In this document: piece by piece, positions 1 to 64,000 of the stretch | Numbering within the stretch: position 1 is the stretch's first letter | How the letters are laid out: every line of letters starts with the position of its first letter | Origin: Pedobacter sp. | GTDB taxonomy: Bacteria > Bacteroidota > Bacteroidia > Sphingobacteriales > Sphingobacteriaceae | Direction: 5' to 3' | Assembly: GCF_031119335.1 (NCBI RefSeq) | Contig: NZ_JAVHXT010000011.1 | Coordinates: 102,658-166,657, forward strand | Length of the DNA stretch: 64,000 bases | Made by a program: the position numbers and the translations under genes | Notes under the pieces: generated by a model | Told to the model about the DNA's origin: nothing | Seen by the model: the letters and a program-made list of their open reading frames with translations, nothing else | Databases searched by the model: none

Positions 1-1
1 G

Positions 2-1237
2 CTAGAGTCGCTAAGAAACGTAGGTAACACGGTTTTGGTGGTAGAGCACGAAGAAGAAATGATGAAAGCAGCCGACCACTTGATAGATATCGGTCCTGAA
101 GCAGGTACACAGGGTGGAAATTTGGTGTTTAGCGGTACTTATAACCAAATCATCAAAGACAAAAAATCTTTAACAGGCCGATATTTGGCTGGCGAGGAAA
201 ATATCGAAATCCCGAAAAAGCGGAGAAACTGGAAAGACCACATTTTAATTAAAGGTGCTAGAGAAAATAACCTGAAGAATGTAAATGTGAAATTCCCTTT
301 GGGTATTTTTACCTGCGTAACAGGTGTTTCAGGTTCTGGAAAAACGAGTTTAATCAAACGCATTTTATATCCTGCTTTGCAGAAAGCCATTGGTAATTAC
401 GCTGGCGAGCAAACTGGTTCTTACGATGGTATTTTCGGTAATATCGACTTGGTGCAGCAAGTAGAGATGGTAGATCAAAATCCTATCGGAAGGTCTTCTC
501 GCTCTAATCCGGTAACCTATGTAAAAGCTTGGGACGATGTAAGAGCATTGTTTTCTGGTTTGCCAGCAGCAAAAGCGGCGGGTTTAAAACCAGCAGCCTT
601 TTCATTTAACGTAGAAGGTGGCCGTTGCGATGTTTGTCAGGGCGAAGGCGAAGTGAAAATTGAAATGCAATTTATGGCCGATATTTATTTGCCATGCGAA
701 GCCTGCGGGGGAAAACGCTTTAAACAACAGGTATTAGATGTAACCTATCAGGATAAAAACGTGTCTGATATTTTAGATATGACCATTGACCAAGCTGTGG
801 AGTTTTTTGTGAAGGAGCCTAAAATTATGGTAAAGCTGCAACCTCTGGTTGATGTTGGTTTGGGTTATGTTCACTTGGGGCAGTCGTCAAATACCTTATC
901 AGGTGGCGAGGCGCAGCGTATCAAATTAGCTTCGTTTTTAATTAAAGGTAATAATGCGCAAAAGGCAGTTTTCATTTTCGATGAACCAACTACAGGTTTG
1001 CATTTTCACGATATCAAAAAATTATTAAAAGCCTTAAATACTTTGATAGAGCAAGGCAGTACGGTAATTGTTATAGAACACAATATGGATATGATTAAGT
1101 GCGCAGATTGGGTAATCGATATCGGTCCAGAAGGAGGAGATAAAGGCGGAAATGTAGTTTTTGAAGGTAAACCAGAAGATTTGTTGAAGGTAGAAAACTC
1201 TTATACCGGCCAGTTTTTAAAAGCGCATTTGGCTTAA
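2..1237 (+). CDS. uvrA: Excinuclease ABC subunit A (UvrA), C-terminal part; 5' end lies outside the window
   Basis: The frame is open from the window edge (LESLRNVGNTVLVVEHEEEMM...). It has Walker A GVSGSGKTS, zinc finger CDVCQGEG..CEACGGKR, ABC signature LSGGEAQR and Walker B IFDEPTTGLH, which is the second UvrA ATPase module. Confidence 0.95.
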   Translation, partial: LESLRNVGNTVLVVEHEEEMMKAADHLIDIGPEAGTQGGNLVFSGTYNQIIKDKKSLTGRYLAGEENIEIPKKRRNWKDHILIKGARENNLKNVNVKFPLGIFTCVTGVSGSGKTSLIKRILYPALQKAIGNYAGEQTGSYDGIFGNIDLVQQVEMVDQNPIGRSSRSNPVTYVKAWDDVRALFSGLPAAKAAGLKPAAFSFNVEGGRCDVCQGEGEVKIEMQFMADIYLPCEACGGKRFKQQVLDVTYQDKNVSDILDMTIDQAVEFFVKEPKIMVKLQPLVDVGLGYVHLGQSSNTLSGGEAQRIKLASFLIKGNNAQKAVFIFDEPTTGLHFHDIKKLLKALNTLIEQGSTVIVIEHNMDMIKCADWVIDIGPEGGDKGGNVVFEGKPEDLLKVENSYTGQFLKAHLA

Positions 1238-1421
1238 GATTTGAAAACTTAGATTTGAGAACATAGATTTGAGATATGAGTATAGCGTATTGAGATTAGA
1301 ACTCTACATTCCAACTTTATAACATTTCAACTTTACAACCTATTAACATTACAACAACATCTCAACCTTCCACATCAAACCAAACAATGAAACAATTTAG
1401 CAATATATCAGTCATCTACCA

Positions 1422-2075
1422 ATGCTCATAGTTACGTTTCTAATTGGCGTTGCGCTTAACGCAATGGGTTATATCCCACCAGGAAATATTAATCTCACTT
1501 TGGCACAGCTTACCATTAACCGTGGAATGCGCCAAGCTTGGGGCTTTATCCTCGCTTTTTCTATTGTAGAGGTGTTTTTTACGTTTGGCATGATGCGTTT
1601 TGCCCGTTGGGTATCTAGCGATGTTGATATTGATGCTATCAAAGTAGGAAACTTCCAATTGAGCTTTTTAGTTGATGTTTTCATGATTGTGCTATTGTTG
1701 GTGATGGGTACTTTGGCATGGTCTAATAAGGATAAAGTAAATCAACCTAAAACCACCGATAGCAGAAAAGGAAGCGTATTGTATGGCGTAATTTTAGGAG
1801 TTTTAAATCCCGTTCAAATTCCATTTTGGCTTTTTTTTGGAAATTATGTGATACTACACGAGTGGATCACAACTAGCTATCCATCCTTAATTATATTTAG
1901 TTTAGGTTCTGGCGTTGGTTCTACCTTAGCACTTTATGGCTATGCTTATTTTGCGAAGTTCATTCAAGAGAAGTTTACGTTAAGCAGTAGGTTAATTAAT
2001 AAGTGCATCGCTATTTTTCTGTATTGTTTGGCCTTGTATCTGGTAATTAAACAAGTGGTAGTTCATTTCGGGTAA
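1422..2075 (+). CDS. LysE/RhtB-type small-molecule exporter-like membrane protein
   Basis: 217 aa with about 6 TM segments. The N-terminal PPGNINL motif and overall layout resemble LysE-family translocators. Confidence 0.55.
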   Translation: MLIVTFLIGVALNAMGYIPPGNINLTLAQLTINRGMRQAWGFILAFSIVEVFFTFGMMRFARWVSSDVDIDAIKVGNFQLSFLVDVFMIVLLLVMGTLAWSNKDKVNQPKTTDSRKGSVLYGVILGVLNPVQIPFWLFFGNYVILHEWITTSYPSLIIFSLGSGVGSTLALYGYAYFAKFIQEKFTLSSRLINKCIAIFLYCLALYLVIKQVVVHFG

Positions 2076-2108
2076 TATTTTTGTTTGAAAAGATGCTGTA
2101 CTTTTCAA

Positions 2109-2190
2109 TCGGAAATTTCAGCCCTGCTGTTCGCTGCTATTCCCGATGAAAAATCGGGATATATCCACTTCCATCAGGTTTAATTAACAA
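2109..2190. repeat. Family F repeat; coordinates approximate
   Basis: CCCTGCTGTTCGCTGCTATTCCCGATGAAAAATCGGGATATATCCACTTCCATCAGGTTTAATTAAC. Confidence 0.7.
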
Positions 2191-2354
2191 AGCCTGTTTG
2201 CTAATCCTTTGCGGTTTTTGCGATATTCTTCCTTTTCTTTGCGGTTTTATCTTAACCGCAAAGCTGCGCAAAGTATTCGCAAAGAAACGCTAAGACAAAC
2301 TATTGCTTATTTTAACCCTTATTACGCATTAGAAAAGTAAAGTTCGTTTTTGGA

Positions 2355-2401
2355 GACTTACGAAGTTTTATAGCCCATGTATTATTCAAACTTCGTAAGT
2401 C
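2355..2401. repeat. Family C hairpin repeat with an enlarged loop
   Basis: GACTTACGAAGTTT ... AAACTTCGTAAGTC. Confidence 0.8.
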
Positions 2402-2425
2402 TTTGTTATATAGTGTAATCTAGGT

Positions 2426-2866
2426 TTAAACCTTCTCCAACTTAAACAACTGTGTTCCGAAAATAAATAGTGAGATAATTTTAACACCTTCAGCAATAAC
2501 GTAATAAAAATGTAGGTTAGAATACGGAACAGGTTTGTCTTGACTATACAACTCAGCTCTAGCATCTAAAGCGGGTAGCAGCCAAACGGTTTGTAAAATC
2601 AATACTAAAACCACCAAAATATAGAAAGGACTAATACTGATCTTTTTTACTACTCTGATATTGCTAATCAAAATTGCCACCGCAAATACCCATTCCACTT
2701 TGTTTAGTGCTGCAAAGACTAATCGGCCTATTCCCAAACCAATAGGTAGTGTAACACCAGGTGCCCTAAACTTTAGCCAAGCTTCTAGGGAGCTAATAGC
2801 ACATACAAAGCCTATCCAAGTAAAGGTGCAAATAAGTGCAATTGGCTGTTCTACTTTAGATTTCAT
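2426..2866 (-). CDS. Small 4-TM membrane protein (DUF4149-like), function unknown
   Basis: 146-aa ORF with four hydrophobic helices, lying just downstream of the truncated-globin gene on the same strand. Family assignment is tentative. Confidence 0.5.
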   Translation of the reverse strand: MKSKVEQPIALICTFTWIGFVCAISSLEAWLKFRAPGVTLPIGLGIGRLVFAALNKVEWVFAVAILISNIRVVKKISISPFYILVVLVLILQTVWLLPALDARAELYSQDKPVPYSNLHFYYVIAEGVKIISLFIFGTQLFKLEKV

Positions 2867-2923
2867 TTTTTTATAGTAACAAGTATTTAGTATCGAGTAT
2901 CAAGACTTGGTTACTGTAAACTA

Positions 2924-3337
2924 CTAAAGCAGCGGTTTCGCGTCGTTGTTACGGTAGTAATCTATTTTGTACATGAACATTTCTGCCATTTTGTATCCTC
3001 TCCATTTAGCTTCGCTGGCTTTTTCTCCGGTAAAAAACTCATCTAAAGTGCTATTCCAAATTTGTAGCCAAGTATCAAAATGTAGTGCTTCTACAGGTAA
3101 TTTTGCATGTGGTGGAAAAGGACTTCCAGTATAAGTATGAACTTCTAAAAGCACAGTTTGCCAGAAGCGGTACATCTTTTCTAAGTGTTCTGCCCATCTA
3201 TCGCCAATTCTCTCGTTAAAAATGGGCCCCAATAATTCGTTTTCCCTAACCCGCGAATAGAAAGTGTTTACCAATAACTGAATATCTTCTAAATTGCTAA
3301 TATCTGCCAATGCCATTTTTAATACTTTAATATTCAA
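2924..3337 (-). CDS. Group III truncated hemoglobin-like protein
   Basis: 137 aa with LVNTFYSRV..LLGPIF...W..HLEKMYRFWQTVLL...Y.G.PF..H..LP....HFD.WL..W, the typical pattern of truncated (2/2) globins. Confidence 0.75.
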   Translation of the reverse strand: MNIKVLKMALADISNLEDIQLLVNTFYSRVRENELLGPIFNERIGDRWAEHLEKMYRFWQTVLLEVHTYTGSPFPPHAKLPVEALHFDTWLQIWNSTLDEFFTGEKASEAKWRGYKMAEMFMYKIDYYRNNDAKPLL

Positions 3338-3409
3338 AGATACGGCTTATTGCGCTTTTGTTTTTATGACGGAGGTCATGTTATTTGTTAATGAAGGTCA
3401 AGTGAATGA

Positions 3410-3504
3410 CCAATATCCAAGCACCAATAATCAAATGGGCGGCAATATTATCGCTTCTACAAAATCTTTTTAAATCTGCGGAAACATCAGCGTTAATCTG
3501 CGGG
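3410..3504. repeat. Family E ~95-bp element
   Basis: CCAATATCCAAGCACCAATAATC...AATATTATCGC...TAAATCTGCGGAAACATCAGCG..ATCTGCGGG. It aligns along its whole length with the reverse complement of 12931-13022. Confidence 0.8.
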
Positions 3505-3597
3505 AAACGAATTTAACTAAAAGCCAAGCGCCAATAATCAAAATCGCTATACAAGCAGTTCGGTAAACATTCGGACTTCACAACCATCAACCATTGT

Positions 3598-4638
3598 TTA
3601 CTTTTTCATAAACTCCAAGCTCCATATTTTTTCCGCTTTGCGACCAATAAGTACAAACGAAATTCCTAAAATAGTGAAGAATATCGCTTTGTGCCAGCTA
3701 TCCCAGAAGTATTCGAAATAGCGGGTGTAAAGGTTGATGAATAGGAAAATAATTCCAAATTCTCTCAGCATGGCATCATTACATTTTAAGCCAATAATAA
3801 TTGCCAAAACACATACTGTGGATGAGATAATAGCCCAATAAAATAAAGTGATTTGCTTCACTAAATACCAATCTTCTAAAGTGCCGTAATTGCCAAAAAT
3901 AGATAATAGAAGTAGTGAAGAGAAAAGATATAGCAGTCCGGCAAAATAGGTAATGTCGAAGAAATAGGCTAGTTGCTTGCCTCTTTTTAAAAGTAAAGAT
4001 GATGCTGTAAGTAATAAGCCGAAGAAAACGAAACGTAGCGGATAATTCAAGCCCAAAAAATACCAGTTCCATTTAGATAGGTAGCCAGTTTCGGTGCCAA
4101 ACCAAGCGCCTAAAGCTAATAAAGCAAATGCCCAAATCAGTCGTGATTTAAAGAAGTAGGCCAATGCCAAATAAATGATCACCGAGAATAAAATCAATAA
4201 GGAGAAATGGTTACTGCCGTTATCTATTGCTTTGCCCAAATAAGCAACTGCATTGGCGGTCAGCATCACTCCAGAAAAGATAATAGCTTCGTTGCTAAAT
4301 ACATTTTGAGGTTTTTTCTTTTTCCTTCTAACACCTAAGATGTAACAGCCTGTTGCTGCCAATGCAGAAACTATACTAATTACGATATTTGGTGTATTAT
4401 AGAGGTTCTTAAGGTAGTCAAGCAGCGATTTATCAACCAATAATGCACTTAAGGCAATTACACCACAAGCCATCGCAATCCAGAAGGAGTATTGTGCCAA
4501 ACGTCGCCAATCGAAAGCTTTAGGTTCGTAGCTGTTTTTTAGCTTTCGAGCCTCTGCTTCTGTTAACAGCTTCTCCGACTGCCAATAATCAAGCATTTCA
4601 TCTAAAAAATCGCTGTTATCTTGGTCTATTTTTTTCAT
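3598..4638 (-). CDS. DUF2157-like polytopic membrane protein
   Basis: 346 aa. A soluble N-terminal helix (LLTEAEARKLKNSY) is followed by about 10 TM helices. Confidence 0.6.
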   Translation of the reverse strand: MKKIDQDNSDFLDEMLDYWQSEKLLTEAEARKLKNSYEPKAFDWRRLAQYSFWIAMACGVIALSALLVDKSLLDYLKNLYNTPNIVISIVSALAATGCYILGVRRKKKKPQNVFSNEAIIFSGVMLTANAVAYLGKAIDNGSNHFSLLILFSVIIYLALAYFFKSRLIWAFALLALGAWFGTETGYLSKWNWYFLGLNYPLRFVFFGLLLTASSLLLKRGKQLAYFFDITYFAGLLYLFSSLLLLSIFGNYGTLEDWYLVKQITLFYWAIISSTVCVLAIIIGLKCNDAMLREFGIIFLFINLYTRYFEYFWDSWHKAIFFTILGISFVLIGRKAEKIWSLEFMKK

Positions 4639-4648
4639 ATATGAGCTT

Positions 4649-4711
4649 TCGTCATTGCGAGGTACGAAGCAATCTTAAAGCGATATTAGATTTTCTGCCT
4701 CGCAATAACAA
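4649..4711. repeat. Family A repeat with a degenerate right arm
   Basis: Intact left arm TCGTCATTGCGAGGTACGAAGCAATCTT; decayed right arm CTGCCTCGCAATAACA. Confidence 0.75.
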
Positions 4712-4746
4712 ATTATCTTCTATAAGTTAAATATAGGTTTCTCCAT

Positions 4747-6972
4747 CTATTTCAGCAACTCTGGAATACGCTTATTATTGCCCACAATCCACACAATATC
4801 TTCATTCTCAAAAACTAAATTAGAATCAGGGTTTAAGATACGCTGACCATCTCTCTCAATGCCAACAACCAAACCTTGCGTTTTTTCCCTAATGCCGCTA
4901 TCTCTAATGGTTTGCCCAAAAACTGGCGATTTGCTATTGATCACAATCTTCTGTAACGACATATCCTGTTTAGGGAATGTGGTTTCTTCATCAATTTCTG
5001 CGTGATCTCCCTCGAAAAGATGTTTTACACTTGCCAGTTGATCGTCTGTTCCAATTACCAATACCTTATCGTTCGGATATAATCGTTCATCCCTTTTGGG
5101 TGTTGGGATCATGATTTTACCACGTTCAATCATAGCGATGTTAATTCCGTATTTTTCCCTTACTGCTAAATCTACCAATGTTTTACCTACCAATTTAGAT
5201 TCTGGAGCTACAGTAAGTTCTAGCAAGTGGGTATCCCAAGGTAAAATTTCTGGCTGCTTTTTAGCGGTTTCCCTTGCATTTAGGTTGTAGAAAAATCTGT
5301 TTTCCATGCGTTCGTAAAAACTTTGCAGCTTGCGAGAAAACACTACCATTACTGCAACGATTAAACCAAGTGCAATGCTCGCAGCAACCCAAGTATCAAA
5401 GAACTCGTACATTAAAAAACCTACGAAGAAGATGCCCAATGCAATCCTAAAAACTTCGATAGCAATTAGAGGACCGCGAGTATATTTCTTATTTAGCCAA
5501 AGGTGAGAGTAAGCAACTTTCTGTATCCTTTTAACAGATAGTGCCCATAAAAATGGCGACATGATTATAAAAGACACAATTACGCTAATAATTACTCCAT
5601 TACTGCCGTTGGTAATGTTTTTAACTACAAACGGATGTAGATATCTAGACGCTAGCACTACAATTGCAATGATAATTACCGAGTGAATAATAGTGTTAAA
5701 AATGTAAGCTCTTAACAACACTTTCCAATCGCTCAACGTAGTAATTCCTTCGGTACTGCTGCTATATCTACTGATAGCGTCTAACCATTTTTGAGGTAAG
5801 ATCTTCGCTAAAAAACCGTAAAAATTTTCTGAATATTTAATGAGATATGGCGTAGTAAAAGTTGTAATGGCCGATACCGCTACGGTAATTGGATAAAGAA
5901 ACTCGCTGGTAACTTTTAAGCTTAAGCCCAAGGTGGCTATGATGAAGGAGAACTCACCAATTTGTGTTAAACTTAGTCCCGTTTGTACCGAAGTTTTTAG
6001 CGGTTGGCCCGAAAGCAATGCACCACCACCAGTTGTAATTAATTTGCCTACAATGGTGATACCAGTGATGATCAAAATTGGTTTCCAATAAGCGATCAAG
6101 ATACTTGGGTCAATTAACATCCCTACAGAAACGAAGAAAATTGCTCCAAATAGGTCTTTTACGGATTTAGTGAGGTGCTCAATTTTCTCTGCTTGGGTAG
6201 TTTCTGCCAGAATAGATCCCATGATAAATGCACCTAGTGCAGGAGAGAAGCCTACCTTCACTGCTAAAATTACCATCACTAAACACAATGCTAATGATAC
6301 GACTAAAAGCATCTCGTCGTTCATTAATTTCTTGGTGAGCTTTAAGAAAGTTGGGATAATGAAAATTCCGCCTAAAAACCACAGGATTAGGAAAAAACTT
6401 AGTTTAAGAATGGAAATTAACATATCTGCTCCGGCAAACTGTTGACTAACCGCAACCGTAGTTAATAACACCATAATCAAGATGGCTGCTAAATCTTCTA
6501 CAATAAGTGCCCCAAACACTAAATTTGCAAACTTCTTATGTTTTACCCCAAGTTCATCGAATGCCCTGATAATGATCGTAGTCGATGAAACGGAGAGTAC
6601 AGCACCTAAAAAGATGCTATCCATGGTTTTCCATCCCATTAGCTTACCAGCAAAATAGCCAATTAAACACATTCCGATAATTTCTACCAATGCAGTGATA
6701 GAGGAGGAACCACCAACTTTAACAAGTTTCTTAAAACTAAATTCTAGCCCTAAGCTGAAAAGCAGGAAAATTACCCCGATTTCTGCCCAAATGGTGATAT
6801 TGGCGTTGTCGGAAACGGTAGGTATAAATTTAAAATGTGGACCAACCAAAAGTCCGGCGATGATGTAGCCTAAAACTAGCGGTTGCTTAATTTTTTTAAA
6901 TATAATAGTGGTAATACCCCCCGCGGCAAGTATCAGTCCTAAATCTGCAATAAGTACAGGTAAGTGTGTCAT
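4747..6972 (-). CDS. Monovalent cation:proton antiporter (CPA2/Kef-type) with two C-terminal TrkA-C (RCK_C) domains
   Basis: 741 aa. The N-terminal Na+/H+ exchanger-like TM domain (GYIIAGLLVGP, GLEFS) is followed by two repeats of an LVGKTL..L..R...G..I..IER-type RCK_C fold. Confidence 0.85.
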   Translation of the reverse strand: MTHLPVLIADLGLILAAGGITTIIFKKIKQPLVLGYIIAGLLVGPHFKFIPTVSDNANITIWAEIGVIFLLFSLGLEFSFKKLVKVGGSSSITALVEIIGMCLIGYFAGKLMGWKTMDSIFLGAVLSVSSTTIIIRAFDELGVKHKKFANLVFGALIVEDLAAILIMVLLTTVAVSQQFAGADMLISILKLSFFLILWFLGGIFIIPTFLKLTKKLMNDEMLLVVSLALCLVMVILAVKVGFSPALGAFIMGSILAETTQAEKIEHLTKSVKDLFGAIFFVSVGMLIDPSILIAYWKPILIITGITIVGKLITTGGGALLSGQPLKTSVQTGLSLTQIGEFSFIIATLGLSLKVTSEFLYPITVAVSAITTFTTPYLIKYSENFYGFLAKILPQKWLDAISRYSSSTEGITTLSDWKVLLRAYIFNTIIHSVIIIAIVVLASRYLHPFVVKNITNGSNGVIISVIVSFIIMSPFLWALSVKRIQKVAYSHLWLNKKYTRGPLIAIEVFRIALGIFFVGFLMYEFFDTWVAASIALGLIVAVMVVFSRKLQSFYERMENRFFYNLNARETAKKQPEILPWDTHLLELTVAPESKLVGKTLVDLAVREKYGINIAMIERGKIMIPTPKRDERLYPNDKVLVIGTDDQLASVKHLFEGDHAEIDEETTFPKQDMSLQKIVINSKSPVFGQTIRDSGIREKTQGLVVGIERDGQRILNPDSNLVFENEDIVWIVGNNKRIPELLK

Positions 6973-7032
6973 TTAGCTAAAAAAAATGTTATTGGGTTGT
7001 TTAAATTTTGATAATCAGAAATGAAAACAGTG

Positions 7033-7374
7033 TCACCAAAAGGCGTGCTTGGAGTATAAATAGCTGAAAATATATTGATAACTAGATTTTTCAAAGATAG
7101 ACCATCCTATGGTTTGGCTAACCGCTGTTGGAGCAGCCTTAGTTTTAATACTGAATGGTAGATCTGGCAAAATACTTTTAGAAAAAAGCATTCTAACTTT
7201 TATGAAATTAAGTTTGATTTTGCTGTAGATTGAAGCTTTTTTGCTTTTACTACTATAAATGTTGCCACAGATACTAGTTCGCAAATCTTTTTTTACATAC
7301 ACAGGCGTTTCGCTAGCAGATAACGAAGAATAACATAACGTTAACCAAACACAAAACAGCAGCATATACCTCAT
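7033..7374 (-). CDS. Hypothetical small secreted protein (weak call)
   Basis: ORF with a signal-peptide-like start (MRYMLLFCVWLTLCYSSLSA) and no recognisable family. The composition is compatible with coding but unproven. Confidence 0.3.
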   Translation of the reverse strand: MRYMLLFCVWLTLCYSSLSASETPVYVKKDLRTSICGNIYSSKSKKASIYSKIKLNFIKVRMLFSKSILPDLPFSIKTKAAPTAVSQTIGWSIFEKSSYQYIFSYLYSKHAFW

Positions 7375-7460
7375 AGCCCACAAATTACAAAAAAATGTTG
7401 GTTTTTTGAAGCGCTGGAATAAACTAAGCGGCTTTTGACAACGAAAAAGACAATAAAATG

Positions 7461-8405
7461 TTATTTTCCTTCAAAAAAAGATAATGTATCTTCTTTGTCT
7501 TTTTGGAGCTGCAGTTTTAAAGTGTCTAATCCGGTAAACTTTACGTCGTGCCTTAAAAAAGCTAAAAAATTCATTTTAATGTTCTGTCCATAAATTTCTC
7601 GGTCAAAATCAAAAATATTCACTTCGATGTTTCTGGTCATACCGTTAATTGTTGGCCGCTGACCAATATACGCCATGCCTCTGTAGGTTTCTGGATTTTG
7701 CTCTTCGCCCATTTCAACGGTCACAGCGTAAATCCCATCGCCAGGTATAAGCTTGTAGGTTTCGGCAACAAAGATGTTTGCAGTGGGAAAACCAATTGTT
7801 CTTCCAATTTTATCACCTTTAATTACTGGCCCGTAAATAGAGAATGCGTAGCCTAAGTACTCGTTTGCCAGCGCTACATCGCCGTCTAGCAGCGCTTTTC
7901 TAATTTTGGTAGAACTTACGGCAACATCATTGATATCTTGTTCTGGTATCTCTTCTACGTCATATCCGTAAACCGAAGAGTTTTCTACTAAAGTTTGGAT
8001 ACTGCCTAATCTATCTTTCCCAAAACGGTGATCGTAACCAATGATAATCTTCTTAGTTCCAATGGTATCTATCAAAATGTTTTTGATATAATCGCTAGCA
8101 CTTAAGTTCGAGAAATCTCTGGTAAAAGGGGTGATAATTAAGTGGTCTACGCCTAAGCTAGCTAATATTTTCGCTTTTTCATCAATTGTATTAATCATCT
8201 TCAACTCCTGATTTTCAGGATCGATAATCATCCTCGGGTGCGGAAAAAAGGTAAGTAAGACACTTTCTCCACCTGATGACTTTGCTAATTCGCACAACCT
8301 TTTGATAATTTTTTGATGTCCAAAATGTACACCATCAAACGTACCAATGGTGACTACAGCATTAGCTAATTTCTTAAACTCCGAAAGTTGAGTATATATT
8401 TTCAA
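7461..8405 (-). CDS. ribF: Bifunctional riboflavin kinase / FMN adenylyltransferase
   Basis: 314 aa. N-terminal GTFDGVHFGHQ nucleotidyltransferase motif and C-terminal GFPTAN...riboflavin kinase motif. Confidence 0.95.
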   Translation of the reverse strand: MKIYTQLSEFKKLANAVVTIGTFDGVHFGHQKIIKRLCELAKSSGGESVLLTFFPHPRMIIDPENQELKMINTIDEKAKILASLGVDHLIITPFTRDFSNLSASDYIKNILIDTIGTKKIIIGYDHRFGKDRLGSIQTLVENSSVYGYDVEEIPEQDINDVAVSSTKIRKALLDGDVALANEYLGYAFSIYGPVIKGDKIGRTIGFPTANIFVAETYKLIPGDGIYAVTVEMGEEQNPETYRGMAYIGQRPTINGMTRNIEVNIFDFDREIYGQNIKMNFLAFLRHDVKFTGLDTLKLQLQKDKEDTLSFFEGK

Positions 8406-8424
8406 AACAATTAATCTTATTATT

Positions 8425-8542
8425 TACCACATAGGAACATAGTATTTCTAATTTTGCTATTAGATTAAACTTTTTTACGTCCCTCCTTCATATCAATTTG
8501 CTATTTCTTTACCACTAAAATCTTCTATGTGTCTATGTGGTT
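8425..8542. repeat. Family D-type MITE-like element (inverted ends separated by ~80 nt)
   Basis: TACCACATAGGAACATAG ... CTATGTGTCTATGTGGTT, between ribF and the YitT gene. Confidence 0.7.
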
Positions 8543-8550
8543 TCATTTTA

Positions 8551-9414
8551 TTAATGGAAAGCCTGGCGTTTAACCACTCCGCCTTTTAAATCTGCAATTT
8601 GTTGTTGTACTACAAACGCATTTGGATCAATTTCGTTTATTTTATCTTGCAGTTTACCCAATTCGAGCTTAGTTACTACGGTATAAATAATGTCGATGTC
8701 TTTCTTCTCCAAATACCCACCTTCGCCTTTGTAGATGGTTACACCACGTTTCATATCATTAATGATGTAAGCTTTTATGCTCTCATTTTCTTCAGAAATA
8801 ATGGTAACACCTGTGTAAGCTTCCAGTCGGTTTACAATAAAATCGATGGTGTTGGTAGCCGATAAGTAAGTGAGGATGGCATATAATGCAGTATCGATAT
8901 TAATGAAATAGGCAGCAAAAAGGAAAATTACGATGTTGAGGATGAAAATGATATTTCCAACCGTTAACTGACTGTTTCTGCTGATGTAAAGTGCTAGAAC
9001 TTCGGTACCATCAATTACGCAGCCGCCACGCATTGCCAAGCCAATTCCTCCACCTAAAAAGAAACCGCCAAAGAAGGCTACCAAAACTTTTTCATGCGTA
9101 ATGGGTTGAAAAGGAATAAAAATCAATGCTAAAGAAAGTGCCGCAATGGCGATAGAAGTTTTAAGCGCAAAGGTTTTTCCAATTTGCTTATATCCTAAAA
9201 TAATAAAAGGAATATTAATGATAACGATAAGGTAGGAAAGATTCCATTTGGTTAATGTGCTCACTAATAATGAAATACCCGTTACACCACCATCGATAAA
9301 ATCTTCGGGCATTAGAAAGCTTTTTAATCCAAAACAAGCAGAGATTACACCTAGGCACATGAATAGAATTTCTCTAGCCATGCGTTTGCTATCGGTTTTA
9401 TTGAGCTTTTTCAT
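8551..9414 (-). CDS. YitT-family membrane protein with C-terminal DUF2179 domain
   Basis: The TM core has the GGVTGISLL and GGTEV motifs, followed by a soluble C-terminal domain (TIYKGEGGY). The start is placed at MKKLNK (9414); the track's upstream start would overlap truB more deeply. Confidence 0.8.
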   Translation of the reverse strand: MKKLNKTDSKRMAREILFMCLGVISACFGLKSFLMPEDFIDGGVTGISLLVSTLTKWNLSYLIVIINIPFIILGYKQIGKTFALKTSIAIAALSLALIFIPFQPITHEKVLVAFFGGFFLGGGIGLAMRGGCVIDGTEVLALYISRNSQLTVGNIIFILNIVIFLFAAYFINIDTALYAILTYLSATNTIDFIVNRLEAYTGVTIISEENESIKAYIINDMKRGVTIYKGEGGYLEKKDIDIIYTVVTKLELGKLQDKINEIDPNAFVVQQQIADLKGGVVKRQAFH

Positions 9415-10141
9415 TAGTTTCAATAGTTGATTTTGCTTCTTCTCTTTTATCACGAAGATAAGCAATCAAATCTGGGAGCTCATAAGCTTTGCTTAATAAA
9501 AAATTACCACTACGGGTACGTGTCAATTTAGATAGATAAGCTCCGTTGTTCAGTGCTTTTCCAAAATCAGAAACTAGTGAACGAATGTAAGTACCTTTGC
9601 TGCAAACCACCCTGAAATCTACCTCTGGTAAAGCAATTCGAGTAATTTCGAACTCATTAATGGTTACGAAGCGTTTTTTTAATTCCACTTCTTCGCCCAA
9701 ACGAGCTTTTACGTACAAGCGTTCGCCGTTCACTTTTACTGCAGAATGTGCTGGCGGATATTGGGAAATATCACCTTTAAACTGCTCAGTAGCTGCGTAA
9801 ATTTGTTCTTCGGTAATGTTGGAAATATCAAAAGTAGCATCTACTTCGGTTTCCATATCGTAAGATGGTGTAGTAGCACCCAACACCAAAGTTCCTGTAT
9901 ATTCTTTTTCTTCCGCTTGGAAGGTATCGATTTGCTTGGTTAGCTTTCCAGTGCAAATGATAAGGAGGCCAGTAGCCAAAGGGTCTAAAGTGCCTGCGTG
10001 ACCAACCTTTAACTTCTGTGGCTTTAACGAATTGCGGATTTTTCCAACAACGTCAAACGAAGTCCATTGGTAAGGTTTATTGATGAGCAGGAGTTCGCCG
10101 GCGGCAAAATCGAAATCTGGAAATGTGGTGTTTTCTTGCAA
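9398..10141 (-). CDS. truB: tRNA pseudouridine(55) synthase
   Basis: LLINKP..WTSFDVV and HAGTLDPLATGLL (catalytic Asp motif); 247 aa. Confidence 0.95.
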   Translation of the reverse strand: MQENTTFPDFDFAAGELLLINKPYQWTSFDVVGKIRNSLKPQKLKVGHAGTLDPLATGLLIICTGKLTKQIDTFQAEEKEYTGTLVLGATTPSYDMETEVDATFDISNITEEQIYAATEQFKGDISQYPPAHSAVKVNGERLYVKARLGEEVELKKRFVTINEFEITRIALPEVDFRVVCSKGTYIRSLVSDFGKALNNGAYLSKLTRTRSGNFLLSKAYELPDLIAYLRDKREEAKSTIETNEKAQ

Positions 10142-10172
10142 CTGAATTTAATTAGGCCGCAAATTTACGAAT

Positions 10173-10967
10173 TTAAATGATGGATAGTTCGTGACCAGAA
10201 AGTAATAAAACCAAGATAATCAATCCTACAACAATACGATACCAGCCAAAAGCTTTAAAACCATGTTTAGTAAGGATATTGATGAAGGTTTTAATCGCAA
10301 TAATGGCAACAATAAAGCCAACCACATTACCAATAATTAGCATGTTAATTTCTTCGCCAGAAAAAGTATGCCCTTCTTTCATGAACTTGTACAACTTCAC
10401 AACAGAAGCGCCCAACATCATTGGGATAGCCAAAAAGAATGAAAACTCTGCAGCTGCTTTACGGGTAAGGTTTTGCGTCATTCCGCCAACAATGGTGCTT
10501 GCAGAACGAGATGTGCCAGGAATTAGCGCCAAGCATTGGTACAAACCGATAATGAAAGATTGCTTGTAACTAATGTCGTCTGAGTTTTCGATACTCGGTT
10601 TATTAAACCATTTATCGACAAAAAGAAGGATAACACCGCCAATAACTAACATTACAGCAACCATTAATGGGCTTTCCAACAGCGAGTCTATAAAATCGTT
10701 AAGTACCAAGCCTAAAATTGAAGCTGGTATAGCAGCTACAACCAATTTATAGTAAAAGTTTAACGATTTGAAGAAGCGTTTAAAATACAACACCAAAACC
10801 GATAAGATGGTACCCAGTTGGATAACGATGGTAAAAAGCTTCACAAAAGGAGTGGGCTCCATATTCATTAAGGCCGTTCCAATAATCATGTGGCCTGTAG
10901 AAGATACCGGCAAAAACTCGGTTAATCCTTCAATAATAGCAAGGATAATTGCTTGTAGATAGTTCAT
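10173..10967 (-). CDS. uppP: Undecaprenyl-diphosphate phosphatase
   Basis: 264 aa. EGLTEFLPVSSTGH and PGTSRSASTI motifs of the BacA/UppP family. Confidence 0.95.
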   Translation of the reverse strand: MNYLQAIILAIIEGLTEFLPVSSTGHMIIGTALMNMEPTPFVKLFTIVIQLGTILSVLVLYFKRFFKSLNFYYKLVVAAIPASILGLVLNDFIDSLLESPLMVAVMLVIGGVILLFVDKWFNKPSIENSDDISYKQSFIIGLYQCLALIPGTSRSASTIVGGMTQNLTRKAAAEFSFFLAIPMMLGASVVKLYKFMKEGHTFSGEEINMLIIGNVVGFIVAIIAIKTFINILTKHGFKAFGWYRIVVGLIILVLLLSGHELSII

Positions 10968-10980
10968 ATTTTTTGTCTTG

Positions 10981-11367
10981 CTATGTCCATTCTTGTTTTA
11001 TCTTATAGCTTTCCATTTTTTTATCTTTAGATATCAATGTTAGCTTTTCTGATAAGGCTTGGGCAATAATTACTCTATCGAAAGGGTCGTTGTGATGAAG
11101 TTCGATAGCTAGCAACTGTAGCAAATGTTTTTCGTTAATGTCAAGAATTTCAATCTGATTTTCTTCTGCAAATCTAAAAAGCTGCTCAAAATCAATAGCA
11201 AGCTCTAGTTTTCCTATTTGCAGTTTAATGGCTATTTCCCAGAAAGATGCAATGCTGATGTAACAAGATACCTCAGTGTTTTCAATTTTGGCGACTACAT
11301 TACTCGGTAACTTATTGTCGCCAGCAATAAACCATAAAAAAGCATGAGTATCTAGTAGATATGCCAT
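10981..11367 (-). CDS. vapC: Type II toxin, PIN-domain ribonuclease (VapC-like)
   Basis: 128 aa. LLDTHAFLW...acidic residues...DPFDRVIIAQA is typical of PIN toxins. The start overlaps the antitoxin stop (TAATG). Confidence 0.85.
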   Translation of the reverse strand: MAYLLDTHAFLWFIAGDNKLPSNVVAKIENTEVSCYISIASFWEIAIKLQIGKLELAIDFEQLFRFAEENQIEILDINEKHLLQLLAIELHHNDPFDRVIIAQALSEKLTLISKDKKMESYKIKQEWT

Positions 11368-11570
11368 TATTGGTATGCTGAAAACATATCTAAAGGTTCG
11401 TCGAAATCATCGGCTAACTTTATTTTGCCTTTTGCATAACCGAATTGACGTGATTTTAATTTCGATTTCTTTACAGATTTAGCCTTCAAAAAAGCTACAA
11501 AATCAGCTACTTCCTGTCTCAAATGAGCAGGTAGAGAATTTATTTCTATTTGCAATTTTGTAGTAGTCAT
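11367..11570 (-). CDS. Type II antitoxin (DUF2281-like) partner of the PIN toxin
   Basis: 67 aa from the ATG at 11570. LP..LRQEVADFVAFLK... and C-terminal DFDEPLDMF match the pattern of DUF2281 antitoxins. The track ORF begins 6 nt upstream at a TTG. Confidence 0.75.
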   Translation of the reverse strand: MTTTKLQIEINSLPAHLRQEVADFVAFLKAKSVKKSKLKSRQFGYAKGKIKLADDFDEPLDMFSAYQ

Positions 11571-11573
11571 ATA

Positions 11574-11581
11574 CAAATATA
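11574..11581 (-). promoter_or_regulatory. Candidate -7 box (TATATTTG on the minus strand) 3 nt upstream of the VapB-like antitoxin ATG
   Basis: The minus-strand sequence reads TATATTTGTATATG, the same geometry as the module at 25803-25816. Confidence 0.4.
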
Positions 11582-11589
11582 ACGATTTC

Positions 11590-11817
11590 TTACTTTTTCA
11601 GCACTGCGTAAACGCCAAATGCGAAGCCAAATAAAACCACCATTGGTGCAATAAGCGTTCTTCTGGTGTCGTAAATATCGCCATCAGCACCCATCATCAA
11701 TATAAAACCAACCACAACAATAACAATGCTGATGATTAACAATTGATAGTTTTTCTTAGAAAATACCAATTCTTCTGTTTGTTTCTGCGTTGCAGAAGTT
11801 GTTTTTTTATCTGACAT
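11590..11817 (-). CDS. DUF3098-like small membrane protein (FtsX-associated)
   Basis: 75 aa from MSDKK with two TM helices. Its ATG overlaps the ftsX stop (TAATG), the arrangement conserved in Bacteroidota. Confidence 0.6.
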   Translation of the reverse strand: MSDKKTTSATQKQTEELVFSKKNYQLLIISIVIVVVGFILMMGADGDIYDTRRTLIAPMVVLFGFAFGVYAVLKK

Positions 11818-12695
11818 TATCTGTAAAGGTCGTAAATTTTTAAACGTAAATATTTGCTTACCGCAAACCAAGTGCTGATGGCGGTAATAAAAATGCCAAT
11901 TGCCACCATGCTAATGAATACAAAACCAAACTCGGTAAAGTTTCTTAGAATAACAATTTCTGGTAGCTCTTGTTGAGCGTAGTATAATAATCCTAAAAGG
12001 ATGATAATTGCAATAAATGAAGCAATAATGCCATGTAAAGCAGCCACTAAAATAAATGGCTGGCGGATGAAGTTTTTGGTAGCACCAACCAACTGCATAC
12101 TTTTAATAAGGAAACGTTGAGAGAAAATTGCTAATCTTATAGTGTTGTTAATCAGTGCTATAGCGATAATTAACAAGATGCCCGCAAAACCCAGTACAAT
12201 TAAGCTAATGGTATTGATATTCTTGTTCACCATGTCAATCAGCGAACTTTGATACACTACTTCTTTTACAATTGGATTCTTTTCAATCCTCTTTTTCAAT
12301 GCGTCAATGTTCTGGTTGTTGGCGTAATCTGCCTTCATATAAACGTCAATGGTAGAAAGCAAGGGGTTATAACCTAAGAAATTCACGAAATCTTCGCCTA
12401 AATCTTTGGTCAAATTGTGCTGTGCAACTTCCTTATTTACGTATTGGGTTTGCTTAACCGCAACGTTGTTGTCTAAACTCTTTTTAAACGCAAGTACTTC
12501 GGTTTCTTTAGCGCCTTCATCTACAATAATATTAAGAACAATGTTCTCTTTTACATAGTTAGACAAGTTTTTGGCGTGTACTAAAATTAAACCAAGCATA
12601 CCCAACATCAACAATACCAACGCAATACTAAAAATAGTAGATACGTATACTGTTTTGGTCTTTTTAGCAGCCTGACTTACTTCGAATTCTTCCAT
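11817..12695 (-). CDS. ftsX: Cell-division permease-like protein FtsX
   Basis: 292 aa. N-terminal TM, periplasmic domain, then three C-terminal TM helices with the FtsX-like permease pattern. Confidence 0.85.
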   Translation of the reverse strand: MEEFEVSQAAKKTKTVYVSTIFSIALVLLMLGMLGLILVHAKNLSNYVKENIVLNIIVDEGAKETEVLAFKKSLDNNVAVKQTQYVNKEVAQHNLTKDLGEDFVNFLGYNPLLSTIDVYMKADYANNQNIDALKKRIEKNPIVKEVVYQSSLIDMVNKNINTISLIVLGFAGILLIIAIALINNTIRLAIFSQRFLIKSMQLVGATKNFIRQPFILVAALHGIIASFIAIIILLGLLYYAQQELPEIVILRNFTEFGFVFISMVAIGIFITAISTWFAVSKYLRLKIYDLYR

Positions 12696-12930
12696 GTGTA
12701 CTTAATTGTTTCTGCGAAAATAAGGAAAGATAACTTAAATCTTAAATTAATGATGGCTTAATTGTTAGATTGCTCAATTGTTTAATGGTTTTATTGCTAA
12801 GCCGTAAAGGTGGCGAAATGATGGATTAGTTAGGTATACTTTAACATTCTTTAACTTCAATTTGTAGTTGTGAGATATTAACCCGCAAGTTTTATTTAGG
12901 CGAGTATGTTGATTGTTTGATTATTTCTTT

Positions 12931-13022
12931 CCCGCAAATTTCCGCTGATGTCTCCGCAGATTTAAGACGATTTGCAGCAGCGATAATATTACCTCTTGGG
13001 ATTATTGGTGCTTGAATATTGG
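12931..13022. repeat. Family E ~95-bp element (inverted relative to 3410-3504)
   Basis: CCCGCAAATTTCCGCTGATGTCTCCGCAGATTTAAGAC...GCGATAATATTACC...GATTATTGGTGCTTGAATATTGG. Confidence 0.8.
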
Positions 13023-13117
13023 TTATTTAATCATTCACTCATTTAGTTATTCAAAATTCAATATTCTCTCATTGGAAGTTCAATCGTAATTCGTAATTCT
13101 AAAATCGTAAATTTCCT

Positions 13118-13125
13118 TACCTTTG
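13118..13125 (+). promoter_or_regulatory. Candidate Bacteroidota -7 box (TACCTTTG) for leuS
   Basis: Matches the TAnnTTTG consensus and lies 25 nt upstream of the leuS ATG. Confidence 0.4.
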
Positions 13126-13150
13126 CACTCGATTTAGAAACAGCATATCA

Positions 13151-16100
13151 ATGGATTATCAATTTAGAGAGATAGAGCAAAAGTGGCAGAAATATTGGGC
13201 CGACAATCAGTCGTTTAAAGCCGAAGCCAATTCAGACAAGCCGAAATACTATGTTTTAGACATGTTTCCTTATCCTTCGGGAGCAGGTTTGCACGTTGGT
13301 CATCCACTAGGTTATATCGCTTCTGATATTTTTTCGAGATATAAACGTTTAAAAGGTTACAATGTGTTGCATCCAATGGGTTACGATTCGTTCGGTTTGC
13401 CAGCTGAGCAATATGCTATTCAAACAGGACAACATCCGGCAGTAACTACAGAAACTAACATCAATACTTACCGTCGCCAGTTAGACCAAATCGGTTTTTC
13501 TTTCGATTGGAGCCGCGAAGTTCGTACCAGCGACCCAGCTTATTACAAATGGACGCAGTGGATTTTCATGCAATTGTTCAATTCTTGGTACAACTTAGAA
13601 ACGGATAAGGCAGAGCCGATTTCTACCTTAATTCATAAATTTAATGAAGCTGGCAGTGCCGATGTAAAAGCTGCTAAAGATGAAGACACTAGAACTTTCT
13701 TGCCTACAGATTGGGCTACTTTTAGCGAAGAAGAAAAGCAGGTAGAACTATTAAAATATCGCTTAACTTATTTAAAAGAAAGTACCGTAAACTGGTGCCC
13801 AGCTTTGGGTACAGTATTAGCTAACGATGAAGTTAAAGACGGATTTTCTGAGCGTGGTGGTTTTCCTGTAGAGCAAAAGAAAATGATGCAATGGAGTATG
13901 AGAATTACTGCTTATGCGGATAGACTTTTGCAAGGTTTGGACACCATCGATTGGCCAGAGCCGATGAAAGAAATGCAACGCAACTGGATTGGCAAGAGCG
14001 TTGGTGCGTCTGTTAAGTTTAAAATCCTCACCCCAACCCTCTCCGAAGGAGAGGGAGCAAGCAACTACGGTTACGAAACTGCAGACCCACTGTTATGGGA
14101 AATTTTGAAAACCAATGCGAGGGTAAACAGGGGCAATCAAACAGATGCTGAGGATGCACTTTGGCAAGAATTGAGAAATAGCAAAACAGGACATAAAGTT
14201 AGAAGACAACATCCTATTGGAACTTATATCGCCGATTTTATCTGTTTAAATAAAAGATTAATCATTGAAGTTGACGGTGGATATCATTTAGAAAATCAGG
14301 AGAATGATAAAGCCAGAACTGATGCGTTGAACCAATTGGGGTTTGAAGTAATCCGATTTACAAATGAAGAGGTTCTAAGTAATCTAAAAACTGTGGTAAC
14401 CCAAATAAAATTAGAACTTGATAGCAGACCTGATGCTAAATCAACCGCTTCAAATTCCCTCTCCTTTGGAGAGGGCCAGGGTGAGGCTTATATAGAGGTT
14501 TTCACTACACGTGTAGATACGATCTTCGGCGTTTCTTATTTGGTATTGGCACCAGAGCACGAATGGGTGGCAGAATTGACTACTCCTGAGCAAAAAGCTG
14601 ACATCGAAAATTACATCTTACAAACTAAAAAGAAATCGGAATTAGACCGCATGGCGGATGCTAAAACTGTTTCCGGTGCTTTTACGGGAACTTACGTGGT
14701 TAATCCGGTAAGTGGCGAGCGTGTGCAATTGTGGATTGCCGATTACGTATTGGCGGGTTACGGTACAGGTGCGGTAATGGGTGTGCCAAGTGGCGACCAA
14801 CGCGATTGGTTGTTTGCAACGCACTTCAATTTGCCGATTATCCAAATTTTGGATGCACAAAAAGATATTGATGTACAAGCTGACCCAACTAAAGAGGGTA
14901 AATACATCAACTCTGGTTTCATCAACGGAATGGAATACAAAGAAGCAGTTGCTTTCTTAAACCAATGGTTGGAAGACCAAGGCGTAGGAAAAGCGAAAGT
15001 GAATTTCCGCCAGCGTGATGCTATTTTTGGTCGCCAACGTTATTGGGGCGAGCCAATTCCCGTATATTTTAAAAATGGTTTGCCTTACTTGTTGAAAGAA
15101 GAGGAATTACCTTTGGTATTGCCAGAAATCGATAAATATTTACCAACTGAAACTGGCGAACCTCCATTGGGCAGAGCCGAAGATTGGAAATATGAAGATA
15201 GATACGAGTACGAATTATCGACCATGCCAGGCTGGGCAGGAAGTAGCTGGTATTGGTACCGTTACATGGATGCACAAAACAACAGTGAATTTGCCTCAAA
15301 AGAAGCAGTTGATTACTGGAAGGATGTGGATTTGTACATCGGTGGTTCTGAGCATGCAACTGGTCACTTGTTGTACAGCCGTTTCTGGAACAAATTTTTG
15401 AAGGATTTAGGTTTTGTACAAGAAGAAGAGCCTTTCAAAAAGTTGATTAACCAAGGGATGATACAAGGTAGAAGTAACTTTGTTTATCGTGTGGTTGATG
15501 AAGAAGGACGTGGTACGAACACTTTGGTTTCTGCTGGTTTAAGAAAAGATTACAAAACTATCGCTCTGCATGTTGATGTGAATATTGTAGAGAATGATGT
15601 TTTAGATATCGAAAAATTTAAAGCTTGGAGAGATGAATTTGCAAATGCAGAATTTATCTTAGAAAACGGTAAATACATCTGCGGTGTAGAAGTTGAAAAG
15701 ATGTCGAAATCTAAATTCAACGTGGTAAACCCAGATGTGTTAATTGCACAATACGGAGCAGATACTTTACGTATGTACGAAATGTTCTTAGGTCCATTAG
15801 AGCAAAGCAAACCTTGGAACACCAACGGTATCGAAGGCGTGTTTAAGTTCTTGCGTAAATTCTGGCGTTTGTTCCATAACGAAGCTTGGGAGTTTACCGT
15901 AAGCGATGCAGAGCCAACCAAAGCAGAGTTAAAAGCGTTGCATAAAATCATTAAGAAAGTACAAGATGATGTAGAAAGGTTCTCTTTCAATACATCGGTT
16001 TCTAGCTTTATGATTGCTGTAAACGAGCTTACAGATTTGAAATGCAACAAAAAAGCAATTCTACAAGATTTAGTAGTAGTATTGGCGCCTTATGCACCGC

Positions 16101-16378
16101 ACATCTGCGAAGAATTGTGGTCGTTGTTAGGAAATAAAGATTTGTCTACTGCTCAGTATCCGGTTTTCAACCCTAATTATTTGGTAGAAGATGAGTTTGC
16201 CTATCCAATTTCTATCAATGGAAAAATGAAGATGAACTTGAACCTAAGCTTGACCTTGGAAGCGAAAGAAGCTGAAGAAGCAGTTTTGGCCAACGAGCAA
16301 GTTCAAGGATTTTTGAATGGTGCTGCACCAAAGAAAATCATCTTTGTTAAAGGAAAGATTGTGAATATTGTTGTATAG
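13151..16378 (+). CDS. leuS: Leucine--tRNA ligase carrying an in-frame DUF559 endonuclease-domain insertion
   Basis: HIGH motif (HVGHPLGY), KMSKS (VEKMSKSK), NWIGKS block and Thr-rich editing motif (TTRVDT). At 1075 aa it is about 155 aa longer than the flanking LeuRS blocks require, because of the insert at aa 292-446. Confidence 0.97.
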   Translation: MDYQFREIEQKWQKYWADNQSFKAEANSDKPKYYVLDMFPYPSGAGLHVGHPLGYIASDIFSRYKRLKGYNVLHPMGYDSFGLPAEQYAIQTGQHPAVTTETNINTYRRQLDQIGFSFDWSREVRTSDPAYYKWTQWIFMQLFNSWYNLETDKAEPISTLIHKFNEAGSADVKAAKDEDTRTFLPTDWATFSEEEKQVELLKYRLTYLKESTVNWCPALGTVLANDEVKDGFSERGGFPVEQKKMMQWSMRITAYADRLLQGLDTIDWPEPMKEMQRNWIGKSVGASVKFKILTPTLSEGEGASNYGYETADPLLWEILKTNARVNRGNQTDAEDALWQELRNSKTGHKVRRQHPIGTYIADFICLNKRLIIEVDGGYHLENQENDKARTDALNQLGFEVIRFTNEEVLSNLKTVVTQIKLELDSRPDAKSTASNSLSFGEGQGEAYIEVFTTRVDTIFGVSYLVLAPEHEWVAELTTPEQKADIENYILQTKKKSELDRMADAKTVSGAFTGTYVVNPVSGERVQLWIADYVLAGYGTGAVMGVPSGDQRDWLFATHFNLPIIQILDAQKDIDVQADPTKEGKYINSGFINGMEYKEAVAFLNQWLEDQGVGKAKVNFRQRDAIFGRQRYWGEPIPVYFKNGLPYLLKEEELPLVLPEIDKYLPTETGEPPLGRAEDWKYEDRYEYELSTMPGWAGSSWYWYRYMDAQNNSEFASKEAVDYWKDVDLYIGGSEHATGHLLYSRFWNKFLKDLGFVQEEEPFKKLINQGMIQGRSNFVYRVVDEEGRGTNTLVSAGLRKDYKTIALHVDVNIVENDVLDIEKFKAWRDEFANAEFILENGKYICGVEVEKMSKSKFNVVNPDVLIAQYGADTLRMYEMFLGPLEQSKPWNTNGIEGVFKFLRKFWRLFHNEAWEFTVSDAEPTKAELKALHKIIKKVQDDVERFSFNTSVSSFMIAVNELTDLKCNKKAILQDLVVVLAPYAPHICEELWSLLGNKDLSTAQYPVFNPNYLVEDEFAYPISINGKMKMNLNLSLTLEAKEAEEAVLANEQVQGFLNGAAPKKIIFVKGKIVNIVV
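14026..14486 (+). mobile_element. TIR-bounded cassette encoding a DUF559/Vsr-like PD-(D/E)xK endonuclease domain, inserted in frame in leuS
   Basis: Left end is CCTCACCCCAACCCTCTCCGAAGGAGAGGG (14026-14055). The reverse complement of 14457-14486 is CCTCACCCTGGCCCTCTCCAAAGGAGAGGG, 26/30 identical. Each end holds an 8-bp stem/3-nt loop hairpin. The interior encodes a DUF559-type domain. Exact boundaries are uncertain by about 1-2 nt. Confidence 0.7.
14117..14419 (+). other. DUF559 (restriction-endonuclease-like, Vsr-related) domain core within LeuRS, aa ~323-423
   Basis: ARVNRGNQTDAEDALWQELRN...KVRRQHPIGTYIADFICLNKRLIIEVDGGYH....D..R...L...GFEVIRFTNEEV matches the hallmark pattern of stand-alone DUF559 proteins. 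The acidic residues D362, E373 and D375 are intact. Confidence 0.8.
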
Positions 16379-16391
16379 GAGCTATATAGAA

Positions 16392-16422
16392 GACTTACGA
16401 AGTTTTTAAAACTTCGTAAGTC
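16392..16422. repeat. Family C hairpin repeat (GACTTACGAAGTTT..AAACTTCGTAAGTC)
   Basis: Perfect 13-bp stem immediately downstream of the leuS stop. The same sequence occurs at 2355-2401 and 38387-38417. Confidence 0.85.
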
Positions 16423-16430
16423 TCAACCGA

Positions 16431-16468
16431 AAAATCCCAAATGAGTAATGCTCGTTTGGGATTTTTTT
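16431..16468 (+). terminator. Rho-independent terminator after leuS
   Basis: AAAATCCCAAA / TTTGGGATTTT stem with a 13-nt loop, followed by a T7 run. Confidence 0.75.
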
Positions 16469-16590
16469 GCGGTCAAGTTGTGATTTTTATTGGTGCTTGG
16501 TAATTTGTTAACTCTTACATAGTTGTAGTTGATTTTTGTTCAGACAACCTTAAGACCTTTTTAATTTGTATTGATATTCAGTCATTTTTA

Positions 16591-16598
16591 TAATTTTG
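16591..16598 (+). promoter_or_regulatory. Candidate -7 box (TAATTTTG) for the S41 peptidase gene
   Basis: TAnnTTTG consensus, 28 nt upstream of the ATG at 16627. Confidence 0.4.
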
Positions 16599-16626
16599 CA
16601 TCCTCAAAACCAAACAAAAAAAAGAA

Positions 16627-17637
16627 ATGAAATTTAAAATATTAGCGCTTTTAGGAGTGCTTTTGGTGCACGCTAAATTTAGCTTAGCTCAAATGCCAGA
16701 TTCCATCAAACAACATATCGATACCAGTTTAAATGTATTAAAACGACATTCTTTGTACGGTAAGAAGGTGGATTGGAAAAAAGTTGAGCAACAAGTTTAC
16801 GAAAAGGCAAAGGTCGCAAAGACCAAATCAGACACTTTCGAAGCATTGAAAATTGCATTTGATGTACTTGGAGATAAACATGCGCAGTATTACCAATACG
16901 ACCACCAGTACCGTTTACCTAACAAAGAGCTAGAAGCGAGGCAAAGCGATTCGCTCAAAGCTGGTTGGAAACTGGGGGCTCGCATCGTGAATAAAATGAT
17001 TGGTGATGTTGCCTATCTGAGTATTCCCTACATGGGAGTTAATAAGCAAGCAGACATTGATAAATACGCCAATTGGATTTACGACGCCGTCGCAGACTTA
17101 AACAAGACGCAGCCGAAAGCTTGGATTATTGACTTGAGATTAAATGGTGGCGGTAATATTAGACCAATGCTTAGCGGCTTGGGTATGTTTTTTAAGGATG
17201 GAATTGTAAGCTATTATGTTGATAGAGATGGAAAAACGGAAGATGAAGCGGCTTTTAAAGTTGGCGAATTTACAATCGATGGAAAAGTGCAGGCTAATAT
17301 CAAAAACAAAATAGCTCCTATTAGACCAAAGAAAATTGCGGTATTAATTGGGCCAGGGACTGGAAGTTCTGGTGAAGGTGTGGCGGTAGTTTTGCAACAG
17401 AGAAAAGGTACAAAGTTATTCGGCACCAAATCTGCAGGTGTAGCAAACGCAACCAACGGTTACGTATTTGCTGATGATAAAGCTTACTTCCTTATTTCCA
17501 CGGCATCCATCGGTAATAAAAATAAAAAAGTAATGCCCGAATTCGTAATTCCCGACGTGGAAGTGAAGCAATTGGAATCTTTCGGAAATTTGCCCGAAGA
17601 TCCAGCTGTTAAAGCAGCCATTAAATGGTTAAAGTGA
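16627..17637 (+). CDS. Secreted S41-family (tail-specific/C-terminal processing-like) peptidase
   Basis: Signal peptide, IIDLRLNGGGN and GPGTGSSGEG (Ser nucleophile region) motifs; 336 aa. Confidence 0.8.
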   Translation: MKFKILALLGVLLVHAKFSLAQMPDSIKQHIDTSLNVLKRHSLYGKKVDWKKVEQQVYEKAKVAKTKSDTFEALKIAFDVLGDKHAQYYQYDHQYRLPNKELEARQSDSLKAGWKLGARIVNKMIGDVAYLSIPYMGVNKQADIDKYANWIYDAVADLNKTQPKAWIIDLRLNGGGNIRPMLSGLGMFFKDGIVSYYVDRDGKTEDEAAFKVGEFTIDGKVQANIKNKIAPIRPKKIAVLIGPGTGSSGEGVAVVLQQRKGTKLFGTKSAGVANATNGYVFADDKAYFLISTASIGNKNKKVMPEFVIPDVEVKQLESFGNLPEDPAVKAAIKWLK

Positions 17638-17656
17638 TGGCTTAAAAAGCATTACG

Positions 17657-17696
17657 AAAATCCGGTTCATGTAGTGTGTGCCGGATTTTTCTTTTT
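17657..17696 (+). terminator. Rho-independent terminator after the S41 peptidase gene
   Basis: AAAATCCGG / CCGGATTTT stem plus a T-rich tail. It overlaps the track's putative 17678 start of the next ORF. Confidence 0.7.
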
Positions 17697-17926
17697 ACAC
17701 CAAACCATTCGCCGCCAAAAAAATGCAATTCACCGAGAGTTTCCTACAAGTTGTGAGAAATTACTTTAATGCCCCTGTAACAAAATATACCTTTGAAAGA
17801 CTAATACGTACAAACAACACAAAGAAATTATTAACTAATGAAACCAGCATTAACTACAGTTCTTTATATCTAATAAATAAAGTTCATGCTAGCTTCATAA
17901 CCATTGAAAAAACAAATCATATTTTC

Positions 17927-20338
17927 ATGAAAAAACTACTACTCATCTGTTTCACTCTACTAACGGTAATCACTGCAAAGGCACAATTTCCAATGATGGG
18001 AGGTGGCAATGCCGCTCCAAAAGTGACTGGCCGTATATCTGCAACTATTATTGATTCGTTAACCAAGCAACCTGTAGAGTATGCTACAGTGTCTATAATC
18101 AATACTAAAACCAATAAAGCGGTAAATGGTGGTTTAACCGATACAAAGGGTAAAGTCGCAATTTCGGGTATTGCGCCCGGCGATTATAAAATGGTAGTTG
18201 GTTTTATCGGTTACACTACGAAAAATGTAATGGTTAAAACTACGCCAGAAAAGCCAGATAATAACTTAGGTAATATTGTGCTTGCAGGAAGTTCGAGTAC
18301 ATTGGCCGAAGTAACTATTGAAGGCAAGAAAAGCGTAATTGAGAACAAGATAGACCGTATGGTTTATAACGCAGAAGCTGATGCAACCAATGCAGGTGGC
18401 GATGCAACTGATTTGATGCGAAAAGTACCTATGCTATCAGTAGACATTAACGGTAATGTGCAATTACGTGGAAGCGCAGTTAGGGTTTTAATTAACGGAA
18501 AACCATCAGGTACGATGGCTAACAGCGTAGCTGATGCTTTAAAGATGATCCCTGCTGATCAAATTAAAAGTGTAGAGGTAATTACCAACCCATCTGCTAA
18601 ATATGATGCTGAAGGTTCTGGAGGTATTATCAACATTATTACTAAGAAAAGTAACGCAGAAGGTGTAAGTGGTTCGGTAAATGCAAACGTAGGTACTCGT
18701 CAAAATAACGGTAACTTTAATTTAACTGCAAAAACTGGTAGGCTAAGTTTAAATACCGCTTTGGGTACTATGTATGCCTATCCTCAAGAATCAAGAGTAA
18801 TCTTTTTAAATGAAACACCATCTAGTAGAGTATTGCAAGACGGTATGTCTGATTGGAGCCGTCAAATGTATAATGGCAGTTTCGGGTTAGACTATGATTT
18901 TAATGCTTACAACAATATTAGTACAAACGTTAAGTACAACAGATTTTATAACGGTGGGCCTGGCTTCTCTAATGTAACGGTAAATAATTTAACAGCAACA
19001 AATACTAGTAAAACCGATGCGAGTAACGGCAACTTAGATTGGAATGTAGATTATAGGAAAACAAGTAAGAAAGCAGGTGAGGAGTTCTCTATTGCTGGTC
19101 AATTAACATCGGGAAGAAATTCTAACGAGTTTAGCAACCAACTTTCTTATTCAGGAATGCCAGCTGGAATACCTGTTTTTAGTCAGAATATCGGAAGAAA
19201 TAAAGAGTATACTTTACAAACAGATTATGTTTATCCAGTAAGCAAAACCATAATCTTGGAAGCGGGAGCTAAAGGTATATTAAGAAATATTAAAAGTGAA
19301 TATGCACAGAACTCTGCTCAAGATTTCGATTATGACCAAAACGTGGGAGCAGCTTATAGTACCATTAGCTTTAACTTAACACCTAAAATTAAATTCAAAG
19401 GTGGTGCTAGGATAGAGTACACCGAAATTGATTTTCTAGATGCCAATGGGGTACACAATAAAAATGATTATTTCAATTTTTTCCCAAGTGCAATACTGTC
19501 TCAAACTGTAAACGGATCTACAACGATTAAATTAGCTTATAATAAAAGGATACAGCGCCCTAGCTTGGCTTACTTAAATCCGTTTAGAAATGAGGCAAAT
19601 CAGTTTAGTGTATTTCAAGGTAATCCAGACTTAGATCCAGAGCTAAGTCATAATATTGAGTTTGCGTATTCAACCTTTATTAAAGGTTCCATGATTAATG
19701 CCTCTATATTTTATCGTCGTACAAATGGTATTATTGAGAATTTTAACAGAGTGGATGATGTAGATCCTAACAAGATTATGACTACATTTAATAATGTGGG
19801 TGTTTCTGAGAGTTTTGGTTTAAACTTGTTCGGTTCTTATAACCCTATACCAAAATGGACATTGATGAGTAATATTGGAGTAAATACCTATCAAGTAGAT
19901 AATAAAGTATTAAATATTAATACTGATACTTATTTGAATTATAATTTGTTCTTACGTTCAGCAACTACATTGAAAAAGGGCTTTAGTTTTGAACTTTATG
20001 GTGTAGTAAATTCTCCAAGATATACTTTCCAAGGCAAAACAGGGGCAATGTTCTTCTATGGAGCTGCAGTGAAGAAAGAAATTATGAAAAAACAAGGTTC
20101 AATAGGATTGAATATGTTGAATCCTTTTAATAATGATTTACATATCCAAATGCGTAACCGAGCGACAGATAGTTTTCAAACTCAAGATATTTACTATCCA
20201 TTGCGTTTTGTTGCAGCAACTTTTAGCTACAAATTCGGTAAGTTGAAGTTTACAGAGAAAAAGAAAATTAAAAACGACGATGTGAAGCAAGACCAACAAC
20301 AAGGTGGTGGCATGGGAGGCATGGGTCAAGGTAAATAA
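17927..20338 (+). CDS. TonB-dependent receptor-like outer-membrane beta-barrel protein (CarboxypepD_reg + plug + barrel)
   Basis: Signal peptide MKKLLLICFTLLTVITAKAQ at 17927; carboxypeptidase-regulatory-like domain (GRISATIIDS..PVEYATVS); plug motifs (DLMRKVPMLSVD, VLINGKP, IEVITNPSAKYDAEG..GIINI); long beta-barrel. Confidence 0.85.
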   Translation: MKKLLLICFTLLTVITAKAQFPMMGGGNAAPKVTGRISATIIDSLTKQPVEYATVSIINTKTNKAVNGGLTDTKGKVAISGIAPGDYKMVVGFIGYTTKNVMVKTTPEKPDNNLGNIVLAGSSSTLAEVTIEGKKSVIENKIDRMVYNAEADATNAGGDATDLMRKVPMLSVDINGNVQLRGSAVRVLINGKPSGTMANSVADALKMIPADQIKSVEVITNPSAKYDAEGSGGIINIITKKSNAEGVSGSVNANVGTRQNNGNFNLTAKTGRLSLNTALGTMYAYPQESRVIFLNETPSSRVLQDGMSDWSRQMYNGSFGLDYDFNAYNNISTNVKYNRFYNGGPGFSNVTVNNLTATNTSKTDASNGNLDWNVDYRKTSKKAGEEFSIAGQLTSGRNSNEFSNQLSYSGMPAGIPVFSQNIGRNKEYTLQTDYVYPVSKTIILEAGAKGILRNIKSEYAQNSAQDFDYDQNVGAAYSTISFNLTPKIKFKGGARIEYTEIDFLDANGVHNKNDYFNFFPSAILSQTVNGSTTIKLAYNKRIQRPSLAYLNPFRNEANQFSVFQGNPDLDPELSHNIEFAYSTFIKGSMINASIFYRRTNGIIENFNRVDDVDPNKIMTTFNNVGVSESFGLNLFGSYNPIPKWTLMSNIGVNTYQVDNKVLNINTDTYLNYNLFLRSATTLKKGFSFELYGVVNSPRYTFQGKTGAMFFYGAAVKKEIMKKQGSIGLNMLNPFNNDLHIQMRNRATDSFQTQDIYYPLRFVAATFSYKFGKLKFTEKKKIKNDDVKQDQQQGGGMGGMGQGK

Positions 20339-20364
20339 ACAAAGAGATAAAAAGTATAAAATTA

Positions 20365-20399
20365 AAAGGGTCGATGCTTATAAAGTATCGACCCTTTTT
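20365..20399 (+). terminator. Rho-independent terminator after the receptor gene
   Basis: AAAGGGTCGAT / ATCGACCCTTT 11-bp stem followed by a T run. Confidence 0.75.
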
Positions 20400-20407
20400 C
20401 CTTTCTT

Positions 20408-20492
20408 CTCGTCATTGCGAGGCACGAAGCAATCTTGCAAAATTGCTAGGATAAACTTTAAGATTGCTTCGTCGTTCCTCCTCGCAATGACG
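20408..20492. repeat. Family A palindromic repeat (TCGTCATTGCGAGG[T/C]ACGAAGCAATCTT ... AAGATTGCTTCG..CCTCGCAATGACG)
   Basis: Long inverted arms with a variable centre. Further copies lie at 4649-4711, 46425-46506 and 59325-59430. Confidence 0.9.
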
Positions 20493-20513
20493 TGGTTCTT
20501 AAGTCTCCGCTTC

Positions 20514-21863
20514 TTAAGTCACAGACGGAAACGAAATACCTTTGATTTTTCCATACAGCTCAACAGCATACAAATCTGTCATTCCAGAAACGAAATCTAA
20601 CACGCTTTGTATACGCGAATATAGATCTTCTTTTTCGGTGTGAAATTGTTTTGGGATCAGTTGTACTAACTTTCTGTAGTAGTGTGTATCGTTATTTACC
20701 AATGCAGGTACAAATTCTTCGAGTAAACCAGCCATCACTTTGTAACCCGAAACCTCTTTAGCAATAACAGATTGGTAATTATAGATTTTTTCTACCGAGA
20801 TTTTCTCAATAGTTTTCCAAGCTTGCAAATAGTTTTCAGGCAATGCATCGGTTAAACTTTTATTAAAAGTACCGTTTAAAATTGCCTTTTGCTCATTGTA
20901 GAAAATACGAGAACATTCACCTATTAAAGTGCTGATGGCTTTTGCACGTAGCAATCCTACTTTTGCATCATCATCTTCCAGATCATTTTTTAAGCGCTCT
21001 TCCAATTTGTCGCTGTTGCATAATGGCAGTAAAAACTCTTTAACTTCGTTAAAGCTTAATATTTGCAAACGATGTGCATCTTCTAAATCTATAATTCCGT
21101 AACAAATATCATCAGCCGCTTCTACCAAATATGCCAATGGATGACGAAAATACCCCAATGGGTTTTCGGTATCCTTTAGCATGCCTAGCTCATCAGCAAT
21201 TTTTCTGAAAATCTCTTTCTCCGACTGGAAGAAGCCATATTTTTTGCGATGCAGTTTCGATTTTTCACCTCCGATAATCGATTCACAAGGATATTTTCCG
21301 ATAGCTGCTAAAGTGGAATAGGTTAGTGCATAAGCTCCATTTCCTTTTCCTTCAAAAGGATGAGTAAGGATGCGGATGGCGTTGGCGTTACCCTCAAATT
21401 TTGTAAAATCTTTTTTCTGTTCTTCAGCTAATTGATCCAGATAGAATTTTCCCTCGCCGTTGGTGAAATACCTTGAAATTGCTGCTTCGCCAGAGTGACC
21501 AAAAGCTGGGTTGCCCAAATCGTGCGCCAAGGCTGCAGCGGCTACAATGTTGCCCACTTCGCTCATTAAAGGCACTTCGCTATCAATATTTGGGTTGTCT
21601 TTTTTGGTCTGATTATAGAAAATCCTACCTAAAGATCTGCCCACGCTAGCCACTTCTAAACTGTGCGTTAAGCGGTTGTGTACAAACACGCTGCCCGGTA
21701 AGGGAAAAACCTGCGTTTTATTCTGCAACCTTCTAAAAGGCGACGAAAATATTAATCTGTCGTAGTCTATTTGAAATTGCGATCTAGCTTCGTCTGTATC
21801 TCTTGGCGACCTGTCTTCGTGTCCCCAGCGCTTTGCCGAAAGCAAATTTTTCCATTCCATCAT
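20514..21863 (-). CDS. dgt: dGTPase-like deoxynucleoside triphosphate triphosphohydrolase (HD domain)
   Basis: 449 aa. RLTHSLEVASVGR and AHDLGNPAFGH HD motifs, plus DDICY. Confidence 0.9.
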   Translation of the reverse strand: MMEWKNLLSAKRWGHEDRSPRDTDEARSQFQIDYDRLIFSSPFRRLQNKTQVFPLPGSVFVHNRLTHSLEVASVGRSLGRIFYNQTKKDNPNIDSEVPLMSEVGNIVAAAALAHDLGNPAFGHSGEAAISRYFTNGEGKFYLDQLAEEQKKDFTKFEGNANAIRILTHPFEGKGNGAYALTYSTLAAIGKYPCESIIGGEKSKLHRKKYGFFQSEKEIFRKIADELGMLKDTENPLGYFRHPLAYLVEAADDICYGIIDLEDAHRLQILSFNEVKEFLLPLCNSDKLEERLKNDLEDDDAKVGLLRAKAISTLIGECSRIFYNEQKAILNGTFNKSLTDALPENYLQAWKTIEKISVEKIYNYQSVIAKEVSGYKVMAGLLEEFVPALVNNDTHYYRKLVQLIPKQFHTEKEDLYSRIQSVLDFVSGMTDLYAVELYGKIKGISFPSVT

Positions 21864-21956
21864 ATTAAAAAGCGATATTCTTGAATTATGCGCAAATGTA
21901 CGTTTATCGGTCTAATAAAAAGTTAAATTATATTTATAAAAGAAGATCAATATTTC

Positions 21957-22234
21957 GGCTAAAGCCTTATTTTAAGCTCTAATAAAATCCGTTGGCTGAA
22001 GCCAACGGCAATGAATTTTAATTAGGCTGGTTTATTGCCGGAATCCATCTATAACACGGATGTTTGAGCAGGAAGCGGCTTTGGGAAAATTATTTAGAAG
22101 CGATTTCTTTTGACCTACCCAACGTATCATCAATTAAGCTTGCTAATCCCGAACAGCAATGAGTTTTAATTAGACTTGTTCATTGCCGTCGACTTTAGTC
22201 GACGGTTTTTGAGTTTAATTTGGTGGCTTTAGCC
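21957..22234. repeat. Composite MITE-like element with inverted family G ends (GGCTAAAGCC ... CCGT[TC]G[GA]CT.AAG[CT]C[AG]ACGGCAATGAA)
   Basis: Left arm 21957-22016 and right arm 22170-22234 are inverted copies. Each contains a perfect hairpin: 21989-22008 CCGTTGGCTGAAGCCAACGG and 22186-22205 CCGTCGACTTTAGTCGACGG. Confidence 0.7.
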
Positions 22235-22258
22235 AAAATTATAAATCCAACAGGGAAA

Positions 22259-22714
22259 TTATTTTGTGAGAAACTTATCACCAATTAAATTGAGTTTTAA
22301 ACCATGTTCTAAATAAGCTTTTAAACCATCGAGAACGGTAGTGAATCCGCCAGTCGAATCTTTAATCACTGCTATCAAATCATCTCCCGTTTCTTGGAAA
22401 CCATAATTCTTAATCACAACATAAGTACTATTCTCATCAACTGCTTCGAAATTAAAATCTATGATAGTTGTTGGCTCGCCCCACTCGACAATAATTTTTT
22501 GATTTGGAATGATTTCCTTTACCAAAACATCCGCCGATGCGCCATACATTTCCCATTGCCAATTTACGCTTTTGCCAACTTCTAGCTTTCCAGTTGATTT
22601 AGTGAACCAAAAATTTGTAGTAACTGCCGGATCTATGAAAGCACTAAACACTTCGCTAGCAGTTTTCCTGATCAGCATCTGAGTTTCAACGCAAGGTTCT
22701 TTTTTGTTTTCCAT
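22259..22714 (-). CDS. SRPBCC-superfamily (AHSA1/START-like) protein
   Basis: 151 aa with the layout typical of Activator-of-Hsp90-ATPase-homolog-like small-ligand-binding proteins (VFSAFIDP...W...). Confidence 0.75.
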   Translation of the reverse strand: MENKKEPCVETQMLIRKTASEVFSAFIDPAVTTNFWFTKSTGKLEVGKSVNWQWEMYGASADVLVKEIIPNQKIIVEWGEPTTIIDFNFEAVDENSTYVVIKNYGFQETGDDLIAVIKDSTGGFTTVLDGLKAYLEHGLKLNLIGDKFLTK

Positions 22715-22715
22715 A

Positions 22716-23696
22716 TTAATTGATGTGCTTTTTCACAAATTCGTTAATCGCTCTCTCTACGCTAGGTATATCTTTAGAGGTTATGTAAGAACCAATTACA
22801 TGGTTGCCAGTATTTGGTAGCGCATGTTGCTCCTTTTTTTCTGTCGGCGTACCTAATTCATCAAACATTTCTAGCATAGCTGATACCTTTACTACCGGAT
22901 CTTGTTCTTGCTCGTTTTTGTAGTAGTAAAGCATCAATGTGGGTTGTTTCACTTTTTCAAAGGTCTGTTTTGTCATTGCACTTTCCAATAGTTCTTGTAA
23001 TTGTACTACCGATTCTAAACGGTAATGATCGTACCAAAATTTCTTGTAGATTGGTGTCTTTCCATCTAACACACGTTCATCGCCACCACTTACTTTTCTG
23101 GCAATTTGCAAACCCCAGGGATTGTTCAATAGCCAAACTTTATCATCATTAATGGCAATATTTGGAGAAAGTAAAACTAAACTATGCACTTCGGGATAAG
23201 CTGCGGCTAACTGCAATGCTAAAGTTCCGCCAGTAGAAGTGCCTACTAATATTACTTTCTTGCCCAATTTTTTACCAATGGCGAAAGCTTCCTTCGCCGT
23301 TTCCCAGAGTTTGTCGGCTGTAAAATATTGCATTGGAGCAATGGTGTCAATGCCGTGGTCTGCCAAACGGGCTAAATAAAGGTTAGCATTAATAGATTTA
23401 GCGAAGTTGGTGTGTACCGGATTGCCTTCTTCTTTTGAGGCCGAAAATCCATGAAGATAAACAACAGCGTATTCCGTTTGCTGATGGTTAATATCTGCCC
23501 AAACAATTTCCGCTTCGTTTCCTGGTTTTATTTTGTACTTGCTTTCTTGAGAGTGAATGTAAGTTTCAAGTTTTTCGATAGTAGGAACCGTTGGCAAAGC
23601 AGCTTTGTATGTAGCCTTGGTTGTTCTGGGACCGGCAAAATAAACTATGGCTAAAACAACGATGGTGGCTGTAAGAAATTTTAGAATGGTCTTCAT
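22716..23696 (-). CDS. Secreted alpha/beta-hydrolase
   Basis: Signal peptide, HGF oxyanion motif and nucleophile elbow GTSTGG; 326 aa. Its stop lies 1 nt from the next gene's start. Confidence 0.8.
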   Translation of the reverse strand: MKTILKFLTATIVVLAIVYFAGPRTTKATYKAALPTVPTIEKLETYIHSQESKYKIKPGNEAEIVWADINHQQTEYAVVYLHGFSASKEEGNPVHTNFAKSINANLYLARLADHGIDTIAPMQYFTADKLWETAKEAFAIGKKLGKKVILVGTSTGGTLALQLAAAYPEVHSLVLLSPNIAINDDKVWLLNNPWGLQIARKVSGGDERVLDGKTPIYKKFWYDHYRLESVVQLQELLESAMTKQTFEKVKQPTLMLYYYKNEQEQDPVVKVSAMLEMFDELGTPTEKKEQHALPNTGNHVIGSYITSKDIPSVERAINEFVKKHIN

Positions 23697-23764
23697 GCGA
23701 ATAGTTTCATTAAAAATACGCTTTTAATAGAAATTCAGCTAAGTTTGCAAACACATTTTTGCCA

Positions 23765-24736
23765 ATGTCTCAAATAGATCGAATTAAACAACCTATTGCC
23801 GCAGAAATTGATGCCTTTGAAGTGAAATTTAAGGAATCGATGCAAAGTAGTGCGCCCTTGCTCAACAGAATTACCCATTATATTGTAAAGAGAAAAGGGA
23901 AGCAAATGCGACCTATGTTTGTGTTTTTTGCAGCCAAACTTTGCGGTGGTATAGTAGAATCTACGCACAGAGGTGCCGCTTTGGTAGAACTATTGCATAC
24001 GGCAACTTTGGTTCACGATGACGTGGTAGACAACGCTTACGAACGTCGTGGTTTCTTCTCTATCAATGCACTTTGGAAAAATAAAATTGCTGTTTTAGTG
24101 GGCGACTATCTGCTTTCTAAAGGTTTGCTACTTTCGGTAAACAACAACGAATTTCAGTTGTTGAAGATTGTATCTGAAGCGGTAAAGCAAATGAGTGAGG
24201 GCGAACTTTTACAGGTAGAAAAAGTGCGCAGGATGGATATCAGCGAGGAACTGTATTTTAATGTGATACGCCAGAAAACAGCTTCCTTAATTGCGTCCTG
24301 TTGTGCTTGTGGAGCGGCTTCAACCGGCGCTTCGGAAGAAGATATTGAGAAAATGCGTTTATTTGGTGAATTAGTTGGTATCGCTTTCCAAATTAAGGAT
24401 GATACTTTTGATTTTGGAACCGATGATGTCGGGAAACCATTAGGCATCGACATTAAGGAGAAGAAGGTGACCTTGCCTTTAATTTATGCTTTGAATAGGG
24501 TAGAAAAGGCAGAGCGTAAAAATATCATTAATTTGGTGAAAAATCATAACGACGATCCGAAGAAAATACAACAGATCATTGATTTTGTAAATGCGAACGA
24601 AGGTGTGCATTATGCCAATCAGAAAATGCTGGAGTATCAAAACAAAGCATTCGAAATTTTAGATTCATTTCCAGATGGAGATGCAAAAACAGGTTTACAA
24701 CAACTGGTAAAATATACAACAGAACGTAAAAAATAA
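23765..24736 (+). CDS. Polyprenyl diphosphate synthase (octaprenyl/IspB-like)
   Basis: First DDxxD (LVHDDVVDN) and second DDxxD (FQIKDDTFD) motifs. The start is placed at the ATG (MSQIDR); the track start at 23759 is a TTG. A TAAGTTTG -7 box lies at 23740-23747. Confidence 0.9.
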   Translation: MSQIDRIKQPIAAEIDAFEVKFKESMQSSAPLLNRITHYIVKRKGKQMRPMFVFFAAKLCGGIVESTHRGAALVELLHTATLVHDDVVDNAYERRGFFSINALWKNKIAVLVGDYLLSKGLLLSVNNNEFQLLKIVSEAVKQMSEGELLQVEKVRRMDISEELYFNVIRQKTASLIASCCACGAASTGASEEDIEKMRLFGELVGIAFQIKDDTFDFGTDDVGKPLGIDIKEKKVTLPLIYALNRVEKAERKNIINLVKNHNDDPKKIQQIIDFVNANEGVHYANQKMLEYQNKAFEILDSFPDGDAKTGLQQLVKYTTERKK

Positions 24737-25788
24737 TGTCGCACGAGTTATTATTCATTGGCGGATTTCTACTTTTCATCGTATTTATCCTTGCCCTAGA
24801 TCTGGGTCTTTTCAGCAAAAGAGAACATGTGGTAAGCTTAAAGCAAGCGGGTATCATGAGTTTCATTATGGTGATGCTGGCATTAGGTTTTTATTTACTG
24901 CTTGTCTTAAAAGGCGATTATCTGCATGGTATAGATAACATGGAGCGGTTGAAGGAAGTTATTGTAGCACATAAACACCCCATATCCATTATTCCTGGGA
25001 ATTTCGAAGCTAGTTTAGCTTTGTACAAACAAAATCTCGGTATAGAGTTTTTAACTGGTTACGTGGTTGAGTACGCTTTGTCGGTAGATAATATTTTTGT
25101 AATCGTGCTGATTTTCTCTGCTTTCGCTGTTCCAGAAAAGTACTATCACAGGGTTTTATTTTGGGGGATTTTAGGCGCAATCATCATGAGGTTTATCTTC
25201 ATTTTTGTTGGTGCGGCTTTAATTAACCAATTCGAGTGGATTTTGTATGTGTTTGGTGCTTTCCTAGTTTTCACTGGAGTAAAGATGTTTTTCTCGAAAG
25301 ATGAAGATGAAAAGATCGATCCTGAAAACCATCCGGTGGTTAAATTTGCATCGCGTTTTTTCAAGATTCATCCTCGATACGAGGGCAAAAAATTCTTCCA
25401 TAAAATTCATGGAAAAAAATATGTAACGCCACTGTTTTTGGTATTGCTTATTGTAGAATTTACCGATTTAATTTTCGCTGTAGACTCAATTCCAGCAATC
25501 TTTGCAGTAACTAAAGATGCTTACATTGTGTTCTTCTCTAATATTTTTGCCATCATGGGTTTACGTTCTATGTTCTTCCTTTTGGTGAACATCATCCATA
25601 AATTCCATTACCTAAAAACTGGTTTGGCGGTACTGCTTACTTTCATTGGAGTGAAAATGTTAGGTCACGGTTACTTGAAAGCTTGGGGTTTTACCACAGA
25701 ACATTCGTTGATCATCATCGTTGGTATATTGGCTTTGAGTATCATTGCTTCGTTGGCGTTTCCGAAGAAGAAGGCTGTGGAGAAATAA
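24736..25788 (+). CDS. TerC/Alx-family integral membrane protein
   Basis: 350 aa with the EYALSVDNIFV and FAVDSIPA TerC motifs. Its start overlaps the preceding stop (TAATG). Confidence 0.9.
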   Translation: MSHELLFIGGFLLFIVFILALDLGLFSKREHVVSLKQAGIMSFIMVMLALGFYLLLVLKGDYLHGIDNMERLKEVIVAHKHPISIIPGNFEASLALYKQNLGIEFLTGYVVEYALSVDNIFVIVLIFSAFAVPEKYYHRVLFWGILGAIIMRFIFIFVGAALINQFEWILYVFGAFLVFTGVKMFFSKDEDEKIDPENHPVVKFASRFFKIHPRYEGKKFFHKIHGKKYVTPLFLVLLIVEFTDLIFAVDSIPAIFAVTKDAYIVFFSNIFAIMGLRSMFFLLVNIIHKFHYLKTGLAVLLTFIGVKMLGHGYLKAWGFTTEHSLIIIVGILALSIIASLAFPKKKAVEK

Positions 25789-25802
25789 TCGTCCAAATTT
25801 AT

Positions 25803-25810
25803 TATATTTG
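25803..25810 (+). promoter_or_regulatory. Candidate -7 box (TATATTTG) 3 nt upstream of the antitoxin ATG
   Basis: TAnnTTTG consensus. The geometry implies a leaderless or near-leaderless transcript. Confidence 0.4.
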
Positions 25811-25813
25811 AGA

Positions 25814-26047
25814 ATGGAAACTCTGGTCATACATCCGGAAGATGCGGAACAATTGGAAACAATTAAAACAATCTTAAAAGCTTTAAAAGTAAAGGTTGAA
25901 GTATTTTCTGGTACAAATATGGTAAATGAAGAGTTGCCTCAATATGTAACCAATTTAATGAATAAGGCTTTGAAAGAGGCTGACCAAAACCAAGCTACTC
26001 AGCACGAAGATTTTATGGCTGAGGTGAAAAATAGATTGAAAAAATAA
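25814..26047 (+). CDS. Small antitoxin-like protein (LKALxVK-motif family), partner of the downstream RelE/ParE toxin
   Basis: 77 aa from METLVIHPED. The N-terminal ...IKTILKALKVKVE motif is shared with the 29769 antitoxin. A 3-nt gap separates it from the toxin gene. Confidence 0.6.
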   Translation: METLVIHPEDAEQLETIKTILKALKVKVEVFSGTNMVNEELPQYVTNLMNKALKEADQNQATQHEDFMAEVKNRLKK

Positions 26048-26050
26048 ACT

Positions 26051-26332
26051 ATGGATATTCTTTGGACTCCAACGGCTAAAGAAACCTATATGTACGTTTT
26101 GGATTATTTAGAGCAGGTTTGGGGTGATAAGTATGTATCTAATTTTATTGTCAACACCGAGAGAACTCTGAAGTTAATATCTAAATATCCAGCTATTTAT
26201 GAGCTTATTCCAAATCTGGCTGATGTAAGAAAGGCTGTACTACATAAAAATTGTTCGTTTTTATATCGAGTGAAAAATGAAACAATTGAGTTGTTAGTTT
26301 TTTGGGATACTAGACAAGAGCCGTTTCAGTAA
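26051..26332 (+). CDS. Type II toxin, RelE/ParE family
   Basis: 93 aa. ILWTPTA...YL...W.......F......LKLISKYP...........RKAVL.KN.SFLYRV.NETIELLVFWDTRQEP matches the Bacteroidota ParE/RelE pattern. Confidence 0.8.
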   Translation: MDILWTPTAKETYMYVLDYLEQVWGDKYVSNFIVNTERTLKLISKYPAIYELIPNLADVRKAVLHKNCSFLYRVKNETIELLVFWDTRQEPFQ

Positions 26333-26473
26333 ATTCCCGTTACTCATTTATTCTCTTTTTTCCTTGCTTATAGGATATTTTCCTTAGTTCATTCTTTTTC
26401 TCTTTTTAAGGAACAGTTTGTCCAATAGTTTTGAGCTATTCAAACAGTATTAACCTTTTAAAAAAATAATAAA

Positions 26474-27220
26474 ATGAACAAGGAACTAGTATTTTTAAGA
26501 AGCTTTGGAATAGCTACCGCATTTGGTGTAATCATGTTAGCATCGTCAGCATTTAAGAAAGCTGGCAATCAGCGGTTTGCCGAAATAGATGTAGAAAGAA
26601 TCAACATCATAGAAAAAGATGGTACGGTTAAAATGGTAATCACTAACGTTGATCGTTTTCCTAACGGAAAGGATACGATAAACAATAGACCTACCAATGT
26701 GAAGCGTAAAAAACGTTCTGGTATGTTGTTTTTCAACGAGGAAGGAATAGAATGTGGTGGCTTTATTTACGACGGTCAAAAGAAAGCAGATGGTCATAGT
26801 GCAGGTATGTCGCTTACTTACGATCAATATGATGGCGACCAAGTGATGCAGTTGTTGATGCAAGATTATAAAGAAGGTGGGCAGCGCAGGGTAGCCAGCA
26901 GCTTGGTTTTTAATGATAGGCCTGCAAATGAAACACAATTTTCCCAAGACAAAATTTGGAATGAGCTAACACCACTTCGAAAAACAGATCCAGCCGCCTT
27001 TAAGAAGAAATATGAGGAATATGCGGCAAAAGGCTTAGTAGGAGGTGCACCTCGTGTAATGCTTGGTCAAACTAGGGGTCGCAACAATGGGTTGTTCCTA
27101 AATGACGATAAGGGAAGACCAAAAGCCATGTTCTATGTGGATGAAAACAATGAAGCCAAACTCGAATTTTTTGATGATAAAGGAAATGTAATAGCTGCTT
27201 TCCCTAAAGAAACTAAATAG
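26474..27220 (+). CDS. Hypothetical exported/anchored protein
   Basis: 248 aa with an N-terminal hydrophobic anchor and no recognised family. It is followed by a terminator. Confidence 0.6.
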   Translation: MNKELVFLRSFGIATAFGVIMLASSAFKKAGNQRFAEIDVERINIIEKDGTVKMVITNVDRFPNGKDTINNRPTNVKRKKRSGMLFFNEEGIECGGFIYDGQKKADGHSAGMSLTYDQYDGDQVMQLLMQDYKEGGQRRVASSLVFNDRPANETQFSQDKIWNELTPLRKTDPAAFKKKYEEYAAKGLVGGAPRVMLGQTRGRNNGLFLNDDKGRPKAMFYVDENNEAKLEFFDDKGNVIAAFPKETK

Positions 27221-27230
27221 TATTAAAATG

Positions 27231-27260
27231 AAGTAGCCTGATTTAAAAGGCTACTTTTTA
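27231..27260 (+). terminator. Rho-independent terminator
   Basis: AAGTAGCC / GGCTACTT stem followed by a T run. Confidence 0.65.
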
Positions 27261-27272
27261 TATTTTTATGCA

Positions 27273-28292
27273 ATGAAACTTCTGAAAACGTTACAGCTTC
27301 ATAAATATTTCTTAGGCTTTATATTTTTGTTCGGCTATGCGCAATCTATACAAGGCCGCATTCTAGTAAGAAACACAGTTGATTTTTACACATTCACACC
27401 AGAAGCGGCAATAGGTACTTTCATAGAAAGTTGCATTGTCTTCTTCATTATAGCGAGCTTTTTAAAGCGCTTTCAAAGAAATAATGATTTGAGTTTTAAC
27501 TCGGTTGCAAAAGTTTTTGGGCTGTCGTTATTCTCGTATCTTTTGGTGGCAAATCTCTTTTCCGCATTAGTTGCAATCATTTTTAACACATGGGATCGAA
27601 ATTTTACTTTTAATGTTGTCGTAAATAATAATATTGGAAATGCCTTAGACGTATTTATATATGGCGGCTTTTTCATCGCCTATTTCTTTTATCAGAAAAA
27701 TAAACGTGATGCTCAGCAATTGATAAACTATAATAAGGCATTGGGCGATAGTAAAATTAACCAGTTGAAATCGCAGCTTAACCCGCATTTTTTGTTCAAC
27801 AACTTAAATGCGTTAGATCAGCTAATAGAAGAAGACAAGGGCAAAGCTTCAGATTTTCTGAATGATTTTGCAGAACTTTATCGTTATGTGCTTGACGTAT
27901 CAAACAAGCAATTAGTTCCTATAAAGGAAGAACTGGCCTTTGTACAATCCTATTTTCGAATTATGCAGTACAAATTTGGCAATGGATATCAGCTAGAAGT
28001 TGTTGTTCCAACAGCAGTTGATGGTTTTATTGCTCCGCTAGCGCTACAACTACTTGTCGAAAATGCCATAGAACATAACTTGGGCACAGCTGCAATACCT
28101 ATTAAAATTCGCATAGAAATTACAGCACAATTAAAAGTAACTAATAATATTGTTGCAAAAAAGAGTAAAAAGATAGGCGGTGGAAGGGCTTTGCGAAATT
28201 TGAACGAGCAATATTCATTATTAGCTGATCTACCTATAGAGATTAAGAAAACCGAAACCACCTTTGCTGCAAGTTTACCCATTATTAAATAG
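27273..28292 (+). CDS. LytS/YehU-type sensor histidine kinase (His_kinase + HATPase_c)
   Basis: N-terminal TM helices, then LKSQLNPHFLFNNLN (PF06580-type H box) and LVENAIEHN (N box). Confidence 0.85.
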   Translation: MKLLKTLQLHKYFLGFIFLFGYAQSIQGRILVRNTVDFYTFTPEAAIGTFIESCIVFFIIASFLKRFQRNNDLSFNSVAKVFGLSLFSYLLVANLFSALVAIIFNTWDRNFTFNVVVNNNIGNALDVFIYGGFFIAYFFYQKNKRDAQQLINYNKALGDSKINQLKSQLNPHFLFNNLNALDQLIEEDKGKASDFLNDFAELYRYVLDVSNKQLVPIKEELAFVQSYFRIMQYKFGNGYQLEVVVPTAVDGFIAPLALQLLVENAIEHNLGTAAIPIKIRIEITAQLKVTNNIVAKKSKKIGGGRALRNLNEQYSLLADLPIEIKKTETTFAASLPIIK

Positions 28293-28300
28293 AAAAGCCG

Positions 28301-29074
28301 ATGATTAAAGTTGTAATTATAGAAGACGAGGCGCCCGCGGTAAGGAAACTAAAGCGATTTTTGGAAGAATTGAATGAGCCGATAACCGTAGTGGCAGAGT
28401 TAACAACAGTAGAGGGTGCTGTAGCTTTTTTCAAGAATGGTAAAGCTGTTGATATTGTTTTTTCAGATATAGAATTAACGGATGGTAACGCTTTCGATAT
28501 TTATAAAGAAGTAATACCGAGCTGCCCAATTATATTTGCTACCGCTTACAATCAATTTTTGATGGATGCTTTTGAAAGTAATGGCATAGCCTATTTACTA
28601 AAGCCGTTTTCTTTTGATAGGTTTGAAAAAGCTTGGCAAAAATTTAAGCTACTTTATCAATCGAAGCCCGAACTGAATAATTCGATAATAGAAAAGTTGG
28701 GTGTGTTGTTGGGACAACCGCCTGCCCAAAGAAATTACCGAACCAGATTTTCTATCAATACAGCTACTGGCACGTATTTTTTAGAAACTAGTGATGTTGT
28801 TTTTTTTAATGCAGAAGAAGGTGTTGTTTTTGCGATAGATCATCAAGGTAAAAATCATCTATTAACACAAGCTACTTTGAAGCAGATAGAAGAAGAGGTA
28901 GACCCAAAACTGTTCTTTAGAATTAATAGAGCACAGCTTGTTCATAAAACTTATGTTGCAGGGATGGAACGCTATAATAAAAATACTTTGGCCATTAAGT
29001 TAAAAACTGGAGGCTCATCTTTAATTACCAGTCAAAGTACAACGTCCGCTTTTAAAGATTGGGTGGAGAAATGA
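28301..29074 (+). CDS. LytTR-family response regulator
   Basis: Receiver domain (VVIIEDE...SDIELTDGN...KP) plus a C-terminal LytTR DNA-binding domain (FFRINRAQLV). Confidence 0.9.
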   Translation: MIKVVIIEDEAPAVRKLKRFLEELNEPITVVAELTTVEGAVAFFKNGKAVDIVFSDIELTDGNAFDIYKEVIPSCPIIFATAYNQFLMDAFESNGIAYLLKPFSFDRFEKAWQKFKLLYQSKPELNNSIIEKLGVLLGQPPAQRNYRTRFSINTATGTYFLETSDVVFFNAEEGVVFAIDHQGKNHLLTQATLKQIEEEVDPKLFFRINRAQLVHKTYVAGMERYNKNTLAIKLKTGGSSLITSQSTTSAFKDWVEK

Positions 29075-29075
29075 G

Positions 29076-29642
29076 TTACTTCACCCTCTTCTTGTTATCA
29101 CTAACAAAAGCCTCCCAACCAGAATAAGATTTGCTTTTGCCGCCAGCAGTAGCAATTCTTTGGAAAGAATGACAAACCGCCACAGCCAAACCATCGGTAG
29201 CATCTAAAAATTCTGGAGTTTCCTTAAAGTTTAATAAGCGTTGCAACATTGCGGCAACTTGCTCTTTAGTTGCGGTTCCTTTTCCTGTAATAGATTGTTT
29301 AATTTTCCTCGGTGCATATTCCGATACTGGGATCTCTTTAGAAAGTGCAGCAGCCATGGCAATACCTTGTGCCCTTCCAAGTTTCAGCATTACCTGTATG
29401 TTTTTTCCGTAGAACGGAGCTTCAATTGCTAAAGCATCGGGTTTGTAGGTTTCTATCAAAACCATTGTCTTTTCGAAAATGCGTTGAAGTTTAAGGAAAT
29501 GGTCGTCTAGGTGATCCATACGAACGATGCCCAAAGTGATCAGCTCCATCTTACTGCCTTTCTCCAAAATTACGCCATACCCCATAATTGCAGTACCCGG
29601 ATCAATCCCTAAAATAACACGTTCCTTTTTTTCAGCTAGCAT
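29076..29642 (-). CDS. ruvC: Crossover junction endodeoxyribonuclease RuvC
   Basis: ILGIDPGT..GYG... and the conserved acidic residues. The start is placed at MLAEKK. It is convergent with the response regulator, with a 1-nt gap. Confidence 0.92.
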   Translation of the reverse strand: MLAEKKERVILGIDPGTAIMGYGVILEKGSKMELITLGIVRMDHLDDHFLKLQRIFEKTMVLIETYKPDALAIEAPFYGKNIQVMLKLGRAQGIAMAAALSKEIPVSEYAPRKIKQSITGKGTATKEQVAAMLQRLLNFKETPEFLDATDGLAVAVCHSFQRIATAGGKSKSYSGWEAFVSDNKKRVK

Positions 29643-29730
29643 AGCACAAAAATAGAACTTATTTACACATTCGGTGTTTTGTTTAAATTGTCTCTCCAAT
29701 ATTTAATCATTTAAGTTTATGCGTGTTTTT

Positions 29731-29748
29731 ACTTACTTTTGTGTAAGT
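29731..29748 (+). promoter_or_regulatory. Palindrome ACTTAC-TTTTGT-GTAAGT overlapping a -7 box (TACTTTTG, 29734-29741): candidate autoregulatory operator of the YoeB module
   Basis: Perfect 6-bp inverted arms bracket the TAnnTTTG motif, 20-38 nt upstream of the antitoxin ATG. Confidence 0.4.
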
Positions 29749-29768
29749 AGAATAAAAATAAAAAAGTC

Positions 29769-29993
29769 ATGACTACATTATCGTTTGAGATAGAACCATC
29801 AGAAGTTTCAAAGCTTAAAGCTGTACTGAAGGCATTGGGTGTGAAAAAAATCAAAATCCAGGAGGATAAAACTGAATTGACAAAAGATGAATTCTACGCA
29901 AAAATCGATAGTTCTCTCGAACAAAGCGAACAAGGGAAAGTTCATAAACTTACGCCTGAATTAAAAAAGGAACTTTTTAAAACTGTTTTATAA
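29769..29993 (+). CDS. Small antitoxin-like protein (LKALxVK-motif family), partner of the YoeB/Txe toxin
   Basis: 74 aa with the ...KLKAVLKALGVKKIKI motif. Its stop overlaps the toxin start (TAATG). Confidence 0.6.
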   Translation: MTTLSFEIEPSEVSKLKAVLKALGVKKIKIQEDKTELTKDEFYAKIDSSLEQSEQGKVHKLTPELKKELFKTVL

Positions 29994-30268
29994 TGTATGA
30001 CGTAGTTTTAACAGACAACGCCAAAAAAGACATTATAAAACTAGAAAAATCCGGCGATAAAAAATCATTAAAAAAATTGTTATCCCTTTTGGATGTTTTA
30101 GAAAATCACCCAGAAATAGGAACGGGTAAGCCTGAGCAACTTAAATATTTTGACGTGCCCACTTGGTCTAGACGAATATCGGATAAGCATAGACTGGTTT
30201 ATCAAATTAAAGAAAAGATAGTAACGATATTGGTGCTTTCAGCTTGGGGACACTATAACGATAAGTAA
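29993..30268 (+). CDS. yoeB: Type II toxin, Txe/YoeB family
   Basis: 91 aa. ...L...ENHPE.GTGKPEQLKY......WSRRIS.KHRLVYQI.......ILSAWGHY matches the YoeB signature. Confidence 0.85.
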   Translation: MYDVVLTDNAKKDIIKLEKSGDKKSLKKLLSLLDVLENHPEIGTGKPEQLKYFDVPTWSRRISDKHRLVYQIKEKIVTILVLSAWGHYNDK

Positions 30269-30269
30269 A

Positions 30270-31247
30270 TTGACATCCAGTTATAAAAAAATACTAGCCA
30301 CATTTATCAAAGTAGCCGTTGTGGCTTTTGCTTTTTGGTTCATTTACAATAAGCTCACTAAACATAACGACCTTAAAGAGTTTGTAAAGTTATTAAAAGC
30401 TATTCCAGAACAACAAATTTGGTTGGTGTTAGGAAGTGTCTTTTTGCTAATGCTTTTTAACTGGGGTTTAGAGGCGGTGAAATGGAAACAGCTCATCGAG
30501 AGGGTAGAGCAGATCAGTTTGTGGCGAGCAGTAGAATCCGTTTTTTGCGGCTTAACTTGGGCAGTTTTTACGCCAAATCGTCTAGGCGAATACGGTGGTC
30601 GGGTATTCTTTCTATCTCCCAAAAGAAGAATAATTGGCGTAGTAGCTATGACGGTGGGCAATATTGGTCAGTTAGTGCTAACCAACGTATTTGGCGCCAT
30701 TGCAGTGTGTGTTTTCGTACATCGTTTCATTCCCTTAGAACCTATCATTTTTGCGGCAGTATGCGGATTGGCAGCTGTATTCGCATTGTTTTTTCTGATA
30801 TTCTATTTCAACATTAAATGGTTAAATGGTTTGCTGCTTTCTATTCGGTTTACCAGAAAATACAAGAAATTTTATTCGGTATTGGCCCGATATCAAAAGA
30901 AAGAACTGCTTCAAATTTTACTATTTTGCCTAGCACGCTACGCCGTATTTACAACACAGTACATCATCATGTTTCTGTGGCTAATTCCAAATTTGAGCGC
31001 TGCAGATATCATCATGTTAGTGCCTATTTTGTTCTTTGTACAATCTACATTGCCATCTTTAGATTTGCTGGATATCGGCATTAGAAGTATAACCGCTTTA
31101 TTTTTCTTCAAGTATATAACAACACAAAATACAGCGGTTGTGGCATGTATTGCGAGTATTTGGCTCATCAATATCATAATTCCTGCTATCTTAGGCTCAT
31201 ATTTCGTTTTTAAACTCAATATCTTTGGAAATACTCGACGCGATTAA
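30270..31247 (+). CDS. Flippase-like membrane protein (UPF0104 / lysylphosphatidylglycerol-synthase TM-region family)
   Basis: 325 aa with about 8 TM helices and an N-terminal KKxL..xxKxxV pattern. Apparent TTG start 1 nt after the yoeB stop. Family assignment is moderate. Confidence 0.65.
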   Translation: MTSSYKKILATFIKVAVVAFAFWFIYNKLTKHNDLKEFVKLLKAIPEQQIWLVLGSVFLLMLFNWGLEAVKWKQLIERVEQISLWRAVESVFCGLTWAVFTPNRLGEYGGRVFFLSPKRRIIGVVAMTVGNIGQLVLTNVFGAIAVCVFVHRFIPLEPIIFAAVCGLAAVFALFFLIFYFNIKWLNGLLLSIRFTRKYKKFYSVLARYQKKELLQILLFCLARYAVFTTQYIIMFLWLIPNLSAADIIMLVPILFFVQSTLPSLDLLDIGIRSITALFFFKYITTQNTAVVACIASIWLINIIIPAILGSYFVFKLNIFGNTRRD

Positions 31248-32358
31248 TTATTTCTCCGCTTTTCTAACCCTCATCTATGTGTTTGTGGTCATCACTTTCA
31301 TTATTGGGTGGATTAGGATTAAACCGTACTTAAAAAGCTCGAAACAACCAGTTACGATGGTTTCAATTATCATCGCAGCTCGCAACGAAGAAGATAAAAT
31401 TGCCAAAACCATTGACGATGTACTGGCACAAAGTTACCCCAAAGAATTGTTCGAAGTCATCATTATCGACGACCATTCTACCGACCGCACCGCAGAGATT
31501 GTGAAGTCTTATGAAAGTATCCATCTCATACAGCTTAACGAAGCTAAAGCACTCAACTCTTACAAAAAAATGGCTATCCAAACAGCAATTGGACAAGCCA
31601 AAGGCGATTTAATTATTACTACAGATGCCGATTGTAGAATGGGAGCAGGTTGGCTGGCAACCATCGTTAATTACTATGAAGCTACGGGTTGCAAAATGAT
31701 TTCATCCCCTGTGGCATATTTTGAAGAAAAAAGCTTTTTTGAACGTGCACAAGCCCTAGAGTTTGCCTATTTGATTGGTTTGGGAGCATCAACCATCGGC
31801 AACAAAAATCCTAGCACCTGCAACGGCGCAAACTTGGCTTACGAGAAAAAAGCGTTCTTCGAGGTTGGTGGTTTTAAAGGGATTGATGACTTGGCCTCTG
31901 GTGACGATGAGTTGCTGTTGCACAAAATGTCGGCTATTTACGGCGATAAAATTGGCTTCCTTAAAAATAAGGATGCCGTAGTTTACACCCATGCAAAAGA
32001 AACCCTTGGCGAGTTTATTCAGCAGCGTCGGCGTTGGGCTTCAAAAAGTACTCGCTACAAAGATAAATCGGTTATTATTTTAGGCGTTAGTGTTTGGTTG
32101 TTTAATCTCAGCATTATCATTAATGCATTACTTGCTATCTTTTTTCCAGCCAGCACTTTACCTTTCTTAATTTTCCAGTTGGCAGCAAAACTATTGGTAG
32201 AGTTTATTTTCCTCAATAACATGATGAATTTCTTTAAAAGAAAAGCTTTGTTATGGTGGTTGCCAATTTTAAATGTTTTGCATATCATCTACATTGTTTA
32301 TATTGGCATTGCTGGAAATTCGGGTAAATATAATTGGAAAGGCCGAATGGTAAAATAA
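31225..32358 (+). CDS. Membrane-bound family 2 glycosyltransferase with D,D,D,QxxRW signature
   Basis: VSIIIAARNEE, IIIDDHSTD, TDADC and QQRRRW motifs, flanked by TM helices. Apparent TTG start overlaps the upstream gene by 23 nt. Confidence 0.85.
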   Translation: MEILDAINYFSAFLTLIYVFVVITFIIGWIRIKPYLKSSKQPVTMVSIIIAARNEEDKIAKTIDDVLAQSYPKELFEVIIIDDHSTDRTAEIVKSYESIHLIQLNEAKALNSYKKMAIQTAIGQAKGDLIITTDADCRMGAGWLATIVNYYEATGCKMISSPVAYFEEKSFFERAQALEFAYLIGLGASTIGNKNPSTCNGANLAYEKKAFFEVGGFKGIDDLASGDDELLLHKMSAIYGDKIGFLKNKDAVVYTHAKETLGEFIQQRRRWASKSTRYKDKSVIILGVSVWLFNLSIIINALLAIFFPASTLPFLIFQLAAKLLVEFIFLNNMMNFFKRKALLWWLPILNVLHIIYIVYIGIAGNSGKYNWKGRMVK

Positions 32359-32359
32359 C

Positions 32360-33505
32360 ATGGCAAATACTACACAATCTGCTAAGGTTTGGAAAAAGTT
32401 TAAACGAAATACGCTCGCTCTAATTGGCCTTATTTTTATAGTTTTAATGGTAGTAATTGGTGCGTTGGGTTACTTGATAACGCCAGACCAAACACCTTAT
32501 GCCAACACGCAACAACTACAAATTGGTAAGGAAAAACCTGGCAGCAAATTTAAATTTTTAATTGTTCAGCGATACAGTAGCGTAAAAGACGTAGGTTTTT
32601 TTGAAAAGATGTTGTATGGCCAGCCAGCAAAATTTAAAAGCGTACCAATTACTTCGTATAAAATTGTGAACGATGAAGTTCATGCTTACGAGTACATTGG
32701 CGAAGAAAAAAATACCACTCCCACAGTTTATAAATTGAAAGAACTTTGCCACAGTTGTACGCTACCAAGCAAACTAGGCAATACGCAAATGCTCTTCGAA
32801 CAAAAGAATATCTACGAACAAAAATTTTGGCTAGGCACAGATATTTACGGTAGAGATTTACTCAGCCGGTTAATTCTCGGTATAAGGGTGTCGCTTTCTG
32901 TTGGTTTAATGGCAGTACTTATTTCCATGTTTATTGGCGTAGGTTTGGGTGCCATTGCAGGTTTTTTCGGAGGTAAAATAGACGCCGCTATCAGTTGGTT
33001 TATGAACGTGATTTGGTCACTGCCTTCGTTACTTTTGGTTATCGCTATTTCGTTTGCCTTAGGAAAAGGTTTTTGGCAAATTTTCATCGCTGTAGGCTTA
33101 TCTACTTGGGTAGATGTTGCCCGTTTGGTACGTGGACAGGTAATGGCCTTAAAGCAAGTAGAATTTGTAGAAGCCGCCAAAGCACTAGGTTTTTCTAATA
33201 GCAGAACCATCATTAAACATATTTTGCCCAACATCGCCGGACCAATTTTGGTGGTAGGCTCGGCCAATTTTGCCTCAGCAATTTTGTTAGAAACTGGCTT
33301 AAGTTTCTTAGGTTTCGGTGCGCAACCGCCCATGCCAAGCTGGGGCACCATGATTAAAGAACATTACGGCTACATCATTATGGACGCCGCTTATTTGGCC
33401 ATGTTACCAGGTTTGGCCATCATGCTCACGGTTTATGCCTTCAATTTAATTGCCATTGGCTTACGCGATGCCTTTGATGTAAAAGGGCAGAATGTAAGCG
33501 TTTAA
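32360..33505 (+). CDS. ABC transporter permease (DppC/OppC-like, binding-protein-dependent family), no partner genes nearby
   Basis: N-terminal TM plus a large loop, then a permease core with the EAA-like motif (VEFVEAAKALGFSNSRTIIKHILPN). It starts 2 nt after the GT2 stop. Confidence 0.85.
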   Translation: MANTTQSAKVWKKFKRNTLALIGLIFIVLMVVIGALGYLITPDQTPYANTQQLQIGKEKPGSKFKFLIVQRYSSVKDVGFFEKMLYGQPAKFKSVPITSYKIVNDEVHAYEYIGEEKNTTPTVYKLKELCHSCTLPSKLGNTQMLFEQKNIYEQKFWLGTDIYGRDLLSRLILGIRVSLSVGLMAVLISMFIGVGLGAIAGFFGGKIDAAISWFMNVIWSLPSLLLVIAISFALGKGFWQIFIAVGLSTWVDVARLVRGQVMALKQVEFVEAAKALGFSNSRTIIKHILPNIAGPILVVGSANFASAILLETGLSFLGFGAQPPMPSWGTMIKEHYGYIIMDAAYLAMLPGLAIMLTVYAFNLIAIGLRDAFDVKGQNVSV

Positions 33506-33528
33506 AATTATTTGAAAAGTAGTTACAG

Positions 33529-33600
33529 TGCTAATCGGAACCGAAAGTCCCGCTTTACGCTATTCCCGATGAAAAATCGGGATCCGCTTCAATCGGGTTT
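33529..33600. repeat. Family F repeat (..GTAAAGCGGGA.. / ATCCCGATTTTTCATCGGGAAT hairpin / ..CCGCTTCAATCGGGTTT); coordinates approximate
   Basis: Shares its ends and hairpin with copies near 2109-2190, 35023-35089, 57880-57955 and 59731-59800. Confidence 0.75.
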
Positions 33601-33690
33601 TAAATGCAAAGCTTTTGCTAAAATCTATGTCTAAACACACAACATGAAGTACAACATACCTTAGTTACAGCTTTGGCGTCCTCCCCACAA

Positions 33691-34821
33691 TTAAGTAATA
33701 AAATCTAAATAGTTATCCTGATCTATTACTTCAAAATTGGCATTAGGGTAAGCTTTTGCAAACTCACTAGGGATTTTCGTTTTTTGGTTTTGCCATTTAT
33801 ATTCAAAAGCCGATAATTTATCGTTGGCTTCTTCAATACGGTCTATCTCTTGTTTGTTGTGGGTACGCCAAAAGTAATCTAAAACGTGTTTTTCTTTGTA
33901 ATGAAGCAATTTTATTCGTTCGCTATTCAAATAGTTTTCCCATAGTTTGCCAACATCGTCACGCATATTTAACGGATTAAACGAATTGATAATGGCGTTA
34001 CGGATGCCATTGTCTACAAAATACCACTTTTTCATCTTGGTAATTTCGTTATCACGGTTGCGGCTAAAACCACTCACACTATAGATGATGAAGACCTTGC
34101 TAAACAGGTCGAGGTATTTTTCTACCGTGTTTTTACTAATTTGCAAATCTCTGCCCACGCTTTCTAAAGATATTTCACTACCAGTTCTAAAAGCAATCAT
34201 TTGTAATAGCGCAATAATTTTATCTCGTTTTTTAATGCCTTCAAAAGCTAAAATATCTCTTAATAATTGATTGTGGGCAAGTTCTTTTAAGTAGCTTATT
34301 TTGTCTTCTCTATTGATGATACTGCTTAGTTCTGGATATGAGCCAAAAATGAGCCTTTCTTCTAAATTGCTTTTGGTTTCTAAGTAGTTTTCCTTTTCAG
34401 AAAATTCTAATTGCGCAATAGGATAAAGATGAAGGGTACTCATACGGCCAACTAGGGGCTCGCCAACTTGGTTGTTTATTTCAAATGCCGATGAACCTGT
34501 AATCAGTATTTTTATACCAGGTATGGTATCTACCATTAGCTTTAGCTTTTTTCCAATATTGGGTATTTCTTGAGCTTCATCTATAATGAGTAATTGTGTA
34601 TCGCCAAGTAAACGCTTAAAGTTTGCAGTGCTTTGTGTAGCTAGTAGGTTATGAGTTTCAATATCATCACCATTAAGCAATAGCTGTTTGTCGTTACTGT
34701 TTTTTGAAATGTAACTAATCAATTCTGTTTTGCCAACACGGCGAGCACCTAAAATAGCCACTACTTTATTGGGCTTCAATTTCTTGAAAATTGTTTTTTC
34801 TAGCGCTCTAGGTATTTCCAT
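33691..34821 (-). CDS. AAA-family ATPase with C-terminal DUF4143 domain
   Basis: Walker A GARRVGKT and Walker B LLIIDEAQ. The C-terminal region (..YFWRT....EIDRIEE) is typical of the DUF4143 ATP-binding protein family. Confidence 0.85.
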   Translation of the reverse strand: MEIPRALEKTIFKKLKPNKVVAILGARRVGKTELISYISKNSNDKQLLLNGDDIETHNLLATQSTANFKRLLGDTQLLIIDEAQEIPNIGKKLKLMVDTIPGIKILITGSSAFEINNQVGEPLVGRMSTLHLYPIAQLEFSEKENYLETKSNLEERLIFGSYPELSSIINREDKISYLKELAHNQLLRDILAFEGIKKRDKIIALLQMIAFRTGSEISLESVGRDLQISKNTVEKYLDLFSKVFIIYSVSGFSRNRDNEITKMKKWYFVDNGIRNAIINSFNPLNMRDDVGKLWENYLNSERIKLLHYKEKHVLDYFWRTHNKQEIDRIEEANDKLSAFEYKWQNQKTKIPSEFAKAYPNANFEVIDQDNYLDFIT

Positions 34822-34843
34822 ATTACAAATATATCATATAATT

Positions 34844-34939
34844 TATTATTTCCGTTAGTTTATTGACGGTATTTTTATTATTTCCGTCATTTAGTTGACG
34901 GTATTTTTATTATTTCCGTCATTTTGTCGTTTTAACGGT
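34844..34939. repeat. Three tandem 32-bp units, each with a CCGT(C/T)A-N6-TGACGG palindrome, in the promoter region of the ATPase gene
   Basis: The units are TATTATTTCCGTTAGTTTATTGACGGTATTTT, TATTATTTCCGTCATTTAGTTGACGGTATTTT and TATTATTTCCGTCATTTTGTCGTTTTAACGGT. The array starts 23 nt upstream of the ATG at 34821. Confidence 0.75.
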
Positions 34940-35022
34940 TGAGGTGTTTACTCTATAATGCGGTGGTAAATTTGCAAGGGATATGGTAACACCTTTAAAG
35001 AAAGCATACGTCTTTGCCATTC

Positions 35023-35089
35023 AAACCCGATTGAAACGGCAGCCCCAAGAGAGTGTTAACGAACGAGGGCTACAGTGTAAAGCGGGATT
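35023..35089. repeat. Family F repeat, inverted relative to the 33529-33600 copy
   Basis: AAACCCGATTGAAACGG ... GTAAAGCGGGATT. The ends match the reverse complement of 33529-33600 and the central hairpin differs. Confidence 0.7.
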
Positions 35090-35175
35090 AACTTTTTTTA
35101 ACATCACTACCATTGCTTTTCAAAAAACTAAAATTATAATTTTCATCACTATTGCGAGTAAGACTTTAGAAGTGC

Positions 35176-35183
35176 TATTTTTG
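35176..35183 (+). promoter_or_regulatory. Candidate -7 box (TATTTTTG) 4 nt upstream of the rnhB ATG
   Basis: Matches the TAnnTTTG consensus. Confidence 0.35.
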
Positions 35184-35187
35184 TAAT

Positions 35188-35793
35188 ATGCTGTTAAATT
35201 GTTATCAAATAGAACTCATTGAAGCTGGTTGCGACGAAGCTGGACGTGGCTGCTTAGCTGGTCCGGTAGTAGCAGCAGCAGTAATTTTACCCAAAGATTT
35301 CTATTTGGAAGGCTTAACAGACTCGAAACAATTAACACACAAACAACGCGACGAACTGCGTCCAATTATAGAAAAAGAAGCTTTAGCTTGGGCAGTTGCC
35401 ATGGTAGACCATGAAGAAATTGACAGAATTAATATTCTTAATGCTTCGTTTTTGGCTATGCACAGAGCACTAGACCAACTGTTACTTAGACCAGAATACT
35501 TGGTGATTGATGGTAATAGGTTTAAGGCCTATCAGGATGTGAAACATGCTTGCATTGTAAAAGGCGATGGTAAATACCTCAACATCGCGGCAGCTTCTAT
35601 TTTAGCAAAAACACATCGCGACGAGTATATGGCAAACTTAGATATCGATTTTCCAGCTTACGATTGGAAAAAAAACAAAGGATATCCAACTATTGCACAC
35701 CGAAATGCCGTTATCAATGTAGGTTTATCTCCCTACCACCGAAAAACATTTAATGTCAGAGATCCGCAACTAATTCTACCATTCGAAACGTGA
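35188..35793 (+). CDS. rnhB: Ribonuclease HII
   Basis: [15 protein letters not shown] catalytic motif and DSK; 201 aa. Confidence 0.95.
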
Positions 35794-37013
35794 GAGTGCT
35801 ACTGTTAAGCCATAGAGTTCCTTTTCCGCCAAATAGCGGTTATCCTATAGTAGTTTATAATACGATTAAGGGCTTACAGAAACTTGGCGCAGAAATTACC
35901 TTGTTTAGCCTTAATAATTCTAAAGAATATGTAGATGTAGATGATATTTACGATCCTGTTTTTGAAAAAATAGATTTCCATTCGTTTACCATAGATATTG
36001 AGGTAAATGTTTGGGATGCTTTTGTGAACGTGTTTTCTAATCAATCTTACAACGTTTCTCGCTTTTTTGACAATGATGCCGAAAAGGTGTTAGAGAATGT
36101 GCTGAGAGAAAAGGAGTTTGATATAGTGCAATTTGAAGGGCTTTTTGTGGTGCCTTATTTAGATACGGTTAAGCAGTACAGCAAAGCAAAGTTGGTTTAT
36201 AGGGCGCATCATATCGAACACGATGTTTGGGAGCGTTTAGCGCAACGAGAACGCTTTACACCTCGTAGAACTTACTTAGATTTTTTAGCTCGTAGGTTAA
36301 AAGCTTACGAAATGGAACAGATCAATCGCTTCCACCAAGTTTTTGCCATCAGTAATCCCGATAGGCAGAAACTGTTGTTGATGGGCTGTGAAACGAGGTT
36401 GGATGTTTTTCCAGTAGCTTTAGATTTCGAGAAATACAATATCGATACTTCTAAAACCAGTTTTCCAACTTTGTTTCACTTAGGAGCAATGGATTGGCGA
36501 CCAAATAAAGAAGGTTTGGAGTGGTTTTTGGATGAAATTTGGCCAGATATTGAAGAACTGAGCGGCGAATTACGTTTCTACATAGCTGGTAAAAATATGC
36601 AGAAACAATTCTTCGATTACGATTCGGATAACCTGATTGTAGAAGGAGAGGTTTTTGATGCGGTAGATTTTATCAATAGCAAGGCGATCATGATTGTGCC
36701 GCTGCTTTCTGGTAGTGGTATGCGTGTAAAGATTATTGAAGGAATGGTGATGCAGAAATGTATTATTGCTACAAGCATGGCAGCAGATGGAATAGATTGC
36801 AAACATGGAAGGGACATTTTAATTGCCGATACACCTGATGAATTTTACCGTGCCATACTGAAATGTATTACCCATCCAAATAAATGGCAAGAAATAGGAA
36901 GAAATGCACGTAAAACGGCAGAAAAGCATCATGAGGTAAATGCCAACGCAAAGCGGATGTTCGATATTTACGGAGAGTTAGTTGCAGTTAAAGACGATTC
37001 ATCGATAAGTTAA
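35790..37013 (+). CDS. Family 4 (GT-B) glycosyltransferase
   Basis: [18 protein letters not shown]-terminus and a C-terminal EGMVMQ..IIAT E-x7-E-like region. GTG start overlaps the rnhB stop (GTGA). Confidence 0.85.
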
Positions 37014-37119
37014 AATTTTCAAAACATTCATGACTTCTTTATTCCGTTTCCTTCTTGGTTTCTTAGTCGTGTAGGGAGTGAATATAACCTTTACACAAAT
37101 AATATTTCTACATTAGGTA

Positions 37120-38361
37120 ATGACTAAAAGCATAAGCCTAATAACACTTGTTTTCTGCATTTTCTTGAGCTATGGCTGCTCGAAAAATAGAAGTGAGCTT
37201 GAACAAGCAAAAGACGATTTAGAAGATTTTGTAGCTAAATCTGAAAACATGATAGAATTGGCTGATTTGGAGTTTAATGTTAAGCCAGTACAAATTAATT
37301 CGAACAAAGCTTTTGATGAAAAAGACTGGAATAACTTTACCGACCAACAAAGGAAATACCTTTCGATAGACGGATTTTTGGCAAAAGTGAATGAAGATTT
37401 TTTCTTAGCAACTGAATTTGGTAAACCAAAAAGTTCGGTTTCAATTTCACTTAATATATTGGATGCAAACGAATTGTTAGGGCTGGGGGATGATGCTGAA
37501 GAAGCTTCTGTGGTGATGCCTCAATTTAAACCTAGTTTACTGCATTTTTGGGATGGAACTTCGGCTGAGGCCAACTATAAAGTAGCTAAAAATACCGAGG
37601 AGCTGGAGTACAACCATTTTCTTATAGCTGCTTCTAAGCCTATTCGATCTATCGATTTTGATGTTCAGTTTAAGCATTATATATCTACTGCTTATCGTTT
37701 AGATGATGCTAATCCGAAAATTAAAGTAGGGGATGGCTATATAGAAATGAAAAGTAACGCTGATGGAGAGGTTAAATTGAACTATCCTAAATCTCTGTCG
37801 GAAAAACTTAGTGAGGTGCAGGGTTTTTATAAAGATGGTAGGGCGCTCAGAAAATTAGGAAGCAGTTCTTACTCTATTTCATCTGCAGCAACTATAGCAT
37901 GGCTGAAAAAAGCGTTGCCAATTTACGAAGAAGCAATTTCGCTGATAGATGAACAAAAGTTAAAGACTGCTCAAGAAGTTGAGGCGCATTTAAAAAGTAA
38001 ATTACCTTTAAAGCCTACTCAAGACGCTCAAATGGAGTTTGCTAAGTATTATTTCTCAGGTCCGGTAAATCATTTAATGGTATATGTAAAAAACGATAAG
38101 CCGCAAAATGTAACCAAAAAGGTTAATGTTAAGCTGCTTAAAGAAATGGACGCAATTGGTAAAGAGGGCTATTTTGTAGCGGTTGACAGCAAAAAAGGTT
38201 TGAAAGGAGTAGTTGATGTAAAAGGTAATTGGGTAATCAATCCTATTTATGATGAGATTAGAGCAATGGGAGACGAGAAGTTTGATGTACGGGAAGGTAG
38301 AATTGGCACCCCGAGAAAACTAGATGTCAAAAACAAGAAGTTTATTAACCTGCTGCCTTAG
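37120..38361 (+). CDS. Lipoprotein of unknown function with a C-terminal WG-repeat-like motif
   Basis: Lipobox LSYGC and a C-terminal KGVVDVKGNWVINPIYDEI motif; 413 aa. Confidence 0.65.
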   Translation: MTKSISLITLVFCIFLSYGCSKNRSELEQAKDDLEDFVAKSENMIELADLEFNVKPVQINSNKAFDEKDWNNFTDQQRKYLSIDGFLAKVNEDFFLATEFGKPKSSVSISLNILDANELLGLGDDAEEASVVMPQFKPSLLHFWDGTSAEANYKVAKNTEELEYNHFLIAASKPIRSIDFDVQFKHYISTAYRLDDANPKIKVGDGYIEMKSNADGEVKLNYPKSLSEKLSEVQGFYKDGRALRKLGSSSYSISSAATIAWLKKALPIYEEAISLIDEQKLKTAQEVEAHLKSKLPLKPTQDAQMEFAKYYFSGPVNHLMVYVKNDKPQNVTKKVNVKLLKEMDAIGKEGYFVAVDSKKGLKGVVDVKGNWVINPIYDEIRAMGDEKFDVREGRIGTPRKLDVKNKKFINLLP

Positions 38362-38386
38362 CACAGCAATATGATTGGCAAAATTA

Positions 38387-38417
38387 AACTTACGAAGTTT
38401 CTAAAACTTCGTAAGTT
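38387..38417. repeat. Family C hairpin repeat acting as a likely bidirectional terminator
   Basis: AACTTACGAAGTTTCTAAAACTTCGTAAGTT lies between convergent genes. Confidence 0.8.
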
Positions 38418-38426
38418 TTGCGGTTG

Positions 38427-38867
38427 CTACGATTTTGGAACCTCCAAATTTGTACTAATCGCAATTCTGTTCCAGCCATTAATAGCTACACAAGCCATAA
38501 TAATCTGTGCTACATAACTTTCTCCAAAAGTATCGACTGCTTTTTTGTACAAATCATCGTCAACGCCACCGTGGCTAATTAAAGTGATTTTTTCGGTTAG
38601 ACCTAAAATGATTTTTTCTTCCTCAGTAAACAAATCGGTTTCTCGCCATGCGTTTAATAAAAAGATACGTTGCGGAGTTTCGCCAAGTTTGATGGCGTCT
38701 TTAGTGTGCATATCTAAACAAAACGCACAACCATTAATTTGTGAAGCTCTAATTTTGATCAACTCTTTATGTGATTTTTTTAAATCTGTCGTTAGCAAAT
38801 AGTTTTCAATTCCAAACATTGCTTTGTAGGCATTCGGCTCCAGTTTCGATATATCTATTCTTTTCAT
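38427..38867 (-). CDS. Carboxymuconolactone decarboxylase / AhpD-like family protein
   Basis: 146 aa with the CAFCLDMH (CxxC..H) core motif of AhpD-like alkylhydroperoxidases. Confidence 0.85.
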   Translation of the reverse strand: MKRIDISKLEPNAYKAMFGIENYLLTTDLKKSHKELIKIRASQINGCAFCLDMHTKDAIKLGETPQRIFLLNAWRETDLFTEEEKIILGLTEKITLISHGGVDDDLYKKAVDTFGESYVAQIIMACVAINGWNRIAISTNLEVPKS

Positions 38868-38964
38868 CTTTAAATTTTTTAATTGTGATTTGATGAAACA
38901 AAGTTACTGTTCGTTACTTTTAGAAAACTTAAACCAGTTTAAGAAAGATAGTTTCTGAAAATTT

Positions 38965-39014
38965 AACCACATAGACACATAGCTACGATTGTTGCTCTAT
39001 GTGTCTATGTGGTT
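38965..39014. repeat. Family D palindromic repeat (AACCACATAGACACATAG ... CTATGTGTCTATGTGGTT)
   Basis: Perfect 18-nt inverted arms. Other copies lie at 8425-8542 and 49016-49065. This copy overlaps the last codons of the Crp-family gene. Confidence 0.9.
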
Positions 39015-39597
39015 TCTGTTGTTTACCTAGATGTTTCTTCTTGATCTCGCTTAAATACTCTGGTGTAAAACCGAGATAAGAAGCTAACATGTATTGCGGC
39101 ACACGCTGCAAAAACGCAGGTTGAACTTTTGCGAAATAGAGGTACATTTCTTCTCTCGAATAGTCGTTGATGTATTTAATTCGTAGTTGAGAGGCAGCGA
39201 AAGATTTTTCGTAAACCTTTCGAAAATACCTTTCCATCTGTGGAAATCGGTTCAGCATTTTTTCTTGCGCTTCGTAGCTAATAGCCAAAACTTCCGATTT
39301 TTCAATTGCCTGTATAGCGAAAGAGCTGTTTTTCTGTTCTAGAAAAGCAAGATTGTCCGTTATCCACCAGCTTTCTATGGCAAATTGAGTAGTTTGCTCA
39401 ACACCCGTATCCTTCATAAAAAATAGGCGTAAACATCCTTTCAAGACAAAGAAATGCTTCCTGCAATATTGCCCTTCTTCTAACAAGATTTCCTTTTTAT
39501 TTACAGAAAGAACTTCGAAGAAAGTAAGAATTTCAACAAATTCCGCTTCAGTAATATTTGCGAATTTTTTAATGTGTTGATTTAATGGATGGGACAT
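38983..39597 (-). CDS. Crp/Fnr-family transcriptional regulator
   Basis: cNMP-binding-like N-terminal domain and C-terminal HTH (LASYLGFTPEYLSEIKKK). The final residues QKPHRHIEQQS are encoded by the family D repeat. Confidence 0.85.
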   Translation of the reverse strand: MSHPLNQHIKKFANITEAEFVEILTFFEVLSVNKKEILLEEGQYCRKHFFVLKGCLRLFFMKDTGVEQTTQFAIESWWITDNLAFLEQKNSSFAIQAIEKSEVLAISYEAQEKMLNRFPQMERYFRKVYEKSFAASQLRIKYINDYSREEMYLYFAKVQPAFLQRVPQYMLASYLGFTPEYLSEIKKKHLGKQQKPHRHIEQQS

Positions 39598-39733
39598 GGT
39601 TGGCTAAAGATAGCTTTTTCCTTACTGATTTGTATTTCAACAATGTTTTACTGTGTTATATCTATGTAAAAATGAAGTGGCTAATAAAAGTTTGGGCTAA
39701 ATTTTTCGCAAATTGCAAACGCTTTAACTATGA

Positions 39734-41032
39734 ATGGCTAAGAATATGGGCAAAAAGATTTTAGTTTGGTTTAGAAATGATCTTCGCTTGCACGATAATG
39801 AAATGCTGGTGGAGGCTATTGCTAAGGCTGATGAAATTTTGCCGGTTTATGTATTCGATCCACGCCATTTCGAGCAAACCCAATATCATACCTACAAAAC
39901 TGGTGCTACAAGAACCAAATTCTTAATAGAGAGTGTTGTTTCTTTACAGCAATCTTTACAGGCAATGGGCGGTAATCTGCTGGTGTTACAGGGGCATCCG
40001 GAGGAAGTATTGCCAGCTTTAGTGGTTAAGCACGACATTGCCGAGGTTTACCATCACAGAGAAGTAGCGAGCGAAGAAACTGCAGTGAGTATAAAACTGG
40101 AAGATGCGCTTTGGAAACAAAAGGTAAATCTGAAGCATTTTATTGGGCACACGCTTTACAATAAGGAAGATTTGCCTTTTCCAATTAAAGATATACCTGA
40201 TGTTTTTACACAGTTTAAAAAGAAGACTGAGCGTGATGCTGTAGTAAAACCCTGTTTTCCAACGCCTAATGCTATCAGTTTTTCAGGTATTGACGACTGG
40301 GGTGCAATTCCAGAAGTTAAGGACTTGTTGCAAGATGAAGCTGTGGCCGTATTAAAAATCCAATCTGAGTTTATCGGTGGAGAAAAAGAAGCTTTAACAC
40401 ATTTGCACGACTATTTACATGCTGGCGAAGGAATGGTTTTAGCTAATGCCACTTTGAAAAAGCATGAAATTGTATCGAAACTTTCTGCTTGGTTGGCACT
40501 TGGATGTTTGTCGCCTAGAGAAGTGTATTGGAAAATGAAAGACGCCGAAGCAACTCACGGTGTTAGGCCTTTTTTTCATCAAATTGTGTTGGGTTTGTTG
40601 TGGAGAGATTACTATCGCTTCATGTTCAAAAAATATGGTAATACCTTTTTTAAGCCTCAAGGATTTAAGAAAGATGGTGCACCGCTGCTATTAGAAAATA
40701 CATCTGCCTTGCAAAATTGGAAAGATGGAGAAACTGGGCAACCGCTAGTTGATGCCTGCATGCAGGAGCTAAATACAACTGGCTATATTAACCAGGTGGC
40801 GAGGCAATTGGTAGCAACTTATTTAGTAAAGGAGTTAGAAGTAAATTGGGTGCTTGGTGCTGCTTATTTTGAAGAGCAATTATTAGACTACGCACCGGCA
40901 AGTAACTGGGGTAATTGGGCTGCTGTTGCTGGTGTTGGCAACGACCAAAAATTGTCAAATAGTTTCGATTTTGAGAAGCTGCTGAAAATTTTAGATCCAA
41001 AAGGTGCATTCGCACAGGTCGTTCGAGCGTAA
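39734..41032 (+). CDS. Cryptochrome-DASH / DNA photolyase family protein
   Basis: ILVWFRNDLRLHDNE N-terminus and FAD-binding region (LS.WLALGCLSPR, WRDYY, GNWAAVAG); 432 aa. Confidence 0.85.
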   Translation: MAKNMGKKILVWFRNDLRLHDNEMLVEAIAKADEILPVYVFDPRHFEQTQYHTYKTGATRTKFLIESVVSLQQSLQAMGGNLLVLQGHPEEVLPALVVKHDIAEVYHHREVASEETAVSIKLEDALWKQKVNLKHFIGHTLYNKEDLPFPIKDIPDVFTQFKKKTERDAVVKPCFPTPNAISFSGIDDWGAIPEVKDLLQDEAVAVLKIQSEFIGGEKEALTHLHDYLHAGEGMVLANATLKKHEIVSKLSAWLALGCLSPREVYWKMKDAEATHGVRPFFHQIVLGLLWRDYYRFMFKKYGNTFFKPQGFKKDGAPLLLENTSALQNWKDGETGQPLVDACMQELNTTGYINQVARQLVATYLVKELEVNWVLGAAYFEEQLLDYAPASNWGNWAAVAGVGNDQKLSNSFDFEKLLKILDPKGAFAQVVRA

Positions 41033-41109
41033 AAAAGCGTCTATATTTTAGTTACACTTTTTAAATTTATTTAAATGTGATTTTATTGCCTTTTCTAAAG
41101 GTAAAATCC

Positions 41110-41117
41110 TAATTTTG
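41110..41117 (+). promoter_or_regulatory. Candidate -7 box (TAATTTTG) for sucAB
   Basis: TAnnTTTG consensus, 30 nt upstream of the sucA ATG. Confidence 0.4.
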
Positions 41118-41147
41118 CAATACTTATCGTAATAGTTATATATACAA

Positions 41148-43952
41148 ATGGATAACCTAACTTATCTTAACGGCCCCAACGCCGAATATGTTGATTCCCT
41201 ATACCAGAGTTATAAAGAAGACCCTAATTCTGTAGAATTTGGATGGCAAAAGTTTTTTGAAGGTTTTGATTTTGGTAGAAGTGCTGATACTTCTGCTGTA
41301 AGTGGAGGAGATGCTCCAGAGCACTTTCTGAAAGAAATTAGCGTGCTAAACTTGATTAACGGCTACCGTCAACGTGGACATTTGTTTACCAAAACTAACC
41401 CAGTTAGAGAAAGACGTAAACACTTACCAACTTTAAATATTGAGAATTTTGGTTTAGCTGCGGCTGATTTGGAAACCGTTTTCAATTCTAGTGTTGAATT
41501 GGGTATTGGTGCAGCAAAGCTGAAAGATATTGTTGCCTTTTTAGAACAAACTTATTGTGGTTCTATTGGGGTTGAGTATAAATATTTGCGTACGCCAGAA
41601 GTGCTTTCTTGGTTAGAAGGTAAAATGGAAGGCAATCGTAACACGCCAAAGTTATCTGATGAGGAGAAAGTTAGAGTGGTTAAAAAGTTGAACGAAGCTG
41701 TTGTTTTCGAGAACTTTTTAGGTACGAAATTTTTAGGTCAAAAGCGTTTCTCTTTAGAAGGTGCAGAGGCTTTAATTCCGGCATTAGATTCGGTAATTGA
41801 AAAAGGTGCCGATTTAGGTATTGAAGAATTTGTGGTTGGTATGGCACACCGCGGTCGTTTGAACGTGTTGGCTAATATCATGCAAAAAAGTTATAAAGAT
41901 ATTTTCACTGAGTTCGAAGGAAGAAGTTACAATGAAGAAACTCCTTTTGGTGGCGACGTGAAATATCACTTAGGTTACTCAACAGATGTAACAACTAATA
42001 ATGGTAAGAGCGTTCACTTAAGCTTGTGCCCAAATCCATCGCACTTAGAAACTGTAGATGGTATTGTGGAAGGTATGAGCCGTTCAAAAATCGATTTCAA
42101 ATACGCTGGCGACGATGGTCGTTTAGCTCCGATCTTGATTCACGGTGATGCTTCTGTAGCTGGTCAAGGTATTGTTTACGAGGTAATCCAGATGGCTGGT
42201 TTAGATGGTTACAAAACTGGCGGTACCATCCACTTGGTAATTAACAACCAAATTGGTTTTACTACTAACTATAAGGATGCTCGTTCTAGTACTTACTGTA
42301 CAGACATCGCTAAAGTAACTTTATCTCCAGTTTTTCACGTAAATGGTGATGATGCTGAAGCTTTAGTTTATGCAATTAACTTAGCAATGGAATACCGTCA
42401 GAAATATAGAAATGACGTATTTATCGACATTCTTTGCTACCGTAGATTTGGTCACAACGAATCGGATGAGCCTAAATTCACTCAACCGTTATTGTACAAG
42501 GCTATTGAGAAACACGAGAATCCATTAAAGATTTATGTGGCTCAATTGGTTAAAGAAGGCAAGCTTGATGCCGATGGCGCCAAGGAAATGGAAAAGGAAT
42601 TTAAGGCTCGATTACAAACTTCATTAAACGAGGCTAAAGAATATAATGCAGCATTAGCTGATGTTAAATTTGGTGGTGCTTGGGCTGATTTGCGTATCGC
42701 AACTGCAAAAGATTTCGAAACTTCTCCAGAAACTGGTGTTAAAAAGACAACCTTGTTAGAAGTTGCGAAAAGAATTACCACTTTACCAAAAGAGAAAAAG
42801 TTCTTCAAAAAGATTGAAAAATTATTTGATGAGCGTTTAAAAATGGCAACCGAAACTCATGTTTTTGATTGGGCTTTGGGCGAGCAATTGGCTTACGGTA
42901 CTTTATTAGCCGAAGGTAAACGTGTTCGTTTAAGCGGCCAGGATGTAAAACGTGGTACTTTCTCTCACCGTCATGCGGTATTAACTTTAGAAGATTCGGA
43001 AGAAGAGTACACTCCGTTATTAAATATTTCAGAGCAACAAGCTCAGTTTGATATCTACAACTCGCACTTATCTGAGTACGGAGTTTTAGGTTTCGAATAC
43101 GGTTATGCAATGGCTAATCCTAATGCGTTAACCATTTGGGAAGCACAATTTGGTGATTTCTTTAACGGAGCTCAAATTGTAATTGACCAATACATCGCAA
43201 GTGCGGAAACTAAATGGCAAAGAGCTAACGGCTTGGTCATGTTATTGCCTCACGGTTACGAAGGTCAAGGTCCAGAACACTCATCGGCACGTATAGAGCG
43301 TTTCATGGAGCTTTGTGCAGAGTACAACATGCAAGTAACTAACTGTACTACTCCAGCCAACTTCTTCCACGCATTGCGTCGTCAGTTTAAACGCGATTTC
43401 CGTAAACCTTTGGTGAACTTTAGTCCTAAGAGTTTGTTACGTCATCCACTTTGTGTAAGCCCATTAGCAGATTTTACAACTGGCGGTTTTAAAGAAGTAA
43501 TTGATGATGCTAATGTAAAAGTGGCTGATGTGAAAAGGGTTGCTTTCTGTTCAGGTAAAGTTTACTACGATTTGTTGGAATCGCAGAAAAAAGAAGGAAA
43601 TAAAGATGTAGCCTTAGTTCGCGTAGAGCAGTTATATCCAACTCCTGTTGACCAAATGGAAGCTATTGTAGCGAAATACAAAAATGTTGAGGATGTCGTT
43701 TGGGTACAAGAAGAACCAGAAAACCAAGGTGCTTGGCCGTATTTGTTGCGTAGATTAAGAAAAACATCATTAAATAAAATTGATGTAATTTCGAGAAAAG
43801 AAAGCAGCAGTCCGGCAACTGGTTACATGAAACAACACACTAACCAACAAGCTTACATTGTGGCTAAAACTTTCGAAACTTCGGTGGCGGAAGTAGCTAA
43901 AAAACCGCTTAAAGAAACTGCAAAAAACGCGGTTAAAGATAAAGTAGATTAA
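41148..43952 (+). CDS. sucA: 2-oxoglutarate dehydrogenase E1 component
   Basis: 934 aa. NGYRQRGH, GMAHRGRLNVL, HGDA..AGQG and LPHGYEGQGPEHSS motifs. Confidence 0.97.
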   Translation: MDNLTYLNGPNAEYVDSLYQSYKEDPNSVEFGWQKFFEGFDFGRSADTSAVSGGDAPEHFLKEISVLNLINGYRQRGHLFTKTNPVRERRKHLPTLNIENFGLAAADLETVFNSSVELGIGAAKLKDIVAFLEQTYCGSIGVEYKYLRTPEVLSWLEGKMEGNRNTPKLSDEEKVRVVKKLNEAVVFENFLGTKFLGQKRFSLEGAEALIPALDSVIEKGADLGIEEFVVGMAHRGRLNVLANIMQKSYKDIFTEFEGRSYNEETPFGGDVKYHLGYSTDVTTNNGKSVHLSLCPNPSHLETVDGIVEGMSRSKIDFKYAGDDGRLAPILIHGDASVAGQGIVYEVIQMAGLDGYKTGGTIHLVINNQIGFTTNYKDARSSTYCTDIAKVTLSPVFHVNGDDAEALVYAINLAMEYRQKYRNDVFIDILCYRRFGHNESDEPKFTQPLLYKAIEKHENPLKIYVAQLVKEGKLDADGAKEMEKEFKARLQTSLNEAKEYNAALADVKFGGAWADLRIATAKDFETSPETGVKKTTLLEVAKRITTLPKEKKFFKKIEKLFDERLKMATETHVFDWALGEQLAYGTLLAEGKRVRLSGQDVKRGTFSHRHAVLTLEDSEEEYTPLLNISEQQAQFDIYNSHLSEYGVLGFEYGYAMANPNALTIWEAQFGDFFNGAQIVIDQYIASAETKWQRANGLVMLLPHGYEGQGPEHSSARIERFMELCAEYNMQVTNCTTPANFFHALRRQFKRDFRKPLVNFSPKSLLRHPLCVSPLADFTTGGFKEVIDDANVKVADVKRVAFCSGKVYYDLLESQKKEGNKDVALVRVEQLYPTPVDQMEAIVAKYKNVEDVVWVQEEPENQGAWPYLLRRLRKTSLNKIDVISRKESSSPATGYMKQHTNQQAYIVAKTFETSVAEVAKKPLKETAKNAVKDKVD

Positions 43953-44047
43953 GAAACGTAAATAAAGACTAGCGTTAAGCGATTAATGATAGGCGTGAAA
44001 ATGCCATTCTCTAATCGCCAAACGCCAAACAAAACATATAATTTAAT

Positions 44048-45286
44048 ATGAGTTTAGAAATCAAAGTTCCGCCAGTAGGCGAGTCGATTACCGAGGTAGT
44101 ATTATCTCGTTGGGTTAAAAACGATGGCGAATTTGTAGAGATGGACGAAATTATTGCGGAGTTAGAATCAGACAAAGCAACTTTCGAACTTACTGCAGAA
44201 AAAGCAGGAACTTTAAAAATTGTTGCTAGCGAAGGTGATACGCTAGAAATTGGTGCAGTTGTTTGCTCTATCGAAGAAGGTGGTGCTGCTCCGGCTGCTG
44301 CTAAAGAAGAAGCACCAAAGGCTGATGCTCCTGCGGCAGATAAAGCTGCGGCTCCAGTTGCTGAAAAAGAGTCTAAAGAGAGCGTTGATAGCTACGCTTC
44401 TGGAACTCCATCTCCTGCTGCTGGTAAAATTTTAGCAGAAAAAGGTATTGATGCAGCTAACGTAAAAGGTACTGGCGTTGATGGCAGAATTACCAAAGAA
44501 GATGCAAACAATGCACAAGCTGGTAAGCCTGCTGCTAAGGCAGAAGCTCCTAAAGCTGTTGCAGCTCCGGCTCCAGTTGCTGGTTCTAGAAATGAGCGTG
44601 CTGAAAAAATGTCGCCATTGCGTAAAACAGTTGCTAAACGCTTAGTTGCGGTTAAAAATGAGACGGCTATGTTAACTACTTTTAATGAGGTTAACATGAA
44701 GCCAATTATGGATTTACGTGCTAAATATAAAGACCAATTTAAAGAGAAACACGGTGTTGGTTTAGGCTTTATGAGTTTCTTCACTAAAGCGGTTTGCGAA
44801 GCTGCTAAAGACTTCCCTGCGGTAAATGCTCGTATTGATGGCGATCAAATCATTTTCAACGATTTCGTTGATGTTTCTATCGCTGTATCTGCTCCTAAAG
44901 GTTTGGTAGTGCCAATCATTAGAAATGCAGAAAGCATGAGCTTAGCGCAAATCGAAAAAACTGTAATTGAATTAGCTACTAAAGCTAGAGATAGTAAATT
45001 GACTATTGAAGAAATGACAGGTGGAACTTTTACCATCACTAATGGTGGTGTGTTTGGTTCAATGATGTCTACACCAATTATCAATGCGCCTCAATCTGCA
45101 ATTTTAGGTATGCACAACATTATCGAGCGCCCAATTGCGGAAAATAAAGAAGTGGTAATTCGTCCGATGATGTACATTGCTTTATCTTACGATCACAGAA
45201 TTATCGACGGACGTGAGTCTGTAGGTTTCTTGGTACGTGTTAAGCAGTTATTGGAAGATCCAGCTAGATTGTTGTTAGGAGTATAG
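44048..45286 (+). CDS. sucB: Dihydrolipoyllysine-residue succinyltransferase (E2 of 2-oxoglutarate dehydrogenase)
   Basis: Lipoyl domain ([11 protein letters not shown]), Ala/Pro-rich linkers, E3-binding domain, and catalytic domain with SYDHRIIDG. Confidence 0.97.
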
Positions 45287-45362
45287 TCTTCAAATTAAGA
45301 AATGAAGATTAGTTAAGGATTTTCTTAATTTCCCTTAATGCCCTTCATGGTTTAAAATATGC

Positions 45363-45398
45363 AACCTTGTTCATGAAAATGAGCAAGGTTTTTTTTAT
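45363..45398 (+). terminator. Rho-independent terminator after sucB
   Basis: AACCTTGTTCAT-GAAA-ATGAGCAAGGTT stem-loop followed by T8. Confidence 0.8.
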
Positions 45399-45416
45399 AC
45401 ACGATCCATAGACGTA

Positions 45417-45508
45417 TCGTCATTCCCGCGTAGGCGGGAATCTTAAAGCAATAAGTCTATTTAATTATGTCATCGCATTACGATTGCCAGTCGAGCTGGC
45501 AATGACGA
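45417..45508. repeat. Composite of a family A variant arm (TCGTCATTCCCGCGTAGGCGGGAATCTT) and a family B hairpin (ATTACGATTGCCAGTCGAGCTGGCAATGACGA)
   Basis: Family B recurs at 58124-58156 and 59874-59907. Confidence 0.8.
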
Positions 45509-45681
45509 GAAGAACAAAATTATTTGTCTACTTTCTGTTACGTTTTATGCTTTCTAATTTGATTTTAATATTTTCGTTGAACACACAAGATTAAAACCAG
45601 ATGAGACCGTCATGATTTTCAATAGTTAATTTTTGAAACATCATGACAGCTTCATCACCTTTAAGAACATATTAAAACTAA

Positions 45682-46416
45682 ATGAAAAAAATTGTACTTG
45701 TCGCTTTCTTTAGCGTATTCACTTCTTTGCTTCATGCCCAAACTGTAAACCAAAACACAGGATGGCTTTTCTTTCTAAACAGTACCAAGTTTAACGATAA
45801 ATGGGGAATGCACTTTGATTTGCAACTTCGCTCTGAAGATAATTGGGATGGAGTTAGAAATCTGCTTGTAAGGCCTGGGATTACTTATTACATCAATAAA
45901 AATTCAAATGCAACTTTAGGATATTTATTCACTCAGACTTATTTGCCTGAGTTATATCCGGTTTTTGCTCCAGGCGTAACACCTTATGAACCGAAGTTTA
46001 CCTTAACCGAGCATCGTATTTGGCAACAATATATCTACAACCAACAACCCTGGAAAGGAGCGGTTTTAAGTCATAGGTTTAGGTTGGAACAACGTTTTAT
46101 AGAGCGTCAAACAGATGAATTGTTTTCTCAGCGTTTCCGTTATTTCTTTAGGTTAGTTCAGCCGTTGAAAAAGCAAGAAGGTGCATTTACCAAAGGTATG
46201 TTCGCTGCTTTGCAAAACGAACTTTTCTTCAACCTCCAAAATAAAGAAAAGTTAAATGGAAGCTTTTTTGATCAGAACCGAGCTTATTTAGCTGTTGGTT
46301 ACCGTGTTTCTAAAAGTTTTGATATCGAAGCCGGATATCTAAACCAAAGTATTAAGGGAGCTAATGCTAATACAGTAAACAACGTTGCACAGTTAGCTTT
46401 GTATACTAGGTTTTAA
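45682..46416 (+). CDS. DUF2490-like outer-membrane protein
   Basis: Signal peptide and alternating beta-strand pattern (W.FF.NS.KFNDKWGMHFDLQLR). It ends in an aromatic residue (RF). Confidence 0.7.
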   Translation: MKKIVLVAFFSVFTSLLHAQTVNQNTGWLFFLNSTKFNDKWGMHFDLQLRSEDNWDGVRNLLVRPGITYYINKNSNATLGYLFTQTYLPELYPVFAPGVTPYEPKFTLTEHRIWQQYIYNQQPWKGAVLSHRFRLEQRFIERQTDELFSQRFRYFFRLVQPLKKQEGAFTKGMFAALQNELFFNLQNKEKLNGSFFDQNRAYLAVGYRVSKSFDIEAGYLNQSIKGANANTVNNVAQLALYTRF

Positions 46417-46424
46417 TTAATTGG

Positions 46425-46506
46425 TCGTCATTGCGAGGTACGAAGCAATCTTAAAAGGTTTGCTATATCTATAGTTGTAAGATTGCTTCGTACCTCGCAA
46501 TGACGA
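46425..46506. repeat. Family A palindromic repeat
   Basis: TCGTCATTGCGAGGTACGAAGCAATCTT ... AAGATTGCTTCGTACCTCGCAATGACGA, with perfect 28-nt arms, between convergent genes. Confidence 0.92.
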
Positions 46507-46531
46507 TACGATATAAAATCGCCCTTTTATG

Positions 46532-47284
46532 CTAATCCAGCTTCTTTACCCCACCAGAGCCTAAAAATTTCTTTTCTGAAATATTTGCATTGCCAGTGTA
46601 ATAAACTTTTCCAGAACCACTAATAAAGGCGCTAATTTCACCATTTGTGTGTACATAAGCAGTTCCAGAACCACTGATTGTTGCAGAAAACGCACCCACT
46701 TTTAAAGCTCCTTTTTTTGCTAAAACACCCGAACCACTTATGGTTGCGCTTGCTTCATCTGCTTCGCCGGAAATGTTTAATTTGCCCGAACCGCTAACTA
46801 CACCTGTTAATTCGCCAACATTCACAGTTGCTGTAATAGAGCCAGAACCACTTAGTGTGGTTACCAACGAATTTTCCGAGATAGTGCCCTTAACACTGAT
46901 AGAGCCGTCGCCGCTCATGGTTAAGCTTTTAATGGTTTTCGCACTTACATGAGCAACAATTTTCTTGTCTTTGTATTTGTGAGCCCAGCTAGTCCAGCTC
47001 ATTTTTGGCCTAATAATTAAAGCACTTCCTTTTACTTCGGTAACCAAAGTGGAGATTGCTTCTTCATCGCCTTCAAATCGTATACCTTCTTTATTGCCCA
47101 AAGTAACAATCACTTGCAAAGGTCCACCAGCAGCAACAGCGTTGAAGTTTTTAACCTCAATATCTGTAGTTTTTACTCTCGATTTCGCAACGCTAATATT
47201 AATTGGTAATTCTGATTGTACCGGATTGGCTGTGGCAACTATAGCAGCTAACATCAAACCAATAGAAATATATTTTTTATCCAT
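46532..47284 (-). CDS. DUF2807 / head GIN domain-containing exported protein
   Basis: Signal peptide and repeated SGSG..I/V..G beta-helix-like units; 250 aa. Confidence 0.75.
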   Translation of the reverse strand: MDKKYISIGLMLAAIVATANPVQSELPINISVAKSRVKTTDIEVKNFNAVAAGGPLQVIVTLGNKEGIRFEGDEEAISTLVTEVKGSALIIRPKMSWTSWAHKYKDKKIVAHVSAKTIKSLTMSGDGSISVKGTISENSLVTTLSGSGSITATVNVGELTGVVSGSGKLNISGEADEASATISGSGVLAKKGALKVGAFSATISGSGTAYVHTNGEISAFISGSGKVYYTGNANISEKKFLGSGGVKKLD

Positions 47285-47347
47285 TTTATGTGATTAATCT
47301 ATGTAAAAGACGTGCTTTGCTTTAAAAACGTTGCATCAACTAAAAAC

Positions 47348-49003
47348 TTATTCTGCTTTTTTAGTATTCACATAAAAATTTCGTTCTACAGAAAAGTTGC
47401 CGTCATTAACGGATGTATCAATTTTTGTAGTTTGCCATTCATTTGTAGGCTTAATCAAAGTATATTCACCAGCTTTTAACGAAACTTTCACAGGCATATC
47501 GAAACCAGCAACATCGGTTAGCCATCTGTATTTTAATTCTACCTTTTCAATTCTGTATTCCAAGGTTGGAATATTGGCATGACGTAAATATTGATCGAAA
47601 ACCTTGTCTAGCTTTAACCCGCTTTGTTTTGCAATGTATGCTTCTACTTCTGCAGATGTAGTTGTAGAATGATAGAAAGTCTTATTCAAGCCCCTTAAAA
47701 TCTGTCTAAACTTTTCATCATCATTTATTAACTGGCGGATGGTGTGAACTAGGTTTGCGCCTTTATAGTACATATCGCCATCACCTTCGGTATTGGTATT
47801 GTAAATGCCAATAATTGGCCCTTTGTTGCCTATGTTTTGCCTAATGCCGATAACATAATCTTCGCCAGCAGTTTTGCCTTGTGTACTTTCGGTAAACAGT
47901 GCCTCAGAGTAAGAGGTGAAACCTTCATGTACCCACATGTCGGCAACGTCTTTGGTGGTAATATTGTTGCCAAACCATTCGTGACCGGTTTCGTGAATGG
48001 TAATAAAATCCCATTTTAAACCATGACCAGAACCTGATAAGTCTTTGCCTAAGTATCCTTTTTTGAATTGGTTGCCGTAAGCTACTGCACTTTGATGTTC
48101 CATACCTAAATGTGGTGCTTGTACCAATTTATAGCCATCCTTATACCAAGGGTAAGGCCCAAACCAATATTCGAACGACTTTAGCATTGGCTTTACATCA
48201 GCATCCCAATGCGGACGAGCTTTGGCACTGTCTTCTTTCAGAGCATAGAAATCTAAGGTCAACTTGCCTTCCTCGCCGTCGTAGGTGTCTGTCCAATGAG
48301 CATATTTGCCAATGTAAAATGCAATGTTATAATTGTTGATGGGATTTGCGACGAACCAGTGGTGTTTAGTATAGCCATCCTTGCCTTCAATTTTACCACG
48401 TGAGCGACCGTTAGCAATGCAATCTAAATCTTTTGGTGCACTAATGCTTACCAACATACTATCTACCTCATCACTTTGATGGTCCTTATTTGGCCACCAT
48501 ACACTTGCCCCTAAACCTTGGCAGGCTACTGATACAAACGGTTTGCCAGATTTGTCTTTCTTAAAGATAAAACCTCCATCCCAGGGTGCGTTTTTAGCTA
48601 CACGTGGGTTGCCATTATAGAATACCGTAAAACGATCTTTACTACCTTTTTTAATTTTAGGGAATTTCACAAAAACCGCCGCAAACTCTCTTGTGAACGG
48701 TAACTCTTTACCTTTGTAAACTACTTTCTCTACATTTAAATTCTCAAACAAATCGAACTGTAATTGTTCGAAATCTTTGGTTGCTGTAAATGCAAATTCA
48801 TTGCTTCCACTAACTGATCTGTTGTCGATATCAATCTTTACATCCAAGTGGTAATAATTGATGTCATAGCAAGTTCTTAAGTCCGTTAAGGCTCCTCTTA
48901 GGAATTTGGCTCTATCATTTGTAGCATTACTGCCAAGCATGTTTTGAGCAAAAGTTGTTGCTGAAAATGCTAAAAAGGAAAGTGCAAGGAATGTATTTTT
49001 CAT
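47348..49003 (-). CDS. M1-family zinc metallopeptidase (aminopeptidase N-like), secreted
   Basis: HETGHEWFGN (HExxH) plus WVHEGFTSY (third zinc ligand Glu). Signal peptide from MKNTFLALSFLAF. The track's upstream ATG (49021) lies inside a family D repeat. Confidence 0.9.
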   Translation of the reverse strand: MKNTFLALSFLAFSATTFAQNMLGSNATNDRAKFLRGALTDLRTCYDINYYHLDVKIDIDNRSVSGSNEFAFTATKDFEQLQFDLFENLNVEKVVYKGKELPFTREFAAVFVKFPKIKKGSKDRFTVFYNGNPRVAKNAPWDGGFIFKKDKSGKPFVSVACQGLGASVWWPNKDHQSDEVDSMLVSISAPKDLDCIANGRSRGKIEGKDGYTKHHWFVANPINNYNIAFYIGKYAHWTDTYDGEEGKLTLDFYALKEDSAKARPHWDADVKPMLKSFEYWFGPYPWYKDGYKLVQAPHLGMEHQSAVAYGNQFKKGYLGKDLSGSGHGLKWDFITIHETGHEWFGNNITTKDVADMWVHEGFTSYSEALFTESTQGKTAGEDYVIGIRQNIGNKGPIIGIYNTNTEGDGDMYYKGANLVHTIRQLINDDEKFRQILRGLNKTFYHSTTTSAEVEAYIAKQSGLKLDKVFDQYLRHANIPTLEYRIEKVELKYRWLTDVAGFDMPVKVSLKAGEYTLIKPTNEWQTTKIDTSVNDGNFSVERNFYVNTKKAE

Positions 49004-49015
49004 GTGACTATTTTT

Positions 49016-49065
49016 AACCACATAGACACATAGTTTTTATCTGGTTACTATGTGTCTATACGGTT
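49016..49065. repeat. Family D palindromic repeat
   Basis: AACCACATAGACACATAG ... CTATGTGTCTATACGGTT, between the two peptidase genes. Confidence 0.85.
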
Positions 49066-49071
49066 TTCTTC

Positions 49072-50949
49072 TTATGGTTTAAGTACTGGCAAAGATAAGA
49101 AAGAACCATCGGCATTGCCATGATAAATTCTGTGCGTTGCCTTTTGGAAATCATTTGGTTCTGCTTCGTAAATATTCATGAATTTCTGCGGATTTCTATC
49201 TGCCAAAGGAAACCAAGAATGTTGTACTTGCACCATAATTCGATGTCCTTTTTTGAAAGTATGGCCAACATCTGGCAGGGCATATTTCACGTTGGTTGCT
49301 TGGTTTGGCACAAATGCTTCAGAATTTTCGAAGCTATTTCTGTATTTGCCTCTTAAAATTTCGCCACGCACCAACATTTGGTAACCTGCCATCATTTTGT
49401 TTTTATCAGCGGGAGAAACTTCTTTGGTATCTTCTGGATAAACATCAATTAACTTTACCACATAATCTGCATCAGTGCCCGAAGTGCTGACCAATAAATT
49501 AGCTAAAATTGGTCCGGTGAGTGTGATGTCTTCTGTTAAAACATCGGTTTGATAAGTTTTCACATCAGGTCTTCTAGCGGCAAATCGTTGGTCGTCTATC
49601 ATGTATTCTCTGCTGCGGTTGGCTTGTATGCCATCTTGATAGGGAACAGGTGCATTTGGGTCGCTCACATATTCATCGAAACTATTGTTGGTACTAGGTT
49701 TTGTGAAAGAAAGTTTCCCGTTAGGATGGAAGTATAAGGCTTTAAGCTCAACATCTTGTGGAGGCCAAGTATTAAACTTTTTCCATTGGTTGCTTCCAGT
49801 TAAGAAAATGTTTGCCTCTGCTGCATCAAATTTTCCTTCACCTTTGAGGTAATACTTGAAGAAAGGTAGTTCTAAATTATCTTGATAGTAAGTACTTGTG
49901 GCAGTTCCAAAGTTGATATCGCCAAAACTGTCGCCTTTGCCGCGTACCCAACCACCGTGGTACCATGGTCCAGCTACCAAGATATTGTTTGCCTTTGGAT
50001 TTTGTTTCTCGATAGCTTTATAAGTTTCGAAAGCACCATAAGCATCTTCAGCATCAAAGAAGCCACCAACAGTCATTACCGCAGGTTTTACATCTTTCAA
50101 GTGCTTCACAATTTGACGGGCTTGCCAAAAGGTGTCTAGGTTGGGGTGTTTAAACAGGTTGTTCCAAAACTTGATGCTGTCGCCCATGTATTTTTCTTTC
50201 AGGTTTTTTACCGAGCCAGCCTCTAAATAGAAACGGTAATTGTCTTTAATTGGAAATTGGAAAGGTTTAGGGCCTTTGTCTGGCGTAATGGGTTGCGGAC
50301 GAGGAACACCAAATGAAGTCATGAATTTAAAGGCATCCATTAAAAATAGCGCACCGCCATGATGGAAATCATCGCCAATAAACCAATCGGTTACTGGCGC
50401 TTGTGGCGAAACAGCCTTTAACGCCGAGTGAGATTTAATTAGTGAAGCAGTAGAGTAGAAGCCTGGATAGGAAATACCGTACAAACCTGCTTTGCCATTA
50501 TTGTTTTTGATGTTTTTGAGTAGCCAATCGATAGTGTCGTAAGTATCGGTACTTTCATCGATATCTTTTTTGCCATTGCCCAAATTGGTAGGTCTAATGT
50601 CTTCGAAATTTCCCTCGCTCATCCAACGGCCACGAACATCTTGGTAAACGAAGATAAAGCCATCACGCATTACCGCTGGGTAACCGCCTAAGCTAGTTTT
50701 ATAGTCGTTTTCGCCATAAGGACGTACAGTATATGGTGTTCTGTTAATTAGAAAAGGATATTTTTTGCTCGCAGCGATGTCTTTCGGGATGTAAATGGCA
50801 GTGAACAGTTTCGTGCCATCACGCATGGGGATGAGGCGTTCTATTTTGGTGTAGTGGCTACGAACGTAGGCAGAGTCTGTTTCTTGTGCAAAGGTAATTT
50901 CTGCGAAAAAGCAAGAAACTAAAAATAAGGTAAAGAATATTCGTTTCAT
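49072..50949 (-). CDS. Xaa-Pro dipeptidyl-peptidase / CocE-NonD family (S15) hydrolase, secreted
   Basis: 625 aa with a signal peptide and nucleophile motif GISYPGF (GxSYxG). The C-terminal beta-sandwich domain is typical of the family. Confidence 0.9.
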   Translation of the reverse strand: MKRIFFTLFLVSCFFAEITFAQETDSAYVRSHYTKIERLIPMRDGTKLFTAIYIPKDIAASKKYPFLINRTPYTVRPYGENDYKTSLGGYPAVMRDGFIFVYQDVRGRWMSEGNFEDIRPTNLGNGKKDIDESTDTYDTIDWLLKNIKNNNGKAGLYGISYPGFYSTASLIKSHSALKAVSPQAPVTDWFIGDDFHHGGALFLMDAFKFMTSFGVPRPQPITPDKGPKPFQFPIKDNYRFYLEAGSVKNLKEKYMGDSIKFWNNLFKHPNLDTFWQARQIVKHLKDVKPAVMTVGGFFDAEDAYGAFETYKAIEKQNPKANNILVAGPWYHGGWVRGKGDSFGDINFGTATSTYYQDNLELPFFKYYLKGEGKFDAAEANIFLTGSNQWKKFNTWPPQDVELKALYFHPNGKLSFTKPSTNNSFDEYVSDPNAPVPYQDGIQANRSREYMIDDQRFAARRPDVKTYQTDVLTEDITLTGPILANLLVSTSGTDADYVVKLIDVYPEDTKEVSPADKNKMMAGYQMLVRGEILRGKYRNSFENSEAFVPNQATNVKYALPDVGHTFKKGHRIMVQVQHSWFPLADRNPQKFMNIYEAEPNDFQKATHRIYHGNADGSFLSLPVLKP

Positions 50950-51022
50950 TGTGGTTAGGTTTAGTGCTAAGCAGAAAGCTTAAGACTGAAAGCTTTTGAA
51001 GAGAGAAGAAACGCAAATAAAA

Positions 51023-51112
51023 TCGTCATTTCGACGAAGAATGAGGAGAAATCTGTAGCTATAAATTAGGCTAGAGATTTCTCTTCGTCGTTCCTCCTCA
51101 TCGAAATGACGA
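51023..51112. repeat. Family A-variant palindromic repeat (TCGTCATTTCGACGAAGAATGAGGAGAAATCT ... AGATTTCTCTTCGTCGTTCCTCCTCATCGAAATGACGA)
   Basis: Long imperfect inverted arms whose termini (TCGTCAT / ATGACGA) are shared with family A. Confidence 0.8.
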
Positions 51113-51119
51113 CAAAGTG

Positions 51120-51293
51120 TTAGTGACCGCCGTCGGCAGTGTCAATTGGTTTACGAAATGCAAAACCCAAAACGAAATATATAGCTGCGATAACGTACCA
51201 CACTGTTGGGCAGTCGTTTTTAAATACCAATAATCCAAAAAGTAAAGCGCCTAGGCCAACTATAAAAAATGGAAGGTTTCTTAATCTAATCAT
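51120..51293 (-). CDS. Possible 57-aa two-TM membrane protein (not in the supplied ORF track)
   Basis: Manual translation gives MIRLRNLPFFIVGLGALLFGLLVFKNDCPTVWYVIAAIYFVLGFAFRKPIDTADGGH, with two clear hydrophobic helices. A family A-type repeat sits 8 nt after its stop, as for other genes here. Confidence 0.35.
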   Translation of the reverse strand: MIRLRNLPFFIVGLGALLFGLLVFKNDCPTVWYVIAAIYFVLGFAFRKPIDTADGGH

Positions 51294-51584
51294 ATTCAAA
51301 CTTAGATAAAGTTGTGTAGATAAGCAATAATAATTCTAGTAAAAAGAAACTTTATCTAACTCTTCTATACCATTGAAAATATAAGCATGTAGTTTTTATA
51401 TAGGAAAATTAAATGAAAAGTTTTGGGGAAATTGTTTTAAAACCCTCTCAGCCTTCGGCATCTTTCCCCTAAATGGGAGAGAAGTGTGCTTGGGAAAATT
51501 AATGCTTTTTGGGAGAGGCTAAAACCGTGACCAAGTTTTTACAACATTAAAACACTTAACTTTTGGTGTTTAAGCGGTAAAACG

Positions 51585-51592
51585 TACATTTG
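51585..51592 (+). promoter_or_regulatory. Candidate -7 box (TACATTTG) for lpdA
   Basis: TAnnTTTG consensus, 25 nt upstream of the ATG. Confidence 0.4.
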
Positions 51593-51617
51593 CCAGAACA
51601 AAAATTCTTAAAAGATC

Positions 51618-53024
51618 ATGCAATACGATGTAGTTGTTATTGGCTCGGGTCCGGGCGGTTATGTAGGTGCCATCCGTTGTGCACAATTAGGTTTAAAAAC
51701 AGCGGTAGTAGAAAAATATAAAACTTATGGCGGTACTTGCTTAAATGTGGGTTGTATTCCGTCTAAGGCATTGTTAGATTCTTCGGAGCACTATCACAAC
51801 GCGGCTCATACGTTTACTACTCACGGTATCAATATCAAAGATTTGAAAGTTGATATGAAGCAAATGATTGCTCGTAAGGATGATGTTGTAGCGCAAAACA
51901 CTGCTGGTATCACTTATCTTTTTAAGAAAAATAAAATCGATGCTTTTGAAGGTGTTGGCTCTTTTGAAGATAAAAACACCATTTTGGTAACTAAAGCTGA
52001 TGGTAGCACAGAGAAACTGACTGCTAAAAATGTAATTATTGCTACGGGTTCTAAACCTACGGCTTTGCCTTTCTTGCCAATCGATAAAAAACGTATCATC
52101 ACTAGTACCGAGGCTTTAACTTTGAAAGAAGTACCTAAAACCATGGCAGTAATTGGTGGTGGTGTAATTGGTTTAGAGTTGGGTTCGGTTTATGCTCGTT
52201 TGGGTACTAAAGTAACCGTGGTTGAGTTTGCTCCATCTATTATTGGTACAATGGATGCAGGTTTAGGTAAAGAATTGCAACGTGTGTTAAAGAAATCTTT
52301 AGGCATGGAATTTTTAACCAACCACAAGGTAACTGGTGCATCTGTTAAAGGTAAAGTGGTTACGGTAACTGCTGATAACGCTAAAGGTGAAGCAGTGAAA
52401 GTTGAGGCTGATTACTGTATTGTTGCGGTAGGTAGAACTGCTTACACTGCTGGTTTAGGTTTAGATAAAATCGGTATCACTCCGGAAGAAAGAGGTAACA
52501 AAATCCCTGTGAACGATCACTTAGAAACTGCGGTTGCTGGTGTATATGCCATTGGCGATGTAATTAAAGGTGCGATGTTGGCTCATAAAGCGGAAGACGA
52601 AGGTATTTACGTTGCTGAGCGTATTGCTGGTCAGAAACCGCATATCAATTATAACTTAATTCCGGGTGTGGTTTACACTTGGCCAGAGGTTGCTTCTGTG
52701 GGTCAAACAGAAGAGCAATTGAAAGCTGCTGGTGTGAAATACAAAGCTGGTTCGTTTCCATTCAAAGCGAGTGGACGTGCGAAAGCAAGTATGGATACTG
52801 ACGGTTTCGTGAAAGTATTGGCTGATGAAAAAACGGATGAAATTTTAGGTGTTCACATGATTGGTCCACGTGCTGCTGATATGATTGCAGAAGCGGTGGT
52901 AGCGATGGAATTCCGTGCTTCGGCAGAGGATGTGGCTAGAATTTGCCATGCGCACCCAACTTATACTGAAGCTTTAAAAGAGGCTGCTTTGGCTGCTACT
53001 GAAAATAGAGCGATACATATTTAA
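51618..53024 (+). CDS. lpdA: Dihydrolipoyl dehydrogenase (E3)
   Basis: GSGPGGY FAD motif, redox-active disulfide GGTCLNVGCIPSK, NAD motif GGGVIGLE and C-terminal HAHPT. Confidence 0.97.
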   Translation: MQYDVVVIGSGPGGYVGAIRCAQLGLKTAVVEKYKTYGGTCLNVGCIPSKALLDSSEHYHNAAHTFTTHGINIKDLKVDMKQMIARKDDVVAQNTAGITYLFKKNKIDAFEGVGSFEDKNTILVTKADGSTEKLTAKNVIIATGSKPTALPFLPIDKKRIITSTEALTLKEVPKTMAVIGGGVIGLELGSVYARLGTKVTVVEFAPSIIGTMDAGLGKELQRVLKKSLGMEFLTNHKVTGASVKGKVVTVTADNAKGEAVKVEADYCIVAVGRTAYTAGLGLDKIGITPEERGNKIPVNDHLETAVAGVYAIGDVIKGAMLAHKAEDEGIYVAERIAGQKPHINYNLIPGVVYTWPEVASVGQTEEQLKAAGVKYKAGSFPFKASGRAKASMDTDGFVKVLADEKTDEILGVHMIGPRAADMIAEAVVAMEFRASAEDVARICHAHPTYTEALKEAALAATENRAIHI

Positions 53025-53066
53025 CCCCCAACCCCTAAAGGGGAGTTATAAAATGCATAATATTAT

Positions 53067-53098
53067 AATCCTGCGGTTTGTGCCGTGGGATTTTTTTT
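53067..53098. terminator. Hairpin plus T-run between convergent lpdA and the AraC-family gene
   Basis: AATCCTGCGG-TTTGTG-CCGTGGGATT (two G:U pairs) followed by T8. Confidence 0.6.
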
Positions 53099-53109
53099 AT
53101 GCGATACTT

Positions 53110-54009
53110 TTAAATGCGATAAGTGCGAGGGGTATGGGTGGTCTGTTTTTTAAAGAAATTGTTGAAATGAGCGGGATCTTCAAAACCTAAAGTATAGCTA
53201 ATTTCTGAAATGTTCCAATTGGTATGTTTTAGGAGTGCAATGGCTTCGGTTACCAATCGGTCGGCAATATGAGTAGTTGTAGTTTTTCCAGTTGCTGTTT
53301 TTATTGCCCTGTTTAAATGATTGGTATGAACGTTCAGTTTTTCTGCAAAGTCTTTCGCAGAGCGAAGTTTAAATTGTTGCGAACGTGATTCTATAGGAAA
53401 CTGCCTTTCTAAAAGTTCTGTAAAAACTGCTGCGATACGGGAATTAGCATCAGCGTGTTTGTATAGCGTTTCCGAGGGTTGTAATTTCAATGCGCCATGA
53501 ACAATCTCCATAATGTAATTGCGAATCAAATCAAACTTAAAGGTATAGTCTGATTTTAATTCATCAATCATTTTCACAAAAATTTGAGCAAAAGCATCGT
53601 CTTGTTGCTGATTTAACAAATATGCAGGTTTGCCATTGGGCGAATACATGGGTAATTCTTTTAAACTTCCACGGATATATTCTGCGAAAAAAGCATCCTT
53701 AAAAATACAGAAATAGCCTGTAGCATCTTCGGTTAAAGGCTCAAAAGTATAAGGTACTTCCGGATTAAAAAACATCAGAGTACTATCCGAAACTTCTAAG
53801 GTTTTATCGCCATAATGGTAAAGATGTTTGCCCCTCATCAGTGCAATTTTATAGAAATCTCTACGACTATATTGTACTGGAGGCCTGCCAGGGGCATTGC
53901 ATTCTTCTAATCTAAAAACATTAAAATGACCCAAATCAGCATTTATGCCATCAAACTTGAGGTCAAACTTACGTTCGTAAAAATCTGCTAAGGTTTCTAA
54001 AGGCTCCAT
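53110..54009 (-). CDS. AraC-family transcriptional regulator
   Basis: The C-terminal double HTH ends with ...ISYTLGFEDPAHFNNFFKK.T..TP..YR; 299 aa. Confidence 0.9.
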   Translation of the reverse strand: MEPLETLADFYERKFDLKFDGINADLGHFNVFRLEECNAPGRPPVQYSRRDFYKIALMRGKHLYHYGDKTLEVSDSTLMFFNPEVPYTFEPLTEDATGYFCIFKDAFFAEYIRGSLKELPMYSPNGKPAYLLNQQQDDAFAQIFVKMIDELKSDYTFKFDLIRNYIMEIVHGALKLQPSETLYKHADANSRIAAVFTELLERQFPIESRSQQFKLRSAKDFAEKLNVHTNHLNRAIKTATGKTTTTHIADRLVTEAIALLKHTNWNISEISYTLGFEDPAHFNNFFKKQTTHTPRTYRI

Positions 54010-54108
54010 ATTGTAAATTTAAAACATTTATAGTGATATTGCTAAACATGAAAACTCAATCAGCTATATTGCGATTGAGTTTTCTGAAAGAAGACCATTT
54101 GCCGAAAA

Positions 54109-54957
54109 TTAATCAGCAAAAGCTGTGTTTGTAGCTAACAATTTAAATTCTTCCATATCTTTTTGCACCAATTCAATTTTATCATTTGCTGCTTTGTAAG
54201 CATCTGCTCCTAAAAATAAATGCAGTGCCGGATCGCTTTGGTTGGCAACTGCAATCATTACATCGGCTGCTTTTTCTGGATCACCAGGTTGGTTGGTATT
54301 GATATCTTGCAAGTGTGCGTCTTGAACTGCTCTTACATTTTGGTAGGCCTCAATTTCATTTTTAGGCTTAACAATTGAGCCTCCTTCTAAGAAACTTGTT
54401 CTAAAATATCCAGGCATTACTAAGCTCACATTAATACCAAAAGGTTTTGCTTCGTGATAAAGCGACTCGGTAAAACCATGTACGGCAAACTTGGTTGCGC
54501 AATAGATACCAAATGCTGGAAAACCTCCCGAAAAGCCGCCAATTGATGAAATATTAAAGATGTGTCCATTTTTTTGTGCCCTTAAATAAGGCAATGCTTT
54601 GCGGATTACATTTAGCGAACCAAAAACATTTACGTCAAAATTTATTCTTGCTTCTTCGTCTGTTAGTTCTTCTAAACCACCAATTAACCCGTAACCAGCA
54701 TTGTTTACCACTACGTCAATACTTCCAAAATGTTCTACTGCTTTGTCAATGGCTTTTGCTACATCCGCCTCGTCTACAATATTTACTGCTAATGGTAAAA
54801 AGTTCGCAGTGTTCTCTTGCACTGCTTCTCTTAAAGCATCAACGGTACGAGATGTTGCAGCTACATTGTAACCTTGTGCCAATAATTTTTTTGTTAATGT
54901 TAATCCTAATCCTTTAGAGGCACCAGTGACTAACCATGTTTTTCTTGAGTTCATCAT
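54109..54957 (-). CDS. Short-chain dehydrogenase/reductase (SDR)
   Basis: TGASKGLG cofactor motif, NNAG and catalytic YCATKFAV (YxxxK). Confidence 0.9.
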   Translation of the reverse strand: MMNSRKTWLVTGASKGLGLTLTKKLLAQGYNVAATSRTVDALREAVQENTANFLPLAVNIVDEADVAKAIDKAVEHFGSIDVVVNNAGYGLIGGLEELTDEEARINFDVNVFGSLNVIRKALPYLRAQKNGHIFNISSIGGFSGGFPAFGIYCATKFAVHGFTESLYHEAKPFGINVSLVMPGYFRTSFLEGGSIVKPKNEIEAYQNVRAVQDAHLQDINTNQPGDPEKAADVMIAVANQSDPALHLFLGADAYKAANDKIELVQKDMEEFKLLATNTAFAD

Positions 54958-55061
54958 TTCTTTTTTTTATATCACAAAGTTGATGGTATTTTAGGTGTGG
55001 CTGTTAGTGTAGTTCAAACAGATAGTTACGAAATTCAAACAATTGGAGGGGCTGTTTTTTT

Positions 55062-55168
55062 CTCCGCAGATACACGCTGATTTCTTCGCAGATTTTTGGA
55101 GACTTAGTATTTCCTATGTTGGTTAATTTCTTATTAAATCAGTGGTTCCATCTGCGAAAATCAGCGGG
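55062..55168. repeat. Partial family E repeat units (CTCCGCAGAT..CGCTGAT..TTCGCAGATTT and inverted ATCTGCGAAAATCAGCGGG)
   Basis: The same motif set occurs in the ~95-bp elements at 3410-3504 and 12931-13022. Confidence 0.65.
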
Positions 55169-55236
55169 ATATCTTTTTTACGTAAATATTTTACCACATA
55201 ATGTGTCCTTAACATCACTTTTGTATTTTAGTGACA

Positions 55237-56418
55237 ATGAAAAACATATTTTTTGTTGTAGCGATTTTACTTTTTCTATCTGCCTGTGTACCGATGAAGG
55301 CGGTTAGATATTTAATTCCCGATTTGGGAGATAGTGCAAAGTTTGAGAATGTAACCATCCAAAAATCTGCTACGCCTTTTTACTTTAAAAATAACTTGGC
55401 CAATAAGGCATACGATTCTTTAAAACAACGTTTAGATACTGGATTAATTGGTACTAAGACGAATGTATTCTTGGTGATTAAAAACGATAGCATCATTTAT
55501 CAATACTTATCTGAAGGTAATTCTTTAGCGGTTAGACAGCCAAGTTTCTCATTGGCAAAATCTTTTGTAGGTACTTTGGTAGGCATGTCTGTAGATCGAG
55601 GCGAAATTAAATCTACCGATGAATTGGTGATCACATACCTGCCAGAATTAGCCAAAAACGATGAACGCTTTAATCGCTTAACCATTCAACACGTGTTGGA
55701 TATGCGCAGTGGTTTCGATTTTAAGGAACGTTCTTTCAGTCCGTTTTCACAAATAACCAGAAGTTATTACGGCGCCAATTTGAAAAAGATAGTTGCTAAG
55801 TTGAAGTTTAAAAACGAACCTGGAAAGGTTTTTGAATATCAAAGTATCAATACCCAAGTGCTGGCTTTTGTTTTAGAGAAAGCAACAGGCAAGGGTTTAC
55901 AGGAATTAATGCAAGAGCGTTTGTGGAAGCCTTTAGGTGCCGAAAGCGATGCGCTTTGGAGTTTGGACAATGCAGAACATATTAAAGCTTTTTGCTGTAT
56001 TAGCGCTACGGCTTTAGATTTTGCTAAAATTGGTAGGCTCTACTTAAACGGCGGTAATTGGGAAGGCAAACAATTGATCTCTAAAAAGTGGGTAGATCTT
56101 ACCACCAATCCAGATAGTTTGACCAAACTAAGGTATAAGAACCAATTTTGGGCAACCAGAGATTTCAAATTTTTTAAAGATTCAATCAGCACGGCAAATG
56201 CTTTACTTAAAGATAAATTAGATTATCCTGTGGAGAGAAATACTGACGGACGGTATTTCTACGCCCAAAAGGTTTACGACTACAAAGCTCAGGGAATGTT
56301 TGGGCAATCGGTTTATGTGAACCCACAAAACAAAGTAATTATTGTACGCTTAGGCGATAGGCAGAAGCGGGTAAACCTTCATCGTTTTGTGCAAGAAGTG
56401 GGGAGGAGTGTTAAGTAA
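55237..56418 (+). CDS. Serine hydrolase (beta-lactamase/transpeptidase-like fold), lipoprotein
   Basis: Lipobox LLFLSAC and an SxxK motif (SLAKSF). The start is placed at the ATG (MKNIFF); the track start is a GTG 6 nt upstream. Confidence 0.85.
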   Translation: MKNIFFVVAILLFLSACVPMKAVRYLIPDLGDSAKFENVTIQKSATPFYFKNNLANKAYDSLKQRLDTGLIGTKTNVFLVIKNDSIIYQYLSEGNSLAVRQPSFSLAKSFVGTLVGMSVDRGEIKSTDELVITYLPELAKNDERFNRLTIQHVLDMRSGFDFKERSFSPFSQITRSYYGANLKKIVAKLKFKNEPGKVFEYQSINTQVLAFVLEKATGKGLQELMQERLWKPLGAESDALWSLDNAEHIKAFCCISATALDFAKIGRLYLNGGNWEGKQLISKKWVDLTTNPDSLTKLRYKNQFWATRDFKFFKDSISTANALLKDKLDYPVERNTDGRYFYAQKVYDYKAQGMFGQSVYVNPQNKVIIVRLGDRQKRVNLHRFVQEVGRSVK

Positions 56419-56427
56419 ATTTTTCAT

Positions 56428-56523
56428 AAAACACCCCGCCCGTTGGGCACCTCCAGACATGTCGGGAGGAATGGCGTTATGTTTTCCTCTTGTAGAGGGG
56501 TGGTCGAAGACCGGGCGTGTTTC
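56428..56523. repeat. GC-rich structured element: outer inverted repeat (AAACACCCCGCCCG / CCGGGCGTGTTT) enclosing two hairpins
   Basis: The inner near-palindromes are CCTCCAGACATGTCGGGAGG and CCTCTTGTAGAGG. The local composition differs strongly from the AT-rich surroundings. Confidence 0.6.
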
Positions 56524-56672
56524 TATAACTGTGTAACACGGTAGGTTAAATTGGCTTTAAGCGTTTTACAAAGTAATCTCAATGTTAAAAATAGAAAGAA
56601 TAGGAGAGGTATAACTACATTGTCTAGTCTTTTGCAGACCTTTGCAGAAATTTTAATCCACGCCGTTCTTTC

Positions 56673-57857
56673 ATGTCAACAATTGCCGATAGTAACGATT
56701 TATCTGTTAAAGAAACCTCTAAATATAGTAAGAAGACCATCCGTTTATCAGTGTCGCTTTTTTACTTTGGTCAGGGTTTGGTATTTGCCAGCTGGGCAAG
56801 TCGTATTCCCGATTTAAAAGCCGCTTTAAACCTTTCGGATGCTGCTTTGGGAAGTATCTTATTAGCATTACCTATTGGGCAGTTAATTACAATGCCACTT
56901 TCTGGGCGGTTGGTGGCCATTTATGGCAGCAAGAAAATCCTAACCTTAGCCACACCGTTATATGCACTGTGTTTAACCAATTTGGCGTTGGCCACACACG
57001 GTTGGCATTTGGCTTTCTTTTTACTCTTATTCGGTATTTCTGGAAACCTTTGCAACATCGCTTTAAATACGCAGGCAGTTACCGCCGAAGGGCATTATGG
57101 CAAGCCTATCATGTCCTCGTTTCACGGCTCTTGGAGCTTAGGATTGTTTACAGGTGCGTTGGTTGGCTTGTTAATGATGAACCTGCATTTAGCGACAACT
57201 ACCCATTTTTGGATTATCGCTCCCTTAGCTTGGGTTCATATTTTTATCAACCATCGCTTTTTGTTGATTGGTAAAGCCGCACAGAAAGCCAAACCTAAAT
57301 TCTTACAAAAACCTCAGGGAGTTTTAATACAGCTAGGCATTATTGCTTTTTGTAGCATGGCTGCCGAAGGCGCAATGATGGATTGGAGTGGCGTTTATTT
57401 CAAAGAGATTGTTCATGCGCCTGCTAAATGGGTGATTTTGGGTTACGCTTCTTACTCTGCAATGATGACCATCGGCCGTTTCATTGGCGATAAATTCATA
57501 GCCTCTTACGGACGTAAAAAAATGCTGCAGTTTTGTGGTATTTTGGTTTCTATTGGGATGTTCTTGTCGGTAGTTTTTCCGTATTTAGCTGTAGCAACTA
57601 TTGGCTTTATGATGGTAGGTATTGGCGTTTCTGTAATTATTCCAATGATTTATACCATTGCTGGTAATAACGATAAATTACCCTCTAGTTTAGCTATTGC
57701 CATGGTTTCTAGTATAGGTTATTTTGGTTTTTTGATGGGGCCGCCGCTAATTGGTTATATTTCTGAATTGTTTAATCTGAGCTATTCATTTGCCATAGTT
57801 GGCTGTTTTGGTATTCTGATTAGTTTGCTGGTGAGTAAAATCAGGGCGATAAAATAA
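56673..57857 (+). CDS. MFS transporter
   Basis: 394 aa with about 12 TM helices and a loop 2-3 motif (PLSGRLVAIYGSKK). Confidence 0.85.
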   Translation: MSTIADSNDLSVKETSKYSKKTIRLSVSLFYFGQGLVFASWASRIPDLKAALNLSDAALGSILLALPIGQLITMPLSGRLVAIYGSKKILTLATPLYALCLTNLALATHGWHLAFFLLLFGISGNLCNIALNTQAVTAEGHYGKPIMSSFHGSWSLGLFTGALVGLLMMNLHLATTTHFWIIAPLAWVHIFINHRFLLIGKAAQKAKPKFLQKPQGVLIQLGIIAFCSMAAEGAMMDWSGVYFKEIVHAPAKWVILGYASYSAMMTIGRFIGDKFIASYGRKKMLQFCGILVSIGMFLSVVFPYLAVATIGFMMVGIGVSVIIPMIYTIAGNNDKLPSSLAIAMVSSIGYFGFLMGPPLIGYISELFNLSYSFAIVGCFGILISLLVSKIRAIK

Positions 57858-57879
57858 TTTTTTTGAAAAACAATGTAAG

Positions 57880-57955
57880 TAGCGCTTGGCTGTGGTAGTC
57901 CTGCTATTCGTTGCTGCCGAGAAAAACGGCATTCACTTCTATCAGGTTTAATTAA
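57880..57955. repeat. Family F repeat variant; coordinates approximate
   Basis: ...CTGCTATTCG..GCCGAGAAAAACGGC..CTTCTATCAGGTTTAATTAAC is closely parallel to the copy at 2109-2190. Confidence 0.65.
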
Positions 57956-58123
57956 CTAAGGCTTGTAGCATGGTGGCTAAAATTTTCGTCACTGCTCTTT
58001 TGAATTTGTAGTTCCTAAACAGTGTTATGCTGCGCTTCGATTTTTTTGACAATAAAGGATTACAAATCCTTCGATACGTAGTTCGACATTACAAATGTCG
58101 AACAGCAGGTTGGTTAGGCTCTT

Positions 58124-58156
58124 CGTCATTGCCAGCTCGACTGGCAATCGTAATGC
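58124..58156. repeat. Family B hairpin (CGTCATTGCCAGCTCGACTGGCAATCGTAATGC)
   Basis: Inverted-orientation copy of the hairpin found at 45476-45507 and 59874-59907. Confidence 0.8.
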
Positions 58157-58245
58157 GATATAGATTTAAGACACATGGCTTCAGCTTTACGATCCCCGTT
58201 TTCACGGGGGTGACGGCATATTTAAGGTTAACGATTAATCAAGTG

Positions 58246-58800
58246 TCAACCAACATAGTTGCTAAATTCTTGCAACACTGATTTTAACTTATTTATTCTG
58301 CCAGACCAAACTTTATACGAAAAGAAAAGCTGCACGGAAAAAATCGCCAAGATGACTACTAATGCCAACCATTTACTTTCTGAAAATTCGATGTTATAAG
58401 TAAAGAACAACATTATTCCAGAAAAAAAGATAATCCTAGCTATGAGCGTTTCAATGCGGAACGTTTTTAGTTTTGCTGCAAAATCCGTTAAATCTTCTCT
58501 GAGATTTTTGCTGCTTCTGAATTGTTTTTGTAATTGATAACCTTTGAGGTGATGTAAGATTGGAGCAAAAATAGCTATGGCAATAATGATATTCACAAAT
58601 AATGGTTTTTCTGCACCGTCAAACATCGAATAATAACAAAACAGCAATGCTGTGAAACCTAAAAGCTCTATGATAAGCTGTTTTTTTATTGATGCTAAAA
58701 TAGGGTGACTGTTTTTTTTTAGCATTAGGTTTAATTCATCTTTACCCTTTTGAGTAGTTGGTATTTCCTGCCAAGCTGATTTTAAATTATCTATTTCCAT
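58246..58800 (-). CDS. Membrane protein, putative anti-sigma factor partner of the ECF sigma
   Basis: 184 aa with four TM helices. Its start overlaps the sigma-factor gene end by 14 nt. The call rests on position only. Confidence 0.5.
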   Translation of the reverse strand: MEIDNLKSAWQEIPTTQKGKDELNLMLKKNSHPILASIKKQLIIELLGFTALLFCYYSMFDGAEKPLFVNIIIAIAIFAPILHHLKGYQLQKQFRSSKNLREDLTDFAAKLKTFRIETLIARIIFFSGIMLFFTYNIEFSESKWLALVVILAIFSVQLFFSYKVWSGRINKLKSVLQEFSNYVG

Positions 58801-59269
58801 GACTTAGTATTTTATGGAGTTTAGTTTTAATACGGTTAACTTTTACGCCCACATTGTTCTCTGTAATGCCAATAATTTCGGCAATTTCTTGATAGTTCAT
58901 CTCGTCTAAATACATTGCAATGATGGCTCGTTCACCTTCATTTAATTGTTTAATTGCCCAAAGCAATTGCTGTTTTTGCTCCTTAGCTTCAATTGACTGC
59001 TCCGTAATGTGATCTGGTAAAACTGAAACGAGATCTATAGCTGGTTTTCTTTTTCTGAACGAACTAATGGCAGTATTTAAAGCAATACGGTAAAGCCAAG
59101 TGCTAAATTTTGCCTCACCTCTAAAGGATGGATAACCTTTCCAAGCGTGATAGGTGATTTCTTGGAATAAATCTTCGTAGTCTTCCCGCTGGTTGCAGTA
59201 GACACTACAAATTTTACCAATAATTCCTTGGTTTTGGGATAAGAGTTCAAGAAATTCTATTTCGCTCAT
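58787..59269 (-). CDS. ECF-type RNA polymerase sigma-70 factor
   Basis: Region 2 (DLFQEITYHAWKGYPSF) and region 4 HTH (MNYQEIAEIIGITENNVGVKVNRIKTKL). Confidence 0.9.
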   Translation of the reverse strand: MSEIEFLELLSQNQGIIGKICSVYCNQREDYEDLFQEITYHAWKGYPSFRGEAKFSTWLYRIALNTAISSFRKRKPAIDLVSVLPDHITEQSIEAKEQKQQLLWAIKQLNEGERAIIAMYLDEMNYQEIAEIIGITENNVGVKVNRIKTKLHKILSHGNR

Positions 59270-59324
59270 TCGTTAGCGTTGGAGGCTTATGTATAAGTTA
59301 GTTTGAAAGTCGTAATAATAAAGG

Positions 59325-59430
59325 TCGTCATTGCGAGGTACGACCACGAAGTAGCTGCGAAGCAAACCAATCTTATAACGTCTAAAATCTGTAATTTGCT
59401 TTAAGATTGCTTCGTACCTCGCAATGACGA
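59325..59430. repeat. Family A palindromic repeat with an expanded centre
   Basis: TCGTCATTGCGAGGTACGA ... AAGATTGCTTCGTACCTCGCAATGACGA. Confidence 0.85.
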
Positions 59431-59439
59431 GAACTTGGG

Positions 59440-59640
59440 CTATTGCTGCATCGCTTTTACTTTTTCGTTTAACAATTGTAAGCTATCTAAAATAACAATT
59501 TGTTTTTGTTCCAGCTTTTCTATTCTTTGAGAAAGTTCTGCGTCTCTTAATTGTGCCCGCCCATCTGGAGATGAGTTTTTTCCGCAACTGGCTAAAGCGA
59601 TTATTGCAATTAATATTAGTGCTGTTCTTTTCATATTCAT
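59440..59640 (-). CDS. Small coiled-coil lipoprotein
   Basis: 66 aa. Lipobox IALASC followed by a heptad-like helix. Confidence 0.5.
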   Translation of the reverse strand: MNMKRTALILIAIIALASCGKNSSPDGRAQLRDAELSQRIEKLEQKQIVILDSLQLLNEKVKAMQQ

Positions 59641-59730
59641 GTTCTTTTTGATATAAGTTGCAGGTTGTTATAAAAACTTACACTTGCTGGAAAAAAGACT
59701 TTGATATGGAAAACAGGCTTGAGTTAAATA

Positions 59731-59800
59731 AACGGGATTGCAGCGGATCCCGATTTTTCATCGGGAGAAGCGTAAAGCCCGGCTTGCTTTAAGCGAAGCG
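59731..59800. repeat. Family F repeat; coordinates approximate
   Basis: GGGATTGCAGCGGATCCCGATTTTTCATCGGGAGAAGCGTAAAGCCCGG. Confidence 0.7.
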
Positions 59801-59873
59801 AATGGTTTTGCTTTTCAGACAGTAAAAAACATTCAAACGTTTGAGACTTTCATCCTTGTTTTAGCCTTTTATA

Positions 59874-59907
59874 GCATTACGATTGCCAGTCGAGCTGGCA
59901 ATGACGG
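59874..59907. repeat. Family B hairpin
   Basis: GCATTACGATTGCCAGTCGAGCTGGCAATGACG. Confidence 0.8.
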
Positions 59908-59981
59908 CTAACAATGGATAAAAAAAGTCCCGATAACTAATTGCTATCGGGACTGGTTTTATTGTGTGTTGGGAAAAATTC

Positions 59982-62900
59982 TTAGTGGTGTTGCTCCCAC
60001 TCGTTTACATCCTTGTGGTCGTAAGGTTCTACCATCATTTCTTCAATGGTTTTTCCTTTTTTGTTGAAGCCAAACTTCTCTAAAATGTTATCGAAAATTT
60101 GGTACATCACTGGTACAACCACCAATGTAAGGAAGAGCGAACTGGTTAAACCTCCAATAATTACCCAAGCCAAACCATTTTTCCAGTCGGCACCGGCACC
60201 ACTTGCCAATGCAATAGGTAGCATACCGATTACCATGGCGATGGTGGTCATTAAGATTGGACGTAAACGAGCGTGGTTAGCTAAAATCAAGGCTTCGTGG
60301 GTAGATTTGCCTTGCGCTTTCATTTGGTTAGTAAAATCGACCAAGATAATTGCGTTTTTAGCTACTAGACCCATTAGCATAATGAAACCAAGAATGGTAA
60401 AGATACCCAATGCGTTGTTGGTTAAAGCCAATGCAAGCAAGGCACCAATTAATGCTAAAGGTAAAGAGAACATTACCACAAATGGATAAACAAAACTATC
60501 GTATAGGGCAACCATGATCAAGTAAACTAAAATTACAGCTGCTAATAGGGCGATACCCAAAGTACCAAAACCTTCGCTTTGGTTTTCTTGATCACCAGCC
60601 CAGTAAAAACTGATGCCCGCAGGTTTTTGCATTTTACCTAGCTCTGTTTGGAAATCTGTCACCACAGAACCTGTTGGTCTACCTACCGTTTGTGCTTGTA
60701 CGGTTACCGACGTAGATTTATTTAAACGTTCTAACAAACTCGGTCCAGAACCTTCTTTAATTTCCGCAAATTGCGAAAGTTTAATTTGCTGGCCAGCTTG
60801 GTTTACAAACAAAAGGTTACGCACATCATCAATATCCTTACGGTCAAAATCTTGATATTGGATGTTGATGTCATACTCATACTCACCTTGACGGAATTTA
60901 CCATCGGTATTACCAGCGAAGGCCGTTTGCATGGTCATACCTACAGTTTGTAGGTTTAAGCCCAAAGCCGACATTTTATCGCGGTCTACTTTTACGTTAA
61001 TTTCTGGCGTTCCTTTTTCTACCGAAAGCTTAGTTTGTGTAGCACCAGGAATTTTGGCCATCACTTTTTCTGCTTTTTCTGCAAAAGCCAATACGGTATC
61101 TAAATCAGATCCTAAAACTACGAACTGAATTGGGGCATCATCAGCAGTTCCTAAGATACCGATAGGCACGGTTTTTAATTTCGCACCAACCAAAATCTTT
61201 TCTAACTCACGAGTATAGGTAGTAGAAATGATATCTGAAGATACATTGTTTCGCTCTGGTTTATCAACCAATTTCACGTTGATTTCAGATTTGTATGCAG
61301 TAGCTGTAGTAGCCCCCATACCTCCACTAGATTGTCCAACGGTAGTAATCATTTGAACAACCTCTTTTTTATCGCTCAAGTAGTTTTCTGCTTTTTGCGT
61401 ATATAGGTTGGTTTGCTCTAAAGATGCGTCTTTTGGCATCTCAATTTGCAATAAGAACTCGCCTTTGTCTGATTTTGGGAAGAACTCGAATCCGATATAA
61501 CCTGCGCCCAATAATCCACAAGAAGAAAAGAACAATACTACCATTGTTACTAAGGTGATGGCTTTATGTTTCAAGGTCCATTCTAGTATTCTAGTTACCC
61601 ATTGGGTAAACTTATGGAGTTGTTTTTCGAACCAAAGGATAAATTTACCAAAGATGTTTTTGCCTTCGATACGTTCTAGTTTACCAAAACGAGAGAAAAT
61701 TAAAGGTACAATGGTAAACGATGCTACCAGCGATAATAGCGTGGATATAATTACTACCACACAGAACTGGCGTAGAATGTTGGCTACCATACCGGTACTT
61801 ATGGCGATAGGGAAGAACACTACCACAATTACGAAGGTGATAGATACTACGGTAAAACCGATTTCACGAGTACCATCGATAGCTGCACGTACTTTGTTTT
61901 TGCCCATCTCCATGTGTCGTTGGATGTTCTCCAACACCACAATCGCATCATCCACTAGGATACCTACTACCAGAGATAAACCTAGTAGCGACATCAGGTT
62001 TAGGGTATAGCCAAACATTGATATACCAATAAATGTAGCAATTAACGATGCTGGGATAGAAACCATTACAATAACCGCATTACGCAAGCTATGTAAGAAG
62101 AAAAGCATTACAATTGCTACTAACACAACGGCAAGCATTAAATCGTGGATTACCGCATCTGCTGATTGTAAGGTATAGTCGGAACTGTCGTTAACGATTT
62201 TGATGTCTAAGCCAATGTTTTTGTAATTGCTTTTTAGGGTATCGATAACTGCTTTTGTGCCTTCACTCACCGTTACGGCGTTGGCATCACTTTGTTTAAT
62301 AATTTGTACAGCAATTGAATTAGCTCTGTTGATACGAGCAATTTTCTCTGTTTCTTTTTGCGTATCCTGAATGTCGGCTATTTCGCCTAGGCGGATTTGT
62401 GCACCATCTTTAGCAGTAGTAACTACCAAATTACGCATTTCTTCTACGCTGGCATATTTACCAGATAAACGTACTAAAATGTCTTGCGCTTTAGTTTTAA
62501 CACTTCCAGTAGGGAAATCTAAGTTAGAACTTAAGATAGCTTGTTGTACGCTTGGTACAGATAAACCGTAGCCTTGTATTTTCTTCGCATCTAAGGCAAC
62601 TTTAATTTCACGCTCAGATCCACCAATTAAGTTAACTTGGGCTACACCGGTTACACGAGAAATAATTGGAGCGATACGTTTGTCCATCAAATCGTAGAAC
62701 GCAATATCGTCCATTTTCGCTGATGCAGACATCGTGATCACAGGGAAGTCATCTAAAGAGAACTTACTTAACGATGGTTGTTTTACATCGTCTGGTAAGT
62801 CGGCCAAAATTGCGTTAACTTTCCTTTGTGCATCATTTAGTGCAATGTCTATTTGTGCTTTATCATTTAGGGTAATAATTACTACCGATAAACTTTCGTA

Positions 62901-63152
62901 AGAGTTAGCGTTAATTTTCTTGATGTTTTCCATCGAAGAAACGGCATCCTCAATTTTTTTGGTAACGGTACTTTCTACCTCATTTGGCGAAGCGCCTGGG
63001 TAAATAGTAGAGATAGATACTACGTTTGGAGAGAACTTTGGTAAAAGCTCATATCCTAACGAGAAATAACTCAGTAAACCTAACAGCGTAAGTGCGGTAA
63101 ATACCACAATTACCAGCGAAGGCCTTTTTATAGATATGTCAGTGATTTTCAT
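59982..63152 (-). CDS. RND efflux transporter permease (AcrB/HAE1-like)
   Basis: 1056 aa with 12-TM topology and two large periplasmic loops. N-terminus is typical (MKITDISIKRPSLVIVVF). Confidence 0.95.
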   Translation of the reverse strand: MKITDISIKRPSLVIVVFTALTLLGLLSYFSLGYELLPKFSPNVVSISTIYPGASPNEVESTVTKKIEDAVSSMENIKKINANSYESLSVVIITLNDKAQIDIALNDAQRKVNAILADLPDDVKQPSLSKFSLDDFPVITMSASAKMDDIAFYDLMDKRIAPIISRVTGVAQVNLIGGSEREIKVALDAKKIQGYGLSVPSVQQAILSSNLDFPTGSVKTKAQDILVRLSGKYASVEEMRNLVVTTAKDGAQIRLGEIADIQDTQKETEKIARINRANSIAVQIIKQSDANAVTVSEGTKAVIDTLKSNYKNIGLDIKIVNDSSDYTLQSADAVIHDLMLAVVLVAIVMLFFLHSLRNAVIVMVSIPASLIATFIGISMFGYTLNLMSLLGLSLVVGILVDDAIVVLENIQRHMEMGKNKVRAAIDGTREIGFTVVSITFVIVVVFFPIAISTGMVANILRQFCVVVIISTLLSLVASFTIVPLIFSRFGKLERIEGKNIFGKFILWFEKQLHKFTQWVTRILEWTLKHKAITLVTMVVLFFSSCGLLGAGYIGFEFFPKSDKGEFLLQIEMPKDASLEQTNLYTQKAENYLSDKKEVVQMITTVGQSSGGMGATTATAYKSEINVKLVDKPERNNVSSDIISTTYTRELEKILVGAKLKTVPIGILGTADDAPIQFVVLGSDLDTVLAFAEKAEKVMAKIPGATQTKLSVEKGTPEINVKVDRDKMSALGLNLQTVGMTMQTAFAGNTDGKFRQGEYEYDINIQYQDFDRKDIDDVRNLLFVNQAGQQIKLSQFAEIKEGSGPSLLERLNKSTSVTVQAQTVGRPTGSVVTDFQTELGKMQKPAGISFYWAGDQENQSEGFGTLGIALLAAVILVYLIMVALYDSFVYPFVVMFSLPLALIGALLALALTNNALGIFTILGFIMLMGLVAKNAIILVDFTNQMKAQGKSTHEALILANHARLRPILMTTIAMVIGMLPIALASGAGADWKNGLAWVIIGGLTSSLFLTLVVVPVMYQIFDNILEKFGFNKKGKTIEEMMVEPYDHKDVNEWEQHH

Positions 63153-63239
63153 TTTTTTCTTTTAGTATTGTGTAGTGGGTATTGCGTATTGAGATTTTGA
63201 AACCGATCTCAATACTTTTATCGCAATACGCATATCTAA

Positions 63240-64000
63240 TTACTTTATAATCGAAACCGGAGTGCCTTCAGTTAAGTTAATCTGACCGCTCGTTATTACT
63301 GTTTCGCCTTCTTTTAAGCCATCTACAATTTCTACGTTCTCACCCAAAATACGTCCAGAAACCACTTTACGAGTTTCGGCAGTGTTTTTCGATTTGTTTA
63401 AAACATAAACTTCGTTGCTGCTTACACTACCCACAAAAGAAGTACGAGGTACTAAAATTACAGGTGTTTGTTTAGGGAATTTGAAAACTGCTGTTCCGTA
63501 CATCCCGGCTCTAAGGCTATTTTTTACATTGTTAGCTACTTCAACTTCAATTGGGAAGTTTAAAGTGCCATCAGCTTTTGCTGCAATAAAAGATACTTTA
63601 CCCGAGAATTTTTCGTCAGGGAACACTGTAGACTGAATTTCAACTCTATCGCCAATTTTTAAGTTAGCTACCTGACCTTCGTTTACGTTTACCTTCAATT
63701 TTAATTTAGAAACATCAACAATTTCAAATAACTGTGTTCCAGGAGCAACAACTGCACCTACTTCAATCATTTTTTTGTTAACGATACCGTTGATAGATGA
63801 TCTGATATTAGCATCGCTCAATTTACGTTGTTGTTGTTGCAAACGAAGTTTCGCATTTTGTGTATTTAAACGAGCTTGGTCTAACTGTTGTTGAGTAACA
63901 CCACCGGTTGCAAAAGAGCTTTCGTAACGTTGTAAGTCTCTCACAGCATTTTGATAGGTAGCTTCAGCAGTTTCTCTATCCGTGTTTAAAATTTCAGCAT
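63240..64000 (-). CDS. RND efflux periplasmic adaptor (membrane fusion protein), N-terminus outside the window
   Basis: The frame stays open to the window edge (..AEILNTDRETAEATYQNAVRDLQRYE..). Coiled-coil hairpin, lipoyl-like and beta-barrel segments are typical of HlyD/AcrA-type adaptors. Confidence 0.9.
   Translation of the reverse strand, partial: AEILNTDRETAEATYQNAVRDLQRYESSFATGGVTQQQLDQARLNTQNAKLRLQQQQRKLSDANIRSSINGIVNKKMIEVGAVVAPGTQLFEIVDVSKLKLKVNVNEGQVANLKIGDRVEIQSTVFPDEKFSGKVSFIAAKADGTLNFPIEVEVANNVKNSLRAGMYGTAVFKFPKQTPVILVPRTSFVGSVSSNEVYVLNKSKNTAETRKVVSGRILGENVEIVDGLKEGETVITSGQINLTEGTPVSIIK

Follow-up and report, generated by a model that had tools for sequence, protein, structure and literature searches.

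A repeat-bounded DUF559 nuclease cassette within Pedobacter leuS as a likely copy of a compact selfish element

The window analysed here is a 64-kb stretch of Pedobacter sp. DNA with a G+C content of 38%. It contains the gene leuS, which is read from a single open reading frame (13151-16378, + strand) and encodes a LeuRS of 1075 amino acids. The open reading frame, a score of 912 bits against TIGR00396 (cutoff 548), and the FtsX-leuS synteny, which is that of relatives whose site is empty, identify this gene as the resident orthologous copy; its HVGH and KMSKS motifs are both intact, and comparison with P. xixiisoli gives a dN/dS of 0.025 for the host sequence. An initial annotation, made from the sequence alone, had claimed that about 155 extra residues (aa 292-446) lie in frame within this LeuRS, and this claim held. 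In the protein, the insert is joined to its host at KFKI/LTP... on the left and at ...GEA/YIEVF on the right. At the DNA level, alignment with the empty alleles L083, L088, and L089 reveals a segment of 468 nt (14024-14491, +) in place of a 21-nt loop, which in the closest empty alleles has the sequence GTAGAAAACAGCGAAAAACAA and encodes the peptide VENSEKQ. The net gain relative to the nearest empty allele is 149 codons, and the insert has not simply been placed between two neighbouring residues of that allele.

The element proper extends over 463 nt from terminus to terminus (14025-14487, +). These ends are set by the terminus consensus of related elements, (A)G-CCTCACC ... GGTGAGG-C(T), which is drawn from 80 genome loci and 87 mini-elements. 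They correct the bounds of 14026-14486 that had first been proposed, a span of 461 nt that is not a multiple of three. In 75 of the 87 mini-elements the outermost bases are G...C, which shifts the repeat terminus outward by one base at either end; the window copy departs from the consensus on the left, where it has T and not G. The left terminal inverted repeat (14025-14055, +) consists of the outer block CCTCACCCC, the spacer AAC, and a palindromic hairpin, CCCTCTCC-GAA-GGAGAGGG (14037-14055), and it translates to LTPTLSEGEG. The right terminal inverted repeat (14457-14487, +) begins with the hairpin CCCTCTCC-TTT-GGAGAGGG (14457-14475), continues with the spacer CCA and the outer block GGGTGAGGC, and translates to SLSFGEGQGEA. 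Both hairpins have an exact 8-bp stem and a 3-nt loop, and they are the only such sites in the 64 kb (0.00 expected from 100 shuffles). A repeat search extends the inverted-repeat arms to 37 nt (14020-14056 and 14456-14492; 84% complementary). The initial annotation had described 30-nt inverted repeats with 26/30 identities, one 8-bp stem/3-nt loop hairpin per end, and GC-rich termini (67% G+C for the repeats versus 38% for the window), and each of these descriptions held.

Between the repeats lie an N-terminal linker and helix, which by alignment hold a conserved GYETADP motif (14056-14107, +), the nuclease core (14108-14419, +; LeuRS aa 320-423), and a C-terminal linker (14420-14456, +) that differs in length and sequence between elements at this LeuRS site (site 1) and is modelled mostly with low confidence. 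The core is a member of the DUF559/Vsr fold, as had been claimed. Residues 320-423 match DUF559 (PF04480) with E=1.7e-35 and 121.6 bits (cutoff 20.6) over profile positions 3-108 of 109; DUF559/MTES_1575 is the only Pfam domain in the insert, and NCBIfam PRK09767 matches it as well, under its equivalog cutoff. By sequence the insert also matches 3HRL (E=3e-23) and, marginally, 3R3P (E=0.14). The catalytic-type residues D362 (14234-14236, +), E373 (14267-14269, +), and D375 (14273-14275, +), previously reported as intact, and in addition H379 (14285-14287, +), correspond to D71, E82, D84, and H88 of the insert. They are invariant in alignments of 24 and 88 sequences and are among 14 columns that are invariant over 88 embedded and free homologues. 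Modelled by itself in AF2, the insert has a Vsr-type fold with a pLDDT of 79, exceeding 85 over most of residues 21-140, falling to 71-76 at residues 81-100, to less than 50 at residues 1-14, and to a mean of 48-49 at residues 141-155. Foldseek with this model finds 3HRL (E=1e-8, TM 0.89), the catalytic domain of the homing endonuclease I-Bth0305I (3R3P; E=8e-5, TM 0.75), and Vsr itself (1VSR; E=0.08). (It should be noted that the AF2 model of the full-length 1075-aa protein, with a mean pLDDT of 58 and values below 50 at LeuRS residues 294-313 and 430-445, is too poor for placing the domain on LeuRS, and only its local confidence was used.) The nuclease core is under purifying selection, with a dN/dS of 0.07-0.11 versus 0.03-0.06 for the host gene, although the dS values behind these ratios are saturated. 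No recognised transposase (DDE, HUH, Ser or Tyr recombinase) is present in the element, whose sole domain is DUF559, and a search with the PADLOC defence-system models yielded only a marginal match to mREase_II.

The arrangement of the ends raises the possibility that the insert is removed before the enzyme matures, either at the RNA level through a long stem or by protein splicing or proteolysis, in the manner of an intron or intein. In favour of this, the two ends are predicted to pair in RNA as an 8+21-bp stem around the element (29 bp in total, z=-4.6), and the elements, like inteins, favour conserved essential genes. Against it, there is no Rfam intron match, no Hint/intein domain, and, as the initial annotation had also stated, no intein splice-junction residues (no Cys/Ser/Thr or His-Asn at the junctions). 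Furthermore, every embedded copy stays in frame with its host and lacks start and stop codons, which would be required only if ribosomes read through it; the nuclease has no other route of expression; and nuclease-less derivatives, described below, remain open in frame in both orientations. Removal is thus considered very unlikely. (A sub-threshold Rfam match of the right hairpin to 'whalefall-1', the only Rfam match of the region, was dismissed.)

The closest relatives of the window LeuRS, with 96-97% amino acid and about 92% DNA identity and the same synteny, have a 7-residue loop at the site. Within its clade, the window allele alone is filled, against about 25 that are empty. The element was gained recently in the window lineage. 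Among the 120 closest LeuRS, site 1 is filled in 44, by two element lineages, and a second site is filled in 12, by a third lineage. Filled leuS alleles interleave with empty ones across Pedobacter, and occupancy is incongruent with the host phylogeny, as far as rough NJ trees can tell. LeuRS proteins that are 99% identical (about 98% in DNA) can differ in whether they have the element. The same LeuRS loop has been taken by divergent nuclease lineages and also by the nuclease-less derivatives in opposite orientation; a permissive loop, favoured by selection, could account for this sharing without any site specificity of the nuclease. The LeuRS designated P0199 carries an element plus a mini-element. 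The long variable loops of some empty alleles may be excision footprints; the loop of the P. agri empty allele holds a 14-nt tandem duplication and no recognisable repeat remnant.

The initial annotation had pictured the cassette as landing in the loop. The comparison of alleles refines this picture: because the native loop is gone and the flanking residues I and Y of the window copy are those of filled alleles, the window copy probably arrived by recombination with an already filled leuS allele rather than by fresh transposition into the loop. The site-1 elements sampled share only about 80% identity with the window copy, and therefore the donor is unsampled. Four donor-like sites lie to the left of the window junction, yet they are polymorphic among the three empty alleles, so that no co-conversion tract can be demonstrated there. 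Recombinational import with co-converted flanks is, however, shown by a near-isogenic pair at site 2. The filled protein P0170 and the empty protein P0236 differ at 8 of 941 residues, 6 of which are at the site. In the corresponding DNA (L090/L091), the element together with about 16 and 9 nt of foreign flank stands in place of 27 nt, and the next 300 nt contain 14 substitutions, versus 39 in the roughly 2500 nt elsewhere in the gene. There is no target-site duplication.

The same architecture recurs in many further host genes. Among the 80 best loci from species-representative genomes, the DUF559 match lies within a much larger open frame in about 70. (These loci are the best matches to a query borne by LeuRS, which biases the embedded share upward.) The host proteins include LeuRS, IleRS, MetH, an IcmF-like mutase, type ISP and Eco57I RM enzymes, RecG, RecJ, TruB, TGT, CinA, ACS, and GH31, and in all the cassette is found in more than 20 unrelated protein families as well as in stand-alone genes. 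The embedded copies all hold the host frame. At the protein level the query gives 22,422 cluster representatives at E<=1e-3; among the top 150, other sequence is present on both sides of the match in 49 and on one side in 46. (A first homologue search with the insert favoured short proteins, failed to recover the long LeuRS fusions, and was left out of these proportions.) Strong inverted repeats flank about 55 of the 80 loci, stand-alone genes included, and perfect pyrimidine-arm hairpins are present at both ends in 53 of 81. The stems covary (CCCTCTCC, CCCCTCC, CCCCCC, CCCTTTCC), the hairpins are translated in all three frames across loci, and the left and right repeats encode different peptides while keeping their reverse complementarity. 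The hairpins are conserved at the nucleic-acid level. Beyond T-rich left and A-rich right flanks, no target motif common to the genome loci or mini-elements was found, and a search of 2.9 million viral contigs returned only 42 distant relatives, almost all of them stand-alone. In the open-access literature searched, no description of DUF559 as an in-frame or inverted-repeat-bounded element was found; subscription-only papers were outside the scope of this search. The window copy is a member of a large and apparently undescribed family that resides in this way in many Bacteroidota housekeeping genes. In existing annotation, the name 'DUF559 domain-containing protein' is given to some LeuRS, and unexplained PSP..GEG low-complexity segments are frequent in Bacteroidota enzymes.

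Nuclease-less mini-elements (MITEs) accompany this family. A complete mini-element of 68-101 bp (about 84 bp) is present in 87 of 120 metagenome loci, and its ends are identical to those of a full element at 28/30 and 36/36 nt. These MITEs share their ends with the nuclease-carrying element and make no target duplication: a direct repeat of at least 3 bp occurs in 0 of the 87, a 2-bp direct repeat is seen at 9 of the 87, which is about chance, and the genome loci likewise show no target duplication. They are open in the host frame in either orientation, and many lie in frame in genes, some of them in AlaRS, IspG, the mutase, and sites 1 and 2 of LeuRS, which makes apt the likeness to the Rickettsia palindromic elements that the initial annotation had drawn. 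The repeats of the window are therefore not unique; they have counterparts at DUF559 copies in other hosts, at stand-alone genes, and in the mini-elements.

These findings bear on a further alternative, in which the insert is an ancient, vertically inherited accessory domain of Bacteroidota LeuRS that has been lost repeatedly, serves the host, for example in nucleic-acid binding or by moonlighting, and is flanked by repeats that are merely incidental linker code. Site 1 is indeed occupied in several Bacteroidota orders, Pedobacter copies of the insert have diverged to an extent comparable with that of the host, and the domain is under purifying selection. However, the segment is missing from some related LeuRS, the closest among them, and its occurrence is patchy, so that the pattern which would have refuted a recent insertion is not seen. 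The solitary filled allele in its empty clade, the 99%-identical proteins that differ in the presence of the element, the three unrelated element lineages at two sites, the spread of the cassette over unrelated families and stand-alone genes, the reverse complementarity of repeats that encode different peptides, the reading of the hairpins in all three frames, and the existence of MITE derivatives all argue against this alternative, which is all but excluded.

The reading favoured here, with a probability of roughly 0.7, is that the insert represents a single copy of a compact selfish element that spreads by nuclease-driven homing. This supports the initial proposal of a mobile, nuclease-carrying cassette bounded by terminal inverted repeats and translated within LeuRS, although the cleavage target and the mechanism of mobility are inferred and there are no biochemical data. 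The element, whose anatomy is shown by the sequences, measures about 0.42-0.54 kb and consists of two terminal inverted repeats of 30-45 nt around a DUF559 frame, each repeat combining an outer block, (G)CCTCACCCC, with a palindrome of one pyrimidine and one purine arm. Read-through of the invaded gene would be the only source of the nuclease, which would form an additional domain of the encoded protein; that such a fusion accumulates is inferred. The Pro/Ser/Gly/Glu-rich peptides encoded by the repeats would serve as flexible linkers, and the domain would therefore project from a surface hairpin loop located at the editing-domain entrance of LeuRS, and the enzyme would survive. The embedded nuclease is predicted to cut or nick empty target sites, whereupon repair from a filled allele would copy the element in, and the window copy would have been acquired by such homing from another Pedobacter leuS allele. 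Rarer jumps to new genes, and the mobilisation of MITEs, would need the nuclease to recognise the palindromes of the terminal repeats. Residence in an essential gene may protect the element, because only a precise in-frame deletion would be viable.

To our knowledge, the cleavage target of no DUF559 protein has been established. Homing alone requires no terminal repeats, and transposition usually leaves a target duplication. Since the repeats are unneeded by homing and a target duplication is absent, the two halves of the proposed mechanism are not yet unified. A rival holds that the cassette moves without being driven by the nuclease: the element would spread only by ordinary homologous recombination or natural transformation from one leuS allele to another, with enzymes of the host or of other elements acting on the repeats, and the nuclease would be kept for some other reason, such as a post-segregational 'addiction' function, defence, or repair. 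The data directly show import by homologous recombination, a target site common to different host genes has not been found, divergent nucleases occupy one site, and long-term strong purifying selection is unusual for fixed homing endonucleases. On the other hand, DUF559 is the only protein always linked to the repeats, the identical ends of the MITEs imply that some factor recognises them in trans, the closest characterised structure is a homing endonuclease, and known defence families are unmatched. On balance this rival is judged unlikely.

The proposed homing element has parallels in several known systems. It has the PD-(D/E)xK Vsr-type fold in common with the Vsr-like ('EDxHD') homing endonucleases, such as I-Bth0305I (3R3P, PMC3239194) and the nucleases of 'fractured genes' (PMC2677866), and like them it resides in conserved genes whose filled and empty alleles occur sporadically, and it spreads by recombination. 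Those nucleases, however, are found in group I introns or between the halves of split inteins, in a frame of their own, and are spliced out (PMC3239194; PMC2677866); the present element has no splicing element, is translated as a domain of its host protein, and has terminal inverted repeats and MITEs. More generally, in contrast to homing endonuclease genes, it is neither housed in a self-splicing intron or intein nor free-standing with its own ORF. The ShiLan-type insertion in actinophage DNA methylase genes is likewise homing-like, has no detectable intron or intein, leaves the host frame open, and carries an endonuclease (PMC11855218, 2025). There, an HNH nuclease is read in a different frame from that of its phage host gene, between a GTG and a TAA codon of its own (PMC11855218), whereas here a DUF559 nuclease lies in the host frame of chromosomal housekeeping genes across a phylum; the abstract of that work is silent on terminal inverted repeats and MITEs.

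Inteins with homing endonuclease domains also reside in frame at conserved sites of essential enzymes (aaRS, helicases, B12 enzymes), are translated together with their host, and are spread by their nuclease, as is proposed for this element. Unlike inteins, the element lacks a Hint domain and junction residues, so that the insert presumably stays in the mature protein. Rickettsia palindromic elements (RPEs) and other MITEs are tolerated as extra peptides in surface regions of essential proteins, and the mini-elements of about 84 bp behave as RPEs do, as in-frame palindromic inserts. This likeness is functional only. RPEs have no nuclease gene and form an unrelated sequence family in Alphaproteobacteria, whereas the mini-elements share their ends with a nuclease-carrying form. 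REP/RAYT and IS200/IS605 have a small gene between inverted GC-rich hairpins, gene-less hairpin copies, and no target duplication, and the element resembles them as a single gene bounded by hairpins, with gene-less copies and no target duplication. These systems use HUH tyrosine transposases on single-stranded DNA and are extragenic; the element, in contrast, has a PD-(D/E)xK nuclease and lies inside reading frames.

A bolder reading can be put forward, with rather more doubt than conviction. Under it, the family would represent a new class among bacterial transposable elements and, at about 0.45 kb, the smallest that is autonomous. It would encode no protein other than a DUF559/Vsr-like nuclease, which would lack expression signals and be produced by read-through as part of the host protein, and its repeats, pyrimidine/purine palindromes, would be stop-free in every frame and encode flexible linkers. 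MITEs of about 84 bp would be mobilised in trans, insertion would occur without target duplication, and homing between alleles would follow.

If the favoured reading is confirmed, a selfish nuclease would be able to persist in an essential gene as an additional domain that the protein tolerates, with neither intron nor intein, which would constitute a third way of living there. It would also give a concrete function to part of DUF559. The initial annotation had suggested a selfish-element role for the family as a whole, and this held only in part, for the present Bacteroidota-centred subfamily; under the bolder reading it would be the first biological role for DUF559. The element accounts for the odd annotations noted above, both the 'DUF559' LeuRS names and the PSP..GEG segments. 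Filled and empty alleles are usable as strain-level markers in Pedobacter and its relatives, and the family may yield compact nucleases with defined DNA targets. Finally, the insertion sites are a natural map of the loops that tolerate an added domain in aaRS, MetH, IcmF, RecG, and other enzymes.

The leuS gene of the window (13151-16378, + strand) is a single long open reading frame encoding a 1075-residue LeuRS, which scores 912 bits against the TIGR00396 leuS_bact model (cutoff 548) and has intact HVGH and KMSKS motifs. The initial annotation had proposed that LeuRS residues 292-446 are extra, that the core of this insert is a DUF559 domain, and that inverted repeats, each with a hairpin of 8-bp stem and 3-nt loop, bound it. 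All of this held. When the insert is scanned alone, a Pfam profile search places DUF559 (PF04480) at LeuRS residues 320-423 (+ strand; E=1.7e-35). The inverted-repeat arms (14020-14056 and 14456-14492) are 37 nt long and 84% complementary; the left hairpin, CCCTCTCC-GAA-GGAGAGGG (14037-14055), and the right hairpin, CCCTCTCC-TTT-GGAGAGGG (14457-14475), each have an exact 8-bp stem and a 3-nt loop. These hairpins are the sole sites of their type in 64 kb (shuffling expectation 0.00), and the repeats have a G+C content of 67% versus 38% for the window. What failed is the span of the proposed in-frame cassette, 14026-14486, since 461 nt cannot be an in-frame unit. Related copies place the termini 1 base further out on each side, at 14025-14487, and the replaced segment (14024-14491) consists of 468 nt in place of the 21-nt loop of the nearest empty allele, i.e., a leuS without the element. 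The checks proposed with that annotation, namely an ortholog alignment, a structure prediction, and searches for the repeats at other DUF559 genes and for a target-site duplication, have also been run.

In an alignment of the 120 closest LeuRS proteins, the nearest relatives (P. xixiisoli, P. ureilyticus, and related MAGs) share 96-97% identity with the window protein, are 926 residues long, and are empty, reading KFK-VENS(E/D)KQ-IEVFTT where the window protein reads KFK-I[155 aa]Y-IEVFTT; not all LeuRS carry the segment. FtsX-leuS synteny is common to empty and filled genes, and the window gene is therefore the resident leuS. In a tree built from host residues alone, the window allele is the only filled one in a clade of about 25 empty alleles. 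Its insertion loop (site 1) is filled in 44 of the 120 proteins by two unrelated element lineages: type A, with the ends LTPxLSxGEG...SLSxGEGxGEA, and type B, with the ends PLAPKGG...PPLGxGG and DNA ends of the same architecture, built from C5/G5. A third lineage occupies a second site (site 2), about 390 residues downstream, in 12 of the 120, and two proteins have elements at both sites. Filled and empty states interleave even among near-identical hosts. Given the empty nearest relatives, the shared locus, and the patchy occupancy, the insert is not a fixed LeuRS domain.

Other features of these genes and their surroundings were also seen. The leuS of P. agri (locus L086), empty at site 1, has a long loop starting with a 14-nt tandem duplication (TTTAAGATTGACGA twice), read in two frames; simple slippage could explain this, or it could be a scar left by earlier element traffic. 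In P0123, a metagenomic LeuRS of 1034 residues, about 108 residues of LeuRS around site 2 are duplicated; this might be an assembly artefact or a rearrangement at an insertion hot spot. The insert misleads automatic annotation: NCBI lists three full-length Pedobacter LeuRS proteins (P0169, P0184, P0197) as 'DUF559 domain-containing protein'. A VapC-type toxin-antitoxin pair (10981-11576, - strand) is located on the far side of the FtsX/DUF3098 genes next to the window leuS; the gene of its PIN-domain protein (128 aa, PF01850, E=4e-18) follows that of a DUF2281 protein (69 aa) immediately downstream, overlapping it by 1 nt.

How an allele becomes filled can be followed in two near-isogenic LeuRS genes, P0170 (filled at site 2) and P0236 (empty), whose products differ at 8 of 941 aligned residues, 6 of these at the site. 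No difference separates the two genes over the 93 nt that precede the junction; P0170 then carries, in place of 27 nt of P0236, the element (GCCCCACCCCAACCCTCCCCAGAGGGGAGGG...GGTGGGGC) with foreign flank of 16 nt before it and 9 nt after it. Substitutions number 14 in the following 300 nt, versus 39 in the roughly 2500 nt across the rest of the gene. Such a pattern is characteristic of homologous recombination with a diverged allele that was already filled, the element being imported together with co-converted flanks. The window copy shows a similar replacement, in which the native loop is lost and the flanking I and Y match filled alleles; a conversion tract cannot be demonstrated here, as empty alleles themselves differ from one another at the candidate sites. 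Elements have been gained recently, and in the near-isogenic pair recombinational import co-converted the flanks.

Sequence searches link the insert to the DUF559 crystal structure 3HRL (E=3e-23) and, weakly, to 3R3P, the catalytic domain of the homing endonuclease I-Bth0305I. An AF2 model of the insert (88 homologues, pLDDT 79) matches DUF559/Vsr-type folds in Foldseek: 3HRL with TM 0.89, 3R3P with E=8e-5 and TM 0.75, and Vsr too. The repeat-encoded termini are of low confidence both in this model (residues 1-14 below 50; block means of 48-49 for 141-155) and in the full-length model (LeuRS 294-313 and 430-445). D362, E373, and D375, which the initial annotation had correctly reported as intact, lie together with H379 in invariant alignment columns. 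Among four leuS-borne copies, dN/dS is 0.07-0.11 for the nuclease core, near the value for the host gene (0.03-0.06), and higher for linkers and repeats (0.13-0.46); because dS is saturated, only the qualitative conclusion is safe, which is that the core is under purifying selection. Passive spread of the element, with the nuclease kept for another role, is an unlikely alternative to the reading of the insert as a selfish nuclease element. (Foldseek with the DUF559 model also matches mitoribosomal large-subunit proteins of Toxoplasma and Tetrahymena [PDB 9i05, 9g6k, 6z1p; probability 0.92-1.0], and these fold matches suggest, tentatively, that DUF559-like domains were recruited into alveolate, i.e., apicomplexan and ciliate, mitoribosomes.)

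A scan of species-representative genomes returned at least 600 stretches with the pattern, 594 of 600 encoding a relative of the insert, and the best 80 were examined. At about 70 of them, the DUF559 match is contained in a much larger open frame; this fraction is biased upward, since the 80 loci were those that best matched a leuS-borne query. Clustering and Pfam identify LeuRS as the host at 35 loci (about 29 at site 1, 4 at site 2). Other hosts are MetH (several sites) and an IcmF-like mutase-MeaB fusion (two sites), type ISP RM enzymes, IleRS, UDP-GlcNAc 2-epimerase, adenine deaminase, GH31, acetyl-CoA synthetase, a PaaZ-like protein, RecG, DegT, and TruB. An exhaustive search of 1.84 billion cluster representatives finds 22,422 relatives at E<=1e-3; among the top 150, other sequence flanks the domain on both sides in 49 and on one side in 46, adding Eco57I-type RM enzymes, TPR-SpoIIE, CapD-like proteins, TGT, CinA, and RecJ as hosts. 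Nearly all copies come from Bacteroidota, and phage contigs yield only 42 relatives, distant and mostly free-standing. In a rough tree of the nuclease core (113 columns, not robust), the grouping of copies follows host taxon in part and site at the next level, and one Sphingobacteriaceae clade unites LeuRS site 1, LeuRS site 2, mutase, and TruB copies, hinting that elements occasionally change genes within a lineage and then spread at each site.

Embedded elements also occur in MAGs labelled Candidatus Paceibacterota (L038, LeuRS), Hyphomicrobiales (L053, type ISP RM enzyme), and Ignavibacteriaceae (L018, MetH), where either spread beyond Bacteroidota or binning contamination is conceivable; the label Agrobacterium tumefaciens on P0127, a filled LeuRS, is probably owed to contamination. 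A host protein can hold multiple copies, as in P0244, an Eco57I-type RM methylase (1214 aa) with two DUF559 domains, and a mutase ORF (L174, 1059-3230) contains a full element and an adjoining MITE.

Strong inverted repeats bound a 420-540-bp unit in about 55 of the 80 genome loci, small stand-alone genes included (e.g., L069, with a 46-nt repeat). The architecture of the ends is constant: an outer block, (A)GCCTCACCCC, a 3-5-nt spacer, and a pyrimidine-arm/purine-arm palindrome with a 3-nt loop. The stems vary among elements yet remain complementary (CCCTCTCC, CCCCTCC, CCCCCC, CCCTTTCC, CCCTTCCC, CCTCCCCC), and hairpins are perfect at both ends in 53 of 81 loci. Translation of the hairpins uses all three frames (left 10/22/13, right 7/31/7), and the resulting peptides vary. 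As left and right repeats are translated from opposite senses, protein-level selection cannot keep their complementarity; the terminal repeats are a conserved nucleic-acid feature. It follows from the genetic code, which has no stop among all-pyrimidine or all-purine codons, that the palindromes are open in every frame; they encode Pro/Ser/Leu and Gly/Glu/Arg/Lys.

Single repeat units (outer block plus hairpin, e.g., ACCTCACCCCCTACCCCCTCTCCAAAGGAGAGGGGGTGAATT repeated) also form tandem arrays at L107 (14251-14393), L110 (17-100), and L102 (9958-10019). Some arrays lie within long ORFs and some adjoin a DUF559 copy; they are composed of solo repeats and are not MITEs. The intergenic window segment 21864-22258 has several small GGCTnnAGCC-type hairpins (CCGTTGGC-TGAA-GCCAACGG at 21989-22008, CCGTCGAC-TTTA-GTCGACGG at 22186-22205, and also GGCTAAAGCC and GGCTTTAGCC), and L090 and L091 have similar GGCTTCAGCC motifs downstream of leuS. 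These motifs may represent a REP-like repeat family of Pedobacter in its own right.

A metagenome scan for pairs of element-type hairpins 10-40 nt apart returned at least 120 loci, of which 87 of 120 contain a complete nuclease-less mini-element with both outer blocks (68-101 bp, median 84). One agrees with a full mutase-gene element at 28/30 left-end and 36/36 right-end nucleotides and lacks its interior. Mini-elements are mostly intergenic; read-through occurs in 21, which are situated in open frames of >=300 aa, the Pfam-scanned hosts being AlaRS, mutase, IspG, an APH-type kinase, an M20 peptidase, and a DUF5703 protein. Three more, located via flanking LeuRS peptide, are in LeuRS at site 1 (L189) and site 2 (L149, L197), in the orientation opposite to full elements with the same pair of end variants. 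Comparison of the flanks of the 87 mini-elements revealed no target-site duplication of >=3 bp (0/87), only a bias toward T on the left and A on the right. The element is a repeat-bounded nuclease cassette found in many host genes, with MITE derivatives and no target duplication. That it is instead an ancient domain of its host is very unlikely, being contradicted by the empty relatives, the near-isogenic pair, the many host genes, the conserved repeats, and the MITEs.

All embedded copies keep the host frame and have no start or stop codon of their own, and in-frame translation is therefore required. This requirement contradicts the idea that the insert is removed by an unknown kind of splicing, for which intron and intein features are also absent and which we regard as very improbable. 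In the selfish-element reading, the nuclease, made as part of LeuRS, would break empty alleles, and repair would copy the element in; this is inferred, without cleavage data. The palindromes may be cis sites at which the nuclease acts in rarer transposition and MITE mobilisation, and residence in an essential gene would block loss of the element.

Among characterised enzymes, Vsr-like homing endonucleases come closest (PMC3239194, PMC2677866). Of published arrangements, the most similar is the ShiLan insertion in phage methylase genes; its sequence stays open in the reading frame of the host but hides an out-of-frame HNH (PMC11855218). In behaviour, the Rickettsia palindromic elements are nearest. 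Surveys of the PD-(D/E)xK group place DUF559 beside Vsr without assigning a role (PMC3424549, PMC1189080), and the full-text literature searched, subscription journals excluded, nowhere presents DUF559 as a mobile element that is in frame or bounded by repeats. The insert is likely (probability about 0.7) to be a homing-type selfish nuclease element, its cleavage and mobility being inferred. A bolder reading, which could go either way, has a substantial chance of being correct: that these elements represent a distinct class of transposable element.
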